In this document: positions 1 through 53,305 of the stretch, piece by piece
How positions within the stretch are numbered: position 1 is the stretch's first letter
How the letters are laid out: the number at the start of each line of letters is the position of its first letter
From: Candidatus Thorarchaeota archaeon
GTDB taxonomy: Archaea; Asgardarchaeota; Thorarchaeia; Thorarchaeales; Thorarchaeaceae
Reading direction: 5' to 3'
Length of the DNA: 53,305 bases
NCBI GenBank assembly: GCA_046758445.1
Contig: JBHIAE010000021.1
Coordinates: forward strand, 1 to 53,305
Position numbers and translations under genes: made by a program
Notes under the pieces: model-generated
What the model was told of the DNA's origin: nothing
Databases searched by the model: none
Seen by the model: only the letters and a program-made list of their open reading frames with translations

Positions 1-65
1 TGGACCGGCTTCTTGAGCTAGGTGTTATGAGAGTCCCTGAAGAGTGGGACCTCGATGAGGATTAG
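1..65 (+). CDS. 3' end of a truncated CDS, probably a TATA-binding protein paralog
   Basis: The frame starting at nt 3 reads DRLLELGVMRVPEEWDLDED* (preceded by TG, likely the end of ATG). This matches the C-terminus of the TBP at 21552-22169 (MDRLLELDLMRTWEVEENG) and has an acidic tail typical of archaeal TBPs. Confidence 0.55.
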   Translation, partial: DRLLELGVMRVPEEWDLDED

Positions 66-141
66 TACTGAGTTCAGAAGCGGTGCTGGAGTCCTACTTT
101 CGGTCGCCGAACCTCAGAATCCGGGATTCCAGTACATCTAT

Positions 142-1605
142 TCATTCAATGTCAAGGATTTCTTCTACAAGAGCTATCTTCTCATCTAGATTGGCTTGAC
201 GAGAAATCATGATACGTTGTGCTTGTGGAGACCCTGCGCCATGCATGGACTCAGTCTTGTAGCTTAATGAGGCTACTCCCATACTCATGTTCTCAATGAA
301 TCTCATGAGCCGGTATCGATCGTCCGGAGAAACACCTTCGCACGTTGATAGAAACTTCTTGATCAATGGGCCAATCTCTGGGTCATCGATGTCAGCCTGA
401 GAAGGCATCGTGCATATGATTCCGCCTGCGATATCTTCCGCAAGCCGTCCAATTTCATATGGAAAACGAGTGACATTCTGCTTGTTGACATTCGCGAGCA
501 GCATGTCCATCTCATAGTTCCCTGCCTCACGCTGGAAACCCTTGGCACTACAAGCAACGCTGCAACAGAACAGCGTTTCATTCAGGTGGACCATTTCTAC
601 AATCTTGTCACGTACATGAGATGCCCTGTCCACTCCATTGTATTGGGCTGCCAGAGCTGTCGCTCCGATTAGAACATCACCTACTCCCGTCTTGCATGCG
701 TACGACTGTCGATGATAACCTGCAAACCTATTCACAAGCTCCCCAGTGAACTCAGTCTCTCCGTTCAGGAAGACATGATTGTGAGGGACAAACACGTCAT
801 CAAATATGACGAAGACCTCTTGTCCCCCATACTTCCAGTTGCCGATGTCCAACTTCCCATCTTCCAGTTTTCGAGTGTCTGAAGTCTGCCTACCGTAGAC
901 CATCGTTATGCCCTTGGCATCAGTGTCCACACCGAAGCTGACTGCGTACTTCTCCTCGCCTTCCCTCATTGCCAGAGTTGGCATAACAACTGCTCTGTGC
1001 GAGTTCAAGAAACCAGTCTGGTGCACCTTTGCTCCACGTACGATGATGCCCTTGTCATTCTCTTCAACGATGTGAAGGTATGCATCTGGGTCTGGCTGTT
1101 CGACAGGGCGCTTGCTGCGGTCTCCCTTGGTGTCTGTCATAGAGCCAGCAACAAACAGGTCCTGGGACTGAACTTCGGACCAGTATTTCTTGAATCTCTC
1201 ATGGTACTCTGTGTCATGTTTCTTGTCTATCTCGTAGGTTACACTATACAAGGCATTCGCGGCATCAAATCCGACACAACGCATGAAACAGCACGAGGTC
1301 TTCTGGCCCATCAGTCTCTGCATCTGAACTTTTTTCATGAGGTCTTCAACAGACCCGTGAATGTGAGTGAACCGATTCACCTTCTCGCCTGTAAGATGAG
1401 AAGTAGCTATCATGAGATCACTGTACTCTTCCATTTGGGCTAGTTCGTACGTCCTCATGGCGGTGTTTATTGAAGGCACAATGATCGGGTGTTCCCAGAA
1501 CTTCTCGACCTTCTCACCGAACATGTAGAGATTGACGTCCCTCTGGATGCTCTTTTGATACTCTTGCGGAGTCTTCAGCGGCAATTCATTGACACTCCTG
1601 GTCAA
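142..1605 (-). CDS. abfD: 4-hydroxybutyryl-CoA dehydratase / vinylacetyl-CoA isomerase (HpaB/AbfD family)
   Basis: CFMRC and HRQSYACK Fe-S ligand motifs, MTDTKGDR, RGAKVHQTG, ESMHGAGSPQAQR; 487 aa. Confidence 0.9.
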   Translation of the reverse strand: MTRSVNELPLKTPQEYQKSIQRDVNLYMFGEKVEKFWEHPIIVPSINTAMRTYELAQMEEYSDLMIATSHLTGEKVNRFTHIHGSVEDLMKKVQMQRLMGQKTSCCFMRCVGFDAANALYSVTYEIDKKHDTEYHERFKKYWSEVQSQDLFVAGSMTDTKGDRSKRPVEQPDPDAYLHIVEENDKGIIVRGAKVHQTGFLNSHRAVVMPTLAMREGEEKYAVSFGVDTDAKGITMVYGRQTSDTRKLEDGKLDIGNWKYGGQEVFVIFDDVFVPHNHVFLNGETEFTGELVNRFAGYHRQSYACKTGVGDVLIGATALAAQYNGVDRASHVRDKIVEMVHLNETLFCCSVACSAKGFQREAGNYEMDMLLANVNKQNVTRFPYEIGRLAEDIAGGIICTMPSQADIDDPEIGPLIKKFLSTCEGVSPDDRYRLMRFIENMSMGVASLSYKTESMHGAGSPQAQRIMISRQANLDEKIALVEEILDIE

Positions 1606-1697
1606 ATCAGCACGAAGAACCTTTGTCCCTCATAGGTCTTTTGCACTGACGAAGTAGAGAACATGAGGATGAAATCTGCTGCTCAGGCCCTGCACTT

Positions 1698-2870
1698 CTA
1701 AAAGAGTGGAATCATCTCCCACAATGGAGGGATGCAGAGAACCAAGATTATCATGGCAACCACAAAGAGAACCTTTCGCCAGGCAGACACTTCTATTGTG
1801 TCATTGAGAGGTCCTGGGTGTTCTCCACCTTGGGAGATCACAAGAATCAGAATGGCCATCATGTAGAAGCGTGCCAGTATCATTGCAGCTATGCCCATCC
1901 AACCGATGATCCTGTGCTTCTGCGAGTCAACAATCGCACGAAGTGCATGACCTCCATCAAGCTGCGATATCGGAAACAGGTTCAGAGCTGTGACTAGCAT
2001 GCCAATCCAACTGGCAAACGCAAGTGGGTGCATGTAGAGTGTACCCCCAGCTGGAATGAAGTCTCCAAACAGCAGCTCGATTAGCTGAAAGAGATATGGA
2101 ACACCCATTGACCCCGACATCCCTGGATAGGTTCTATCGATTGCCGCTACCTGTTCTGCCGTCAGGGGCACGGACATGAAGAAGCCCAGGAGCAGGACTA
2201 CAAAGGTCACGACGAAGCCAGCGAGCGGACCAGCGACGCCCATGTCGAAGAGGTCTCTTCTGTTTATGGGAGGACTCTTCTGTTGAATGAAAGCGCCGAA
2301 CGTTCCTATTGGAGGTATTCCCGGAATGAAGTATGGGGGCGTTGCCTCAATTCCGAGCTTCTTACTTGTCAAGTAATGGCCCATTTCATGAGTGAAGATA
2401 ATGCCCATCAGGGCTGCAATGAAGATCAGGGTTTCCCAAATGAGATTCATGTAGGTGAATCCGTTTGGATAGAAGAGGGTTATGAATACAGGACTCGAGG
2501 CCTGCATGAATCCGGCAAGCGCAATGGTTCCCATTGTTGCCACAAAGAGACCATAATTGATCCGAATGTCAGACTTTGGAGGCTTCTCTTTTGGCACAAA
2601 ACGAATGACGTACTCTCCAGCACTCTTGTCTCTCCATCTGACGACAGGCCACACCTTTAGTCGCTCAGAATTCTTGTTGATGTCCTCAAACACTCTGTCC
2701 TGTTCATCTATCTCAGGTATCCCATCAGTCTTCCAACGAACAACGAATGTAGGTAGCCCATGGACATACCGTTCGTCCAGCACCTCGAAGTGGTCCCTCA
2801 GGATGAAGTCCAATTCAGCATGTGTTGGATAGGTGATCATTGTGGTTTCATATTCGTCTTCAATGGACAC
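1698..2870 (-). CDS. site-2 protease (M50) membrane zinc metalloprotease
   Basis: HEMGH, AGPLAG and NLFPISQLDGGH motifs, multiple TM segments. Start trimmed to the GTG at 2870 (alternatively ATG 2840) to avoid overlapping the upstream gene. Confidence 0.9.
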   Translation of the reverse strand: MSIEDEYETTMITYPTHAELDFILRDHFEVLDERYVHGLPTFVVRWKTDGIPEIDEQDRVFEDINKNSERLKVWPVVRWRDKSAGEYVIRFVPKEKPPKSDIRINYGLFVATMGTIALAGFMQASSPVFITLFYPNGFTYMNLIWETLIFIAALMGIIFTHEMGHYLTSKKLGIEATPPYFIPGIPPIGTFGAFIQQKSPPINRRDLFDMGVAGPLAGFVVTFVVLLLGFFMSVPLTAEQVAAIDRTYPGMSGSMGVPYLFQLIELLFGDFIPAGGTLYMHPLAFASWIGMLVTALNLFPISQLDGGHALRAIVDSQKHRIIGWMGIAAMILARFYMMAILILVISQGGEHPGPLNDTIEVSAWRKVLFVVAMIILVLCIPPLWEMIPLF

Positions 2871-2958
2871 TACATCTATCTCCAATCTTGCACGATTGAT
2901 TTGAACTCGGGATTCTCCGCTATTAAGAGTATTCGCTTGGGCAGGTCGAAATGCGAGC

Positions 2959-5325
2959 CTACTGGGGGTTTCTGTTCCTAAGAATTGTTGGAAGGTCCAC
3001 TCGGCCAAGAACTCTCACAAGCGGAATTACAGACACCACGGCGGCAACGATTGGGATTGCGATGCTCACAACCATAGGAACAAGACGTACGTAGAATTCC
3101 ATCACGCTCAAAGTCTGACTCATCAGAGGAACCCACACGTAGCCGAGATAGATCGAGGGTGGGATGGAAAGAATGGTGCCGATGATTGAGATGAGAAACA
3201 CCTCGCCGATGAGGATGTTCCTTAGATTCCGCCGGTCAAACCCAATTGCCTCGAGCTGAGCAAATTCGGGCATCCGCTCCATCGTGGTGATGTTGGTCGT
3301 CGTCCAAATGACCAAGAATACGATAGCAACACACATCGCGATGAGGAACCATAGGATTAGGTCGTAGAATCGAAACACTTCTTTTATCCCGTTTGCGGCT
3401 TCTTCGTGAGTTTGAACGCTCTCGACAATGTCGCTCTGCGCTATTGCGCTCTTGACGGACTCGATGTTTGTACCTGCACTAACATCAACAAATGCTCCAG
3501 AGAGAAGAGTTTCATTATCCGGTGCAGGAGCCTTCGAGTAGTCAATGAAGACCGACCTAAAGATTGACTTCGCAATTCCAACTACTGTGAATGCTTCCGT
3601 TGTACCAGCAATCGAGATGTCAAGTTGATTGCCAACGGTCACTCCGCGTGCTTCGGCAATACGCGTTTCCACGACGGCTTCATTGTTCGTCAAGATCTCC
3701 CTCCCTTCCTCCATCTCGAATGATTGTAGCGTCCCAGACGACTCATAGAAGAGGATTTCAAATGGATGCTGAGTACCTGCGAGTTCGGAGAAATAGGACA
3801 CCTTAAAGTACCGCTCGTAGGTTTCAACCTTCAGCGAGTCAAGGATAGTTTCAAGCTCACTCGAAGGCACGGGGTTTCTCATGTCCACGACCAAGTCCCA
3901 GCTCGAATACGCATCCATGTGAACATCGACGCTGAGATAGATGCTGTCGATGTATAGAACAGTGTTCATGACTGAAAAGGACCCAATTAGAATACCAAAG
4001 CAAAGCATCGCGGTACGCATCTTCTGCTTGCTTAAGCTGCGTGCAGCATACCTGAAGGAGTAGGAAACCTTAGTGATGCGTTCTCCAATCGCCTCCAGAA
4101 GAGTTCTCTCAGTAGGTTGGGGGTCGTATTCCAGTCCCCGTAGAACACGAATTGGTTCTAGTTTGGAGATGCGGCATATTGGAGAGATGGACGCAAGAAG
4201 GGCAGTGACCGGAGCAGAAAGCGACCCAAAGATGAACACATCGGGAGGAACGGGACCAGACACCACGGCCATATTCCAATCAGCGAACAACGCCACCATT
4301 AGCCAGACAGTCACGGGCGTAGCTATCAAGGTCGCTATGATTGCAGAGATGAACGTCAAACCCACAAACACAAAGATGAACCCAGACTCGATAGTTCTCG
4401 GATGGTACCCGAGTGATACAAGCACTCCCAGAGACTGCCTTTGATCCTCAATGACTCTCCGTACAACGACATAGACAACCACTGTCGATGTAAGAAGGAC
4501 GATGGCGGACATTATCAACGTCATTTCCTGACCCATCTGTAGTTCGGCAATACCTGCCATCTCACCGAGAAGGTCAGATCCTCTGAAGATGAAGTAGATC
4601 TCCTCACCTTGAAGCACCTCCAACACTTTCTCTGTTGCGGTCTCGTGATCAACCCCTTCGTGAAATATCACTGAGAACTCATTGACCATTCCCGGTTGAC
4701 TTGCAAGATTGGAGAGTACTGAAATGTCTATGAAAAGTGGAGCTGATGAGCCGTGCTGTGGGATCAGCTGCCTAGGATTGGTCGCAGGGACAAGGTATTC
4801 TATTGTCCAGACAATCCCAACTATTCTTAGAGGCGTCCTTACACCGAATAGCTCTACAATCACTGTGTCGTTTATCTCAACATCCTGAGCATTGGCGAAG
4901 TGAATCTCTGCCAATGCAGTCATGTTATCTTCGGGGTCAAGATAGCTGCCTTCTCGAAGATTCAGCTTGAAGATATCAGGCATTGTCGAAGGGTTGACGC
5001 CAAAGAGGTCGCCAGATAATCGTCTGCCATCAGCGAGCTCTACTATTCCTGACACGTCATAGCGTGTGTTGGCTACTTCGACTTCCTGGAGGTTTCTGAT
5101 TGAGTCCACAAGAGCCGGATCCGAGCCGTAAGTGAGAACCGAAAGGTCCGCCATGCCCTCGTCTTCGATGGTCTGCTCAACACTCATGTCGGTAAGGACA
5201 AACATCGACTGCATGACGACGTACGTTAGAGACCCACTGAGTACTAGAGCCAGAGCACTCACAAGACCCAGCCGCTGCCTATTGAGATCTCTGAAGATCT
5301 TCTTCATCAGCAGGGCACGAGTCAT
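2959..5325 (-). CDS. ABC transporter permease, FtsX/MacB-like, with duplicated halves
   Basis: Two repeats of TM, large extracellular domain and three TMs, with LGVLVSLGY and FAQLEAIGF motifs. Start taken as the ATG at 5325, just after the ATPase gene. Confidence 0.85.
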   Translation of the reverse strand: MTRALLMKKIFRDLNRQRLGLVSALALVLSGSLTYVVMQSMFVLTDMSVEQTIEDEGMADLSVLTYGSDPALVDSIRNLQEVEVANTRYDVSGIVELADGRRLSGDLFGVNPSTMPDIFKLNLREGSYLDPEDNMTALAEIHFANAQDVEINDTVIVELFGVRTPLRIVGIVWTIEYLVPATNPRQLIPQHGSSAPLFIDISVLSNLASQPGMVNEFSVIFHEGVDHETATEKVLEVLQGEEIYFIFRGSDLLGEMAGIAELQMGQEMTLIMSAIVLLTSTVVVYVVVRRVIEDQRQSLGVLVSLGYHPRTIESGFIFVFVGLTFISAIIATLIATPVTVWLMVALFADWNMAVVSGPVPPDVFIFGSLSAPVTALLASISPICRISKLEPIRVLRGLEYDPQPTERTLLEAIGERITKVSYSFRYAARSLSKQKMRTAMLCFGILIGSFSVMNTVLYIDSIYLSVDVHMDAYSSWDLVVDMRNPVPSSELETILDSLKVETYERYFKVSYFSELAGTQHPFEILFYESSGTLQSFEMEEGREILTNNEAVVETRIAEARGVTVGNQLDISIAGTTEAFTVVGIAKSIFRSVFIDYSKAPAPDNETLLSGAFVDVSAGTNIESVKSAIAQSDIVESVQTHEEAANGIKEVFRFYDLILWFLIAMCVAIVFLVIWTTTNITTMERMPEFAQLEAIGFDRRNLRNILIGEVFLISIIGTILSIPPSIYLGYVWVPLMSQTLSVMEFYVRLVPMVVSIAIPIVAAVVSVIPLVRVLGRVDLPTILRNRNPQ

Positions 5326-5330
5326 TGATC

Positions 5331-6044
5331 CTAGTCCTCCGTAGGACCCTCTGTAATCCCCCATATTTGTCCAGACCTTAGGAACACCGACCTGTGTGCG
5401 ATCTTGGATACAGACGTTTGGTGCGTAACTGCGATGATGGTAGCCCCAGTTTCTCGGTTCATTCTAAGTATAAGCGACCATATCTCTTCGGATGTTTCTG
5501 CATCGAGATTTCCCGTTGGCTCATCAAGTACTAGAAGAGGTGGTTCCTTTGCCAGGCCCCTCGCGAGGGCGACCCTCTGCTGCTCTCCCCCACTAATCTG
5601 TGACGGAAAGTTGTATGCCTTCTCAGCAATCCCTACCAGCTCGAGATACCTCAGGGCCCTGTCGCGCAGCTCTTCCTTCTCTAGTGCAAACGAGATTCCA
5701 ATCTCCACATTCTCAAGGACATTTAATGTAGCGAAGAGATTGAAAGACTGAAAGACTATGCCTACATTGTGTCGGCGAAAGTGAGTCCTTTCGTCCCTGT
5801 CCAATGACGATATGACCTGATCGCCAACAGTCACAGACCCGGCCGAAGGAGTGTCAAGACCTGAGATCATGTTGAGAAGTGTCGTCTTCCCGGAGCCAGA
5901 TTGGCCAAGAACAGCTATGAACTCCCCCTTCATGATGTCGAGAGAGACGCCTCGAAGAGCCTGGACTGTCACTTCACCCATCTGATAATCGCGAACTACA
6001 TCCGAGATTACAACCTCTTGTTGTGTGGCTATTGCCATCATCAA
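5331..6044 (-). CDS. ABC transporter ATP-binding protein (LolD/MacB type)
   Basis: Walker A GQSGSGKT, signature ISGGEQQR, Walker B/D-loop LVLDEPTGNLD, H-loop VTH. Confidence 0.95.
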   Translation of the reverse strand: MMMAIATQQEVVISDVVRDYQMGEVTVQALRGVSLDIMKGEFIAVLGQSGSGKTTLLNMISGLDTPSAGSVTVGDQVISSLDRDERTHFRRHNVGIVFQSFNLFATLNVLENVEIGISFALEKEELRDRALRYLELVGIAEKAYNFPSQISGGEQQRVALARGLAKEPPLLVLDEPTGNLDAETSEEIWSLILRMNRETGATIIAVTHQTSVSKIAHRSVFLRSGQIWGITEGPTED

Positions 6045-6169
6045 GACCTCGCTAACTTCAGGATAACTTGTCGATTCGGAGAATATGAATAGACGCGAAA
6101 ACTCTGTCTACTCCGACTACGGAAATAACTGTTTATACAGAATGTACTTATACGTAAAGACTGATTTAC

Positions 6170-6772
6170 GTGTTATTGATGACCAATCTTCAGACCATAG
6201 CGAAGGCACTCTCGAATTCAGTCAGAATTGATGTCCTCGAATATCTTCTTGAGAAGAGAGTGGCCAATAAGAGTGATCTGCTGGCCAGAACCAATCTCGA
6301 GAGAGCCGCACTGGACCATCATCTTAGACCTCTTCTTGCAGCAGGACTGATAGGAATCGTGGATGTTACAATTGACAAGATTAAGAACTCTTTGTGTTTC
6401 CCTGCTGCTTCAATAACACTTACCAAGAATCCAGAGCTGTCTTCAGAAGGAATTAGGTCTCTCCTTGGGACCGAGGTTGAGAGCGATGTAGATCATTCTG
6501 AGATTGAGGAGAGAGCTCAGAGAGCTATTAGGCTTGGGGAGATTAGTAGAGAGGATGCAAAGGCAATCCTCAGAACCTTGTTCGAACATAGGGGAAGAGG
6601 TACAAAGAACACATGTACTTCTTGTGGTAGAATCAAGAAGATGACGTACCTATCACTCTGCGACAACTGCCTTCGCCCTGCGTGCAAGGACTGTGTCGAA
6701 ACAGTACAAAGAACTGAGGGCGAAACACAAACGATATGCGACAGATGCGTTCGGGAAATGTTTGGGTCGTAG
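6170..6772 (+). CDS. ArsR-like winged-helix protein with a C-terminal 8-Cys double zinc finger
   Basis: N-terminal AKALSNSVRIDVL...LDHHLRPLLAAGLI; C-terminal CTSC/CDNC/CKDC/CDRC. Divergent from the ABC operon. Confidence 0.75.
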   Translation: MLLMTNLQTIAKALSNSVRIDVLEYLLEKRVANKSDLLARTNLERAALDHHLRPLLAAGLIGIVDVTIDKIKNSLCFPAASITLTKNPELSSEGIRSLLGTEVESDVDHSEIEERAQRAIRLGEISREDAKAILRTLFEHRGRGTKNTCTSCGRIKKMTYLSLCDNCLRPACKDCVETVQRTEGETQTICDRCVREMFGS

Positions 6773-6788
6773 ACACTAGTGCTACTCT

Positions 6789-8702
6789 CTACAGCACGAG
6801 ATTGTTAGCGTAGTCAAATGCATTATGAACAATGTCCAATAAGCCATCTTGCCCCGCCGCGCTGCCGACGACATCCAAGGGGAGTCCTCTTTCGGTCGCA
6901 GCGTCAACGAGTCTTGTTCGTGGCTGGGGCTTAGCTGCGACAACCACTGTGTCTGCCTCAAAGAGTGTCAAATCATCCTCGGTGTCTATCTGAATGTAGC
7001 TGCTCGTTACCTGAGATATCTTCGTACTAGTATGTACATCGACGCCTCGATCACACAGACTCTTCAGTATCACCCATCGAGTCGTACGACCGAGGTCAGT
7101 ACCCAAGGCACTATCACGCTCGAATATGTCAACAGACCTTGAGCGAGAACTCAGATAGATTGCGGCAAAGCAACCTCGGGAGTTGCCTCCAATCACCGAA
7201 ACACGCCCAAGATCGTTAGGTGTCATAGATATGGCATCTCGAGCAGTGGTCACATGCGGAAGCTCAACACCTTCTATCGGCGGCGCGGTTGCTACGGTAC
7301 CTATTGCAAAAACAATCCTGTCATAGGAATGTTTGCGTATCTCATCAACATCAGCACTCATTCCAAGTTTCAAATCAACTCCAAGACGTTTCATCTCTAG
7401 CCACATGTGAGTCACGTACGCACCAAACTCACCACGCCCTGGAATCCTAGCGGCAAGATTTAGGAGACCGCCAGGGCGCGTCTTCTCTTCGTATAATGTG
7501 ACTTGGAATCCGCGCGTCGCCAAGACCCTTGATGCTTCCAGTCCTGCAGGGCCAGCTCCAATCACGGCAATCTTCCCCTTGCCAGGTGGACCTATCGTTC
7601 TCTTGTCTTCGAAAGATGCCTGAGCATTGAGTGCGCAAGTCACAGGTTGTAGTGCGAAGACCTTGTCAAGACATCCCTGATTGCAGCCAATACATGGTCG
7701 GATGCCACGGAATTCACCTGTTCGAATCTTCGACATTATCTCCGGGTCGGTTATAAAGCCCCTTGACATGCCAATTAGCTGGACCTTGCCCCTTGCAAGG
7801 ATGCGCTCTGCCACTGTGGGGCTGTTAATTCTGTTGCAGGCTACCACTGGCACGTCTACTGACTCAGCTATTCCTTCAGCAAGGTAAGCATAATGTCCTC
7901 GAGGAACATCCATTGTGATCTGAGGTATTCTCGTTTCGTGCCATCCGCCCGTTACATCAATGCAGTCAACTCCAGCCTCTACCAGCCTAGGGGCCAGAGT
8001 CTTGTTGTCCTTCAATGTGTTCCCGTCTGGAACAAAGTCTTCTCCACTCATTCGGTAGAGTATCGGATAACTATCCCCGGTTGCAGACCTAACAGCCTCA
8101 ACTATCTCAAGGGCGAATCTCGCCCTCTTCTCCAGGTCGCCTCCATATTCATCCTTCCTCTTGTTGGTGGCTTTTGCCAGAAACTGATTGATGATGTATC
8201 CTGCCGATCCAATGATCTCCACAGCGTCGAAACTTGCTTTCTTGGCTCTCCCCGCAGCCTCACCGAAGTTGCTGACAGTCTTGTGAATCTCATCAATGGT
8301 CAAAGCGCGAGGGCTTTCACGCGTCAGCCGGCATGGAACCTCAGAAGCTGATACTGCCTGCTCCCCAAGGAAGATGGAATGAACATACCTCCCTGCATGA
8401 TATAGCTGAGCAGCTACTGGAACGTCAAAGGCATGAATTGTGTCTGTTAGCCGCGTCAGACCTTCAATATGCTCATCACGACTAATCCCGACCATAGTTG
8501 GACCGCTTGAACCGTAGCGTTCAGTGTAGCATCCACCTACGACTATTAGACCAGGACGGTGTCGTGCCCTCTCGCGATAGAAGCTGATGAGTTGATCTGT
8601 GACAACACCATCTTCTTCACAATACCCCACGTGTGTGGCCAGCTGCACTATTCTGTTGTCCAAAGGTAGGGACTTGATAGTCAACGGTTCAAGAAGCCGC
8701 AC
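6789..8702 (-). CDS. fadH: 2,4-dienoyl-CoA reductase-like NADH:flavin oxidoreductase (OYE plus FAD domain)
   Basis: QLYHAGRY, GSAGYIINQFL, NKRKDEYGG, TGGWHETRIP, 4Fe-4S motif CIGCNQGC, GAGPAG. Confidence 0.85.
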   Translation of the reverse strand: MRLLEPLTIKSLPLDNRIVQLATHVGYCEEDGVVTDQLISFYRERARHRPGLIVVGGCYTERYGSSGPTMVGISRDEHIEGLTRLTDTIHAFDVPVAAQLYHAGRYVHSIFLGEQAVSASEVPCRLTRESPRALTIDEIHKTVSNFGEAAGRAKKASFDAVEIIGSAGYIINQFLAKATNKRKDEYGGDLEKRARFALEIVEAVRSATGDSYPILYRMSGEDFVPDGNTLKDNKTLAPRLVEAGVDCIDVTGGWHETRIPQITMDVPRGHYAYLAEGIAESVDVPVVACNRINSPTVAERILARGKVQLIGMSRGFITDPEIMSKIRTGEFRGIRPCIGCNQGCLDKVFALQPVTCALNAQASFEDKRTIGPPGKGKIAVIGAGPAGLEASRVLATRGFQVTLYEEKTRPGGLLNLAARIPGRGEFGAYVTHMWLEMKRLGVDLKLGMSADVDEIRKHSYDRIVFAIGTVATAPPIEGVELPHVTTARDAISMTPNDLGRVSVIGGNSRGCFAAIYLSSRSRSVDIFERDSALGTDLGRTTRWVILKSLCDRGVDVHTSTKISQVTSSYIQIDTEDDLTLFEADTVVVAAKPQPRTRLVDAATERGLPLDVVGSAAGQDGLLDIVHNAFDYANNLVL

Positions 8703-8708
8703 CGTGTT

Positions 8709-9551
8709 TCACTTCCCGTAGAACGCAAACCAGTGGTCAACAGCTGACGGAAGTCGATTCTCTCTGCCCTCAAGGTGGTGTTCAGGATACATCTCTAGTT
8801 CCAAGTACTTGTCAGCCGATACTCCTCTCACTAATGCATCCTTGACACTCTTTCGCAGACTCTTGAGGAAATCCAGCTCATTTGCCACGTCCGATTTCTC
8901 ACACATGGGGCCATGACCAGGAATTACCTCCCTGAAGTCACTCTTGATGATATCTTCAAGCGCGATAATCCATTCGTCCGGATGACAAGTAGGATCTCCT
9001 GCATATGGGAAGGACTTGTTGAAGATCAAATCACCAACAAAGACAACATGCTCAGGTTCCACCACGACAATGGACGACCCAGCAGTATGACCACCCATGT
9101 GGAAAGCCACTATCTCACCCTTGTCACCAAGTGTCAGCTTCCTATCGAATACCTCCTCGGGTACTAGGATTCTCAGGTCTTGAAGTGCATCCCATAGCTC
9201 AGGTCTATCTTCTTGTACAGGTGAGTAGCTCTCGAGAAGTGTGTCCCGCTCCCAGCTACCCTCAAGGTTGCGGACACAGATGTCCCTGGTCGCTACTGAG
9301 CTGATTACTCTGACTGGCTCAAATGCCTGCGCTCCGAAGAGATGGTCTGCATGGTAGTGAGTGAGTAGAATTCGCTCTGTTCGGAGATTGTGCTCATCCT
9401 CCAACTGCTCCCGCGTCTGGTGGCTCTTTGTGTGTATCATTCCAGAATCGACCATGACAATCTGATCGTCAAGCACGATTGCACCGAAATTGCCGCCATT
9501 CTCTCCGCTGGTATCTGCGTAGACCTTACCAGCTACTTCCTCCAGAACCAT
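8709..9551 (-). CDS. metallo-beta-lactamase fold hydrolase
   Basis: THYHADH, GHT, GDL and PGHG motifs. Start taken as ATG 9551. Confidence 0.9.
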   Translation of the reverse strand: MVLEEVAGKVYADTSGENGGNFGAIVLDDQIVMVDSGMIHTKSHQTREQLEDEHNLRTERILLTHYHADHLFGAQAFEPVRVISSVATRDICVRNLEGSWERDTLLESYSPVQEDRPELWDALQDLRILVPEEVFDRKLTLGDKGEIVAFHMGGHTAGSSIVVVEPEHVVFVGDLIFNKSFPYAGDPTCHPDEWIIALEDIIKSDFREVIPGHGPMCEKSDVANELDFLKSLRKSVKDALVRGVSADKYLELEMYPEHHLEGRENRLPSAVDHWFAFYGK

Positions 9552-9664
9552 AGCAAAGCCCTTCCACTTGTATTTGATATAGTTGTCCATCCAGGGTGAA
9601 GAGTCAGGTCATATCTCAGACCATATCACCATGTTTTAGAGGCTTATAGCGAGAGTTCCCTGAA

Positions 9665-10015
9665 GTGATAGGAATGTCAGAGTCAATAAAAGACCTTGCA
9701 GCACTCACCTGTGTACCATGTCGCGGAGGTATTCCTCCACTCGAGTCACTCCGAATCGAAGAACTGATGAAGGCCGTTCCTGGTTGGACTCACAAAAGGG
9801 ACGGGGTCGACAAGATAGAGAGGAAATACAAGTTCAAGAACTTCAAGAAGTCAATGGAGTTTGTCAACAAAGTTGCTGAAATAGCCGAAGAACAAGATCA
9901 TCATCCAGACATGCTCATTCATTGGAATGAGGTGACTCTAACGTTCTGGACTCACGCCATTGAGGGTCTACACGACAACGATTTCATAATGGCAGCGAAG
10001 ATTGACGAACTTTGA
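9665..10015 (+). CDS. pterin-4-alpha-carbinolamine dehydratase
   Basis: AEEQDHHPD, WTHAIEGLHDNDFIMAAKID, N-terminal CVPCRGG. Confidence 0.92.
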   Translation: MIGMSESIKDLAALTCVPCRGGIPPLESLRIEELMKAVPGWTHKRDGVDKIERKYKFKNFKKSMEFVNKVAEIAEEQDHHPDMLIHWNEVTLTFWTHAIEGLHDNDFIMAAKIDEL

Positions 10016-10042
10016 GAAACATGCAAATACTATGATGCATAC

Positions 10043-11644
10043 TCATCCAAAAGCCCACAACATCGTCATCAAGGCTGTGGCCAGAGTCATCAACACGGCA
10101 ACAACAACACCGTAGCGTATGACATCCCCTTCAATGCCAATCTCGTCAATAACTGCAGCTGCATTCTGTATCTTAGCCGGACTCAGCACACTGGCCAAAC
10201 CACCACCCACACCATTCGACGCGGCCACAACCATTGAGTTTGCACCTATGAGAACGCTAGTTTCGTGATGATAGCGTGTGAACATCGCAATGGCAGACGT
10301 TTCAGACCCTGAGATGAATCCTGCCAGAAGCCCGAGAAAGGCTGCAGTCAAAGGATAGGCAGTACCCAATGCGCTCGTCGTGAGTGTGGCCAACAGGTTA
10401 ATCATGTTATTGCTCGAATCAACTGGAAATGCCCATGTCCCGTCAATAGCGGGGAAATAGCCGCTGAAGTTCATGACCTCGGCCATAGCGAAGAATATCG
10501 CTGCCGCCAAGACAGGCCGTGGGGCCCTCCTCATGAACTTTCTGAAGGTGCTTCCAAGGGTCGCTCTATCAGACTTGAAGAAGGGGATTGAAACCAAAGT
10601 AGCGATGAGCATCAAAGTATAGGCCTGCCAGAGCCACTTCGTGCTAATGGGTTTAGGGTAGCTACCGACCTGGACAATGAAGTCCAGTGGGCCGATGAGA
10701 AGCTGCTTCAGAGGGAGATAAAGCGTGACTGCAAGACTTAGAATCACAAGAATCAACCATGGCATGCTTGCCCTTCTGAGACTCATGTTCTCTTCGACTT
10801 TGAGGTCATCCTCTGTCAAAACACTTCGGTCCAAGAGGGGTTTCTTGAGCACCTTCAAGTAGGCTAGCAGAACGAAGATAACAGCTGCACCGGCAAAGAC
10901 ATTCGTCAGAATCGTCTGATCGACGATGGAGAGGTTAGAGAGAATCGCGATTACCCCGGCAGTGATACCAGAGAGAATCGCAAGAAATAGTCCCTCTCTC
11001 TGAAACAGGAGCTTGCGCCCGCCAGCTATCCAAAGCATCGAGATTGCAATTCCAGTTGTGATGACTGGCATGAACCACGCGAAGGTAAGACTTGACTCCC
11101 AGAGCGGCACAGAACTTCCGGACACTGCATTGAACTCGGTGTTGAATACCTGTGCTGGGACACCCAGAAGAGCGAATGTTGTCAATGGATCGTATCCAAT
11201 CGCAGGAAGAGCCACTGCAACCAGGGGCGAAAAACCCAGCGCCAGCATCACAGGCGGTAGCATCGATACTGGAGTGGCTCCGATTCCGACAAGGAAAAGT
11301 CCTAGGCCTAGGCTGATCAGCATGATTTGCATTGGCCGGCTTCCGCCACCCAGTGTCTTGAAGAACACAATTAATCGTTGCAGGGCACCAGTTTCTTGCA
11401 TCCAAGTCATCATTAGAATCGATGTGGCCACCATTAGAGAGATAGGAAACGACTTGACAATTCCTGCGATACTTGCGGTCAATGCAACGCCTATGTCAGT
11501 CTGAAAGGCAGCGACAGCAGCAACGAGTGTTACCACCCAGACAACAACTCCTGTGACATCAGCGGCCCTCTTCAGGAAGACTAGCATGACAAACGCAAGG
11601 ATGATTGGGAGTATGATCAGTACGAAACCGAGGACTGGTTCCAT
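10043..11644 (-). CDS. L-lactate permease (LctP family)
   Basis: Polytopic membrane protein with GFISGSETSAIAMF and GGLASVLSPAKIQNAAA motifs. Confidence 0.85.
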   Translation of the reverse strand: MEPVLGFVLIILPIILAFVMLVFLKRAADVTGVVVWVVTLVAAVAAFQTDIGVALTASIAGIVKSFPISLMVATSILMMTWMQETGALQRLIVFFKTLGGGSRPMQIMLISLGLGLFLVGIGATPVSMLPPVMLALGFSPLVAVALPAIGYDPLTTFALLGVPAQVFNTEFNAVSGSSVPLWESSLTFAWFMPVITTGIAISMLWIAGGRKLLFQREGLFLAILSGITAGVIAILSNLSIVDQTILTNVFAGAAVIFVLLAYLKVLKKPLLDRSVLTEDDLKVEENMSLRRASMPWLILVILSLAVTLYLPLKQLLIGPLDFIVQVGSYPKPISTKWLWQAYTLMLIATLVSIPFFKSDRATLGSTFRKFMRRAPRPVLAAAIFFAMAEVMNFSGYFPAIDGTWAFPVDSSNNMINLLATLTTSALGTAYPLTAAFLGLLAGFISGSETSAIAMFTRYHHETSVLIGANSMVVAASNGVGGGLASVLSPAKIQNAAAVIDEIGIEGDVIRYGVVVAVLMTLATALMTMLWAFG

Positions 11645-11650
11645 CTACGG

Positions 11651-12655
11651 TCACTCCTTGGTCAAATACCCATTGTCGAGCCACCAATCCATGGCTCGTT
11701 TCAAAGCCTGCTCTATTGTCATTGATGGAGTCCATCCAAGCATTCGTTTGGCCTTCTTGTTGGTATACCATCGGTCTTCGCTCATGAAATCCACATTCCC
11801 CAGGTGCCAGAAGAACGAACTCTGTTTCCGGTTCTTAATCGGACTTAGAACTGCCATACCAACCTTCGTAAGGACGGCCGGGACACGTAGTCCTGGCGGT
11901 GTGCTTCCAAGATGAGAGCCGACCAGATCCACAAACTCGGCCCATGTCATCGGTTCGTCAGGGCAAAGGATGATTGTGCTATTGAGAGCCGCCTGCAATC
12001 CCAGAGCCGCACAGAATGCCGCTGCGACGTCATCTACATGACTCCACATGAATCTCCCGGACATATCCCTCGGCAGGGCTGGAATGCCTTCGTGTACTGC
12101 CCTAACTATGTCGTACATCGCATACAAATCACCCTCGCCAGTGACACCGGTAGGACGCAGAATGATATGGGGTAAATCTGTTTCAGATGTGATTTCCCGA
12201 ATCGCGATTTCGGCAGCCACCTTGCTTTCGGCATATCTGAATGCAGGCCGGAGCTCAGTATCCTCGTTCCCAGGGGGGTACTTCACTGCTCCTATCGTTT
12301 CTGTGGTAGAGCAATAGATGAATCGTTCAACAGAGGTCCCTACACATGCTCTCATCATGTTCTGAGGACCCTCCGTGTTCACACGATACATTAGCTCTTC
12401 ATCGCTGGGGAAGAAGTCGAAGTATGTCGCTAGATGGACGACCACAGCTTGGCTCTCAGTGGCAGGTTGGAGAGAGGCTATGTCGAGCACGTCTCCCTCC
12501 ACGAATCGAATTGACTCAGGAAGACCACTGGTGTTGCTAGTAGGACGAACCAACGCAGTCACTTCATGCCCTGCTTTCACAAACTCACTCGCCAGTTTGC
12601 GCCCAATAAAGCCGGATGCTCCTGTAAGCAGGACTCTCACCTGCACTCTCCTCAT
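11651..12655 (-). CDS. NAD-dependent epimerase/dehydratase (extended SDR)
   Basis: TGASGFIG, YAESK (YxxxK), ILRP, HVDDVA. Confidence 0.9.
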   Translation of the reverse strand: MRRVQVRVLLTGASGFIGRKLASEFVKAGHEVTALVRPTSNTSGLPESIRFVEGDVLDIASLQPATESQAVVVHLATYFDFFPSDEELMYRVNTEGPQNMMRACVGTSVERFIYCSTTETIGAVKYPPGNEDTELRPAFRYAESKVAAEIAIREITSETDLPHIILRPTGVTGEGDLYAMYDIVRAVHEGIPALPRDMSGRFMWSHVDDVAAAFCAALGLQAALNSTIILCPDEPMTWAEFVDLVGSHLGSTPPGLRVPAVLTKVGMAVLSPIKNRKQSSFFWHLGNVDFMSEDRWYTNKKAKRMLGWTPSMTIEQALKRAMDWWLDNGYLTKE

Positions 12656-12713
12656 TCATGGGACCCGCTGAAGCCGGCATTTATCTGTTCCCCAATGGCG
12701 GGGAAGATTCTCT

Positions 12714-13442
12714 CTACAGAAGAGAGTCAATTTGCGGAAGTGTTATCCCGGCCTTACCCGACAGATGTATGTCAACAATTCGTGACAGTGGAGTTTCTTC
12801 TACGTTAAACTCCAGAATCTTTCCTCCATTCTGTTCCACGATCAAAGGAAAAGACGCGGCAGGCTGCACAAGCGCCGATGTTCCAATCACCAAGCAGACA
12901 TCCGCGCGTTCGAGTTCTGCATAGACACTCGCCATTACATCACCGTCAAGACTCTCGCCGAACCATACGACATCCGGTCGTAGTCTACTTCCGCACTCAG
13001 GGCACTTCGGAACTCCATCGGCTGGTGCGTCAAGTTTGCTATGGTGTGAGCACTCTGTACACTTTGTCGCCCAAAGGTCTCCATGGACCTCCAGTACCTT
13101 CGCAGACCCCGCTCTCCTGTGAAGGCCATCAACATTCTGTGTAATCACGTGATTGAGAATCCCCCTTTCCTCCCATTTTGCCAACGTTGAGTGAGCAGGA
13201 TTTGGAGTGCACTCAGCAATAAGTCCCTGCCTCCACGAGTACCACTCCCAGACAAGCTTGGGATTACGTGAAAAAGCAGATGGCGTTGCCAACTCCATGG
13301 CATTGTAGCTCTTCCACAAACCGTCCTCCCCTCTGAATGTCGGGACGTTTGACTCCTTTGATATTCCAGCACCGGTCAATGCAATCAGATATTCAGACCC
13401 AGAAACGATTTGGGCAATTTGAGAGAGGGTTTCAGGGTCCAA
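12714..13442 (-). CDS. cobB: NAD-dependent protein deacylase (class III sirtuin)
   Basis: GAGISKES..PTFRG, TQNVDGLH, HG, CxxC...CxxC, RPDVVWFGE, GTS. Has the YxxR motif (WYSWR) of desuccinylases. Confidence 0.95.
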   Translation of the reverse strand: MDPETLSQIAQIVSGSEYLIALTGAGISKESNVPTFRGEDGLWKSYNAMELATPSAFSRNPKLVWEWYSWRQGLIAECTPNPAHSTLAKWEERGILNHVITQNVDGLHRRAGSAKVLEVHGDLWATKCTECSHHSKLDAPADGVPKCPECGSRLRPDVVWFGESLDGDVMASVYAELERADVCLVIGTSALVQPAASFPLIVEQNGGKILEFNVEETPLSRIVDIHLSGKAGITLPQIDSLL

Positions 13443-13601
13443 TCTTTAGCACCTGCGGGCATCCAAGCCCGTAACCTCTTAACTCGTTCTATGCATCTGT
13501 TGGACACTTATGACCACGAGTTTGGTGCCAGGGGCAACATGCTTATTAGGCGATTCTCTTCACTATTGTGAATGAGCTATTGCGAACGAGGGGTCCTTTG
13601 A

Positions 13602-14057
13602 ATGTCAGAAAGTAAGCCGAAGCAGCGAAAGGTTAGGAAGTGGTTGATGCCTCAGGAAGTAGAAGTGTGGTACGTGCTTCCGGCGATCAGAAGAGAGCTC
13701 GCCAAACAGATGAAGTTTGAGAGGGGCCTGGCGCAGAAGAATATCGCAAGAATGCTAGGAGTCACCGAACCTGCCGTGACTCAATACATGCTTGACAAGA
13801 AGACCAAGCCCAAGAGGTCAAGAGGAGATCAAGTGAAGATACCTGAGAGTCTCAAACCTGAGATTCTCAAGGCTGCAGATGCTATCATAGATGCTTGGAG
13901 CAGAGGCAAAGTCACCGACCGTTCCTATGAAACTACAACAAGAGAAATAAACCGGCTGATCACGGTCCTCAGAGACGCTGGCGTCCTGTGTGACATCCAT
14001 CGCGAGCATTGCGAAGGTGTGCATCAGGACTGCGACGCATGCGACAAGGGAGCATAA
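13602..14057 (+). CDS. archaeal HTH transcriptional regulator with Cys-rich C-terminus
   Basis: MPQEVEVWYVLPAIRRELA...QKNIARMLGVTEPAVTQY; ends in CDIH..HC....CDAC. First gene of the HTH-iscS-iscU unit. Confidence 0.8.
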   Translation: MSESKPKQRKVRKWLMPQEVEVWYVLPAIRRELAKQMKFERGLAQKNIARMLGVTEPAVTQYMLDKKTKPKRSRGDQVKIPESLKPEILKAADAIIDAWSRGKVTDRSYETTTREINRLITVLRDAGVLCDIHREHCEGVHQDCDACDKGA

Positions 14058-14061
14058 TGGT

Positions 14062-15276
14062 TTGGCTTACTTTGACAATGCTAATTCAACTCAAGTAGAC
14101 GAACGCGTGATAGAGGCAATGCTTCCATACTTCAGGGAGCATTTTGGTACAGCAGGTCTCTCACTCAGTCATTCCAGAGATGTTGCGGCACTTACGGGAC
14201 TTGAGAATGCTAGAAAGACAATCGCGGACTCCCTGAACGCCGATCCTCGAGCCATTGTCTTCACGTCAGGAGCCACAGAATCAAACAACCTTGCAATTCG
14301 AGGTACTGCCCTGGCGAACAAGAAGAGAGGGCGTCACATCATCACGACACCCATCGAAACACAGTCTGTCCTGGCATCATGCCGCAGACTTGCTGATGCT
14401 GGGTATGAGATTTCTTACCTCAACGTGGATGAAAACGGTCTGATTAGTATCGACGAACTGCGCGAGAGCATAAGAGATGACACAAGCCTGATTTCTGTGC
14501 AGCATGCAAATGGTGAGATAGGAACCATTCAACCGATTGAAGAGGTTGCGAGAATATCCTCAGAACGAGACATTATGTTCCATACCGACGCCACTCATAC
14601 CTACATGAGAGTCCCCATTGATACTGAAACGATCCCTGCAAACCTGATCACAATTGACGGACATCACATTCACGGTCCGAAGGGAGTAGGAGCGCTATTC
14701 ATTAGGCGCAAGACTAGAATTGTGAGAGTAATGGAAGGCGGGGACGAGGAACGACGGCTTAGGCCTGGAGTCGAGAACATCCCGGCAGCCGTTGGGTTTG
14801 CAAGAGCTGTAGAGCTCTGCGAATCTAAAGAGAGCGCGTATCTGGAGTCTCTCAGGAAACACATGGAGAAGAGAATAACAGAGAAACTGACCGACTTTCG
14901 GCTAACCGGACATCCAGAGCAGAGAGTCCCGCACATATTCAGTATGGTAATAGAGCAGATAGAGGGAGAGGCCATTCTAGTCCATCTAGACATGGAGGGG
15001 TATGCTGTTTCCACTGGGTCGGCATGCTCCTCAAAGACACTTGTGGGGAGTCATGTTCTCAAGGCCATCGGCCTGCCACCTGAAATCTCCCATGGTTCAG
15101 TGAGGGCGTCATTTTCTCGATTTAACACGACAGAGGAGATCGACAACTTTGTTGAAACTCTGCTACCCGTTGTTGAGAAGCTAAGAGAGTTTAGTCCATT
15201 GCGTGGAGGCAACTATAAGACATTCATGTCGGGCGATCATGACCATGATCACGAGGCCCCGGAGGATGAGTGGTGA
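14062..15276 (+). CDS. iscS: cysteine desulfurase (IscS/NifS)-like protein lacking the PLP lysine
   Basis: YFDNA, FTSGATESNN, ANGEIGTIQP, HTDA, STGSACSS. The canonical GHK reads GHH. Start taken as TTG 14062, just after the regulator stop. Confidence 0.9.
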   Translation: MAYFDNANSTQVDERVIEAMLPYFREHFGTAGLSLSHSRDVAALTGLENARKTIADSLNADPRAIVFTSGATESNNLAIRGTALANKKRGRHIITTPIETQSVLASCRRLADAGYEISYLNVDENGLISIDELRESIRDDTSLISVQHANGEIGTIQPIEEVARISSERDIMFHTDATHTYMRVPIDTETIPANLITIDGHHIHGPKGVGALFIRRKTRIVRVMEGGDEERRLRPGVENIPAAVGFARAVELCESKESAYLESLRKHMEKRITEKLTDFRLTGHPEQRVPHIFSMVIEQIEGEAILVHLDMEGYAVSTGSACSSKTLVGSHVLKAIGLPPEISHGSVRASFSRFNTTEEIDNFVETLLPVVEKLREFSPLRGGNYKTFMSGDHDHDHEAPEDEW

Positions 15277-15333
15277 GAGCCTTATTGGAACAGTTTAAAT
15301 CATGAACGAAAAGCGAGCAGTGAGGCAACGTGG

Positions 15334-15699
15334 ATGTATAACGACAAAGTGATGGAGCAATTCAAGAATCCTCAGAACATGGGGAAGATCGAGAACCCTG
15401 ATGGTGTGGGTACCGTTGGCAACCCTGTCTGCGGGGACCTCATGAGAGTTTACATCAAGGTCGAGAACGACATCTTGGTCGATATCAAGGTGGAAACGTT
15501 TGGATGCGTTGCTGCAATAGCTACTTCTTCGATGACGACTCAGATGGCGATAGGAAAGACCATCGACGAAGCAAAGCAGATGACGAGACAGCAGGTTGCA
15601 GATGCCCTGGAAGGTCTGCCGCCGCAGAAGATACATTGTAGTACCTTAGCTGTCGATGGCCTGCGTAAGGCCATTGAGGATTACGAGGCACGACACTAG
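15334..15699 (+). CDS. iscU: Fe-S cluster scaffold IscU/NifU-N
   Basis: GNPVCGD, FGCVAAIATSS, LPPQKIHCS; all three Cys present. Confidence 0.95.
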   Translation: MYNDKVMEQFKNPQNMGKIENPDGVGTVGNPVCGDLMRVYIKVENDILVDIKVETFGCVAAIATSSMTTQMAIGKTIDEAKQMTRQQVADALEGLPPQKIHCSTLAVDGLRKAIEDYEARH

Positions 15700-15853
15700 G
15701 ATCAAGGATCACTTTTGAAAAGGGTCCAAGCATTCAGTCAGTGTCAAGTGACCTAATGCGTATTCATCGGGCGGTTAGGCGCTAAGTCTTGTGCGAAAGC
15801 CTATATTCTGGAAGGCTGAAGAAGAATCATTCTAAACTCGGTCGTGTGTGTGA

Positions 15854-16585
15854 ATGGAAGGAGAAATCATAGTAACCAGAACTGACCCAATCGCGACAGT
15901 AACAATCTCCAGACCGAAGAAGCTGAACTCAGTGACGTACGAGATGCTCATTTCTTTTGACGAGCAGGTTGGGTTGCTGACGAACGACCCCGAGATTGCG
16001 GGAATCATATTCACTGGAGTGGGGGAAAAAGCTTTCACCGCAGGCTTCGATCTTGAGATGATGATGGGTCTGAAAGGGCAGGGTAAATCTGACTTCTTCA
16101 AGCTACTTGAACGGTCGATGAAGAAGGTAAAGGAAGCTAGTGCCTGCGTCACTCTGGCCGCTATCAATGGGTATGCGATAGGGTTTGGTGCGATGGTAGC
16201 CGTGGCATGTGATTTCAGGTTCTTCTCATCTAATGCTTCATTTCGATTTCCTGAGGTCGAACTTGGCGTTTTTCCAGGCGCCGGAGCATCATCGAATCTC
16301 TTGCACTTGGTTGGGCCTTCAAGAGCAAAGGATATCCTCCTCTCTACAAGGACTGTCCCTGCTCAGGAAGCTCTGGAGATTGGTCTTGCTGACAGAATCT
16401 ACGAGCACAAGGAGTTGCTAGACAAGGCCATGGACTACTTGAAGTCCCTGACTGAGAAAGACCGCAAGATTCTGCTCCGAACCAAGACTCTTGTAGATGG
16501 CATGACTGGGAAGACAGTTTTCGGTGCCGCTGAGATGGAAACTGCCTTTTCAGACGAATGGCTGCTAGAGATCAAAGATGAATAG
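15854..16585 (+). CDS. enoyl-CoA hydratase/isomerase (crotonase family)
   Basis: RPKKLN, AFTAGFDL, AAINGYAIG, FPEVELGVFPG. Confidence 0.9.
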   Translation: MEGEIIVTRTDPIATVTISRPKKLNSVTYEMLISFDEQVGLLTNDPEIAGIIFTGVGEKAFTAGFDLEMMMGLKGQGKSDFFKLLERSMKKVKEASACVTLAAINGYAIGFGAMVAVACDFRFFSSNASFRFPEVELGVFPGAGASSNLLHLVGPSRAKDILLSTRTVPAQEALEIGLADRIYEHKELLDKAMDYLKSLTEKDRKILLRTKTLVDGMTGKTVFGAAEMETAFSDEWLLEIKDE

Positions 16586-16711
16586 ATGTGAACCCGAGCG
16601 ATGCAGTGAATTATAGGAAACCAGTCTGGTCTGCGTCACAGTACATCAATTGATTCAACCATTCTGGTTTATTAGGAATAGTGTCCCTCATGTGACCTCC
16701 ACTTATTCAGG

Positions 16712-17704
16712 ATGATAGCAATGACAAGGAAGGCCGTTGTGGCAATCGGCGGGAACTCACTGATAAAGGACAAGAACAGGAAGACGGTGCCTGACCAATA
16801 CGCAGCAACCGCAGAGACCTGCAAGCACATCGCAGACATGATTGAGGAAGGGTGGGATATTGTCATCACCTCTGGGAATGGTCCCCAAGTGGGATTCATC
16901 CTACGCAGGTCGGAATTGGCCCTACACGAACTGCACCCTGTGCCCCTCGACTACTGTGGTGCAGACACGCAAGGTGCAATTGGGTATATGATCCAACGAG
17001 CTCTGTACAACGAGTTTCGCAAACGTAGAATGACAAAACATGTCGCCAGCCTCGTGACACAGGTCAGAGTCGACAGTGACGACCCTGCATTTCAGAAACC
17101 CGCAAAACCAATTGGCTCGTTCATGGATGAGAAGACATCTAAGCAACGGGCGAAGGATGAAGACTGGCAGATTAAAGAGAACTCAGGTCGGGGTTGGCGG
17201 AGAGTAGTAGCTTCCCCGATTCCACGCGAAATAGTAGAATTACCAGCGATAAGGAATCTAACCGAAGACGGCATCATTGTATATGCAGTCGGCGGCGGAG
17301 GCATTCCTGTTGTTGCGGATAAGGACGGAAACCTTCAAGGTGTTGCAGCCGTCATAGACAAGGATCGAGCTTCAAGCCTTCTGGCTACGGGTCTTGGTGC
17401 TGATTTGCTACTGATTTCTACAGCCGTAGAGAAAGCCTACCTGAACTTCGGGAAAGAAGACGAACATGCAATAGACAGAATGGATCACATCAAGGCTCAG
17501 CAATACATTGAGGAAGGTCATTTCGCTCCTGGAAGCATGCTGCCCAAGATTGAAGCATGCATAGACTTTGTACAGAAAGGCGATGAGGGTGCAATGGCAA
17601 TCATAACCGATCCGCCGAACATCACCAGGGCTCTTCGCGGTGAAACAGGTACTCGAATAGTCAAGGGTCACCCAGTACCACCACCACCTCCAGTAAGACG
17701 GTGA
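16712..17704 (+). CDS. arcC: carbamate kinase
   Basis: AIGGNSL, GNGPQVG, KPIG, RGWRRVVASP, GGGGIPV, AVIDKD, GSMLPK. Confidence 0.95.
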   Translation: MIAMTRKAVVAIGGNSLIKDKNRKTVPDQYAATAETCKHIADMIEEGWDIVITSGNGPQVGFILRRSELALHELHPVPLDYCGADTQGAIGYMIQRALYNEFRKRRMTKHVASLVTQVRVDSDDPAFQKPAKPIGSFMDEKTSKQRAKDEDWQIKENSGRGWRRVVASPIPREIVELPAIRNLTEDGIIVYAVGGGGIPVVADKDGNLQGVAAVIDKDRASSLLATGLGADLLLISTAVEKAYLNFGKEDEHAIDRMDHIKAQQYIEEGHFAPGSMLPKIEACIDFVQKGDEGAMAIITDPPNITRALRGETGTRIVKGHPVPPPPPVRR

Positions 17705-17755
17705 ATGCACCGCTAGATTAATCGCTAGGGTTTCCCCCATGACTCAAGATTTGAA

Positions 17756-18136
17756 ATGAGTCGAGAAATCGTATCAACAGACAAAGCACCCCAAGCCATA
17801 GGACCCTACTCGCAAGGAATCAAGGCTGGCGGATTGGTATTCTGCTCCGGTCAGATTCCTTCCAATCCCGATACTGGGGAATTAGTCCTTGGATCCATCA
17901 CTGAGCAGACTCATCAGGTGCTAAGCAATCTCAAATCTGTCCTAAAGGCAGCTGGAACCTCCTTGGGCCAGGTCGTGAAAGTCACTGTGTTTCTTAAGGA
18001 TATGGATGAATTCGGCGAAATGAACTCTGAATATGCCAAGTGGTTCCCAGAAGAGCCACCGGCCAGAGCTGCTGTTCAAGTGGCAAGGCTCCCGAAGGAT
18101 GTGGGTATAGAGATTGAGGCCATAGCGTTACTCTAA
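17756..18136 (+). CDS. ridA: RidA / YjgF family enamine deaminase
   Basis: [33 protein letters not shown]. Confidence 0.95.
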
Positions 18137-18234
18137 AAAGTGCTAAGAGAACAAACCTTTTCTGCACATATCTGAGGACGCCTGACAGGGGTTGAAAGCG
18201 CAGAGTTGTACGAACACAGCAAGGGGGTAGGACC

Positions 18235-18864
18235 TTGACGGAGAGTGCCAAGCTTGACGGGATTTGCCGAATTCTCAATCAAGCTGAACACCTCATGAAG
18301 AAGTCACGGTATGGAGAGGCTGTTCTGGCACTTGAACAGGGACTTACCTTGGATCCCAACAACAAGGATTTGTTGGAGCAGCTTGTGAGCTGTAATATCG
18401 AATTGAAGAAACCAAGCAGCGCCCTTCAGGCACTGGATCGGCTTACCAGAATAGAACCTGGAGCATTGACCGCGTGGGCCCACAAGGGCTTCCTTCATCT
18501 ACTCCTCAACCAGAACCAAGAAGGCATCAAGGCAATCACCACAGGCCTTCTTATTGATTCGAAGAACAGCTGGCTATGGCAGCTACTAGGCATGGCATAC
18601 ATGTCTGAGGAACGGTGGGACCTTGCCCTTGAATCACTAGAGAGATCGTTGCTTCTAGACCCGAACTCTGCGGCGACATGGTACAACTGCGCCGTGTGCC
18701 ACTTCTTCCTGGATGATTATGATTCATCTGTACAAGCCGCTGACCAGGCAGTTGCGATAGACTCAATGCTTTCAGAACTCACCGACGAATGGACTGAAGG
18801 TCTTAGAGAAGCGGCGCATATCTTCCGCAATGCCCACGATGATGATTACATGTCTGCCAGCTAG
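18235..18864 (+). CDS. TPR-repeat protein
   Basis: About five 34-aa TPR units (e.g. ALEQGLTLDPNN, SLERSLLLDPNSAATWYN). Confidence 0.85.
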   Translation: MTESAKLDGICRILNQAEHLMKKSRYGEAVLALEQGLTLDPNNKDLLEQLVSCNIELKKPSSALQALDRLTRIEPGALTAWAHKGFLHLLLNQNQEGIKAITTGLLIDSKNSWLWQLLGMAYMSEERWDLALESLERSLLLDPNSAATWYNCAVCHFFLDDYDSSVQAADQAVAIDSMLSELTDEWTEGLREAAHIFRNAHDDDYMSAS

Positions 18865-18950
18865 CTCTTGACTAGACACGCGCTCAGACCATGGATAATT
18901 GACTAGAAAGATGAGCTATCGTCGTTACAACTGATGGTTCTCATTGGTCC

Positions 18951-20900
18951 TCAAGAAGTCGTCTTCTTTCCGGGTTTCTTCTTGGCTGCTGTTGTTGAAC
19001 GCCTCTTGGGCCTCGGTGGAGCCAATTCATTCAGCAGCTCCTCAAGTTGTTTCCGCTCATCCTTCAGCTTGAACCTCTTTGCAGATTCAATCGCCTGTTT
19101 CAGTGCGCCTTTGAGCCGCTCCAGTTCTAACTTCTTCTCTTCAGATTTGGTCATTGCCGCGATTGCTTCTCTACGCCTCGGCAGGATACGAAGAAGTCCA
19201 TCTATTGCAGCCTCAGCCTCTTCTTTGCTGACAAGCTCATCTTTCGGCTCGGTTTCAGCGGCATCAAGGATTCTCGTTATCTGCTCATAGACACGTGTGT
19301 GTTCTGACAAAGCGCCTCTGAGGATAGCTTCAACTTCGCTGTCAGGTTCAGCTTCTTTGAGATGACCCCTTATCTTTGCCATAGAGTCCTCAAGGAATGC
19401 TTTGCGCTCATTGAGGCTGGTCTTCTTCCGCTCCATCCACCTCCATTCATTCATGATTCCGTGAATGAGCGTTATGGCCTGATTGACCGTCTCCCTATAC
19501 TTGTTGACCTTCTCCATGGCTTCTCCGAGATCGGCTTCCAGTGTGTCTGCAACGTCGGTCAATTGATAACTCAGAATGTCCCCCGCCTGGGCCTCTGATA
19601 GTACTCGACTCTCCTTGATTGCCATTGAGGCGTCGTCCCAGAGCCTGTCGATCACTTCGTCCTCGAGTCGCACTTGACTGCCGGGCTGAATCTGCTGAGA
19701 CACATCTCGAATCTCTGCAGATAGATCTCCCAGCTCCTGAATCTTAGACTTGAGAAGGGCCTTGCCAAGTCGATTACTCAGCTCTTCGGTCAGTTTCTGG
19801 CGCTCTTCAGGGACCTCCAAGAGTGCGTGAGTATTATCAATCAGGTTCTGAAGGGCTTCCTCATAGGCCGCAACAGCTTGGTGATGGTTTCCACCCTCAA
19901 AGCTTGCATCACCAGTCCGTTGAAGTTTGAGCACTGACTCCAAGACATCGTAGGGGGATGTTCTTAACAGACTGATCCCGATCTGCGAGTCGCCTGTTGA
20001 GTTGAGATCGAGTGGCATCTCACCGAGCATTATGGAGATGACTTGAACACCGGTCGATGTCGCCACATACAAATTCGAGTGGTCTGCATCTATGTGATGG
20101 ATCTTCCCGTCTTCAAGCATGAATCTACCAATCTCGTTTGCTTTCAAGAGATCCCATAGTACGATAAGTCCCGAGTTCATCGCTGCTACCAGGAACATAT
20201 CGTTAGCCCAGAGTGAAAGTATGGCATTTGATGATTTCTTTTGAAGTGTCTGCATGTGTTGCCATTCGACACGGTCCCAGAGACTAATCTCACCAGATGT
20301 CGTACCGACAATGATGAACTCGGAGTTGCCAGCAAAGGCTGAAGGGCGAATCTTCTCATCAAGCCGCGCAAGCTCTGTTGGGCCAGTGTTGGGCCTATGG
20401 AGCCAGACACGTGGTTCTTCCTTCTTCGCTCCAGTCAAGATCACCTTGTCATCAGACCAAAGAGTTGTTAGATCGGCCTTGTGAAGCTTCCAGCTTGAGG
20501 TATCATGTGTGTCCTTTTTTATTGATACCAGTCTGCCTTCACTTGCTCCCACATAGAAGTGATCGCCATATAGTGACGATGTAACAGCTGGATATGTCAG
20601 CTCAAACCAGCCAGTCATGCCCCACGTCTCTTTCTGCCACACGTAGACTCGACGTTCGCATGTGGCAAAGATCTGTTCTTCGTCGACATGGACCGCCAAC
20701 GGCTCCGTGACAGTTTCACCTAGCTCTGCAACCAGTTTCCAGTCATCCTTGGACCACACTCGAACTCTTAGGTCTCTACAGGCGGCATATAGAAACCTCT
20801 CATCGTGAGCAACATTCACCGCTTCAGCTTCAAGAATCGAAGCCACTTCGTGGCCAAGGGGCTGGACGTTTCCTGCACTGCCACCGGTTGAGATAGGCAT
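18951..20900 (-). CDS. WD40 beta-propeller plus TPR/MIT-like helix and long helical C-terminal region
   Basis: Repeats ending VRVW/VYVW/ISLWD/IVLWD over the first ~290 aa, then GDASFEGGNHHQAVAAYEEAL, a charged helical region and a basic tail. Confidence 0.8.
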   Translation of the reverse strand: MPISTGGSAGNVQPLGHEVASILEAEAVNVAHDERFLYAACRDLRVRVWSKDDWKLVAELGETVTEPLAVHVDEEQIFATCERRVYVWQKETWGMTGWFELTYPAVTSSLYGDHFYVGASEGRLVSIKKDTHDTSSWKLHKADLTTLWSDDKVILTGAKKEEPRVWLHRPNTGPTELARLDEKIRPSAFAGNSEFIIVGTTSGEISLWDRVEWQHMQTLQKKSSNAILSLWANDMFLVAAMNSGLIVLWDLLKANEIGRFMLEDGKIHHIDADHSNLYVATSTGVQVISIMLGEMPLDLNSTGDSQIGISLLRTSPYDVLESVLKLQRTGDASFEGGNHHQAVAAYEEALQNLIDNTHALLEVPEERQKLTEELSNRLGKALLKSKIQELGDLSAEIRDVSQQIQPGSQVRLEDEVIDRLWDDASMAIKESRVLSEAQAGDILSYQLTDVADTLEADLGEAMEKVNKYRETVNQAITLIHGIMNEWRWMERKKTSLNERKAFLEDSMAKIRGHLKEAEPDSEVEAILRGALSEHTRVYEQITRILDAAETEPKDELVSKEEAEAAIDGLLRILPRRREAIAAMTKSEEKKLELERLKGALKQAIESAKRFKLKDERKQLEELLNELAPPRPKRRSTTAAKKKPGKKTTS

Positions 20901-21370
20901 GTTCCGGTCCCTTTTCCAATTCCATTGCTGTATAAGTGGCTTTGGTTTGTCTTAATTCATCTTATGATATACGCCGAATGCGCATCTGGGGATTCATTCA
21001 CGATTTCTTGAAAAGGAATTAACCGTTCTCAATACCAGTGCGCGAAACATACTCCTATAGCTCGCTTCGTACAAGGTGGCCTCTTATCATATGTCCGAAG
21101 ACATGAGGGCGTGGGCATCTTCGAAACCTGGGTGAGCCCCCATGATGCTCAGTCGACCAGGAATAGCTACACAACCTACATTGCCAAGTTCTTTGTCATT
21201 ATCTTGACTAGTCTTGCGATTCTCTTGGTTTCTTCTAGCCTTGCTGGTCTTATGGTACATGCCGGTCATGGGTCCACTTCGTGCCATTTGAAGTCGCCAG
21301 CGAAAGATCGTACTACTCTCTGATTTGTGACAGTCCCCGATTTCCCCTACCTACAACTGAGTTACAGACT

Positions 21371-21405
21371 TGCTATTTAAAGTCCGAAGTTTCCACATGG
21401 AAAGT
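21371..21405 (-). repeat. copy 1 of a 35-bp TATA-containing direct repeat (putative promoter/operator)
   Basis: + strand TGCTATTTAAAGTCCGAAGTTTCCACATGGAAAGT, 30/35 identical to 22396-22430. The minus strand reads TTTAAATA. Confidence 0.65.
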
Positions 21406-21420
21406 TCGCCCGGGCGAACT
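21403..21420. promoter_or_regulatory. perfect 18-bp palindrome
   Basis: AGTTCGCCC-GGGCGAACT, directly adjoining the TTTCCA-CA-TGGAAA inverted repeat. Confidence 0.5.
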
Positions 21421-21551
21421 ATTCATCTAGGTTTCGTCAGAGTTCAAGAGGAGAGAACGCTGCTGCGTTCTAAGGGTGGCTTCAATTGAGCCTTAAAGGA
21501 CCATTGAGAGGGTAATTGACCTAATGTAGTACACTGACCAGGTCCAGTCCT

Positions 21552-22169
21552 CTATCCATTCTCTTCAACCTCCCAAGTCCTCATGAGATCAAGCTCTAGC
21601 AGACGGTCCATGATTCTTCTCGCCACCTTGGGAACTTGTTCCTCACACTTGGCCCCGGTGATCACGATCTTGCCGGAGCCAAATATCAGGACCACAGTCT
21701 TTGGGTCCCTCATTCGATAGACTAGGCCTGGGAACTGCTCAGGCTCATACATACTGTTCTCGAGTGTCATGACTGCCCGTTCGAGGTCCACGGGACTACC
21801 AAGACTGCCACTGGCCACGACGTTCTGCATTGTGATCGTAGGTCTGCCCGTTGTCCTGATACCGGCCTCATTGAGGCTCTTCACAATCTTGCGGACTGCC
21901 CTCTTGACATCCTTCTCACACTTGGCCCCAGTACACACCATCTTTCCGGTATGGAAGATCAGTGTTGCAGTCTTGGGCTTCTTGAGACGGTAGACCAGAC
22001 CCGGGAAATCTCCCGGGTCATACTGAACACTGGGCACTCTAACTGCTATCTCATCCAGGTCAAGTGTCTGATTGAGAATGACAGAGGCTACAATGTTCTC
22101 AATCCTGGTCGTGATCTTTGTTGTTGGCGTAGTGACACTCTCTGATTTCTCTACCTGTAAGAGAAACAC
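21552..22169 (-). CDS. tbp: TATA-box-binding protein
   Basis: Two TBP repeats: IENIVAS...YDPGDFPGLVYR...LIFHTGKMVCTGAK and MQNVVAS...YEPEQFPGLVYR...LIFGSGKIVITGAK. GTG start with GGAG upstream. Confidence 0.97.
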   Translation of the reverse strand: MFLLQVEKSESVTTPTTKITTRIENIVASVILNQTLDLDEIAVRVPSVQYDPGDFPGLVYRLKKPKTATLIFHTGKMVCTGAKCEKDVKRAVRKIVKSLNEAGIRTTGRPTITMQNVVASGSLGSPVDLERAVMTLENSMYEPEQFPGLVYRMRDPKTVVLIFGSGKIVITGAKCEEQVPKVARRIMDRLLELDLMRTWEVEENG

Positions 22170-22395
22170 AGGTTCTCCATATGCTTCTTTGTATTTACTC
22201 TGGGATGGATGGTTTTACATGGCGAGATCACTGAGAATCTCAAGAAAGAGATCAGTGATGGCCTGATTGACATACTATTCGAAGTCACTATGAGAACCCT
22301 AGCTATCACTAGACCAGGACGGCGCATAGAACCAGCAGTCTTGCATCAATCATCCTGAGGGCCACTACGCTGTCAGGTCCTATAACTCAGTCATC

Positions 22396-22430
22396 TGCTA
22401 TTTAAGGTCCGAAGATTCCCCGTGGGAAGT
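22396..22430 (-). repeat. copy 2 of the 35-bp TATA-containing direct repeat, upstream of tbp
   Basis: + strand TGCTATTTAAGGTCCGAAGATTCCCCGTGGGAAGT. Confidence 0.65.
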
Positions 22431-22436
22431 GTGACT

Positions 22437-22562
22437 CTACCGACGCTTCCGTCTGTTCTTCATCTTCCTGGCAAACCATCGAAGCATCCTCTCTAGCCGC
22501 CTCTCAAGAGTGTTAGTCCTGTAGATCGCCTGTGACGTCACTATGTCCTCCTCACCAGTCAT
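22437..22562 (-). CDS. small basic hypothetical protein (41 aa, or 34 aa from GTG 22541)
   Basis: Hand translation MTGEEDIVTSQAIYRTNTLERRLERMLRWFARKMKNRRKRR*. GAGGAGG precedes the internal GTG; tightly packed with the upstream ORF. Confidence 0.45.
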   Translation of the reverse strand: MTGEEDIVTSQAIYRTNTLERRLERMLRWFARKMKNRRKRR

Positions 22563-22568
22563 CGACTC

Positions 22569-22724
22569 TCACTCTTCGTTGTGATTCCGCGACCATGCCA
22601 GGGCCAAGATAGCAAGTGTCCAGGACACGAACACATCCCCCAGGACCAGGCCATAGAACAGGGCTGCCAGTGTGAACACCTCGAGTGCCGTCGGCCAGCG
22701 CAGTCTATCCCGGACCCTCTTCAC
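22569..22724 (-). CDS. small two-TM membrane protein (51 aa)
   Basis: Hand translation MKRVRDRLRWPTALEVFTLAALFYGLVLGDVFVSWTLAILALAWSRNHNEE*. The GTG start overlaps the end of the upstream ORF. Confidence 0.45.
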   Translation of the reverse strand: MKRVRDRLRWPTALEVFTLAALFYGLVLGDVFVSWTLAILALAWSRNHNEE

Positions 22725-22945
22725 TCCCTATCATCTCCTTCACGGTCTTGCACAGCTCTTCTATCCCAACTAGACCCCCCCTGCCCTTCACAACAGCGTT
22801 GTCGAGCTGCAGGTGCTCGTTGACCACGTTGTCCTGGATCGGGATCACGAAGAACTGCAGCCGCCTCGGGATGATGATCACGACCACGCCGTTCTTCTGC
22901 GGAGCCACCGTGTAGTCGTAGTAGGGTCGTTCCTCACGCAGAACT
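22705..22945 (-). pseudogene. 5'-truncated gene fragment of probable foreign origin
   Basis: Protein-like REERPYYDYTVAPQKNGVVVIIIPRRLQFFVIPIQDN... with strongly C/G-ending codons and no convincing start of its own. Confidence 0.4.
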
Positions 22946-23017
22946 TGCGTGCTGCAGCTGAAGCATGGGAACTCTATCAGTGCGGTTTTAATGACAAAGC
23001 ACGACATCTGCCAAAGC

Positions 23018-23155
23018 ATGACATCTAAGGATTTCGAGAAGGAATTGCTGGAAGCTTTGAAGAAGATCGGCGACAACATGTTCCTGGTTCAATCAACATT
23101 AGCAGGAATTCATTCGGCTATTATCAGGCTTACAGAGATAGTTGATTCGAAGTAG
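23018..23155 (+). CDS. small helical hypothetical protein (45 aa)
   Basis: MTSKDFEKELLEALKKIGDNMFLVQSTLAGIHSAIIRLTEIVDSK, amphipathic; TTTTAA box about 27-32 nt upstream of the ATG (leaderless-type spacing). Confidence 0.55.
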   Translation: MTSKDFEKELLEALKKIGDNMFLVQSTLAGIHSAIIRLTEIVDSK

Positions 23156-23344
23156 ACCTTTCATGCGGAACGTGAATTCAACCCTACCCACGAGTCCATT
23201 CGAAAAAAGCACTTAAGGTCGGTCAGGAATCGAGTCATCTATGCACCATGAAGTCAGTAGGCCATTCATTCATAAACTAAAGCCCGCTGATATCCATAGC
23301 TCGAAAATTGAACAGAGCGAGCCCCTAGCTAGGAGGTAGCCGTT

Positions 23345-26032
23345 TTGGACAGTCATGCTTGGAGAAGAGAAATCGACAAGGTTGCTGAGATAAAGGGTAT
23401 TCTCACATCACTGAATAAGGCACTAGAAGATCAGGCAGACCGCAGCGTCCGCCATCTATATGACACTTTGGCAAAGTTCTCAAAGATAGAAAGTGATGCG
23501 GCGACTGCAGGTTTCATGAAGAAGAGGAAGCTTTCCTCTCAGATGGACAAGGTGCAGAGTAACCTCGAAGAGGACTTCATGAAGTCTGTTAGAGATTTCT
23601 CCGACCTGTTGAGGAAGGAACATAGAGACACAGTTGCAGTGCTTCCAAAGCTCCAGACTCAGAAGCCGAAAGAAGCAGCGGCAATCTCAGCGTTGACTTT
23701 CCCATCAACCGGTACCGGTGATGCGAAGGACCTTGAAACTCTTAGGACATTCGCCAAGAACTTCTCTAAGCCGTCCCTAGATGTCCATCAGGACCTCGCG
23801 AAAGAGGGCAAGGAGCTGCTAGATGAGAATAAGCGTATTGTCGAAACCTACGAGAAACACGTCACGATCGATAGGGGAGAGGTGGCAACGACCACATCCA
23901 ACGACGAAGTAGCACATCTCTCAGTAGGAGATCTAATGACCATAATTGAGAAGCTGAGATTAGAACGTACATATCTCGATGGACGCAAGGACGAAGTGGG
24001 GAAGATGATAGTGACCTCCTTGATGACTGAGGTTGAGTCACTTCAGGCCTCCGTAGAAACGGCCTCACGTCTTGGGCTCGAGCTACCAATGGACTTTTCA
24101 AAGCAGCTCAGGATAATCGGAAGAGATGCTTCAAAGACGTCGAACCTCACGTCACTCATTGCCCTCGAGAACCAGCTTCACTCTGCGAAGGTGAAGGTAT
24201 CTGACATGCTTCGCGACCGCATCATTAACATGAAGCACGAAGTCACAACCAAGATTGTGGAAGGGGGAATCCCAGTCACCTCAGAGGTCATTCCAGAAGC
24301 GCCCACGGTGGGAGTGGAAGCGGATGATGTCGCAAGTCTTCTGTCCTCCTATCAGAAGATGGTTGAGTGGGAGGGACAGGTCAAGATCTCAATCAAAGAC
24401 CATGTCAAGGAGGTTCTCGATGAGGTTGAGAAGGCAACTGACGTACCAGAGGACACTGGAATCGAGGATATTGTGACGGTAAGAAAGTGGCTTGCTGGCG
24501 CAAAGAAGAGTCTGAAGAAGGCCGGCATTGATGACTTGGTCAAGACCTACGTTGAAGCTAGCAAGATGAGAGAGGAGTATAGGAAGAATCTCATTGATAC
24601 GATTAGGCAATACATCACCAGGTTTAACGAACTCGCTACATCAGCAGACAGAGTTCTCGACTATGCGCAACTCAGGAAGAAAGCGCCCAAGGTGGAGGAC
24701 CTCGAAGGAGGTATAGTCTTTCTGCTACAGTCTTTGGCGAATCTCCGTGGAGCCGTAGAGGATGGAGTTGCAACCTTCCGAGAGGCTTGTCAGCAGGAGA
24801 TTGAAGTCATTGTAGAAGACCTGCAGACCGTCAAGCCGGCATATGCAGAGATCTTCTTGCCGACTATCACCGAGCTTGATGAAGGACTCGCACGAATCGA
24901 GAAGCTGAATGAGTTTGGCGAGATAAGGTCAGAGATGAGGACTATCAAGGAAACAATCCTTGCGAAGGCAAAGGACTCACTCGAGAACCTAAGGTACAGA
25001 CTCGGTGTCAAGATAAGACTCGCCGCCGCCAAACTGATGGGTGCAGGCGTGGAGATACCTAAAGAAGTCCAAGAAGCAATTAGTGAACTGAATAGCGTCG
25101 GCGTTGCTGCTGATACTGTATTCAGCCTCCCTGCAATAGCTAGGAAGATGATTGAGATCTATGAACAGAAGATCAGTGCAAAGGTCATAGAACAACTGAA
25201 GGTAGAAGTCGGAAAGCTGGAAGACTCTTTCGAACAGGCCAAGTCAATCGGCGTTCCTGTTGATGAGGAACTTTCACTCCTTCAGAATCTGCGTGATACT
25301 CCTCCTGACGAGTTGGAGCAAGCGGCGGACTCGTTTGACAAGCTCATGAGCTTGACAACATCTGCAGCTGTTCACAAGAAGATCAGGACACGCGCCAACG
25401 ATGCCCACCGCCAGATCAAGGGAGCTGTTTCCATATTCGAAGATCAGGGCATGTCTGACTTCGTGGCTCGACTCAAGGGTCTCCTCGAGCAGGTTCCTGA
25501 GGAGATGGCAGTAGAATCGAAGCACATACAAGAGATTCTGGAGGTCTGTTTGACTCTGGCCAGTATTCAAGATGAGATGCTTCAGATGATTAAGAGCATC
25601 GCAAGTAAGGACAGGGAACAGCATCTGGATGAGATAAAGAGCAGGTCCGAGTACTATTCGACAATAGAGGCAGTCTACGAGAAGCATCCCAAAGACTTCA
25701 GCAAACTCATCTTCCCGCTGGACAAGCTGAAGAAACTCGAAACTGACCTGACTGATGCCGTCGTACTCGAGAATGCGATTCAAAACTTCAACGACGTGAA
25801 GGCACTGCGAGCAGAATGGACTGAGAAAGCTGAGAAGATGGATGACTGGCACAAGTCCATGAGAGTCTTTATGACTGGGTTCAGCCCTGCTGCTCCCCCT
25901 GAACAGCGGGAAACCTTCATAACTGATGCAGTCAAGAAAGTCAAGGAAACCTACAGCAGAAACGACATCAGTTCCTATCTAACTTGGGCCATTAGAGAGA
26001 TTGCTGATAGGATGGTAGGGAAACGGGGATAA
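23345..26032 (+). CDS. large all-alpha helical-repeat/coiled-coil protein, first gene of the tubulin-like operon
   Basis: 895-aa ORF rich in E/K/L/A with no TM or NTPase motif; AGGAGGT RBS before the TTG start. Confidence 0.85.
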   Translation: MDSHAWRREIDKVAEIKGILTSLNKALEDQADRSVRHLYDTLAKFSKIESDAATAGFMKKRKLSSQMDKVQSNLEEDFMKSVRDFSDLLRKEHRDTVAVLPKLQTQKPKEAAAISALTFPSTGTGDAKDLETLRTFAKNFSKPSLDVHQDLAKEGKELLDENKRIVETYEKHVTIDRGEVATTTSNDEVAHLSVGDLMTIIEKLRLERTYLDGRKDEVGKMIVTSLMTEVESLQASVETASRLGLELPMDFSKQLRIIGRDASKTSNLTSLIALENQLHSAKVKVSDMLRDRIINMKHEVTTKIVEGGIPVTSEVIPEAPTVGVEADDVASLLSSYQKMVEWEGQVKISIKDHVKEVLDEVEKATDVPEDTGIEDIVTVRKWLAGAKKSLKKAGIDDLVKTYVEASKMREEYRKNLIDTIRQYITRFNELATSADRVLDYAQLRKKAPKVEDLEGGIVFLLQSLANLRGAVEDGVATFREACQQEIEVIVEDLQTVKPAYAEIFLPTITELDEGLARIEKLNEFGEIRSEMRTIKETILAKAKDSLENLRYRLGVKIRLAAAKLMGAGVEIPKEVQEAISELNSVGVAADTVFSLPAIARKMIEIYEQKISAKVIEQLKVEVGKLEDSFEQAKSIGVPVDEELSLLQNLRDTPPDELEQAADSFDKLMSLTTSAAVHKKIRTRANDAHRQIKGAVSIFEDQGMSDFVARLKGLLEQVPEEMAVESKHIQEILEVCLTLASIQDEMLQMIKSIASKDREQHLDEIKSRSEYYSTIEAVYEKHPKDFSKLIFPLDKLKKLETDLTDAVVLENAIQNFNDVKALRAEWTEKAEKMDDWHKSMRVFMTGFSPAAPPEQRETFITDAVKKVKETYSRNDISSYLTWAIREIADRMVGKRG

Positions 26033-26051
26033 TTGAAAGGGGACACAACTA

Positions 26052-27437
26052 ATGTCAAGAGGCACACCGAGCGACGATGAGCTTACGAAGGCCGCAGAGG
26101 TCTTCGCAATAGGCATAGGCGAATGTGGATCGAATATAGTAGGGTCCTATCTGAAAGCAAGCGAAGATCGAAAGCTTCCTTCCAGGGTCAGAGGCTATCT
26201 TCTGATGAATACCGATAGGGCAGATCTTACCAAGGTTCGACAGAAGTACGGTATTCCGAAGGAGCACACGATGCTCTATGGTGCATCAGAGATTGGCGTC
26301 GGAGGGCGTTTCATGGACGGCTATAATGCTGTCCACGAGTCAAAAGACATCATCTTCAACCAGCTTGCAGATTTGGGATTTGAAGGTGTTTCAGGATTCT
26401 GTATCTTTACGAGCCTAGGAGGCGGCACCGGTTGTGGCGGAACACCGGCCATAATCGAGCTTCTGAAGCAACGCTTCCAGGAGGAGGAGGGCCGTAGAAT
26501 CTTCGTCTATGTGATTGGAATCCTTCCCTTTGAGGGACAGTCCAGCGAGGCTCTGAACTCTATCTGGGCAGTTTCCAAGCTACTCAGAGCCCAGCTGCAA
26601 GAACGAGGCGCTGATCTGACGATTCTTCTAAGCAACAGAACCATGCTGAAGAGGATTCTACAGTCAAGAAGGTCTGACAGTGTCGAGTATCTTCAACGTG
26701 AGCTTGAGATAGACATCGCAAATGTTGAGCAAATAGAGAAGATGGTGCCTTCTACTTTGGATGAGGGCGGAGAACTTGAGACACGTACCGAGCAGGCGTT
26801 CGTCGAACTAGTGAATCCGCTTGCTCTAGATGTTGTGGAAGCAATGTTGTCTCCAGGTGTTTATGAGCAGAACAAAGACGTGTTTCCCACAACGGACTTG
26901 GCTGACTACGCAAGGAAGCTAGACCCTGTAGTCGTACCTTCCCTGTATACGGATGTTGGTCTGATTCCTGATGCAGGGAGCATGCCAAAACAGCTCCGCA
27001 CGATGATGGATTATGCAGTCAGAGAGTGTTCATACGCAGACGTGGGGGACGAGCCGAATGCTGAGAGTGTCTACTATGTCTTCTCTGGACCAAGGCACAT
27101 CTCCAAGGCCGAGTATGGAATGCACTTGAAGGAGGCCCTTGATGGTTTCATCGCTCCAGGTGCAGCAATAACGCCTTGCTATGTGCAATATCTCGTTCCG
27201 GATCCCCAGACAAACCTTCTGGTCTTACTTGGCCTGCCCAAGATTCCAGAGCTTGTTCAGATCATCAATGAGGCCACGCAGCTAGTCAATCTTCATAGCG
27301 GTTCCTCACCGCTCAAACAAGGATGGTTCATGCGTTCCAAAGGCACAACTAGAAAGGAGCTCGTGGACGCGATAGCAGACTTCAGAGAACTGTTCTCTTA
27401 CTACATGACACCTGGTGATACAATGGAGCCGATGTAG
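26052..27437 (+). CDS. divergent tubulin/FtsZ-superfamily GTPase
   Basis: T1 IGIGECGSNI, T2 MNTDRADL, T3 GVGG, T4 SLGGGTGCGG, T5 ILPFEGQ, T6 ILLSN, T7-like TTDLADY. Confidence 0.92.
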   Translation: MSRGTPSDDELTKAAEVFAIGIGECGSNIVGSYLKASEDRKLPSRVRGYLLMNTDRADLTKVRQKYGIPKEHTMLYGASEIGVGGRFMDGYNAVHESKDIIFNQLADLGFEGVSGFCIFTSLGGGTGCGGTPAIIELLKQRFQEEEGRRIFVYVIGILPFEGQSSEALNSIWAVSKLLRAQLQERGADLTILLSNRTMLKRILQSRRSDSVEYLQRELEIDIANVEQIEKMVPSTLDEGGELETRTEQAFVELVNPLALDVVEAMLSPGVYEQNKDVFPTTDLADYARKLDPVVVPSLYTDVGLIPDAGSMPKQLRTMMDYAVRECSYADVGDEPNAESVYYVFSGPRHISKAEYGMHLKEALDGFIAPGAAITPCYVQYLVPDPQTNLLVLLGLPKIPELVQIINEATQLVNLHSGSSPLKQGWFMRSKGTTRKELVDAIADFRELFSYYMTPGDTMEPM

Positions 27438-27455
27438 CCTGGGGATGGTACAGAA

Positions 27456-28532
27456 TTGACTGAAGAAACCAACATCAGCGAGGACCTGATTGACAGGCTC
27501 CTTCTGATTGTGACATTGAACTCCACGTTACTTCATTTCATCCTCAGCTCACAGATAGAAGGCTCCGTTGATCCTGACAGAGTGGATTCGTTGACTCAGG
27601 GTTTGCTCAGGACTCGTAGGTGGATGGAAGAAGCCACGAACATGAAGGGCATCACTCCCTCAACGCAGAATATTATCAGCCTGATCGTTAAGAGGCTCTC
27701 ACAGATCGAGAGCATTCTACCCAAACTCTCTGCTAAAGCCAAGGAAGCGGAGGCAAAAGGAGCCCCCACACAAGAGATACTCTCACTTCTCGATGATGAA
27801 GCGAAAGTCGCAACCCATCACGCCTCATCCGAGGTAGCCGCACCAAAGGTTTCAGGCGGCGACGCCAAGGTCATTCCTTTGGTCGGTGAAGAGGCCGAAG
27901 CGCCTAGTGAGCCATACCGAAGGGTCGATGTGGAGAACGACGAGTGGGGTCTGATTGGACAGATGCAGCGAATGCTACAGCAGTATTCCAAGCGTTGCCA
28001 CACTCTGTTGCCAACGTTCTGGGTCGACACGCTGCGAGAGCTGCACAAATACCGTTCAGAGTCCCCATACATTGGCGATGTCATTGAGGTGCCCGGCAGG
28101 ATCCTGGTGACAATAGTGAAAGGGCTCCTGACAGAGGCACCGGGAGCCAGGCTGCTACAGGACCTATTCAAGAAACGTCCCGCCGAGAAGCACTTGAACT
28201 CTTCAGAAATGGAAAGAGTGGAACGGGCCGTCGCAAAGTACTTCTCAGGAGTCGTCGATGTTCTGAACGGACAGGAGCTGGATGTAGAGGAGAAGATAGC
28301 AGAGGCCAAGTCGACTTTTGATGGATTCGGATGGGGCGGACCAGAGCTAGAGAAGCGAATCATAAAGAGAATCAATCAGCAGTGCCAAGAGGCTCTGCAG
28401 AACGCAGAGTCTGCAAGCGATCCCCAGAGACAGGCCATCTACGCTGAGATAGCGAAACTACTCACCAAGCTTCAACATGCCATCCTTGCGGAGCCCAGGC
28501 TACGAGAAATACTCACACAAATGAAACCATAG
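27456..28532 (+). CDS. hypothetical helical protein, third gene of the tubulin-like operon
   Basis: 358-aa ORF starting 18 nt after the tubulin-like gene; two helical regions separated by an A/E/P-rich linker. Confidence 0.8.
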   Translation: MTEETNISEDLIDRLLLIVTLNSTLLHFILSSQIEGSVDPDRVDSLTQGLLRTRRWMEEATNMKGITPSTQNIISLIVKRLSQIESILPKLSAKAKEAEAKGAPTQEILSLLDDEAKVATHHASSEVAAPKVSGGDAKVIPLVGEEAEAPSEPYRRVDVENDEWGLIGQMQRMLQQYSKRCHTLLPTFWVDTLRELHKYRSESPYIGDVIEVPGRILVTIVKGLLTEAPGARLLQDLFKKRPAEKHLNSSEMERVERAVAKYFSGVVDVLNGQELDVEEKIAEAKSTFDGFGWGGPELEKRIIKRINQQCQEALQNAESASDPQRQAIYAEIAKLLTKLQHAILAEPRLREILTQMKP

Positions 28533-28633
28533 ATCGCGCATACTCTGTATCAATTCTGGTCAGACCACTCGAGGTACGCGCATCTCATATAAGGAGCCGA
28601 TTCATTCATGCGAAAGTTGGATGTGAAAGCTGG

Positions 28634-30040
28634 ATGTCCGGTCTCAAGACAATGCTCAATCCGAAGGCAACAGCTGTTATTGGGGTGTCCACCTCAAATC
28701 CCTTCTCCCCGGGTAACGTGATCTTCCGGAAGCTGTGCTTTGAGAACAATCTCACAACTTATCCAATTAACCCGCGTGGAGGTAATGTCGAGGGCAAGAA
28801 GGTCTACAAGTCGATCTTGGATGCGCCCGAGGGCATAGATCTGGCTGTGATTGCCATACGGGCAAAATACGTTTCAGAGGTTCTGAAACAGTGTGGGCAA
28901 AGAAACATCAAATCTGTCATTGTGGTATCTGGGGGTTTCAGCGAGGTTGGTGAGTCCGGGACTTCACTGCAGACAGAGATCGTCGAAATAGCCAACGAAC
29001 ATGGAATAACAATGGTCGGCCCCAATTGCATCGGTGTCTTTGTGCCAGAACGTCTTGACACTTTCTTTCTACCGTCCGAGAGGGTCGCAAGACCCAGAAA
29101 GGGCGGCGTAGCGATAGTGTCGCAGAGTGGAGGCTGGCTTGTCGAGAGACTGGAGGAGTTCGCTGATAGGCATGTCGGAATCGCAGCCGCAGTTTCGATT
29201 GGGAATCAGGCTCAGACGAAAGCGGCCACATTCGTTGAGCACTTTGGACATGATGATGATGTCTGTGTGATTCTCGTCTATGTGGAGGGGTTTGGCGAGA
29301 ATGAAGGAAGAGAGTTTGTGGAAGTCTGTGCCAAGATAGCGCCGAAGAAGCCGGTTGTCGTTCTGAAAGGAGGAGAATCAGAGGCTGGACACCGTGCAAC
29401 ACAGAGTCATACGTCATCACTGGCAGGAAACATGGCAATAGCGAATGCCGCATTTGAACAGTTCGGAGTTATCAGAGCCGTGGATGAGGATGAGGTGATG
29501 GCATACTCGAAGGTATTCTCATTTCGTCCAAAGCCAATGAAAGGAACCGGTGTGGGGACACTTACTGTAAGCGGAGGACACGGTGTCATCGCTAGTGATG
29601 AGGCATCGCATTACGGACTTCAATTCCCTCCCTTCTCCAAAGATGAACAACATGCTATGAGAGATGTCATGACACCGGCATACCAGGGGATAGCCTCATT
29701 CCGGAACCCTTGCGATTTGACTGGAAGTGCATCAGATATTGACTATGAAAGAGTCCTGGATGTGATGCTCACGTTCGACAACATCGATGCAGGTCTAATG
29801 CTCCTGTTACCTTATGCGCCTGGGATCTCGCTCCAAATCGGAACCCGAGTCGCAAATGTGGCCAAACGCCATGACAAGACAGTGGTTGCATATGTCCCCA
29901 ATCTCGATAAGTATGAGGTCATCATCCGGGGTTTTGAGATAAATGGCATTCCAGTAGCCGACACCATTGAGGAGGCTGTTCAGATGCTTGACGGCATCAG
30001 GAAACGCTCATCATATCTGCTCCGCATTGGAGAGATATGA
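28634..30040 (+). CDS. acdA: ADP-forming acyl/acetyl-CoA synthetase alpha subunit
   Basis: YPINP, GGFSE, GPNCIG, SQSG, SIGN, LKGG, phospho-His SHTSSLAG, NPCDLTG. Confidence 0.9.
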   Translation: MSGLKTMLNPKATAVIGVSTSNPFSPGNVIFRKLCFENNLTTYPINPRGGNVEGKKVYKSILDAPEGIDLAVIAIRAKYVSEVLKQCGQRNIKSVIVVSGGFSEVGESGTSLQTEIVEIANEHGITMVGPNCIGVFVPERLDTFFLPSERVARPRKGGVAIVSQSGGWLVERLEEFADRHVGIAAAVSIGNQAQTKAATFVEHFGHDDDVCVILVYVEGFGENEGREFVEVCAKIAPKKPVVVLKGGESEAGHRATQSHTSSLAGNMAIANAAFEQFGVIRAVDEDEVMAYSKVFSFRPKPMKGTGVGTLTVSGGHGVIASDEASHYGLQFPPFSKDEQHAMRDVMTPAYQGIASFRNPCDLTGSASDIDYERVLDVMLTFDNIDAGLMLLLPYAPGISLQIGTRVANVAKRHDKTVVAYVPNLDKYEVIIRGFEINGIPVADTIEEAVQMLDGIRKRSSYLLRIGEI

Positions 30041-30088
30041 GGTCAAGATGGAGAAGAGAAGTTCAACTGACAGCGTCACGTCAGGCGA

Positions 30089-31213
30089 CTAGCCTGCTAC
30101 CTTCTTGTAGTCTATATCCAGAGAGTTCAGCGCCTCAATGAGAGAACCACCCAATATCAGTGGTCTATCTACCAACGCTTCCACCTTGCGGCAGCCCGTA
30201 AGATACATCGCCACACGGAGACCTTCGAGCAAGCGCTCAATCTCAACAATTACGTCTAGTGAGGAGCCCATGACTGCAGGTCTAAGTAGCGGATGGGCCA
30301 CTCCTGCGGCCATTCCACCTAGTGCCAGACCTTTCGCAACGTCAAGACCTGTTCGGATCCCACCGGTCGCAATGATATCTAGGTCTGTTGCGTCTCTAAC
30401 CATGATAATGCTCAAGGCAGTTGGTATGCCCCAAGACCAGAAATTAAGGCCAAGCTGGGCTTTGAGGTCGTCGTCCTCACGCAGCGCTCTGAAGTACTCA
30501 ACAGCAGCCCAACTCGTTCCTCCAACTCCGCCAACATCTATGGCATCGACACCTATCGCCTCAAGCGCCTGGGCCACCTCTCCAGATATTCCTGCTCCTG
30601 TTTCCTTTACAAGTACTGGAATATCAACTGAGTCAACAATTGATGCTATGTTGTCTAGAGCTCCCTCTGAATTGCAGTCACCTTCGGGTTGAACCGCCTC
30701 TTGGAGCGGATTCAGATGAATGGCGAGGATGTCGGCCTCAATCATCTCAATAGCTGACGGGGCAAATTCCACATGAGTGGCTCCAATATTGGCGATCACC
30801 GGAACCGAAGGTGCTTTTTCCCTCACAACTCGAAAAGTGTCACTGAGTGAGGGGTCCTCAACAGCCGCTCGCTGACTTCCAACACCTATCGGGATCCTAA
30901 GCATCTCGGCGGCTTCAGCAAGTTTCCGGTTGATCTCATATGTCCTGGGATGCCCACCAGTCATTGCGGCGATTACAAGAGGTGCGTTCGCCCGCAGGCC
31001 AAGGAAATTGGTTGTTAGGTCTATCTTGTCTTTGTCTATCTCTGGCAGAGCATTGTGTATGAAGCTAACGAATTCAAACATTGTTGACAGGCGAGTCTGA
31101 ACATCCTCTTCAAGGCAAATCTCGATGTGCTCAATCTTCCTTCTTTGAGTTAGAGAGGACTCGGAGAGATCCTCCTCTGATGTGCCATTTGCAGTGGGCT
31201 CTCCTCTTGTCAT
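30089..31213 (-). CDS. fni: type 2 isopentenyl-diphosphate delta-isomerase
   Basis: RKIEHI, AMTGG, GVGSQR, ANIG, HLNPLQEAVQPEGD, VKETGAG, GGTSW, WGIPT, TGGIR. Confidence 0.96.
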   Translation of the reverse strand: MTRGEPTANGTSEEDLSESSLTQRRKIEHIEICLEEDVQTRLSTMFEFVSFIHNALPEIDKDKIDLTTNFLGLRANAPLVIAAMTGGHPRTYEINRKLAEAAEMLRIPIGVGSQRAAVEDPSLSDTFRVVREKAPSVPVIANIGATHVEFAPSAIEMIEADILAIHLNPLQEAVQPEGDCNSEGALDNIASIVDSVDIPVLVKETGAGISGEVAQALEAIGVDAIDVGGVGGTSWAAVEYFRALREDDDLKAQLGLNFWSWGIPTALSIIMVRDATDLDIIATGGIRTGLDVAKGLALGGMAAGVAHPLLRPAVMGSSLDVIVEIERLLEGLRVAMYLTGCRKVEALVDRPLILGGSLIEALNSLDIDYKKVAG

Positions 31214-31290
31214 GGAATTGCCTCCCAGTGGACCAGAGAGTATGACCGGAGCTTGATAGCAGTTGCGGTCATATATGATAACTAGTCACG

Positions 31291-31751
31291 CTAGTCATCA
31301 CCTTTCATGAAGGACCATCCTGCAGCTACCATCTCTTTCTTTGTCTTCAACCAGTTGTCAAATCCCTCATCTCTGATCTTTCTCAGGGAAGAAAGTGCTT
31401 TCGGATTATTGCCCAGCAACTCGCAGTTTACCATTCTGATGCAATCAACGCAGGTAGTATAGCCCCTGTCGGAAGCGCACGATCTTACCTTGCAGTCCTT
31501 CCTTCCGCCGCCATCCTTACAACCTTTGCAGCTTCCATACTGTTTCGCCAAACCATCCAAAACTCTCTCAAACTCGTCAAAGTCGGAAATGGATTGGTCT
31601 TCCTCCGAAAGTTGCGCAGCCTTTGCTCCAATGGGATGATGTTCGAGAAATCTCCCAAGTTCATCAGCGTGACCTTTCACTTTGCCTTGATAGACTTCGC
31701 CCCAGCACGGTATAGACCACAATAGGATGTAAAGTCCACTGAGTCAGGCAA
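31291..31751 (-). pseudogene. DUF3795-like Cys-rich protein with an apparent frameshift near the N-terminus
   Basis: TTG 31751 gives MPDSVDFTSYCGLYRAG in one frame. The body (EVYQGKV...CKGCK...CKVRSCA...CVDC...C) lies in another frame, with the junction at the G4 run at 31700-31703. Confidence 0.65.
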
Positions 31752-31955
31752 TGTGTCAGTCTCCAAACAACATTGGTCGTTTTTGAGACAAGTATTGTAC
31801 TAAAAGGGTGTTCAAAAGTGTCCTTGGGCGCCAAAGATGACATTCTTGCAAGAAGACGGCCCCTCTTAAATGGATTCCACATTGTTAAAAGCATGTTCAA
31901 CCAAGAATCTAGGAAGACGGGTTAGGTCATTTCTGCTTAGAGGAGGAAGTATCCT

Positions 31956-32672
31956 GTGACGATAGTAATCGTCAAGTTCCCGGGAACCAACAGTGAGAGG
32001 GACGTGATGCGAGCCCTCATGCCAATTCCTGGTGCTGAGCCTCAGATTGTGTTGAGTCGAGAGGATCCTTCTATTCTTCGAGCTGCAGATGGAGTCATCA
32101 TTCCGGGTGGACTCTCGTACGGAGACTACGTTCGCGTTGGCGCCGCCGACGCAATTGATGGAATGCGGGATGTGATAAGAGGCATCGCGAAATCTGGGAA
32201 GCCCATGCTGGGGATAGGTAACGGGTTCCAGATTCTCTCGGAGTTCGGAATCTTACCGGGCAAGCTAAAGCCAAACAAATCAGGCCGTTTCGTTTCCAAA
32301 TGGGTCTATCTTAGAGTCTGCAAAGACCCAACGGTATTCACAGCAGGACTTGAAGGCAAGGTCATTCGGATACCCATAGCTCATTCCGAGGGAAGGTACA
32401 GAATTGGCAAGAACGGATTGGAACGTCTGAACAGCTCGGGAGGAGTTGTTTTCAGGTACTGCGACGAGGATGGCGAAATAACGCCCCAGGCCAATCCAAA
32501 TGGATCTCTGGAGAATATCGCAGGAGTCGTGAATGCGGAAGGAAATGTAATGGGACTCATGCCTCACCTTGAGAGGGCAGTCAGAGTAGAAACCGGCTCC
32601 AATGATGGACTCTTGATTCTGGAGAGTTTCGTAAGGTCAACAAAGGGCAACTATGGTGTAACCGATGCTTAG
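31956..32672 (+). CDS. purQ: PurQ-like glutamine amidotransferase subunit, nucleophile Cys replaced by Gly
   Basis: FPGTN, PGGLSYGDY, GIGNGFQIL (canonical GICNGFQ), PIAHSEG, NPNGS, GLMPHLER. Confidence 0.9.
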   Translation: MTIVIVKFPGTNSERDVMRALMPIPGAEPQIVLSREDPSILRAADGVIIPGGLSYGDYVRVGAADAIDGMRDVIRGIAKSGKPMLGIGNGFQILSEFGILPGKLKPNKSGRFVSKWVYLRVCKDPTVFTAGLEGKVIRIPIAHSEGRYRIGKNGLERLNSSGGVVFRYCDEDGEITPQANPNGSLENIAGVVNAEGNVMGLMPHLERAVRVETGSNDGLLILESFVRSTKGNYGVTDA

Positions 32673-34809
32673 CGAAAATGAACGTGACCAGTTGGCAGTC
32701 GCTCTAGGTAGAAACCCTACGGAGGTCGAACTAAAGATCGTCGGAGCTCTCTGGTCTGAGCGTCGGAGCTACAAGAGTAGTAGACGCTGGTTCCAACTCT
32801 TCAAGACAGATGGGGAAAGAGTCATACTCGGATTGGGCGGGGGTGCAGGCATGGTTGATCTCGGGGATGGTATTGCTCTAGGGCTTGCACTAGAGTCGAA
32901 CAACCATCCGACTCAGCTAAACCCGTACAATGGTGCCGCCGCTGGTGTTGCAGGTGTTATCAGCGACGTTATTTCACACGGCTGTAAGCCTATAGGCCTC
33001 CTGAACAGCCTCAGGTTCGGAACCCCTGAGGAACCGCGTAACGCAAGCAAGTTGAAGGATGCAATAAAGGGTATCTCAGAGTTCGCTAACAGCGTAGGGA
33101 TACCGATGGTTGGGGGAGAGCTTGAGTTTGACAACTCATTTGAGCGAAACTGCCTTCTGAACATAGCATGCGTCGGCGTGACAGAAACTGGTAAGGTCGT
33201 GAAAGAATTCTCCTCAGATCCAGGATTTCCACTGATTCTATTTGGAGCACTAACCGCGAACGAGAAACTACTAGAGTCCGATGAAAAGTCGCGAGAATCT
33301 GGGGTCACTTCATCTGGAAGCCCTTTGGCGAAGAGAATACTCATCGACACCCTTGAACAGCTACTCGAAGAGAGGCTTCTGTCAGGTCTAGAGGACCTTG
33401 GAGGTGGAGGACTTGCATGGGCAAGTGCCAAGCTGGCTGCCAAGGGAAACATCGGGTTCGAGATTCGTGTGGATGCTGTGCCACTGTCAGAGGATGAGAT
33501 TGACCCAATTGACATTGTCTTGTCAGAATCTCAGGATCGCATGTTGGCAGTAGTCAGTCCTCAGAACCTTGAGCCGGTGCTGAAGATACTTGATGGAAAC
33601 AGAGCACCTCATGCAGTCATCGGCAAGGTAACTGAGGACCAAACAATAACAATGAGTTACTATCTGGATGTCATCGCAAACTTACCTACCGCTCTCCTTG
33701 TCAGTGGTTTTTCAGAGCCAGAACGATATGAAGAGCACCTGCCAGAAAGGTCTGCATCTCATGATTGGCTAAAAGAGCCCAAGAATCACGCAAGAATGCT
33801 GCAATCACTTCTCGAGTCTCTGAACGTCACAAGCAGAGAATGGGTCTATAGCCAGTTTGATCAACATGTTCAAGCGAACACTCTCGTCGACATAGGTCAG
33901 AATGCTGGTGTCCTCGAGGTGGCAAAAGGAAAGAGAGTGGCATTTACTACAACGTGTAACTCCTTTTGGTGCCTTCTTGACCCTAGAATCGGGGCCGCTA
34001 ACTCGTCGTCGTTGGCGCTGAGGAATCTCGTGTCTGTTGGAGCAACACCCATTCTGATGGCTGACTGTATAAACTTGGGAAACCCCGAACGGCCAGAATC
34101 CTACGCTCAGTTTGTAGAAGCAGCAAAGGGAATTGGAGATTTCTCCCACGACTTCGACATACCAGTGATCACTGGCAATGTGTCACCATATAACGAGATT
34201 AGCATTGGAAAAGAAGTTCTGAGAATCAACCCGACACCCCAGGTAGTTATGGCTGGCACGCTAGCTGAAGGTAGACCGCCAATTCGAAGAAGTCTATGCA
34301 CTCCTTGGGCAAATGTCTTCCTCATCGGAGAAACCCATAGAGAGCTAAACGGTTCCGAATTTCAAAGACTTCAACTTGGGCAGGTTCAAGGCATTCCACC
34401 AGGATACCAGCCACGGGCTGAGCAGAAAGCGATGAATGCCGTTCTTTCAGCTCACTCAAATGGAATACTCAGATCCTGCAATAATGTCGGCCGCGGAGGC
34501 CTCGGTGTAGCTCTGCTCAAGATGACAATGGGAGGGGACTATGGGTTCAGGATTGACCTCTCCGATGTACCGGGTACGGCAAAGAGTCTTACAGAGATAC
34601 TCTACTCTGAGAGTTCAGCAAGATACGTAGTGGAAGTCACAGAAACTAAACAGCCAGAGTTTCTCGATATCATGAAACGGCACGAAGTATCAGTTTGCGA
34701 ACTGGGGCTCACAATGGCCGGTTCGACGGCGAATTTCGGAAGCTTTGTGCTTGAAATGGATGATGCTAGAAAGAGCTATCAATCCGGGCTCATCAGATAC
34801 ATGAAGTAG
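32665..34809 (+). CDS. purL: small PurL-like FGAM synthase subunit with substituted catalytic residues
   Basis: LGRNPTEVE, WSERRSYKSS, ESNNHP, LRFG, GGE, SESQDRM, WVYSQFD, GNPE, GNVS, PTP; overlaps purQ by 8 nt. Confidence 0.9.
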   Translation: MLSENERDQLAVALGRNPTEVELKIVGALWSERRSYKSSRRWFQLFKTDGERVILGLGGGAGMVDLGDGIALGLALESNNHPTQLNPYNGAAAGVAGVISDVISHGCKPIGLLNSLRFGTPEEPRNASKLKDAIKGISEFANSVGIPMVGGELEFDNSFERNCLLNIACVGVTETGKVVKEFSSDPGFPLILFGALTANEKLLESDEKSRESGVTSSGSPLAKRILIDTLEQLLEERLLSGLEDLGGGGLAWASAKLAAKGNIGFEIRVDAVPLSEDEIDPIDIVLSESQDRMLAVVSPQNLEPVLKILDGNRAPHAVIGKVTEDQTITMSYYLDVIANLPTALLVSGFSEPERYEEHLPERSASHDWLKEPKNHARMLQSLLESLNVTSREWVYSQFDQHVQANTLVDIGQNAGVLEVAKGKRVAFTTTCNSFWCLLDPRIGAANSSSLALRNLVSVGATPILMADCINLGNPERPESYAQFVEAAKGIGDFSHDFDIPVITGNVSPYNEISIGKEVLRINPTPQVVMAGTLAEGRPPIRRSLCTPWANVFLIGETHRELNGSEFQRLQLGQVQGIPPGYQPRAEQKAMNAVLSAHSNGILRSCNNVGRGGLGVALLKMTMGGDYGFRIDLSDVPGTAKSLTEILYSESSARYVVEVTETKQPEFLDIMKRHEVSVCELGLTMAGSTANFGSFVLEMDDARKSYQSGLIRYMK

Positions 34810-34955
34810 GGATCGAGGGCGAATCACTTCTTCCGAACCACAGGATTCGTGAGCTGTGAATCGCAGTAATCGTTTGGAAAGTTGATATTCACCAAGTTCG
34901 CCCAAGCGCTGGTATAATAAGTCCGTTCTTAAGACATAGCTGGAGCGCTAGAGAG

Positions 34956-36104
34956 ATGAGAGGAAGACTCCAATATCCGTACTCTGAGGCCCTGATGGAC
35001 TACGAGTTCCGGACTGATCATCCACTGAAGCCTGACCGACTTCGCCTGACTTATGAGCTCTCTAGAGAGTTAGGTCTTCTAGAGTCCGTAAATCTCTTCA
35101 AACCGACTATGCCCACAAGAGATGACATCGAGCTTTTCCATACTCCTGATTACATCGACGCAGTCATCGAGTGTGGAGATTCTCTAAGTCCAAAGCCAGA
35201 GTATGGACTAGGCACATCAGACAATCCAGTGTTTCCAAGATTGTATGACGCAGCCAGCAGGTACGTTGGTGCTACTCTTGATGCGATGAAAGAAATCATC
35301 AAGGGTGCATCAAACGCTTTCGTTATCTCCGGTGGACTGCATCACGCGCACCGTAGTATGGCCTCAGGGTTCTGCATATTCAACGACGTAGTCATCTCAG
35401 TCCTTCATCTCCTGAAACAGAAATCGGCCAAGGTCCTGTACTTTGATTTCGATGCGCACCATGGTGACGGTGTTCAGAATGCGTTCTACAAATCGAAAAA
35501 CGTCCTGACAATCTCTGTACACCAGACCGGACAGACCCTCTTTCCAGGGACAGGCTTCATTCATGAAATGGGTGGAGGTGAGGGACTAGGCTACTCAGTC
35601 AACATTCCCGTCTTGCCAGGCGCTAGCAGTGAAGAACTGATCCAAGTAGTAGACGAGGTGGTTGTCCCTCTCTTCAAGTCCTTCGAACCAAACCTCTTGG
35701 TCACACAGCTAGGAGTCGATGGACACTTCATGGACCCACTAGCCTATCTAGGCTATACGACCTATGGATTCGAATCGGCTCTTCAGAAACTCAAGAAGCT
35801 TGCAGACGACATCTGCGACATCGGCTGGCTCGCCGTAGGTGGTGGTGGGTATCACCCCGTGAACGTGGCTCGACTGTGGTCGTTGTTTCTCGCTACGATT
35901 CTAGGGAAGGGTGTACCGAAGGAGCTACCTGAATCATTCCGGGAAAGATGCATCAAACTTGGCTACCATAGCTTTCCCGAAGGGATGAGAGATGAGAATC
36001 CGGTTGTGCAGGCTTATCTTCCGCGCGAACAGGTGGCACTTGACCTGGACCGTATTGTTCGCCGGCTGAAGGAGATGGTCTTCCCATACCACGGAATCGC
36101 CTAA
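34956..36104 (+). CDS. Zn-dependent histone deacetylase family protein (AcuC-like)
   Basis: HPLKPDR, GGLHHA, SGFC, DFDAHHGDGVQ, FPGTG, QLGVDGH..DPL, GGGGY. Confidence 0.95.
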   Translation: MRGRLQYPYSEALMDYEFRTDHPLKPDRLRLTYELSRELGLLESVNLFKPTMPTRDDIELFHTPDYIDAVIECGDSLSPKPEYGLGTSDNPVFPRLYDAASRYVGATLDAMKEIIKGASNAFVISGGLHHAHRSMASGFCIFNDVVISVLHLLKQKSAKVLYFDFDAHHGDGVQNAFYKSKNVLTISVHQTGQTLFPGTGFIHEMGGGEGLGYSVNIPVLPGASSEELIQVVDEVVVPLFKSFEPNLLVTQLGVDGHFMDPLAYLGYTTYGFESALQKLKKLADDICDIGWLAVGGGGYHPVNVARLWSLFLATILGKGVPKELPESFRERCIKLGYHSFPEGMRDENPVVQAYLPREQVALDLDRIVRRLKEMVFPYHGIA

Positions 36105-36111
36105 AGGACCT

Positions 36112-36735
36112 CTAGAACTCATTGCTGGCCGCAACAACGGTGTCTATCCACTTCTGGACTATCTTAGTAACCATGTCTGAAGCCGCAGCCACCATGATGG
36201 AATCAGCATCCTCCGACAACAATGACGATGGGTCGACACCTGAACGGGCAATACGAAGAAGTGCTGGATAGGACAGGAACCCGAGGGCTTGGATAATGTC
36301 CCTGGAATCAACAGCTGTCACTTTCAAGTCTGAACCGAGCAAATCAGTGGCAGAAACGTTGGGGTCTGCGTCCAGAACCTTCGTCAGAAGTTCTAGGCTA
36401 GAGGTGACAACTACGTCTGGTTCCACGCATTCATCAAATACGTTTACCCTCCCCCTATCAAAGGCCAGAGAGTACTCCTCTTTGGTGTCGGTGGTTCTGA
36501 AACAGAACGAAATGTTTCTGTACGAACCGGCCGACATGCTCATGTATTCTTCGAACTCAGAGTCAGACAGTCTATGCATCTCCCGGGCTTTTTCCAGACT
36601 CACGTTCAAGGCGGCACAGCATCCGTCTACAATGGGCCCAAGGTACTCCATTAGCATGAATTTGTCAATGTTGATGTCGTGCGCCAACTGCAACAGACTT
36701 CTTTCAAGGCTTCGCTGTCGTTCCTCTTCATTCAA
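36112..36735 (-). CDS. hypothetical protein, possible SCP2-like domain
   Basis: 207-aa ORF. The central FCFRT..EEYSLAFDRGRVNV...PDVVVT...LKVT segment resembles the SCP2 strand pattern. Confidence 0.6.
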   Translation of the reverse strand: MNEEERQRSLERSLLQLAHDINIDKFMLMEYLGPIVDGCCAALNVSLEKAREMHRLSDSEFEEYMSMSAGSYRNISFCFRTTDTKEEYSLAFDRGRVNVFDECVEPDVVVTSSLELLTKVLDADPNVSATDLLGSDLKVTAVDSRDIIQALGFLSYPALLRIARSGVDPSSLLSEDADSIMVAAASDMVTKIVQKWIDTVVAASNEF

Positions 36736-36741
36736 TGGGAT

Positions 36742-37209
36742 TCAGTATGAAAAGTAACATGCTCCTTTTAGAGCTGATGATTCTAATACCACGAGCGTGA
36801 CTGTGGCAGCGGTTAGTGCTATGATCGTGATTGCCAGAAGCGCTATTAGAATGGAGCGATACCCTTCTTCCGAGCGCCTATCCAAAAGAACCAGAACCGC
36901 TCCGGCAACAAAGAATGGAAGAGCTGCAACCATGTGTGTGAAAGTGTTTGCAGTCCAATAGACCCTAACCCAAGGGTCAAGAAGTACGATGAACAGGTAG
37001 CAAAGGAAGACTAGGAGGTACGCATATCCTACAATGGCCCTACTTCTAGTTGTTCTTGCTCGAAATCTCTGATCAGACAACCACGCAAACAACGCCAAAA
37101 GGGCAATCGGACCCAACAGCAGGATGATGAGGGACGCGTTTTGGAGCCCACTCTGTGAAGCATAGAGAAAGAGGGCAATAGATCTCCCGTACTCAGAGGT
37201 GGCGTCCAT
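36742..37209 (-). CDS. hypothetical membrane protein (about 4 TM)
   Basis: Four hydrophobic segments; GGAGG RBS; ends 6 nt before the next gene. Confidence 0.7.
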   Translation of the reverse strand: MDATSEYGRSIALFLYASQSGLQNASLIILLLGPIALLALFAWLSDQRFRARTTRSRAIVGYAYLLVFLCYLFIVLLDPWVRVYWTANTFTHMVAALPFFVAGAVLVLLDRRSEEGYRSILIALLAITIIALTAATVTLVVLESSALKGACYFSY

Positions 37210-37405
37210 TGGCTATTTACCTCCGCACGATTGTTCAATCACAGCTATTGACGCACCATAGGATGTTGTCAAGGGCCCGATATCAACTCTTCTCATAGTG
37301 ACAGGCCACACACACTTTTCTTTTATTGATGTGCGCGGATTCTCAACACTGGGAGTATTATTAGAAACCAATTATGCGAACTCCGAGTCAAGGCTGTGAG
37401 CATCA

Positions 37406-38161
37406 ATGACGACCGACATTCACACGCACCTGGGAGCAGACCGGAATACGCTGGACCAGGTCAATTCAGACAACGTATCAATCTATACGGAAACGTTGGT
37501 CAGTCGGATGGATGCTTTTGGAATCGAGAAGGCAGTGCTCACTCCAATCGAACCTTCAAACGGGAATGAAGTTTGCCTTGAGGCATGCGCCATATACCCA
37601 GATCGTATCTTCTCGGCCTGCACAATCATGCCTCGTCCGATTGACACGGCGCGAGAGAAACTGGCACATTATGTTGACAATGACTGTGTGGCCTTGGTCT
37701 TGGATGATCGCTTGTATCACACTGAGGACCCAGCCCCGCTAATCTTGATCAACGAAGCTGTGGACAGGAATCTTCCTGTCTACATCCATACTGATGTGAT
37801 GACAACAGACGTCCTGTCATTCATCGACAAGGCGTCAACAATGTTCCCGAGCGGCAAGTTCATCGTGATGCACATGGGAGGGATCTTCGGATTTCCTCAG
37901 CTCATCCCTCTAGTAAAACGCAAGAACATCTGGCTCGAGACCTCAGTGACTTTGGCCAGAATCGTAGAATCGCCGCTACGAGTGTATCTCGATGCGCTGG
38001 TGCAGGACATCGGCGTTCCGAAGTTGGTCTTTGGATCCGAGCATCATAGTGAATACTTGTATCTAATGGCAGCCATGAACGATATTGACCTCAACGTCGA
38101 AACCAGCCGGATCATTTCAAAGGAGAACCCGTGGCTACTGCTTGGGCTGAGCTTCTCATAG
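37406..38161 (+). CDS. amidohydrolase_2-family TIM-barrel protein
   Basis: DIHTH, PVYIHT, MHMGG, NIWLETS, KLVFGSE. Confidence 0.85.
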   Translation: MTTDIHTHLGADRNTLDQVNSDNVSIYTETLVSRMDAFGIEKAVLTPIEPSNGNEVCLEACAIYPDRIFSACTIMPRPIDTAREKLAHYVDNDCVALVLDDRLYHTEDPAPLILINEAVDRNLPVYIHTDVMTTDVLSFIDKASTMFPSGKFIVMHMGGIFGFPQLIPLVKRKNIWLETSVTLARIVESPLRVYLDALVQDIGVPKLVFGSEHHSEYLYLMAAMNDIDLNVETSRIISKENPWLLLGLSFS

Positions 38162-38189
38162 AGGACACTGGAATCTCAGTGCCCCTTCT

Positions 38190-38534
38190 TCATCTCAGTT
38201 TCGAAGTGAACATCTCTTGGTGTATCAGCTGCTCTAGTTCATCAATCCTGGGGAGACCTACAATTCTAGACTCTGAAACTACTATCGTAGGGACTGCAAG
38301 TATCTGGAGTCTCTCTGTCAAACGAGGTTTCTTTTCGACTGGTGTTTCAACAACTTCAATATGCGGCTGATAGAAATCAAGACGCCCAACTGCCTCTTCA
38401 ACAATTTGAAGAGCAATGTTGCAAAAGGCGCACTGCTTTGAAGTGAAGACGTTGATCTTGATTGAATCATGGTCACTACTTGAATCGATACCTGCCACGA
38501 CTGGTTTTTGATGATTGTATGAACTGCGCTGCAT
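38190..38534 (-). CDS. thioredoxin/glutaredoxin-like protein
   Basis: VFTSKQCAFC, cis-Pro AVPTIVV, IVGLP. Start uncertain. Confidence 0.8.
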   Translation of the reverse strand: MQRSSYNHQKPVVAGIDSSSDHDSIKINVFTSKQCAFCNIALQIVEEAVGRLDFYQPHIEVVETPVEKKPRLTERLQILAVPTIVVSESRIVGLPRIDELEQLIHQEMFTSKLR

Positions 38535-38556
38535 TAGCTCTACTCTCTCCGCTTCT

Positions 38557-38799
38557 CTATTCTGCAAAGGCTGGCGGCTTCAGTCTCACGTGATCTTCGA
38601 CCCTGTCAACCGCCCGAAGTGGTACAGCCTCCCACGTCAAAGGACGATGGTCAGTTGCTCCCCTCTCTATTACGACTAGAGGACCGTTATCCTTGTCATA
38701 CCATACTTGTTTGATTCGACCTAGGGGAAACCCTCTAAAATCACGAACCAGTTTTCCCTTGAGCAGCCATTTGAAATCGTTGCCTTCCATTGTCCTCAT
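38557..38799 (-). CDS. stand-alone PRC-barrel protein
   Basis: LKGKLVRDFRGFPLGRIKQVWYD...VPLRAVDRVEDHVRL fits the PRC-barrel consensus. Confidence 0.8.
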   Translation of the reverse strand: MRTMEGNDFKWLLKGKLVRDFRGFPLGRIKQVWYDKDNGPLVVIERGATDHRPLTWEAVPLRAVDRVEDHVRLKPPAFAE

Positions 38800-38919
38800 C
38801 CCATTGTCTAGGCCAACTCATTCAAGAGCGTGTGTACAACGCACGTATTGTACGGTCAATACGCAACCGTGAATCTCAATCTTAATAGCAAACTAGCCCA
38901 CAGTGTGCATTGAGAGCAG

Positions 38920-40593
38920 ATGACTGACTTTGCCGAGTTGGCGCGGACCTTGGATGATATATCCCGAGTCAGTGGAAGGAATGCAAAGATAGACCTAGTG
39001 GCATCCTTCCTGAAGCAAGTGGAACCTGAAGATCTCAAGGCCGCGACAAGATTCCTCGGAGGCGCAGTGTTTTCAGAAAAAGACCCGAAAGTCCTGAATG
39101 TATCATGGGGGGGAGTGAAGCAATCTCTGAAGCAGGTTGTAGACTTCGATGATGCGGAGTTCAGTCGGCTCTATGAAGGTGATACAGGAGAAGCAGTTGC
39201 GGCTCTTCTCGAAACTGAAGGGCTCGTCCGTCAGGCGGGATTGTTCTCATCTTCTTTGACGGTGTCTTCGGTAGAGAAGTGCTTCAATGACATAGCTGAC
39301 GCTGAGGGCAGCGGCTCAAGGAAACAGAAGGAGTCCCTACTTTCACAGATGCTTCGAGAGGCTTCAACAAGAGAAGCAAGATACATCGTAGCTTTGGTAC
39401 TCAATGATATGAGAATAGGGCTCTCAAAGGGATTGCTAGCTGAAGGAGTCGCAAAGGCGTTTGGAGTGAATCCGGATTTGGTTCGTAGAGCCTGGAGTCT
39501 TTCAGGCGACTTAGGACAGGTTGCACATCTTGCGGCAACAAAAGGCCGGATGGCATTGGAAACGCTTAGACCCACTGTGTTCAACCCTGTCAAGCCTATG
39601 CTTGCAACACCGGCTGATAGCATTGCGGAGCTATTACGGGACTCCGAGTATGAGTACTCCTTTGAATTGAAGTTTGATGGTGCTCGAGCGCAGATCCACA
39701 AGGAAGGGAAACACGTCAGGATCTACTCCAGAAGAATGCAGGACGTTACTGAAGGTCTTCCTGATATTGTTGTTATAGCAGAGAGAAAGGTCAGAGCAAA
39801 GGAAGCCATTCTTGATTGTGAAGTCGTGGCAGTGGACGGTGAAGGTCGTCCTTTCCCGTTTCAGACAGTTATGAGAAGGTTCGGTAGAAGACGGGATGTC
39901 GAAACCGCCAAGAAAGAGGTGACACTCAAGCTCTACATATTTGATGTCCTGCTTGCGGACGGTGAGTCACTTATTGATTCGCCATATGCTGAGAGAAGAA
40001 AAAGACTTTACAACGTCGCTGATTCTGACCTCATCGCAGAAAACTTGGTGACGTCAGACCTTACCACCGCAAGTGAATTGTTTGACAGCAGCAGAGAACT
40101 TGGACATGAGGGATTGATGGCCAAGAGGGTTGATTCACCCTATGTTCCGGGGGTCCGAGGCAAGAATTGGTTCAAGATCAAGCATACCCTAGATACCATG
40201 GATCTAGTAATTGTGGCGGCAGAATGGGGCCATGGACGGAGAAGCGGAGTTCTCTCCAATGTCCATCTAGCAGTTCGAAACGAAGATACCGGCAGTCTTG
40301 CTATGATTGGAAAGACGTTCAAAGGTTTGACTGACTCTGAGCTAGAAGAGATGACGTCAAGGCTTCAAGCAATTAAGACTGGTGAGAAAGGCCGTGTCGT
40401 GACGGTGAAGCCAGAGATTGTCGTTGAAGTGTTAGCTTCGGAAATTCAAAAGAGCCCGACCTACGAATCAGGGATGGCATTGAGGTTTGCAAGGATAGTG
40501 AACACTCGCTATGACAAAGGACCAGAAGACGCAACGACTCTTGGAGAGCTTAAGTGCATCTACGACAAACAGTTCAAGTTCAAGGCACGATAG
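38920..40593 (+). CDS. lig: ATP-dependent DNA ligase
   Basis: KPMLA, ELKFDGARAQIH, ILDCE, FDVL, EGLMAK, WFKIK, DLVIVAAEWGHGRR, ALRFAR..RYDK. Confidence 0.97.
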   Translation: MTDFAELARTLDDISRVSGRNAKIDLVASFLKQVEPEDLKAATRFLGGAVFSEKDPKVLNVSWGGVKQSLKQVVDFDDAEFSRLYEGDTGEAVAALLETEGLVRQAGLFSSSLTVSSVEKCFNDIADAEGSGSRKQKESLLSQMLREASTREARYIVALVLNDMRIGLSKGLLAEGVAKAFGVNPDLVRRAWSLSGDLGQVAHLAATKGRMALETLRPTVFNPVKPMLATPADSIAELLRDSEYEYSFELKFDGARAQIHKEGKHVRIYSRRMQDVTEGLPDIVVIAERKVRAKEAILDCEVVAVDGEGRPFPFQTVMRRFGRRRDVETAKKEVTLKLYIFDVLLADGESLIDSPYAERRKRLYNVADSDLIAENLVTSDLTTASELFDSSRELGHEGLMAKRVDSPYVPGVRGKNWFKIKHTLDTMDLVIVAAEWGHGRRSGVLSNVHLAVRNEDTGSLAMIGKTFKGLTDSELEEMTSRLQAIKTGEKGRVVTVKPEIVVEVLASEIQKSPTYESGMALRFARIVNTRYDKGPEDATTLGELKCIYDKQFKFKAR

Positions 40594-40706
40594 AAGCACA
40601 TCTCTGATAGACAGACTTAAGACGGCTGGTCCGTCTGCCTCTGCTCCAGCGCCCTCGACCGGAATAATCGCGACTGTCAATTCCCGGAAGTTTGAGGAAT
40701 GCCTAG

Positions 40707-41618
40707 ATGTCTTGCGTCAAACTGAGTTCAGGGATTTACGTTGTCACGGGAGGGACTTTTCCTCTATGTAACACACTCGTTCTGATTTCAGACGAGGTCG
40801 TAGTGGTTGATCCCGGCTGCTCAACTGAGGCCCTTCGAAGACTTCTCCATCACCGAGACCTCGAGCTTAGAAACGTTGACACTGTCATTCTCAGCCACAT
40901 ACACCCGGATCATATCACACATGCTGTCAGATTAAACAGGCTGTCCAACTGCAGAATTGCGGCCAATGAGATTACCGCCCCTCTCTTCAATGAGAAGGAG
41001 AAGATGAAGCGGTTTCTAGGCTTTCATCCTGGACAATCTGTCAGGAAGCTTTGGGAGGAACTGGTGAATGAGAGAATGTACGGCGCCCTGGACGCAGGAC
41101 GTGTCGATGAAGTCTTGGCAGACGGCGACAAGTTCGCATTCGGGGACCTGACGCTACAAGTTGTGTATACTCCCGGCCATTTGCCTGACCATATGTGTTT
41201 AGAAATCCTTGAGCATCGATTTCTTTTCGGTGCCGACATTGACTGTACGGAGTTTGGCCCCTTCTATGGCCATCCGAACTCTTCGATTGACGAGTTCAAG
41301 GAGTCTATCAACCAAATCCAGAATGGGAACTACAATGCGCTCATTAGTGGACATCTGGAAGACCCCGTAATACAGGAGTACAAGACGGCCCTTGCGGCCT
41401 ATTCTCGGCAATTTGATCTACGTGAAGACCTAGTGTTGTCAGCGATTGTGGAAGGTGGAGAGTCGTTAGAGGAGATAACTATCAATCCAATCATCTACCC
41501 ATCAATCGCAAGCCCAGTGTTTCTTTTCTTCGAACGATGGATGGTCGAGCACCACATATCTAGCCTAAAGCAGCGCGGACTTGTGAAGGAAGATAGAGGT
41601 CGACTCAAGCCATCATAG
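40707..41618 (+). CDS. MBL-fold metallo-hydrolase with C-terminal winged-helix-like domain
   Basis: SHIHPDH, TPGH, GADID..FGPFYG, SGH; C-terminal HHISSLKQRGLV. Confidence 0.88.
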   Translation: MSCVKLSSGIYVVTGGTFPLCNTLVLISDEVVVVDPGCSTEALRRLLHHRDLELRNVDTVILSHIHPDHITHAVRLNRLSNCRIAANEITAPLFNEKEKMKRFLGFHPGQSVRKLWEELVNERMYGALDAGRVDEVLADGDKFAFGDLTLQVVYTPGHLPDHMCLEILEHRFLFGADIDCTEFGPFYGHPNSSIDEFKESINQIQNGNYNALISGHLEDPVIQEYKTALAAYSRQFDLREDLVLSAIVEGGESLEEITINPIIYPSIASPVFLFFERWMVEHHISSLKQRGLVKEDRGRLKPS

Positions 41619-41677
41619 CAGATACTTAAATCGAGACTTGATTCGCTTATTGATAACGTCAGAAGGATTGAGAAGAA

Positions 41678-42370
41678 ATGACTCAACCTGAGAACAGGGA
41701 TGATGAACCAAGCCCTTCCGAAGGCTCTTTGCATGAGGCAAAGCGGCTGCTTGCCTTGACAGATATTGTTGATAGATATCCTCAAGTGATGGCAAGAAGG
41801 GTAGCTGGAATCACATACATTCTCATTAGCGGAGGCATCTCTCTTGGGATGGTGGTGCTTCTAGGATTCACTAGCGTCTTTGCCAGTGGCCCATGGAACC
41901 CTCTCTATGGGTTGGTATTCGTTGGCGCGAGTCTTGGCATCACGTGGCTGATAGCCTTCCGCCTCATTGGACCTCTGACAAGATCCTACCGGCAACCAGA
42001 ATCTGAAATGGAAGGTTGGTTTGTGGCGATGTGGGTTGTCATTGCTATAGCAATCATAGCTTCTTCGTTGGTCACGTTCACTCAGGACTGGATATTGGTT
42101 TTCCCGGTCACGATTCAGGCGTCGGTAACTGTGGGAAGTCTAGGGAACTACAGAGCCGCAAGAGGCGATGCTGACGTTTCTGGGACATTTGCGAGAGAGC
42201 ATCTCTCTTGGGCGGCAGCGACCCTGTTATCCATTCTCCCTATTGTTGCTTTTCCAGAGCTTGCGTACACAATTGTTGCTGTGGTGGACCTCGGAGGAGT
42301 CTACTTGCTTGGCATCTATGCCCTGATAACCGCGGAAAGACTTCTCCTCGAGAGTGCTGGACGTGTATAG
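41678..42370 (+). CDS. hypothetical membrane protein (about 6 TM)
   Basis: Multiple hydrophobic helices; coupled to the downstream wHTH gene. Confidence 0.75.
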   Translation: MTQPENRDDEPSPSEGSLHEAKRLLALTDIVDRYPQVMARRVAGITYILISGGISLGMVVLLGFTSVFASGPWNPLYGLVFVGASLGITWLIAFRLIGPLTRSYRQPESEMEGWFVAMWVVIAIAIIASSLVTFTQDWILVFPVTIQASVTVGSLGNYRAARGDADVSGTFAREHLSWAAATLLSILPIVAFPELAYTIVAVVDLGGVYLLGIYALITAERLLLESAGRV

Positions 42371-42372
42371 GC

Positions 42373-42723
42373 TTGGCTGTGGAGAGGGACCTCCTTGAGG
42401 TTCTCACGGGCTTCGTGAATGAAGATCGCGAGACGCTTGTCCCTGCAAGGCTCTCTATCCTAGTCTACTTGTACTTCGCAACCCGTGCCCAGTTTTCACA
42501 ACTAAGGGACAAGCTGAATTTGACCTCAGGAAACCTGGCGAGTCATCTGAAGAAACTTGAGAACATGGGACTCATCAATACAACCAGGCACTTCATCGAA
42601 CTGAAACCTGCAAGGATTGTGGAGATCACTCCCGAGGGCGTACAGAAGGTGCGTCAACAGATTACTAGAATGAGAAACCTCGTTACCACGTTAATAGACC
42701 ATAACCCCTCTACCGATACTTGA
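42373..42723 (+). CDS. winged-helix transcriptional regulator (ArsR/MarR-like)
   Basis: PARLSIL...FSQLRDKLNLTSGNLASHLKKLENMGLI...ITPEG. Start taken as TTG 42373. Confidence 0.85.
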   Translation: MAVERDLLEVLTGFVNEDRETLVPARLSILVYLYFATRAQFSQLRDKLNLTSGNLASHLKKLENMGLINTTRHFIELKPARIVEITPEGVQKVRQQITRMRNLVTTLIDHNPSTDT

Positions 42724-42848
42724 TTCGTCAACCCATAGAGAGTATGATGTCATGCTGCGGCATGTCTGCCCCATTTGTCATCAACCCATTAGTTAATTAA
42801 CCATTGTTAACCAGTAGTAAGTATGTGTCTTCTTTAGGAGTCTGGAGT

Positions 42849-44969
42849 ATGGATCTTGAAGCCGAGAATAAGACTGCCAATCAACTTGTTCACGAGAAGA
42901 GCCCTTATCTCTTGCAGCACGCGTATAATCCAGTGGACTGGTATGCGTGGGGTGAGGAAGCGTTCGAGAAGGCAAGAGCCGAGGACAAACCAATCTTCCT
43001 TTCCATAGGTTACAGCACTTGCCACTGGTGCCACGTCATGGAACGAGAATCATTCGAGGACCATGAAGTTGCCGAGCTCATGAATGTAACATTTGTCAAC
43101 ATCAAGGTCGACAGAGAAGAGCGACCGGACATCGATAAAGTGTACATGCAAGTGGGACAGATGATGACCGGGCGAGGAGGATGGCCGCTTACAATTGTTA
43201 TGACTCCAGACAAAGAGCCGTTCTTCGCCGCAACCTACATTTCAAAGGACAGCATATACGGGCAGCTTGGAATGCTAGAACTGATACCAAGACTAAGGGA
43301 AATCTGGGAGACCGATCGGGAGAACATCACCGAGATAACCGGCAGAATCCAAGAATCACTCTCAAGAAACCAAACGGCGAGCAGGCAGGAGGAGCTCGGT
43401 CAAGACACAATAGATATGGCGTTCAGCCTGTTCTCACGGAGATTTGACGACAAGAGAGGAGGCTTTGGGACTGCTCCCAAATTCCCGAGCCCCCACAATC
43501 TGATGCTATTGCTCAGGTACTGGAAGAAGACCGGAGACGATTGGGCTCTCCACATGGTGGAACGGACACTTCAGGAGATGAGAAGGGGTGGGATATTCGA
43601 CCAAGTCGGATTCGGATTCCACAGGTACTCCACGGATGCAAACTGGCTCCTACCTCATTTTGAGAAGATGCTCTATGACCAGGCAATGCTGATCATGGCA
43701 TATATCGAGGCGTTTGAAGTCACTGGGAAGAGTGAGTATGCCGAAGTGGTACACGAAGTCGTTGAGTATGTGCTTCGAGACATGACAAGTCCAGAAGGGG
43801 CGTTCTATTCAGCCGAGGATGCTGACAGTGAAGGGGTTGAAGGGAAGTTCTATGTGTGGTCGAAGAAGGAGATCGATTCACTTCTGACCAAGGAGGAGGC
43901 TGAAGGATTCACGACCCTTTACAACGTCCGTAAGGAAGGCAACTTTCGCGATGAGGCCTCCGGTGAGGAGACTGGGCTCAACATACCCCACATGACACTT
44001 ACCACTGAATCAGTCGCCAAAGACCTCAAGTTGACTCCAGACGCTCTTCAGTCGTTGGTAATGAGTGCGAGGAAGAAGCTCGCTGCTGCGAGAGAAAAGA
44101 GAGTGAAACCTCACAGGGATGACAAGGTATTGGTTGACTGGAACGGCCTGTTCATAGCTGCGCTTGCAAAGGCGGCCCGGTCACTTCACAGGTCCTCCTA
44201 TGCTGAAACCGCAGAGCGTGCTGTTGAATTCATCCTCACCAAGATGAGAAGCAATACAGGCCGTCTGTTTCACCGATTCAGAGAAGGAGAGGTTGCCGTT
44301 GATGCTTTCCTGGATGACTACGCCTTCCTCATCTGGGGGTTGATTGAGCTATACGAGACTACCTTCGACCCAAAGTATCTCGAGCTCGCACTAGATCTCA
44401 ACGAAACTCAGTTGAAGCACTTCTGGGACGACGAAGGCGGGGCATTCTTCTTCACAGCTGATGATTCTGAAGAGCTCTTGGTCAGACAGAAAGAGGCCTA
44501 TGATGGTGCAATTCCATCAGGCAATTCTGTTTCCATGCTGAATCTAATCCGGTTGGCGAGGCTTTTGGGTGAAGCGGAGCTTGAGAACAGGGCAGCCGCA
44601 ATCGGGAAGGCTTTCTCCAGCGAAGTTTCAAGAACACATTCTGGGTTCTCCTTCATGCTAGCTGCGCTCGACTTTGCTCTAGGACCATCTCACGAGATTG
44701 TCATAGCTGGACAAGCTGACAGCAAGGATACAGAAGCAATGCTCAATGCGTTGAGAGAGAGGTACTTGCCTTCAACAGTCGTTCTTCTGAGGACAGAAGG
44801 AGAGGTTTCGAAACAGATTGATAAGCTCGCACCATTCTCCAAGTTCTTTGACATTGTGAATGGCGCTGCCACGGCTCATGTCTGTATCAATCACAACTGC
44901 AAGCTACCGACAAATGATGTCAATCAGATGTTGAAACTCCTAGACGAAACCCCGTCGGTTTCTCAATGA
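42849..44969 (+). CDS. thioredoxin-domain protein YyaL/SSP411 (DUF255)
   Basis: [62 protein letters not shown]. Confidence 0.95.
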
Positions 44970-44982
44970 GATCTTGGTCGTC

Positions 44983-46485
44983 TTACTGAGACGGAGTCCT
45001 TCGTATCCAGATGACAACCGCCACCACCAGAGCGCCGACTCCGAACGCTGCCATCGCGATGAAGTGGCCATAGACTATCAATGGATCGTTGGGCCAGATC
45101 TCCGCCAGGGCATTTCCAGCGGCCAACCACGAGTCTGCAATGCCGAGAAGATGACCAGAGATTGTGGCTAGTTCGTCCTCATACTCAGTTATGACTGATG
45201 CCATATCGCCTGTCGAGTTGTAAGAGTCCGCCATTGCTCGAAATGTTCCAGCCACAAAACCGGTAGCGGCTGTTAGGTTCCCAAGATGAATCAGAGTCGC
45301 GTTGTCAGCCAAGGCCTCAAAATGAGGAAGAGCCGTTTCGCCAGCTGACATAAAACGAGTCAGATCAATGTCAGGCATCAGATCTGGAAGTCTTTGTAGT
45401 GCCGCTCTAAATGAAATGAACTGGAGAGACACCTGTGACTCAAGGCCGAGTCCGAGGAAGAGGAGCAAAGAGGCCTGGAAGTTGCGTTCATCCTCAACGC
45501 CCGTGAAGATGTCCAGAAACTCTGTTAGTCCCTCCCGAGTGTAGTCAACACCAAGAGCTCTGAAGGCTGACTCTCCGAATCTCCATATTATGGTCGTTTC
45601 GGGGTCTGCCCAATATGCCGAGTTTGCTCCAAGCAAACGGTCTCTGATGTACGGTCCGAGTTGCCCGCTCAAGTCCTCTGCGGGAGGACCTCCTGGTTTG
45701 ATCAGTATGCTGATGTAGTATCGGTCAGACCATGCGCTATTGAGGGCCGTGTAGGATATGGGAGTGTAGTTACCCCGTCCGTCGGCCGGGTATCCGAAGT
45801 TATCACCAAAGGAACCAACTCCAGGGTCAATGATTGTTGCATTTCCAGAGTTGTCATCATACCCCACGACGAGTATTGCGTGACCACCTCCGGACAGACC
45901 TGCGGCTCTCAGAAAATCATAATCCTCCGCGGGAAGCCAGGCCGGGTTCACACTAAGAAGAAGTGGATAGCCCTCATCGATGGAGCTACGCATCAGGTCA
46001 AAGGCCTCGTTTTGACCGTCTAAGGTGTGAACATCAATGCCTCGCCCCTGCCAAATGTCTACCAACTGGTCTGCGCCGGGAGTGTCCTTGTCGAAGTACA
46101 CTGTCATATTCAAACCGTAGAGATCCACCGCAAACTGGGTAGGCTCTACCTGCATGTAGACCGGCCCAGGATACATCAACATCGTGTCATTGTGGTTCAC
46201 GTACGCAAAGGAGAATCCAACACTTGATGCAGCTAATACCTCATGAAGGTCCAGATTCACTCCCGCGGATTGAAACGAGGCCGAAGTAGCGGCCCAAGCA
46301 CACAACCCATTGATCTCTTGCCAGACGTACGGTACTCCAGTGAGGATGTTCTCAGTATCCGAAGGCACGAAGGCATCGGATGAGTCTTCCATGGCAACTG
46401 TCATACCAGGGCTGACAAAAGCGGCGAGTAATAGGATCATTCCAATCAAGATACTGAGCCGTTTCATGGATGGGTCAAATCTCAC
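44983..46485 (-). CDS. secreted, C-terminally anchored papain-fold (C39-like) cysteine peptidase
   Basis: Signal peptide, VPYVWQEINGLC (Q, C), GHAILVVGYD (H), IIDPG (D), C-terminal TM followed by RR. Confidence 0.8.
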   Translation of the reverse strand: MRFDPSMKRLSILIGMILLLAAFVSPGMTVAMEDSSDAFVPSDTENILTGVPYVWQEINGLCAWAATSASFQSAGVNLDLHEVLAASSVGFSFAYVNHNDTMLMYPGPVYMQVEPTQFAVDLYGLNMTVYFDKDTPGADQLVDIWQGRGIDVHTLDGQNEAFDLMRSSIDEGYPLLLSVNPAWLPAEDYDFLRAAGLSGGGHAILVVGYDDNSGNATIIDPGVGSFGDNFGYPADGRGNYTPISYTALNSAWSDRYYISILIKPGGPPAEDLSGQLGPYIRDRLLGANSAYWADPETTIIWRFGESAFRALGVDYTREGLTEFLDIFTGVEDERNFQASLLLFLGLGLESQVSLQFISFRAALQRLPDLMPDIDLTRFMSAGETALPHFEALADNATLIHLGNLTAATGFVAGTFRAMADSYNSTGDMASVITEYEDELATISGHLLGIADSWLAAGNALAEIWPNDPLIVYGHFIAMAAFGVGALVVAVVIWIRRTPSQ

Positions 46486-46620
46486 TCAGAAATGACTGTC
46501 ATAAGGGTGTCGCTATGACGGACCACAGTTGCTGATTCGTTAAGGTAGAAGCCAGTCAGACAGAGAGTAATCTTTATGCCCAGCACCGAATGCTTCAGGT
46601 ACAATCCGGAGAGTCACAGA

Positions 46621-47700
46621 GTGAACTACCACCTCGTTCTCACTAGAGAGTGCAATCTCAATTGCGTGTATTGCCATGGCGGTGAAGAAACAGGAAGCGA
46701 AGCTGAGGTACAATACTCTCTGGATGAGCTTGACACATTTCTGAGGAAAGACAAAGAAGCTCAGCTCATGTTCTACGGTGGCGAGCCAACACTACGAATT
46801 CCTCTAATGGCTCGAATTATGGATCGCTTTCCACATTCCAGATTCATGCTTCAAACCAATGGTCTACGTCTGAGGAACATTGCGCAGGAGCACGTCAAGA
46901 GGTTCCACTCAATCCTTGTTTCGATTGATGGTCGCCTTCAGGTAACAGACTTCTATAGGTCGGAGGGCGTATACAATAGGGTTCTTCAGAATGTCCAATG
47001 GCTGGAGCAAATTGGGTACCAAGGAGACATTGTAGCGAGAATGGCTGTTTCAGAACAGAGTGATATCTATGCTGATGTGCGGCACCTCCTCGATATCGAG
47101 AAACCTAGATTCAAACATGTCCATTGGCAATTGAACGTTATTTGGGATGCAGCAGAGAACTGGCATGACTTCGACGCATGGATAAGAACCTCATACAACC
47201 CAGGGATAACAAGGCTTGCAAAAGACTGGGTGTCCTCGTTGCGAGAAGGGCGTGTTGAGGGGATTGTTCCTTTTTCCCCAGTGATGCACACACTTCTCAC
47301 AAAAGAGCCTTCACCTCTCCGGTGCGGCTCGGGCCTGGATACCTTCGTAATCCATGTTGACGGTTCAATTGGAGTCTGCCCGATATCTCCCGACTGGGAG
47401 TTCTCAATTGTAGGTGATATTCGAACGACAGACCCACTGAGTCTTCGTGACATAATGACTGTAGAAGATCCGTGTCCATCGTGTGATATCGAATGGGTCT
47501 GTGGAGGACGATGCCTATTCGCCAATAGACAGCGTCTATGGGGTGACGAGGGCTTCCGGAAGGTATGCGACACAGTAAGACACTTGGTTTCAACACTGGA
47601 AAAACATGTACCAGAAATCCAAGAACTTGTCGACGATGGCATCATATCTCTAGAGCAACTGTCATACCCGGTCAACAACGGATGCGAGATCATACCATAA
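46621..47700 (+). CDS. radical SAM/SPASM protein (AF0577/TIGR04084-like)
   Basis: CNLNCVYC, FYGGEP, QTNG, SIDG, SPASM cysteines (CGSG, CP, CPSC, CGGRC) and terminal GCEIIP. Start taken as GTG 46621. Confidence 0.88.
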   Translation: MNYHLVLTRECNLNCVYCHGGEETGSEAEVQYSLDELDTFLRKDKEAQLMFYGGEPTLRIPLMARIMDRFPHSRFMLQTNGLRLRNIAQEHVKRFHSILVSIDGRLQVTDFYRSEGVYNRVLQNVQWLEQIGYQGDIVARMAVSEQSDIYADVRHLLDIEKPRFKHVHWQLNVIWDAAENWHDFDAWIRTSYNPGITRLAKDWVSSLREGRVEGIVPFSPVMHTLLTKEPSPLRCGSGLDTFVIHVDGSIGVCPISPDWEFSIVGDIRTTDPLSLRDIMTVEDPCPSCDIEWVCGGRCLFANRQRLWGDEGFRKVCDTVRHLVSTLEKHVPEIQELVDDGIISLEQLSYPVNNGCEIIP

Positions 47701-47707
47701 GAGAAGG

Positions 47708-48244
47708 CTAGTAGCCCTCCTCTTCCTCCACCTCTTCCTCGACAAGGCTCTTCTCCATGGAAACTATCTCTTCCTTCAGGCGTACAGTACGGCCGGTTTC
47801 CTTGTAGCCAAGCCTTTCGTAGAACGAAAGCTGCTCGTCGATTGCGCCGTAGACTTCCACGTCGACGGAGGTTGCTCCCCTCGATGAGAGCAGGTTCTCT
47901 GCGTATTGCATCAGAACAGTGCCGATCTTTCTACCACGATACTTCTGCAACACAGCCAATCGGCTGATTACTCCCTTCTGCCCATGCATTCTGACCCGCA
48001 TCGTTCCCACAATGCTTTCACCGACAAGAGCCACGTACTGGTCACCCATCTGAATGTGGCGGGCAATCTTTGAGAGACCCTCGTTCAGGGCCGCCGGAGT
48101 CCTCGACAGCTGCTTCTTGACTGGGGCATAGGCTTCCTTGATGATCGCCTTTAGCACGTCCACTTCAGCAAGTTCAGCTCGTCGAATCATGACTTCGGCA
48201 TAGTCGTAGATTCTCGATTCCTCCTTGGGAACGCTTCTTCCCAT
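47708..48244 (-). CDS. GNAT N-acetyltransferase
   Basis: RLAVLQKYRGRKIG (motif A), FYERLGY; acidic tail. Confidence 0.9.
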   Translation of the reverse strand: MGRSVPKEESRIYDYAEVMIRRAELAEVDVLKAIIKEAYAPVKKQLSRTPAALNEGLSKIARHIQMGDQYVALVGESIVGTMRVRMHGQKGVISRLAVLQKYRGRKIGTVLMQYAENLLSSRGATSVDVEVYGAIDEQLSFYERLGYKETGRTVRLKEEIVSMEKSLVEEEVEEEEGY

Positions 48245-48382
48245 GTTAATGAGCAAGTCGACATAAATGATTCGAACTTTGCGCAAATTGGCCTCGTATC
48301 TCTGAGACCGCTAGAGAGCCAGCACTTTGTTGCTGCTAGCGACAGAATGTTTCATTAGATTCGGCCGCTTTCACTACGCAGA

Positions 48383-48874
48383 GTGCACATGGAGAGTCTT
48401 GAGATACGGTCTATCAGTGACGCCGATAAGACTTGGGTTCGCCAAATGTCTATCGAGCATTGGTCATCCGAGGTCATGGTGACCAGAGGAAGGGTGTACC
48501 GTGTTGAGGATCTTCCCGGGTGCATTGCCCTGCTTGATGGTGAGAGAGTTGGGTTGCTGACATACTTTGTTCACGAAGATTCAATTGAGATCATCACCCT
48601 TAACAGCCTACTCGAGAAGCAGGGCATTGGGAGTGCACTGTTGTCTGCAGTCCAAGAGAGAGCAATGGAAATCGGACGTACAAGAATATGGCTGGTTACA
48701 ACCAACGACAATCTGGAGGCTCTGAGGTTCTACCAGAAGCGGGGATTCTTCATCAGATCGATATACAGTAATGCTATCAAAAACTCGAGGCGGCTGAAGC
48801 CAGAGATTCCACTGGTGAGTGAGAATGGGATCCCGATTCGAGATGAGATTGAGCTTGAAAGGTATCTCGCCTAA
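48383..48874 (+). CDS. GNAT N-acetyltransferase
   Basis: EKQGIGSALL, TTNDNLEALRFYQKRGF, GIPIRDEIELE. Confidence 0.92.
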   Translation: MHMESLEIRSISDADKTWVRQMSIEHWSSEVMVTRGRVYRVEDLPGCIALLDGERVGLLTYFVHEDSIEIITLNSLLEKQGIGSALLSAVQERAMEIGRTRIWLVTTNDNLEALRFYQKRGFFIRSIYSNAIKNSRRLKPEIPLVSENGIPIRDEIELERYLA

Positions 48875-48978
48875 TCTGACGGCGCGTGCCTTGTATCCCT
48901 GATGTGTGTTCCCGAGCCTAGAAACAGACAGCTTTAATATCCCTGGATGTGTGATGGCAAATGTCAGGAGAGGCGGCA

Positions 48979-49125
48979 ATGACTGACAATGAAGAGGAGG
49001 AAGTGGCTGAATCCCAAAAGCTAAGCAAGAGGGACAAGAAAGAACTACAGGACGGCGCATGCGTGAATTGTGCAGTCTTTCTGCTTATCTTCATGTTTGC
49101 ACTGTTCGCAGTGATGATACTTTGA
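48979..49125 (+). CDS. tail-anchored microprotein (48 aa), absent from the ORF track
   Basis: Hand translation MTDNEEEEVAESQKLSKRDKKELQDGACVNCAVFLLIFMFALFAVMIL*; AGGAG RBS and TTTAATA box upstream. Confidence 0.65.
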   Translation: MTDNEEEEVAESQKLSKRDKKELQDGACVNCAVFLLIFMFALFAVMIL

Positions 49126-49312
49126 CGAACTCAGTACAACAGCATCTTTCAAACATGTTTCGTCAATACGTTGAACTCGGATCAGATCTGAACACGACAA
49201 TCTAACATCTCGAATACACTTTTCTCCTAACTGCTCCAAGTATTCCGAAGTGCAAAACCGCTGGATAAACGGAGTGTAGAACCTCAGATTCACACGATGG
49301 AGAGTAAAGGCT

Positions 49313-50335
49313 ATGGATGAAGACTCAAATGGTACAACCCAGCAAAAGAGTGTTAGTGAACATGCATTCGATGCCGGTAGTATCATGATGAACTATGCGA
49401 GAGGGGTAGCACAGCACGGAAAGATGAACCTTGATGAGGCCATACGTTTCCTTGAAACCGCTCTGCAACTGTCCATCAAGTCAGACCACCCTGAATACAT
49501 AATGAAGTCCCAGATCCAGCTCGCCGCGGTTCATCTGAAACGCTATCGTGTACTGGGAAACGAGGAAGACTACCGTTCAGCCTTCGACTACTCAGACAAT
49601 TTGGCAAAGATGGCTGAAGAACAGAATCTTGTTCCGGGACTTGTGGAAGCACTGTTACTCCGGGCATTACTCAAGAGAACTGCGAAGGATTTTGGTGGTG
49701 CAAAGAAAGATCTGCTTAGAGCAAGAAGACTTGCTATAGAGAAGAATCTCACAAGCGTGCACAGCATTGTCAGCCGCGAGCTCGATGAATTTCAAGTCTT
49801 GCAGGAGGGACGAAGACTCGACATAGGGGAGTTAGAGAAGATTGACAGATACTTGGACAATGTTCCAGGTGTCTTCACCAGTCTCATGAACCAAGAAATG
49901 TCGAAGAAGCCAATCCTCTCGCCGGTGAAGCTCTATCAACTAATCGTTATGAACCCCGATATCGGACTGCCCATTTACACTTACAACTTTGAAGAAGTCA
50001 AAGAAACTGGTATACACGTATACGGATTGTTGTCTGCTGTTTCAACAGTAGGCTCTGAGATTATGCCCGATGCCGGACTAATACGGACTCTGACTCATGA
50101 AGGAAAGACCATAATGATGGAACATGATGGGGACTTGATGGGCGCTCTGATCGCCGACAGAGAAAGTTTTAGAGCACGGATGGGTGTAAGGAGTTTCATC
50201 AGTGGGTTTAGAGAGATTTACCCCTCAGAGAATTGGCGCGGTGAAGCATTGCCTGAGAGCGTGAGGGAGAAAGTGAACTTCCTTCTGGCCAGGAGCTTTC
50301 GTGAGCTAGTGCGAGAGGACAGAGTAGAGGGATAA
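49313..50335 (+). CDS. TPR-repeat protein with C-terminal longin-like domain
   Basis: N-terminal TPR-like helices. The C-terminal LYQLIVM..GLPIYTYNF...GLLSAVSTVGSEI...LIRTLTHEGKTIMMEH..LMGALIAD...FISGFREIY follows the bb-a-bbb-a longin pattern. Confidence 0.7.
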   Translation: MDEDSNGTTQQKSVSEHAFDAGSIMMNYARGVAQHGKMNLDEAIRFLETALQLSIKSDHPEYIMKSQIQLAAVHLKRYRVLGNEEDYRSAFDYSDNLAKMAEEQNLVPGLVEALLLRALLKRTAKDFGGAKKDLLRARRLAIEKNLTSVHSIVSRELDEFQVLQEGRRLDIGELEKIDRYLDNVPGVFTSLMNQEMSKKPILSPVKLYQLIVMNPDIGLPIYTYNFEEVKETGIHVYGLLSAVSTVGSEIMPDAGLIRTLTHEGKTIMMEHDGDLMGALIADRESFRARMGVRSFISGFREIYPSENWRGEALPESVREKVNFLLARSFRELVREDRVEG

Positions 50336-50348
50336 TTCTCCATCTGTA

Positions 50349-51485
50349 CTACGCTCTGGATTCTATTTCACGGTCAATCACGTTGATTACAGAATCGAAT
50401 CTCTCAAGTAAGAGTTTCCTCAGCTCTGTTCCAGCTGTGCCAGCAGTGGTTTCCATCTCGAATGCTCTCTCATACATTGTGCGAGCCTTTTCAAGTTCCT
50501 CCCAGAGTATTGAAAGAACATCACTGCCCATATTCGGAATCTCCTCAGGCAGGGCCTTCAGCCATTCAAGGTTTGCAATAGTCTGATCTCTCATCTCTTG
50601 AGGCATGGTAACATCTTCAATGGACAGCAACTCTTCGGGTGTCAGAGCATGTTCTAGCTTCTCCACCCGTCTTCTTGCAAGGATGAAGATCATTGAAGCG
50701 ACTAACACCACTGCAACAATTGCACCAACAACGATGAGCACCAGAGGTGGGCTGTCCAGTGGTGCTATTGGAGGAATCCCTTCGATTCTCGGCACGTGCT
50801 CAGTAGAACTGATCTGTGTCAAGCCCGATGGGTCCTGAAACGTGTCAATCTCATACGTTGCTGACCCGGTAATGGTAGAAGTGACATTGGCCTCCCATCT
50901 CTCTCTCTCAGCAACACAGACCGCCCTAATTCCATTCACTTTCACAACCGCTTCGGTATTGGAAACGTAGGTTCCATCTGGCTCATATCTCAAATTGAAA
51001 TGCATGGCCACTACTGCTCCAGGTTCGACTTCGAGTGTGTCTGGTGCAGGAATATCGACCTCGGGATCAAGCGCCAGCCTTCGGGCCCAGACTCCTGCTG
51101 CCGACACACAGACAAGGTCAAGCACGGCGAAACTGGGATGGGTACAAGTTCCAATCATAATCGTGGACCCTGACTTGGGATCATTGAAATCCTCCACGTC
51201 CGTACTTGGCGTGGAAGTGTCAGCCTCTGTCAACGTATCATAGGCAGAATCCGGTACTGCCTGTTGATTGGAAAATGCTGAATGAGCACCCAAGTCAGGT
51301 GAGATGTAAACGTTAGATACACTGTTGCCGACGTAATAATTCGTCGAAGAGGCCGACACATAGCGCTCGCTTGAACCTTGAAATTTCAACCCTGCAACTG
51401 GTGTCTGGCTGCTGAGAGGGATTGACAATAGTAGAATGAAGCTACATACGAATAGGAATGATAGAACGGATCCTCTTCGCTTCAA
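50349..51485 (-). CDS. secreted single-pass membrane protein with cytoplasmic helical tail
   Basis: Signal peptide, S/T/D-rich beta ectodomain, TM LVLIVVGAIVAVVLVASMIFILA followed by RRR, charged helical C-terminus. Confidence 0.7.
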   Translation of the reverse strand: MKRRGSVLSFLFVCSFILLLSIPLSSQTPVAGLKFQGSSERYVSASSTNYYVGNSVSNVYISPDLGAHSAFSNQQAVPDSAYDTLTEADTSTPSTDVEDFNDPKSGSTIMIGTCTHPSFAVLDLVCVSAAGVWARRLALDPEVDIPAPDTLEVEPGAVVAMHFNLRYEPDGTYVSNTEAVVKVNGIRAVCVAERERWEANVTSTITGSATYEIDTFQDPSGLTQISSTEHVPRIEGIPPIAPLDSPPLVLIVVGAIVAVVLVASMIFILARRRVEKLEHALTPEELLSIEDVTMPQEMRDQTIANLEWLKALPEEIPNMGSDVLSILWEELEKARTMYERAFEMETTAGTAGTELRKLLLERFDSVINVIDREIESRA

Positions 51486-51698
51486 TTGCCCTGCCTCTGG
51501 TTGGATTCAATGCTGGCCAGTAGTCTTGGAAGAAGGGATGTCTTGACCCCACAATCATCTGGACGGGTTATTTCACCCACCATTGAATCGGCGTATCAAA
51601 TGGCCGAAAGTACCGTGCAGTCAATACTTTATCTGTCTTATCCAGCTAGTGAAATCAACCCTCTGTTTGAAAAATGAAAATAGGATTCTGGCTGGCCA

Positions 51699-51727
51699 AA
51701 ACAAAGGAGAAGGGGCCGACCGGCCCC
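51699..51727 (-). terminator. hairpin plus T-rich tract downstream of the 51737 gene
   Basis: Minus strand GGGGCC-GGTC-GGCCCC followed by TTCTCCTTTGTTTT, about 10 nt after the stop codon. Confidence 0.55.
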
Positions 51728-51736
51728 CAAGTCAGG

Positions 51737-53089
51737 TTACTCTTCTTCTTCCTCACCGAATCGCTTCGGTTTGCCAAGACGCCTTGAGTCGTCGATTCGC
51801 AGACGGTCTGGATCTGGAGGCGCAGCACCAGGGTAGGTTGGTCTCTCGGGCTCCTCCAGTTCCTCAGCGACATCCTTGTCAACTTCATCAGGTTCTACTG
51901 GCTCGTCCTCCTCGCGGATTCTCTCGGCGACCCTCTCTGCGCGCTCAAAGAGTAGGTAGTACAGAGAAGTGAATGTCGCAACCAGAGGGAAGGCAAGCAG
52001 CTTTGCGATATCTCTGAAGAGGAAGTTCTGATAGATCTGATCCGTGGTTGCGGCCCAATTGAACCAGTTTGATAGGATTGAGCCAGCGCTGCTAGTGACA
52101 GCAATGATGCTGTCCACGAAGAAGAAACCACTGGCCAGGAAGAACGTAAGCAGAGGACCAAAGTCACGAGTTGCAACCCGGGATTCCTCAACTCCCTCGG
52201 TAACAGTCCTACCGACGCCGCTTAGGGCGTAGAGCAGGAAGAAGAGGGACATACCGATGTCAATTGGATTGATAGTAGGTGCACCGACACGGCGCATTAC
52301 GTTGACCAAGAAATAACCCGAGTACAACGCAATGAACACTGTCATCAGAGCTATGTTCAGAGCGGCTCCCCTTGCAGCGTATCTAAAGAAGGCGAGCAAG
52401 GACACAACTGCATAGAGGCCCAGCAACCCAACGGCAACCCAGACTAGAGTTCCGTGTGCCGTGAGGTTTGTTAATGCCTTGGGGAAGATGGAAGTCACCA
52501 GTGCACCGATTCCAAACATGTCCTCGGGAATCAGCCAAATCGCAGCCAGTATCTCTGCTGCAATTATACCTAAACCAATGAGGAGCACAATGAAGCTTCC
52601 AAGGCCAACGGCGATTCCGCCTTTCTTCGGCTCAGCAAGAGTGGCAAGTCGAAGGCTTGTCCTCGAAGACAAGTATGCCTGGAAAGCAATCCATCCTATC
52701 CAGCAGAATATCGCGAAGAACAGGAGTGCCTCTTGTCCAAGCCATATGGACAGGAACACGGATATGGCAAACGACATTCCTAGCCACGCCACACCCTTCA
52801 ACTCTGTGACTCTTCCACGTCCACGCCTTGTTATCCACAACCTGTCAGCCCCAATCCCCATGAACAGCGCTCCTAGGGCAAAGTAGATCGTACCTGTCGC
52901 GCCAACATACACGAAGAAGCTCACAAGGAAGAGCTCCTGTGGTTGACCCACATAGGCCGACATCAGGATTGAGAATAGGAATGCAAGGAAGGTCGTGAAC
53001 ATGAAGATGATCAAGTAAGAGATGTACCTACGAGTCTTGAAGAAGACGCGTAGACCGTCAACAATGTTTGATAGAATTGGGATCTCCAA
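51737..53089 (-). CDS. hypothetical polytopic membrane protein with acidic C-terminal tail
   Basis: About 11 TM segments. TTG start at 53089 preceded by GGGAGGA; E/D/P-rich tail. Confidence 0.8.
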   Translation of the reverse strand: MEIPILSNIVDGLRVFFKTRRYISYLIIFMFTTFLAFLFSILMSAYVGQPQELFLVSFFVYVGATGTIYFALGALFMGIGADRLWITRRGRGRVTELKGVAWLGMSFAISVFLSIWLGQEALLFFAIFCWIGWIAFQAYLSSRTSLRLATLAEPKKGGIAVGLGSFIVLLIGLGIIAAEILAAIWLIPEDMFGIGALVTSIFPKALTNLTAHGTLVWVAVGLLGLYAVVSLLAFFRYAARGAALNIALMTVFIALYSGYFLVNVMRRVGAPTINPIDIGMSLFFLLYALSGVGRTVTEGVEESRVATRDFGPLLTFFLASGFFFVDSIIAVTSSAGSILSNWFNWAATTDQIYQNFLFRDIAKLLAFPLVATFTSLYYLLFERAERVAERIREEDEPVEPDEVDKDVAEELEEPERPTYPGAAPPDPDRLRIDDSRRLGKPKRFGEEEEE

Positions 53090-53305
53090 ATGCGAATCCT
53101 CCCTATGACCGCAACAGGGTTGCCACGAGGATTTAAGGTTTGCATAGACCTCCTTGAATAGCGCCTGAGAGGCCAAAATCCGTGATTTTCCGTCGCCTGT
53201 TACGAAGTCCTTAATAGGATGCGCTTCCTTGCAGAAGGAGTGGTCAGGTCGTCAGTAGGGCCTAGTTTTGTAACATGCCCTCATAACATAACTCCCCCCC
53301 TCCTA

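Follow-up and report, generated by a model that had tools for sequence, protein, structure and literature searches.

The three genes at positions 23345-28532 of the window, i.e. the whole stretch of 53,305 nucleotides of Thorarchaeota DNA that was analysed, are in our judgement likely to be the thorarchaeotal copy of a conserved and vertically inherited three-gene module of Asgard archaea, which is built around a GTPase of the Asg.Tub clade that would polymerise and would be served by a dedicated rod protein and a dedicated adaptor. Since about one in three Asgard archaea has these genes side by side, the trio is probably a cytoskeletal module. The genes, their ribosome-binding sites (RBS) and the neighbouring genes are as follows.

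18951-20900, minus strand: WD40 beta-propeller protein of 649 aa with a helical/coiled-coil region and a basic tail (Pfam WD40-type propeller matches)
21552-22169, minus strand: tbp, flanking gene of the operon
23331-23336, plus strand: RBS of gene 1, AGGAGG, 8 nt ahead of the TTG (sequence read)
23345-26032, plus strand: gene 1, 895 aa, TTG start (ORF)
26035-26043, plus strand: RBS of gene 2, purine-rich GAAAGGGGA, inside the 19-nt gap (sequence read)
26052-27437, plus strand: gene 2, 461 aa, ATG start (ORF)
27441-27448, plus strand: RBS of gene 3, purine-rich GGGGATGG, inside the 18-nt gap (sequence read)
27456-28532, plus strand: gene 3, 358 aa, TTG start (ORF)
28634-30040, plus strand: alpha subunit of ADP-forming acetate-CoA ligase, flanking gene

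The sequence-only reading of this DNA had described three co-oriented genes with short gaps, each preceded by a purine-rich RBS, and this was borne out when the ORFs and RBS sequences were read: genes 1 and 2 are separated by 19 nt and genes 2 and 3 by 18 nt. Overlaps between the trio genes occur in further loci, including those of Baldr. The co-oriented, close-packed arrangement here, together with the overlaps elsewhere, points to co-transcription and coupled translation of the trio. The same reading had stated that the usual neighbours of tubulin/FtsZ-type genes are missing, with which our data agree: the operon is flanked by tbp and the acetate-CoA ligase alpha subunit gene, no iterated repeats were found upstream of it in 20900-23400, the only other PF00091 genes of the genome are two FtsZ-like ones on other contigs, and no match to Tubulin_C (PF03953) was found anywhere in the Thorarchaeota genome by a search that was positive in 8 other Asgard genomes.

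The 461-aa product of gene 2 matches the Pfam family Tubulin (PF00091) over residues 16-200 with 73.1 bits (cut-off 33; E 4.7e-20), and it carries the tubulin signature loop, as had been proposed. Its motifs were assigned as T1 GIGECGSN, T4 GGGTGCGG, T5 LPFEGQ, T6 SN(R)TM and T7 TTDLADY. The T4 loop is a variant of the signature GGGTG[ST]G in which Cys replaces Ser/Thr, and this variant is invariant in an alignment of 16 GTPase sequences with 50-100% identity. Also invariant in this alignment are the GxGxxGxN, GVGG, LPF and SN loops and the residues G21, G23, G26, N28, G82, G84, G85, G123-G130, P159, F160, N195, D282 and D285. The T7 motif (280-286) resembles NLDFADV and NLDYADV of the two FtsZs from the same genome; it was assigned by motif and spacing only, because the family profile could be aligned to the FtsZ of this genome only over the N-terminal domain. 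The sequence VNPLAL (255-260) was considered as a degenerate T7 loop and rejected, since the spacing puts it in helix H7. In the protofilaments of FtsZ and alpha-tubulin, both acidic residues of T7 reach into the adjoining subunit and make its active site complete. As judged from these motifs, the Asg.Tub GTPase keeps all nucleotide-contacting loops of the tubulin/FtsZ superfamily, including both acidic residues of T7. An insert of about 45 aa, located at about 200-247, is unique to the Asg.Tub family. The C-terminal half gave no profile alignment to FtsZ or CetZ and matched no known tubulin/FtsZ C-domain model, and no Pfam match to Tubulin_C was obtained for the GTPase at E values up to 1.

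Asg.Tub was named as a "novel CetZ-like group in Asgardarchaeota" (Santana-Molina, del Saz-Navarro & Devos 2023, Front Microbiol 13:1100249, PMC9871819) and was founded on four sequences, KXH77455.1, OLS30664.1, OLS26264.1 and PWI48967.1 (supplement, PMC9871819). The GTPase studied here differs by one mismatch from the printed N-terminus of the founder KXH77455.1 (Thorarchaeota SMTZ1-83) within the first 15 residues. Founders were also found among our orthologues, namely that of AB_25 (locus L027) and that of Heimdall LC_3, OLS26264.1 (P0112, locus L086), and the 14 orthologues sampled for a tree, P0112 included, form a single clade (SH-aLRT 100). On these comparisons we assign the GTPase to the Asg.Tub clade. 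The term "undescribed" used in the sequence-only reading is thus too strong, as the clade already had its name and unknown coiled-coil genes near it had already been remarked on (PMC9871819). That paper described Asg.Tub as scarce and its gene context as "unknown and unrelated genes"; no function or structure has been published for the clade, which has had no bench study since its naming in 2023. What is new relative to the published description is that Asg.Tub occurs in 123 of 400 Asgard genomes, accompanied by two specific partner families in a fixed order.

In the tree, Asg.Tub forms a monophyletic group that is separate from the 42-row clade of canonical CetZ, a member of which (P0392) matches the CetZ structure 4b46 over its full length at 3e-113. 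The closest solved relatives of the GTPase are also CetZ structures, 4b46 (E 9e-10; profile E 7e-11) and 3zid, in the N-terminal domain only; the profile matches of Asg.Tub to 4b46, 3zid and 4b45 are limited to profile positions of about 12-174, and the similarity covers some 150 N-terminal residues. The same tree, a quick one, grouped Asg.Tub with bona fide prokaryotic tubulins (SH-aLRT 97) and not with canonical CetZ, a placement that is not robust; the AU test did not reject a sister relationship of Asg.Tub and canonical CetZ (p-AU 0.15), so that Asg.Tub may lie on the CetZ side or on the tubulin side. When 1.84 billion proteins were searched with a profile of the family, scores of 695 and 488 bits were followed by 155 and 73 bits, a drop that marks the family as isolated. 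The partial CetZ match, the profile search, the tree and the lack of Tubulin_C support the earlier view of a divergent GTPase, which is no ordinary CetZ, FtsZ or bona fide tubulin.

The order big protein-GTPase-small protein on the same strand was observed in all of about 100 loci with enough flank, bar one exception, and is kept across Thor, Hermod, Borr, Sif, Baldr, Heimdall/Hod and Asgardarchaeia. The exception is a second copy in one family (L087, L094), which consists of the big protein and the GTPase only, so that the small protein is not always needed in cis. Orthologues of gene 1, 865-1400 aa in length, immediately precede the GTPase in every locus, and those of gene 3 lie directly downstream in all Thor loci with flank and in 24 of the 26 non-Thor loci. 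These three families are the only ones common to loci across lineages. Recurring in the same order and on the same strand, the arrangement is far from chance. Between classes, the GTPases are 50-63% identical and the partners only 18-30%, yet both partners accompany the GTPase wherever it occurs. The GTPase is near-universal in some families (74/85, 19/22, 15/19, 5/5 and 4/4 genomes) and missing from others (0/135 in the largest family, 0/31), and its identity is lower the more distant the taxa are, which is the pattern that vertical inheritance with losses would give. The module is single-copy and chromosomal, with neighbouring housekeeping genes that differ by lineage. Genes with Tubulin_C are present in 8 of the 400 genomes, and none of the 400 has both such a gene and Asg.Tub. 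The synteny across distant Asgard classes supports the earlier proposal of a self-contained unit and contradicts the case of a GTPase inside ordinary CetZ with non-syntenic flanking genes.

The product of gene 1 is entirely helical in its AlphaFold2 model (mean pLDDT 86.5), as had been suggested. It comprises an N-terminal conserved region with the motif GF-x-KKRKL (K59, K60), a middle with some five helical-bundle repeats in tandem, each 115-140 aa long, and a C-terminal conserved region with W835, H836 and Y878. Self-alignment gave offsets of about 138 and 272 residues with a probability of about 95%, and the repeat number differs between lineages. No relatives of gene 1 were found in Pfam, NCBIfam or PDB, so the long rod partner proposed earlier stands as a long helical protein of no known family. 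A match of residues 725-796 to the Pfam model GCP_C_terminal (E 0.0032) reached 17.4 bits, short of the cut-off of 25.8, and was obtained for only 2 of 24 family members; no GRIP-like structure stood out for the whole model (7m2w_G ranked 45th, E 1.5), which at 895 residues is too long for a fair domain-level fold search. The lead to gamma-tubulin complex proteins was therefore dropped, the match being below cut-off and without structural support in the whole-model searches, and we regard it as a chance match.

The product of gene 3 begins with a three-helix bundle (1-113), which a disordered linker (102-149) joins to a C-terminal domain (150-358) that is globular and helical and contains the invariant motif L-x-EAP (L225, E227, A228, P229); its AlphaFold2 model has a mean pLDDT of 81.6, rising above 90 in the C-terminal domain. 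For both partner models, Foldseek and VIA-align returned generic helical bundles only (Foldseek E at least 0.07; VIA Z up to 11.9, the helical background), and profile searches against PDB sequences gave nothing informative. Family, profile and whole-model fold searches recognised no tubulin-binding, membrane-binding or DNA-binding domain in either partner, and thus "rod" and "adaptor" describe shape only. The 358-aa partner put forward earlier accordingly holds as a helical, two-domain protein of no known family, while its description as an adaptor refers to its shape. Going by the models, both partners are all-helical orphans, confidently modelled. When a complex of residues 720-895 of the big protein, the small protein and the GTPase was predicted, a control in which another protein stood in for the small one scored nearly as high, and the score is thus not specific.

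The WD40 protein was found by tblastn directly upstream of and divergent from gene 1 in 44 loci, each of them thorarchaeotal, and in none of the non-Thor loci; this head-to-head arrangement is that of other Thorarchaeota. From its position, it may be a lineage-specific accessory gene of the module. The gene for the distant relative P0374 (27% identity) follows smc and scpA at a distance of 2.8 kb; the 262-aa gene downstream of P0374 was aligned to the small partner with a probability of 42% over 32 columns.

Three other explanations were weighed against a filament-forming module. The GTPase might be a nucleotide-dependent switch or dimer that forms no filament and sits in a stable complex with both helical proteins, comparable to gamma-tubulin with GCP or to a GTPase-regulated scaffold. 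Obligatory and co-inherited partners would suit such a complex, as would the unique insert and a C-terminal half that fits no known tubulin/FtsZ C-domain model. The faint GCP match also points this way, but it falls under the cut-off in a protein with no standout GRIP-like structure, and both acidic residues of T7 are invariant, which is the signature of activation of one subunit by another; we consider this explanation unlikely. Still less probable is a DNA segregation system of the TubZ-TubR-TubY or PhuZ kind, in which a small protein binds a centromere and a tubulin-like filament moves DNA. In its favour are the grouping of three genes with a divergent tubulin-like GTPase at the centre, which resembles tubZRC loci, and the position of the P0374 gene near smc and scpA. 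However, gene order and partner sizes are unlike those of tubZRC, neither partner has a detected DNA-binding domain, and the module is a single-copy, vertically inherited chromosomal unit among differing housekeeping genes, with no iterated centromere-like repeats upstream.

That the GTPase is an ordinary cell-shape CetZ beside unrelated genes is very improbable. CetZ structures are its best solved relatives, the orthologue P0112 is publicly annotated as 'Tubulin-like protein CetZ', and the AU test leaves the sister relationship to canonical CetZ standing. Against this, the similarity is confined to the N-terminal 150 residues, Asg.Tub lies outside the canonical clade, of which P0392 matches 4b46 in full, and the flanking genes are strictly conserved.

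If the filament-forming module is the right reading, the Asg.Tub GTPase would assemble into GTP-dependent protofilaments, or at least into head-to-tail oligomers. The 895-aa rod, with its tandem helical bundles and conserved ends, would bind these polymers and could act as a spacer, cross-linker, stabiliser or ruler, its length (865-1400 aa) being set by the lineage-dependent repeat number. Through its C-terminal domain and its N-terminal bundle on a flexible linker, the 358-aa adaptor would link some other structure to the polymer or the rod; this structure in Thorarchaeota may be the divergent WD40/coiled-coil protein. Candidate roles in the cell are internal organisation, shape and membrane remodelling. 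A bolder proposal, which we put forward only tentatively and think rather doubtful, is that Asg.Tub, rod and adaptor make up an Asgard-specific cytoskeleton of the tubulin type, a third kind beside FtsZ/CetZ and tubulin, with a GTP-driven polymer and MAP-like dedicated partners, wired to a coat-like WD40 protein in Thorarchaeota and serving intracellular organisation or membrane traffic, not division. If so, the position of Asg.Tub between CetZ and tubulin would show a pre-eukaryotic origin of tubulin-partner systems.

Asg.Tub is about fifteen times commoner than the bona fide Asgard tubulins (8 of 400 genomes) that have been the focus of recent work, it is under strong purifying selection, and two dedicated partners from no known fold family go with it. 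The trio is a defined three-protein system open to expression, reconstitution and imaging, and its hosts, the Asgard archaea, are the closest microbial relatives of eukaryotes. Should Asg.Tub polymerise with the rod, it would constitute a new prokaryotic tubulin-type cytoskeleton with built-in accessory proteins.

Among known systems, CetZ (CetZ1 and CetZ2 of Haloferax volcanii, 4b45/4b46; Methanosaeta, 3zid) is like Asg.Tub an archaeal GTPase with a tubulin-like T1 and an FtsZ-like T7, whereas Asg.Tub differs in GGGTGCG, in the insert of about 45 aa and in its C-terminal half; CetZ genes are without such partner genes (PMC9871819). OdinTubulin, AtubA/B and BtubA/B(-BtubC) are likewise members of the tubulin superfamily from Asgard archaea or bacteria and are encoded beside helical partner genes, but Asg.Tub, unlike these bona fide prokaryotic tubulins, has neither a Tubulin_C domain nor a second tubulin gene. 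The helical genes flanking OdinTubulin were compared as possible remote relatives of both partners and were rejected (best hhalign probability 18%). EzrA is a regulator of FtsZ with spectrin-like helical repeats. The pairing of a tubulin-family polymer with a long tandem-helical-bundle protein resembles FtsZ-EzrA by analogy only. The rod has no membrane anchor, and neither in sequence nor in structure does a resemblance to EzrA or spectrin stand out from the background of helical bundles (Z up to 11.6, in a range that the tool rates as uninformative for helical proteins). In the ESCRT-like 'Halo_adaptin' loci of haloarchaea (Makarova et al. 2024, mBio, PMC10936438), the CetZ-like gene (Halo.Tub) belongs to another non-canonical CetZ-like clade, which adjoins Asg.Tub in the published trees (Newick strings, PMC9871819). 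Halo.Tub is encoded with beta-propeller proteins (PMC10936438), and the Asg.Tub operon of Thorarchaeota lies head-to-head with the WD40 protein, a likeness limited by the occurrence of this neighbour in Thorarchaeota only. The other partners of Halo.Tub are a Vps4-like ATPase, PspA-like proteins and IG-domain 'adaptin-like' proteins, whereas those of Asg.Tub are a helical rod and a helical adaptor.

The tubulin-superfamily GTPase of the window is encoded by the middle gene of three co-oriented open reading frames, which lie at the following positions:

23345-26032, forward strand: gene 1, ORF of 895 aa with a TTG start
26052-27437, forward strand: gene 2, ORF of 461 aa with an ATG start (the GTPase)
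27456-28532, forward strand: gene 3, ORF of 358 aa with a TTG start

The intergenic gaps are 19 nt (genes 1 and 2) and 18 nt (genes 2 and 3), and a purine-rich site can be read before each of the three starts: AGGAGG 8 nt ahead of the TTG of gene 1, GAAAGGGGA ahead of gene 2 and GGGGATGG ahead of gene 3. The ORFs and the start-site sequences thus bear out as written the layout given in the sequence-only reading, namely co-oriented genes with short gaps and a ribosome binding site each. Between gene 3 and the next gene, which encodes the alpha subunit of an ADP-forming acetate-CoA ligase and is outside the three-gene unit, lie 101 nt that include a separate TATA-like ATATAA.

Synteny was compared among orthologues from 80 GTDB species genomes and loci of more distant members from Heimdall, Hodarchaeales, LC_3, Asgardarchaeia and Baldrarchaeia (42% identity). 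Wherever the flanks were long enough, the GTPase gene was found to be immediately preceded by a big-protein homologue (gene 1) and immediately followed by a small-protein homologue (gene 3), all on the same strand; the trio order on which the earlier reading had staked its unit is kept in these lineages, and in several of them the genes overlap. When the neighbours in 26 non-Thorarchaeotal loci were clustered, the only families common across lineages were the big protein, the GTPase and the small protein (26, 26 and 24 of the 26 loci, respectively), and the remaining neighbours were lineage-specific. The two loci that lack the small gene are a second, paralogous copy consisting of big protein and GTPase; they come from a family in which genomes with two copies are common. 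Between classes the GTPase is 50-63% identical, the partners only 18-30%. We concluded that the three-gene unit is a real, conserved module.

Several single loci deserve mention. Second, diverged copies of the big and GTPase genes lie at L087:3572-8338 and L094:6420-11180, both from family f11 (probably Hodarchaeales), the former amid several Arf/RagA-type small GTPase genes. A Heimdall and an Asgardarchaeia locus also have Arf-family small GTPase genes (L001:102-1037 and L003:4532-5113, respectively) within a few kb upstream of the operon; Asgard genomes being rich in such genes, this may be chance. On the chromosome of Thorarchaeota bin8 (CP070658.1; L007:1-6000) the big gene is represented by its last 234 codons only; a real truncation was rejected, since a run of 200 N adjoins and marks a scaffold gap.

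The product of gene 2 scored above the Pfam Tubulin cut-off (PF00091; 73.1 bits against 33), and the Pfam search gave no match to Tubulin_C (PF03953) or FtsZ_C in its 461 residues. The nucleotide loops are invariant across an alignment of 16 orthologues sharing 50-100% identity, as listed here.

Nucleotide and catalytic loops of the GTPase in the 16-orthologue alignment
T1: GIGECGSN
T3: GVGG
T4: GGGTGCGG, with Cys in place of the Ser or Thr of tubulin/FtsZ
T5: LPF
T6: SN
T7: TTDLADY, both Asp invariant

TTDLADY is the putative T7 loop, assigned by motif; it parallels NLDFADV and NLDYADV of the two FtsZs of the same genome, and its spacing from the signature loop fits once a lineage-specific insert of about 45 residues (approximately 200-247) is accounted for. 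Among solved structures, the family profile matched CetZ best (4b46, E 7e-11, then 3zid and 4b45) and tubulins near 1e-4. All of these matches are confined to the GTPase domain, and profile alignments of the family with FtsZ or CetZ stop past the N-terminal domain.

When 1.84 billion representative proteins were searched with a profile, the family proved to be isolated by score: two full-length representatives reached 695 and 488 bits, a single sequence with 27% identity (P0374) reached 155, and all others were at 73 or below. Among the 117 sequences of a quick maximum-likelihood tree were 14 orthologues belonging to Asg.Tub, the CetZ-like Asgard clade that includes gene 2. These orthologues are monophyletic (SH-aLRT 100) on a long stem and, as regards whether the GTPase is an ordinary CetZ, fall outside a clade of 42 sequences, which was labelled canonical CetZ on the strength of the match between its member P0392 and Haloferax CetZ 4b46 (3e-113). 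The tree groups Asg.Tub with Asgard tubulins and another non-canonical clade (support 97), but a sister relationship to canonical CetZ is not rejected by the AU test (p 0.15), and the outgroups were picked by similarity to the query; the tree therefore does not fix the deep position of Asg.Tub. This ambiguity agrees with Santana-Molina et al. 2023 (PMC9871819), who named the clade, reported that its placement wavered between CetZ and tubulins, and classed it as CetZ-like.

Of the four founding sequences in the supplement of that study (PMC9871819), KXH77455.1 (Thorarchaeota SMTZ1-83) has an N-terminus nearly identical to that of the window's GTPase, and OLS26264.1 (Heimdall LC_3) is P0112 of the present set. 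A full-text literature search met the name Asg.Tub in a single publication and found no functional or structural study of it. The proposal of an undescribed system must be narrowed, since the GTPase family was already named (PMC9871819); the search met no characterisation of the family or of the operon as a unit.

The metagenomic relative P0374 (L098:7001-9149) retains GGTGCGG and the T7 motif, and in the tree it and P0386 together are sister to Asg.Tub. An overlapping 262-aa gene follows it, no big protein precedes it, and smc and scpA are located 2.8 kb upstream.

Of 400 Asgard genomes searched at a threshold of E 1e-60 or better, 123 encode the GTPase. Nearly all genomes of certain families have it (74/85 in the Thorarchaeotal family to which the window belongs, and 19/22, 15/19, 5/5 and 4/4); at this threshold it is absent from other families (0/135 in the largest, 0/31, 0/14 and 0/12). 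Its identity declines with taxonomic distance, a pattern that agrees with vertical inheritance from an early Asgard ancestor and subsequent losses. Only 8 of these 400 genomes encode bona fide tubulins, marked by Tubulin_C, and none of the 8 has Asg.Tub; the two distributions may be complementary, a hint only, because few independent lineages are involved. The four families to which the Tubulin_C genomes belong are wholly without Asg.Tub.

Neither partner gave a Pfam, NCBIfam, PDB-sequence or convincing fold relative, and the helical genes adjoining OdinTubulin are unrelated to either. The 895-aa protein is modelled as helices throughout (pLDDT 86.5), with a low pTM of 0.38 that fits an extended object. 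A long-short-long helix unit is repeated from about residues 215, 329, 457, 594 and 729, and profile self-alignment matched the protein to itself at shifts of about 138 and 272 residues (probability about 95%). Its orthologues are 865 to about 1400 aa long, a spread that could reflect differing numbers of the repeat units analysed in the 895-aa protein. The conserved parts are the ends: the N-terminal 210 or so residues, with GF-x-KKRKL, and the C-terminal 140 or so, with invariant W835, H836 and Y878. A faint GCP_C match in this protein was dismissed as chance. In the model of the 358-aa protein, a disordered linker (102-149) joins a three-helix bundle to a globular helical domain (pLDDT >90), which carries an invariant L-x-EAP motif.

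The unit around the GTPase is thus conserved, co-inherited and tightly packed, with catalytic and T7 residues intact. By analogy with the role of T7 in FtsZ and tubulin, the GTPase would assemble head-to-tail with hydrolysis coupled to assembly. From their shape and co-inheritance only, we infer that the rod-like big protein would bind the polymer via its conserved ends and set spacing, bundling or length, and that the small protein may be an adaptor. Three other explanations fit the data less well than such a polymer with its partners. A plain CetZ would agree with the best structure matches and with the AU test, and has against it the position outside the canonical clade. A complex of GTPase and scaffold that forms no filaments would contain the co-inherited partners, and has against it the intact putative T7 residues; a DNA-segregation system is the third.

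In 44 Thorarchaeotal loci, a gene for a 649-aa WD40-propeller/coiled-coil protein stands head-to-head with gene 1 at a distance of about 200 bp. It was not found beside the operon in the 26 non-Thorarchaeotal loci, and may be a lineage-specific fourth component. In the window it is separated from the operon by a segment of about 2.2 kb (about 21065-23295):

18951-20900, reverse strand: WD40 gene, 649 aa; WD40 propeller, coiled-coil region and basic tail
21552-22169, reverse strand: tbp, in the 2.2-kb segment alongside a 124-aa ORF

In the near-identical relatives L084 and L010, position 21064 continues straight into 23296, the junction showing an overlap of about 8 nt; judged from these sequences, the tbp segment is an insertion into the intergenic region from which the WD40 gene and the operon diverge. 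On either side of tbp lies one copy of a 35-nt direct repeat (21371-21405 and 22396-22430). Makarova et al. 2024 tied Halo.Tub, the clade neighbouring Asg.Tub, to loci encoding beta-propeller 'adaptin-like' proteins (PMC10936438). The haloarchaeal CetZ-like 'Halo_adaptin' loci encode propeller proteins (PMC10936438), and the Thorarchaeotal operon adjoins a WD40-propeller gene; we regard the likeness as a parallel, not as evidence.

Follow-up and report, generated by a model that had tools for sequence, protein, structure and literature searches.

A PurQ–PurL Pair in a Thorarchaeaceae Genus That Has Lost the Catalytic Residues of FGAM Synthase and Kept Its Fold Under Purifying Selection

The Gene Pair and Its Surroundings

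The window is the whole stretch of DNA that was analysed, 53,305 nucleotides of a Candidatus Thorarchaeota archaeon of the Thorarchaeaceae (assembly GCA_046758445.1, contig JBHIAE010000021.1, forward strand). It carries a purQ-derived and a purL-derived gene between neighbours that are, for the most part, ancestral to the locus:

31291..31722, − strand, Cys-rich DUF3795 gene, divergent to purQ and occupying the site of the upstream deletion
31885..31891, + strand, TTAAAAG, an A/T box resembling a promoter, ~65 nt ahead of purQ
31942..31946, + strand, ribosome-binding site GGAGG, 9 nt ahead of the purQ start and kept in 7/7 aligned genus members
31956..32672, + strand, purQ-derived gene, 238 aa with a GTG start; class I amidotransferase fold, nucleophile missing
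32665..34809, + strand, purL-derived gene, 714 aa; four-subdomain PurM-type fold, remodelled synthase site
34956..36104, + strand, histone-deacetylase (HDAC)-family gene, directly 3' of purL; in the ancestral arrangement it followed the pur operon

The two ORFs share an 8-nt overlap with the sequence ATGCTTAG. An original prediction made from the sequence alone had described both as full length with no adjacent purS, and this is borne out; purS was not found genome-wide either. Across the genus both genes are full length, translationally coupled and slowly evolving. The A/T box upstream of purQ reads TTAAAAG or TTAACAG in the seven genus sequences aligned, and in this genome it may function as a promoter. 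A gap of 146 nt separates purL from the HDAC-family gene, and a TATA-like box (TATAATAA, 34914-34921) ahead of the latter suggests that it has its own promoter. The only neighbour of the pair that is not ancestral is the small DUF3795 gene, present at the purQ-upstream position in all examined genus members and in no sister genus. Adjacency to the HDAC-family gene was considered as a new functional link and rejected, as this gene already follows guaA in sister genera.

The PurQ Subunit

Two sites define the state of PurQ:

32217..32219, + strand, Gly88 codon GGT, replacing the catalytic Cys of GICNG; the motif is now GIGNG
32565..32573, + strand, His204-Leu205-Glu206; two residues of the former triad, His and Glu, are retained

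PurQ scores 258 bits against the NCBIfam profile TIGR01737, above the equivalog cut-off of 177.8, and is also matched by PF13507. Its changes were called from a HMMER alignment to the solved PurQ 3d54_D, in which the predicted GICNG to GIGNG replacement is plain to see. Position 88 is Gly in 8/8 full-length same-genus orthologues and Cys in 18/18 canonical relatives. A Cys-His-Glu triad with its Cys on a GxCxG elbow is thus not what PurQ carries: the nucleophile position is Gly88, with His204 and Glu206 still in place. The change of HPE to HLE is equally real, but it had been counted as a catalytic loss and is not one, as both His204 and Glu206 are kept and Pro205Leu is seen in this genome only. 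Among the columns that are invariant or nearly so in canonical PurQ, 43 of 60 are still kept in the genus. Half of the genus lacks the GGFSYGD glutamine-site loop, and a glutamine-sensor role for the pair, one of the functions first suggested for it, is weakened for this reason.

The PurL Subunit

Four sites are used in what follows:

32761..32766, + strand, Arg33-Arg34 (His33Arg, Cys34Arg); WSEHC has become WSERR at the site of T. maritima His32
32899..32901, + strand, Asn79 (His79Asn); the first His of ESHNHP is lost, giving ESNNHP, at the site of T. maritima His72
32962..32991, + strand, Ser100 (Arg100Ser) and the retained ATP-signature motif D101-x4-G-C-x-P109
33250..33321, + strand, stump of the catalytic loop (C-loop), at about residues 196-219, shortened by 9-15 residues and lacking GRDG and QxGDP

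PurL scores 625 bits against TIGR01736 (equivalog cut-off 525.75) and covers profile positions 1-716 of 718. Changes were called from HMMER alignments to the solved PurL proteins 3viu and 2hs0, with native numbering. The alignments uphold three losses listed in the original prediction, namely WSEHC to WSERR, GxxRD to GVISD and the missing GRDG and QxGDP motifs. A fourth, KxESHNHP to ALESNNHP, holds for the His but not for the Lys, as canonical relatives read AMESHNHP. Both active-site histidines (T. maritima His32 and His72) are therefore absent, and their replacements Arg33 and Asn79 are fixed in 17/17 clusters of variant PurL, Arg33 as part of an RR pair (Arg33-Arg34) that is likewise found in 17/17. 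The role of the first His of ESHNHP in the canonical enzyme has been described (PMC7124931, PMC13013826). The GGIIRD motif, whose Arg is R93 in solved PurL, reads AGVISD. In canonical enzymes the C-loop (GRDG...QxGDP) caps FGAR and includes the Gln of the Gln-His gate (PMC7124931, PMC13013826). Two further changes, Gly201Arg and Glu256Lys, would fall in the former FGAR chamber.

What PurL retains is the DX4G(A/C)XP motif, the acidic residues Glu77, Asp101 and Asp244, and the C-terminal half, which in canonical enzymes is the location of the auxiliary ADP site. The ATP signature is D101-VISH-G-C-K-P109 in this protein and likewise DX4GCXP in the canonical sister genera; DX4GAXP is the ATP signature of the PurM superfamily (PMC13013826). 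The ESQ and GNVS residues were also said to remain, which is true of this genome but not of half of the genus, where SESQ has become SDSQ and GNVS has become GGVS. Losses of conserved columns number 16/46 for A1, 21/46 for B1 and 7/46 for A2 and B2 together. By this count, erosion of conserved columns is confined to the synthase half.

Predicted Structure and Partnering

The AlphaFold2 model of PurL is confident (pLDDT 89.8, pTM 0.91), and Foldseek aligns it to 3viu with a TM score of 0.92. The four-subdomain, pseudo-twofold PurM-type fold is thus predicted to be intact. The sole disordered segment of the model is residues 202-215, at pLDDT below 50, which belongs to the C-loop stump. In complex prediction, PurL and PurQ score 0.85 against 0.00 for the best control, although a solved complex of this kind (3D54) may be remembered by the method. 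The 0.85 mark is reached by 58/80 solved complexes and 2/110 mismatched pairs. At least 95% of contacts are shared between runs, with a partner pLDDT of at least 87. Conservation at the predicted interface of PurL does not exceed that elsewhere in the protein (50% versus 47% invariant).

Loss of the Purine Pathway and History of the Locus

No other purL or purQ and no purS was found in this genome, leaving the pair as the sole purL and purQ; the remaining PurM-fold matches are paralogues of 331-348 aa that score far under the cut-offs. The check for a canonical purSQL elsewhere, proposed with the original prediction, thus came back empty. Searches of this genome for purS, purF, purD, purM, purC, purE, purB and guaA found none of them. 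Across the genus, purM, purF, purS and purD are above cut-off in 0/17 genomes, one of which (G004) is a single 2.58-Mb contig, and all four are present in six sister genera. Assembly gaps were rejected as the explanation, given that the four genes are absent in 17/17 genomes and that a conserved locus shows the physical deletion of the operon genes. The genus looks like a purine auxotroph, unable even to interconvert IMP, AMP and GMP. As the other steps of de novo synthesis are missing too, the pair cannot serve purine synthesis.

In sister genera the same locus holds a ten-gene operon, purN-purF-purP-purP'-purC/S-purQ-purL-purE/M-purD-guaA, flanked by an FMN-dehydrogenase-like gene and the HDAC-family gene. 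In the genus studied here, five operon genes upstream and three downstream of purQ-purL have been deleted, so that only the pair is left. In two other genera of the family (G018 and G020) all ten operon genes are gone, and tblastn found no pur remnants between the flanking genes. One chromosomal site therefore exists in three states, as a full operon, a total deletion and two dead genes kept, which amounts to a natural experiment that isolates a selected, non-FGAM role for the FGAM-synthase scaffold. A tree of four flanking genes does not resolve G016 (a divergent genus member), G018 and G020 relative to the genus core (supports 38-70) and hence does not decide between single and repeated loss of the pathway. 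Apparent loss of purL in four genomes (G001, G003, G010 and G013) is uninformative, as the locus is unassembled or the contig stops at the HDAC-family gene.

In the tree, the PurL proteins of the genus form a single clade (SH-aLRT 98) inside the family, which points to vertical descent, in place, from the family's ordinary purQ-purL. Horizontal gain of a preexisting Gly-type PurQ was rejected, as both PurQ and PurL of the genus nest inside the family's canonical clade.

Conservation and Selection Across the Genus

The catalytic substitutions are identical in all nine full or nearly full PurL and all eight PurQ orthologues of the same genus, at 60-87% identity. The same set appears in 17 independent clusters of a collection of 5.8 billion proteins, a recurrence that places it beyond chance. 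Matches in this collection below 58% identity are all canonical, as are the sister genera, which keep both Cys and His. In addition, of 159 PurL columns that are invariant or nearly so among the canonical proteins, 13 have switched to a different residue in the genus, and this residue is fixed there too. The proposed comparison of orthologues thus shows the substitutions kept across the genus and the ancestral residues retained outside it.

The third proposed check, of dN/dS, gave values of 0.04-0.18, far under 1, and like the other two it favours the original prediction. For pairs with unsaturated dS, values are 0.04-0.10 for PurL and 0.04-0.18 for PurQ, obtained from roughly a dozen comparisons between closer relatives because dS is saturated in most pairs; the neighbouring HDAC-family gene, for comparison, gives 0.02-0.075. 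Invariant columns make up 47% of PurL over eight species of the genus versus 48% of canonical PurL over six sister genera. Within the genus, identity is 61-73% for PurL versus 70-85% for the HDAC-family protein, and among sister genera the figures are 68-70% versus 60-62%. Relative to the HDAC-family gene, PurL of the genus diverges about twice as fast as PurL of the sister genera, which indicates that constraint is relaxed, yet strong. Between the genus's two subclades dS is saturated, and both ORFs are intact wherever the locus has been assembled, with the exception of G016. That member has a frameshifted purL on a branch of length 1.1, with extra substitutions, one of them an Asp-to-Asn change of the ATP motif, which indicates that the function of the pair is dispensable in at least one lineage.

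What Selection May Be Maintaining

The pair has lost the nucleophile, both histidines, the C-loop, PurS and the pathway, and it is full length with low dN/dS, which makes it very probably neither a working FGAM synthase nor a case of simple decay. The claim of the original prediction that it cannot work as an FGAM synthase is supported by the catalytic losses together with the missing pathway. It is best read as a pseudoenzyme or repurposed pair, in which catalytic residues have been lost and fold and purifying selection kept. Very probably, the pair is under selection for a job other than FGAM synthesis. As to what this job is, the most likely reading is a noncatalytic complex, regulatory or scaffolding, that binds a ligand or partner, a reading we hold with about even confidence. 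The ancestral purQ-purL would have stopped acting as an FGAM synthase and been retained by purifying selection for another role. Its product would be a PurL–PurQ heterodimer that folds like the enzyme and, judging from the motifs, probably still binds adenine nucleotide. The former FGAR chamber would be uncapped and more basic (His33Arg, Cys34Arg, Gly201Arg and Glu256Lys), and PurQ may act as a structural partner only.

A plausible alternative, though one that we think will probably not hold, is a neofunctionalised enzyme. PurL would use ATP in the fashion of the PurM superfamily, phosphorylating a carbonyl or anion of a new substrate bound in the remodelled, Arg-rich pocket, and PurQ would be an inert structural subunit. 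The retained DX4G(A/C)XP signature and acidic metal ligands agree with such an activity, the 13 switched positions show fixation and not drift, as expected of a new specificity, and the PurM fold is versatile, with ThiL, SelD and HypE as examples. However, shielding of the reactive iminophosphate is the task of the C-loop, now a disordered stump; in half of the genus two further motifs have changed as well (SESQ to SDSQ, GNVS to GGVS); and no genus-specific neighbour gene hints at a pathway.

It is improbable that the pair is a functionless relic of the deleted operon, decaying slowly and intact so far in most lineages. The frameshifted, fast-evolving copy in G016, the complete loss of the pair in two related genera and the roughly two-fold relaxation relative to the HDAC-family neighbour would suit a relic. 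This explanation is largely refuted by the dN/dS of 0.04-0.18, and the ORFs stay intact despite saturated dS between subclades. Moreover, the replaced catalytic positions are invariant (the RR of 17/17 clusters, for example), and two separate deletions, one on each side, spared exactly purQ-purL.

Selection on a feature other than the proteins is more improbable still. One might invoke an overlapping gene on the antisense strand, an RNA element or HDAC-family expression that depends on translation through the ORFs, as the HDAC-family gene lies downstream on the same strand in all genomes and this one has, on the antisense strand, an ORF of 200 aa (205 aa stop to stop). An overlapping antisense gene and a structured RNA were both rejected: antisense ORFs are unconserved, with none of at least 90 aa in G009 or G015, and the region has no match in Rfam. 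A need for read-through would explain open frames but not a dN/dS held at about 0.08, and the HDAC-family gene is separated from purL by 146 nt and preceded by a TATA-like box of its own. Finally, we give almost no credence to an FGAM synthase that still works, for instance an ammonia-dependent one with substitute catalytic residues feeding an unrecognised route: both proteins do pass their equivalog cut-offs and Gly-type PurQs do occur in otherwise canonical pur operons, such that loss of Cys alone need not stop the step, but both histidines, Arg100 and the FGAR-binding loop are missing here, the 17 genus genomes lack purF, purD and purN to make FGAR and purM to use FGAM, and the other operon genes are physically deleted at the locus.

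Comparison with Known Systems

The small-type FGAM synthase, PurL-PurQ-PurS2 (T. maritima 3D54 and 2HS0-2HS4; T. thermophilus 3VIU; TIGR01736 and TIGR01737), is the direct ancestor of the pair. The likeness extends to the fold (TM 0.92), gene order, overlap, predicted PurL–PurQ interface, ATP signature and C-terminal half. Unlike the enzyme, the pair is without the Cys nucleophile, the equivalents of His32 and His72, the capping C-loop, PurS and the surrounding pathway, and it cannot be filed as an FGAM synthase. Public annotation names these proteins PurL and PurQ, and metabolic reconstructions would therefore wrongly credit these Asgard archaea with a step of purine synthesis.

A PurQ without Cys arose at least three times, in the Thorarchaeaceae genus, in a clade of 15 clusters and in a clade of 8 clusters, and the PurQs of the other lineages have the same GIGNGFQ elbow. 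Members of the 15-cluster clade lie within complete pur operons that have a canonical PurL, and those of the 8-cluster clade are orphan genes in bacteria, for example in a Bacteroidales MAG. In six Gly-type contexts from outside the genus, PurL is adjacent in three, canonical in the two that were read, and stripped pur genes occur in none. Among the contexts compared, the combination of a dead PurL with a missing pathway is found in the Thorarchaeaceae genus only. A rather speculative thought, unlikely on balance, is that PurL-PurQ serves a second role, independent of purines and more lasting than the pathway, and that in the absence of de novo synthesis this role alone keeps a scaffold without its chemistry. 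If true, there would be a widespread, undescribed nonenzymatic function of the FGAM-synthase scaffold in prokaryotes, in parallel to the vFGARATs of herpesviruses.

In the archaeon Methanoculleus marisnigri, Memar_1841 is an extra PurQ-like copy without the triad, truncated by ~150 residues and redundant with a full purQ, and has been read as decay (PMC3261824). The pair described here also includes an archaeal PurQ-like protein whose triad is not intact; in contrast, it is full length, the sole copy and strongly constrained.

A literature search for FGAM-synthase pseudoenzymes returned only the viral vGAT/ORF75 proteins and no paper on a prokaryotic PurL/PurQ pseudoenzyme. The gammaherpesvirus vGAT/ORF75 proteins (vFGARAT; TIGR01739) are homologues of FGAM synthase that are without purine-synthesis catalysis, conserved and functional (PMC7605207). 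They are single-chain proteins derived from the large eukaryotic enzyme, and they recruit the active PFAS of the host (PMC7605207). The archaeal pair, by comparison, is a cellular, two-subunit system that originated in place, and its genome yielded no active paralogue with which it could work. As a cellular example with many orthologues, it offers a tractable system for learning what such scaffolds do.

Loss of catalytic residues in an intact pair

PurQ and PurL are unmistakable homologues of the FGAM synthase subunits by profile match (PurQ: TIGR01737, 258 bits, cut-off 177.8; PurL: TIGR01736, 625 bits, cut-off 525.75), and close homologues of PurL, from Thorarchaeota (Asgard) MAGs, carry the NCBI annotation PurL. 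The two genes overlap by 8 nt; this overlap is kept across the genus, as is a GGAGG ribosome-binding site.

Features at the locus
31291–31722, minus strand: Cys-rich DUF3795 gene (CKGC...C...C...CVDC...C), at the upstream deletion site, divergent from purQ
31956–32672, plus strand: purQ ORF, 238 aa, GTG start
32217–32219, plus strand: GGT codon of Gly88 in the PurQ nucleophile elbow (GICNG to GIGNG), from alignment to a solved structure
32665–34809, plus strand: purL ORF, 714 aa, overlapping purQ
34914–34921: TATAATAA box, about 35 nt 5′ of the HDAC-family gene start, inside the 146-nt gap after purL

The original prediction read the pair as a pseudoenzyme or repurposed enzyme. Alignment to solved structures, with the GGT codon, bears out its GIGNG in PurQ and its replaced and missing motifs in PurL: WSEH32C has become WSERR, ESH72NHP has become ESNNHP, GGIIR93D has become AGVISD, and the GRDG...QxGDP segment is shortened, with both motifs gone. 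Two other supposed losses do not stand. The change from HPE to HLE in PurQ leaves both triad residues, His204 and Glu206, in place, and orthologue comparison makes its Pro-to-Leu step private to this genome; the Lys supposedly lost from KxESHNHP in PurL is also lacking in canonical relatives, which read AMESHNHP. The ESQ and GNVS residues, said to remain in PurL, do so in this genome but not in half of the genus (DSQ, GGVS).

The segment missing from PurL is the catalytic C-loop of the T. maritima, Salmonella, and human FGAM synthases, which orders over bound FGAR, shielding the iminophosphate intermediate, and carries the signal on to both the PurS-like domain and the glutaminase; the channel for ammonia is gated at its synthase end by the C-loop Gln paired with the first ESHNHP His, which is H296 in Salmonella and H311 in human (PMC7124931, PMC13013826). 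With the PurQ nucleophile replaced, the gate His and C-loop lost, and purS absent, the nucleophile, gate, cap, and PurS are thus jointly missing. The net charge of the old FGAR pocket has risen through His33Arg, Cys34Arg, Gly201Arg, and Glu256Lys, with Arg100Ser the single loss.

The AlphaFold2 model of PurL (pLDDT 89.8, pTM 0.91) has disorder limited to residues 202–215, the stump of the loop, and matches T. thermophilus PurL in Foldseek with a TM of 0.92. The predicted complex with PurQ scores 0.85 (best control 0.00), a level attained by 58 of the 80 solved complexes and by 2 of the 110 mismatched pairs. The runs share 95% or more of their contacts, with a partner pLDDT of 87 or higher. A solved structure of the T. 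maritima complex already exists, so this prediction represents likeness to that complex and not proof of binding.

A purine operon in three states

No canonical purSQL lies elsewhere in the genome: the pair is the sole purL and purQ of the 3.25-Mb assembly (92.7% complete), in which none of purS, purD, purC, purE, purB, and guaA exceeds its profile cut-off. All of purM, purF, purS, and purD are present in six sister genera of the family; none of the four was found in any of 17 genomes of the genus, including one that is a single 2.58-Mb contig. No archaeal-type HPRT passes the cut-off on any contig of the window's genome, and adenine and guanine nucleotides may require separate salvage in this cell. 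Two generic phosphoribosyltransferase-like ORFs only are found there, on contigs C3 and C88.

The full state of the locus, found in the four sister genera examined (G017, G019, G023, G024), is a ten-gene operon, purN-purF-purP-purP′-purC::purS-purQ-purL-purE::purM-purD-guaA (L035:4180–17599 in G019; also L036, L037, L038), in which PurC is fused to PurS and PurE to PurM, and purP is present as two paralogues. Upstream lie an acyl-CoA synthetase alpha gene and then an opposite-strand FMN-dehydrogenase-like gene; downstream lie an HDAC-family gene, a 207-aa ORF, and an amidohydrolase gene. In the reduced state, found in four genomes of the genus (G000, which is the window's genome, G004, G011, G016), identical flanks surround only the DUF3795 gene, purQ, purL, and the HDAC-family gene, five genes 5′ and three genes 3′ of the pair having been deleted. 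The shared flanks indicate that purQ-purL was spared by two flanking deletions. In the empty state, found in two further genera of the family (L055, G018:C38; L056, G020:C6), all ten genes are gone from between the FMN-dehydrogenase-like and HDAC-family genes; tblastn of these loci found zero remnant of the ten, and purM, purF, purS, and purD are also lacking genome-wide. It follows that purine auxotrophy either recurs in, or is ancestral to, part of this family, and such lineages show that there is no mechanical bar to losing purQ-purL as well.

The DUF3795 gene occupies the upstream deletion site in every genus member examined and in no sister genus; its product is possibly a metal-binding protein. 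The HDAC-family gene invariably trails guaA on the same strand in the sister genera, where it is an unexpected neighbor for a purine operon. This adjacency is ancestral and was rejected as a new functional clue. The TATAATAA box suggests that the HDAC-family gene has a promoter of its own in the window's genome.

Conservation and descent

The original prediction could be checked against orthologues. The same replacements occur in 9 of 9 full or nearly full PurL and 8 of 8 PurQ orthologues of the genus (60–87% identity), and every aligned canonical relative retains the Cys and His. In a large protein collection, 17 of 17 clusters at 60% identity or above read RR, N, no GRDG, and no QxGDP, and all matches below 58% are canonical. 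The PurL tree recovers the genus as a monophyletic group (SH-aLRT 98) inside the family, with a moderately long stem (0.15 + 0.27) and short terminal branches. The genus PurL is a vertical, in-place derivative of the family PurL.

For pairs with unsaturated dS, dN/dS is 0.04–0.10 for PurL and 0.04–0.18 for PurQ, compared with 0.02–0.075 for the neighboring HDAC-family gene. Calibrated on that gene, PurL divergence in the genus runs at about twice the rate seen in sister genera; constraint on it is relaxed yet still strong. Of the 159 PurL columns that vary little or not at all among 18 canonical Asgard sequences, 112 are kept in the genus, 13 have switched to a new fixed residue, 31 vary, and 3 are deleted. 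Losses sit mostly in the synthase half (A1 16/46, B1 21/46, versus 7/46 in the C-terminal half). PurQ keeps 43 of 60 conserved columns, Cys88Gly being the sole genus-wide switch; its GGFSYGD loop is also lost in one subclade.

Cysteine loss in other PurQ lineages

A search of 1.84 billion representative proteins places Gly at the nucleophile position in 25 of the best 150 PurQ clusters, query excluded. These form three separate groups (the genus, a 15-cluster clade, and an 8-cluster clade), so loss of the cysteine is recurrent. Three members of the 15-cluster clade, on Logan metagenome contigs, have the gene among other pur genes (L060:5747–8861, L063:5738–8996, L059:1445–2440) and an elbow reading GIGNGFQ or GFGNGAQ. 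In L060 and L063, purB or an ABC transporter precedes purS-purQ(Gly)-purL-purF and further pur genes, and PurL is fully canonical (WSEHCSYK, ESHNHP, GRDG, QVGDP); the short contig L059 otherwise holds just purB and purS. Cysteine loss alone thus need not end the pathway, and this gene context points to FGAM synthesis driven by ammonia, in which PurQ would be retained as a structural subunit. The 8-cluster clade consists of orphan PurQ-like genes, one from a Bacteroidales MAG (MDR2038458.1), lying away from any pur gene (L058:6001–6717, L061:6001–6717, L062:6001–6684); OmpA-like, TamB, and peptidase genes are among their neighbors. The recurrent loss is consistent with PurQ serving next to PurL as a structural component, independently of glutaminase activity. 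Among the sampled Gly-type groups, the genus alone combines a dead PurL with no pathway.

What the pair may be

Very probably, the pair is neither an FGAM synthase nor the product of simple decay; the main inference of the original prediction, that it is not a working FGAM synthase, is supported. The leading reading, to which we give about even odds, is a non-catalytic, nucleotide-binding PurL–PurQ complex whose uncapped, more basic former FGAR pocket would take a new ligand or partner. A new ATP-dependent activity is a distinctly less probable reading. That the pair is a decaying relic is improbable for the genus as a whole under the constraint described, yet the purL of G016 (L057, G016:C115, about 3327–5445, minus strand) is fast-evolving, frameshift-split near residue 580, and further eroded. 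Its replacements differ (WSEQASFKS, MRAYNQP, VIGN), the ATP-motif Asp is also lost, and its PurQ reads GVAHGFQ and MPYPER. In that lineage the pair is probably in decay, so at least one lineage can do without its role. More improbable still is that selection acts on an overlapping feature instead of the proteins, given that antisense ORFs are not conserved in the genus and Rfam gives zero matches. With nucleophile, gate, cap, and PurS all missing, an FGAM synthase that still works is scarcely credible.

A literature search found no described prokaryotic case of such a pseudoenzyme. The nearest described analogue of the pair is the herpesvirus vFGARAT pseudoenzyme (PMC7605207).
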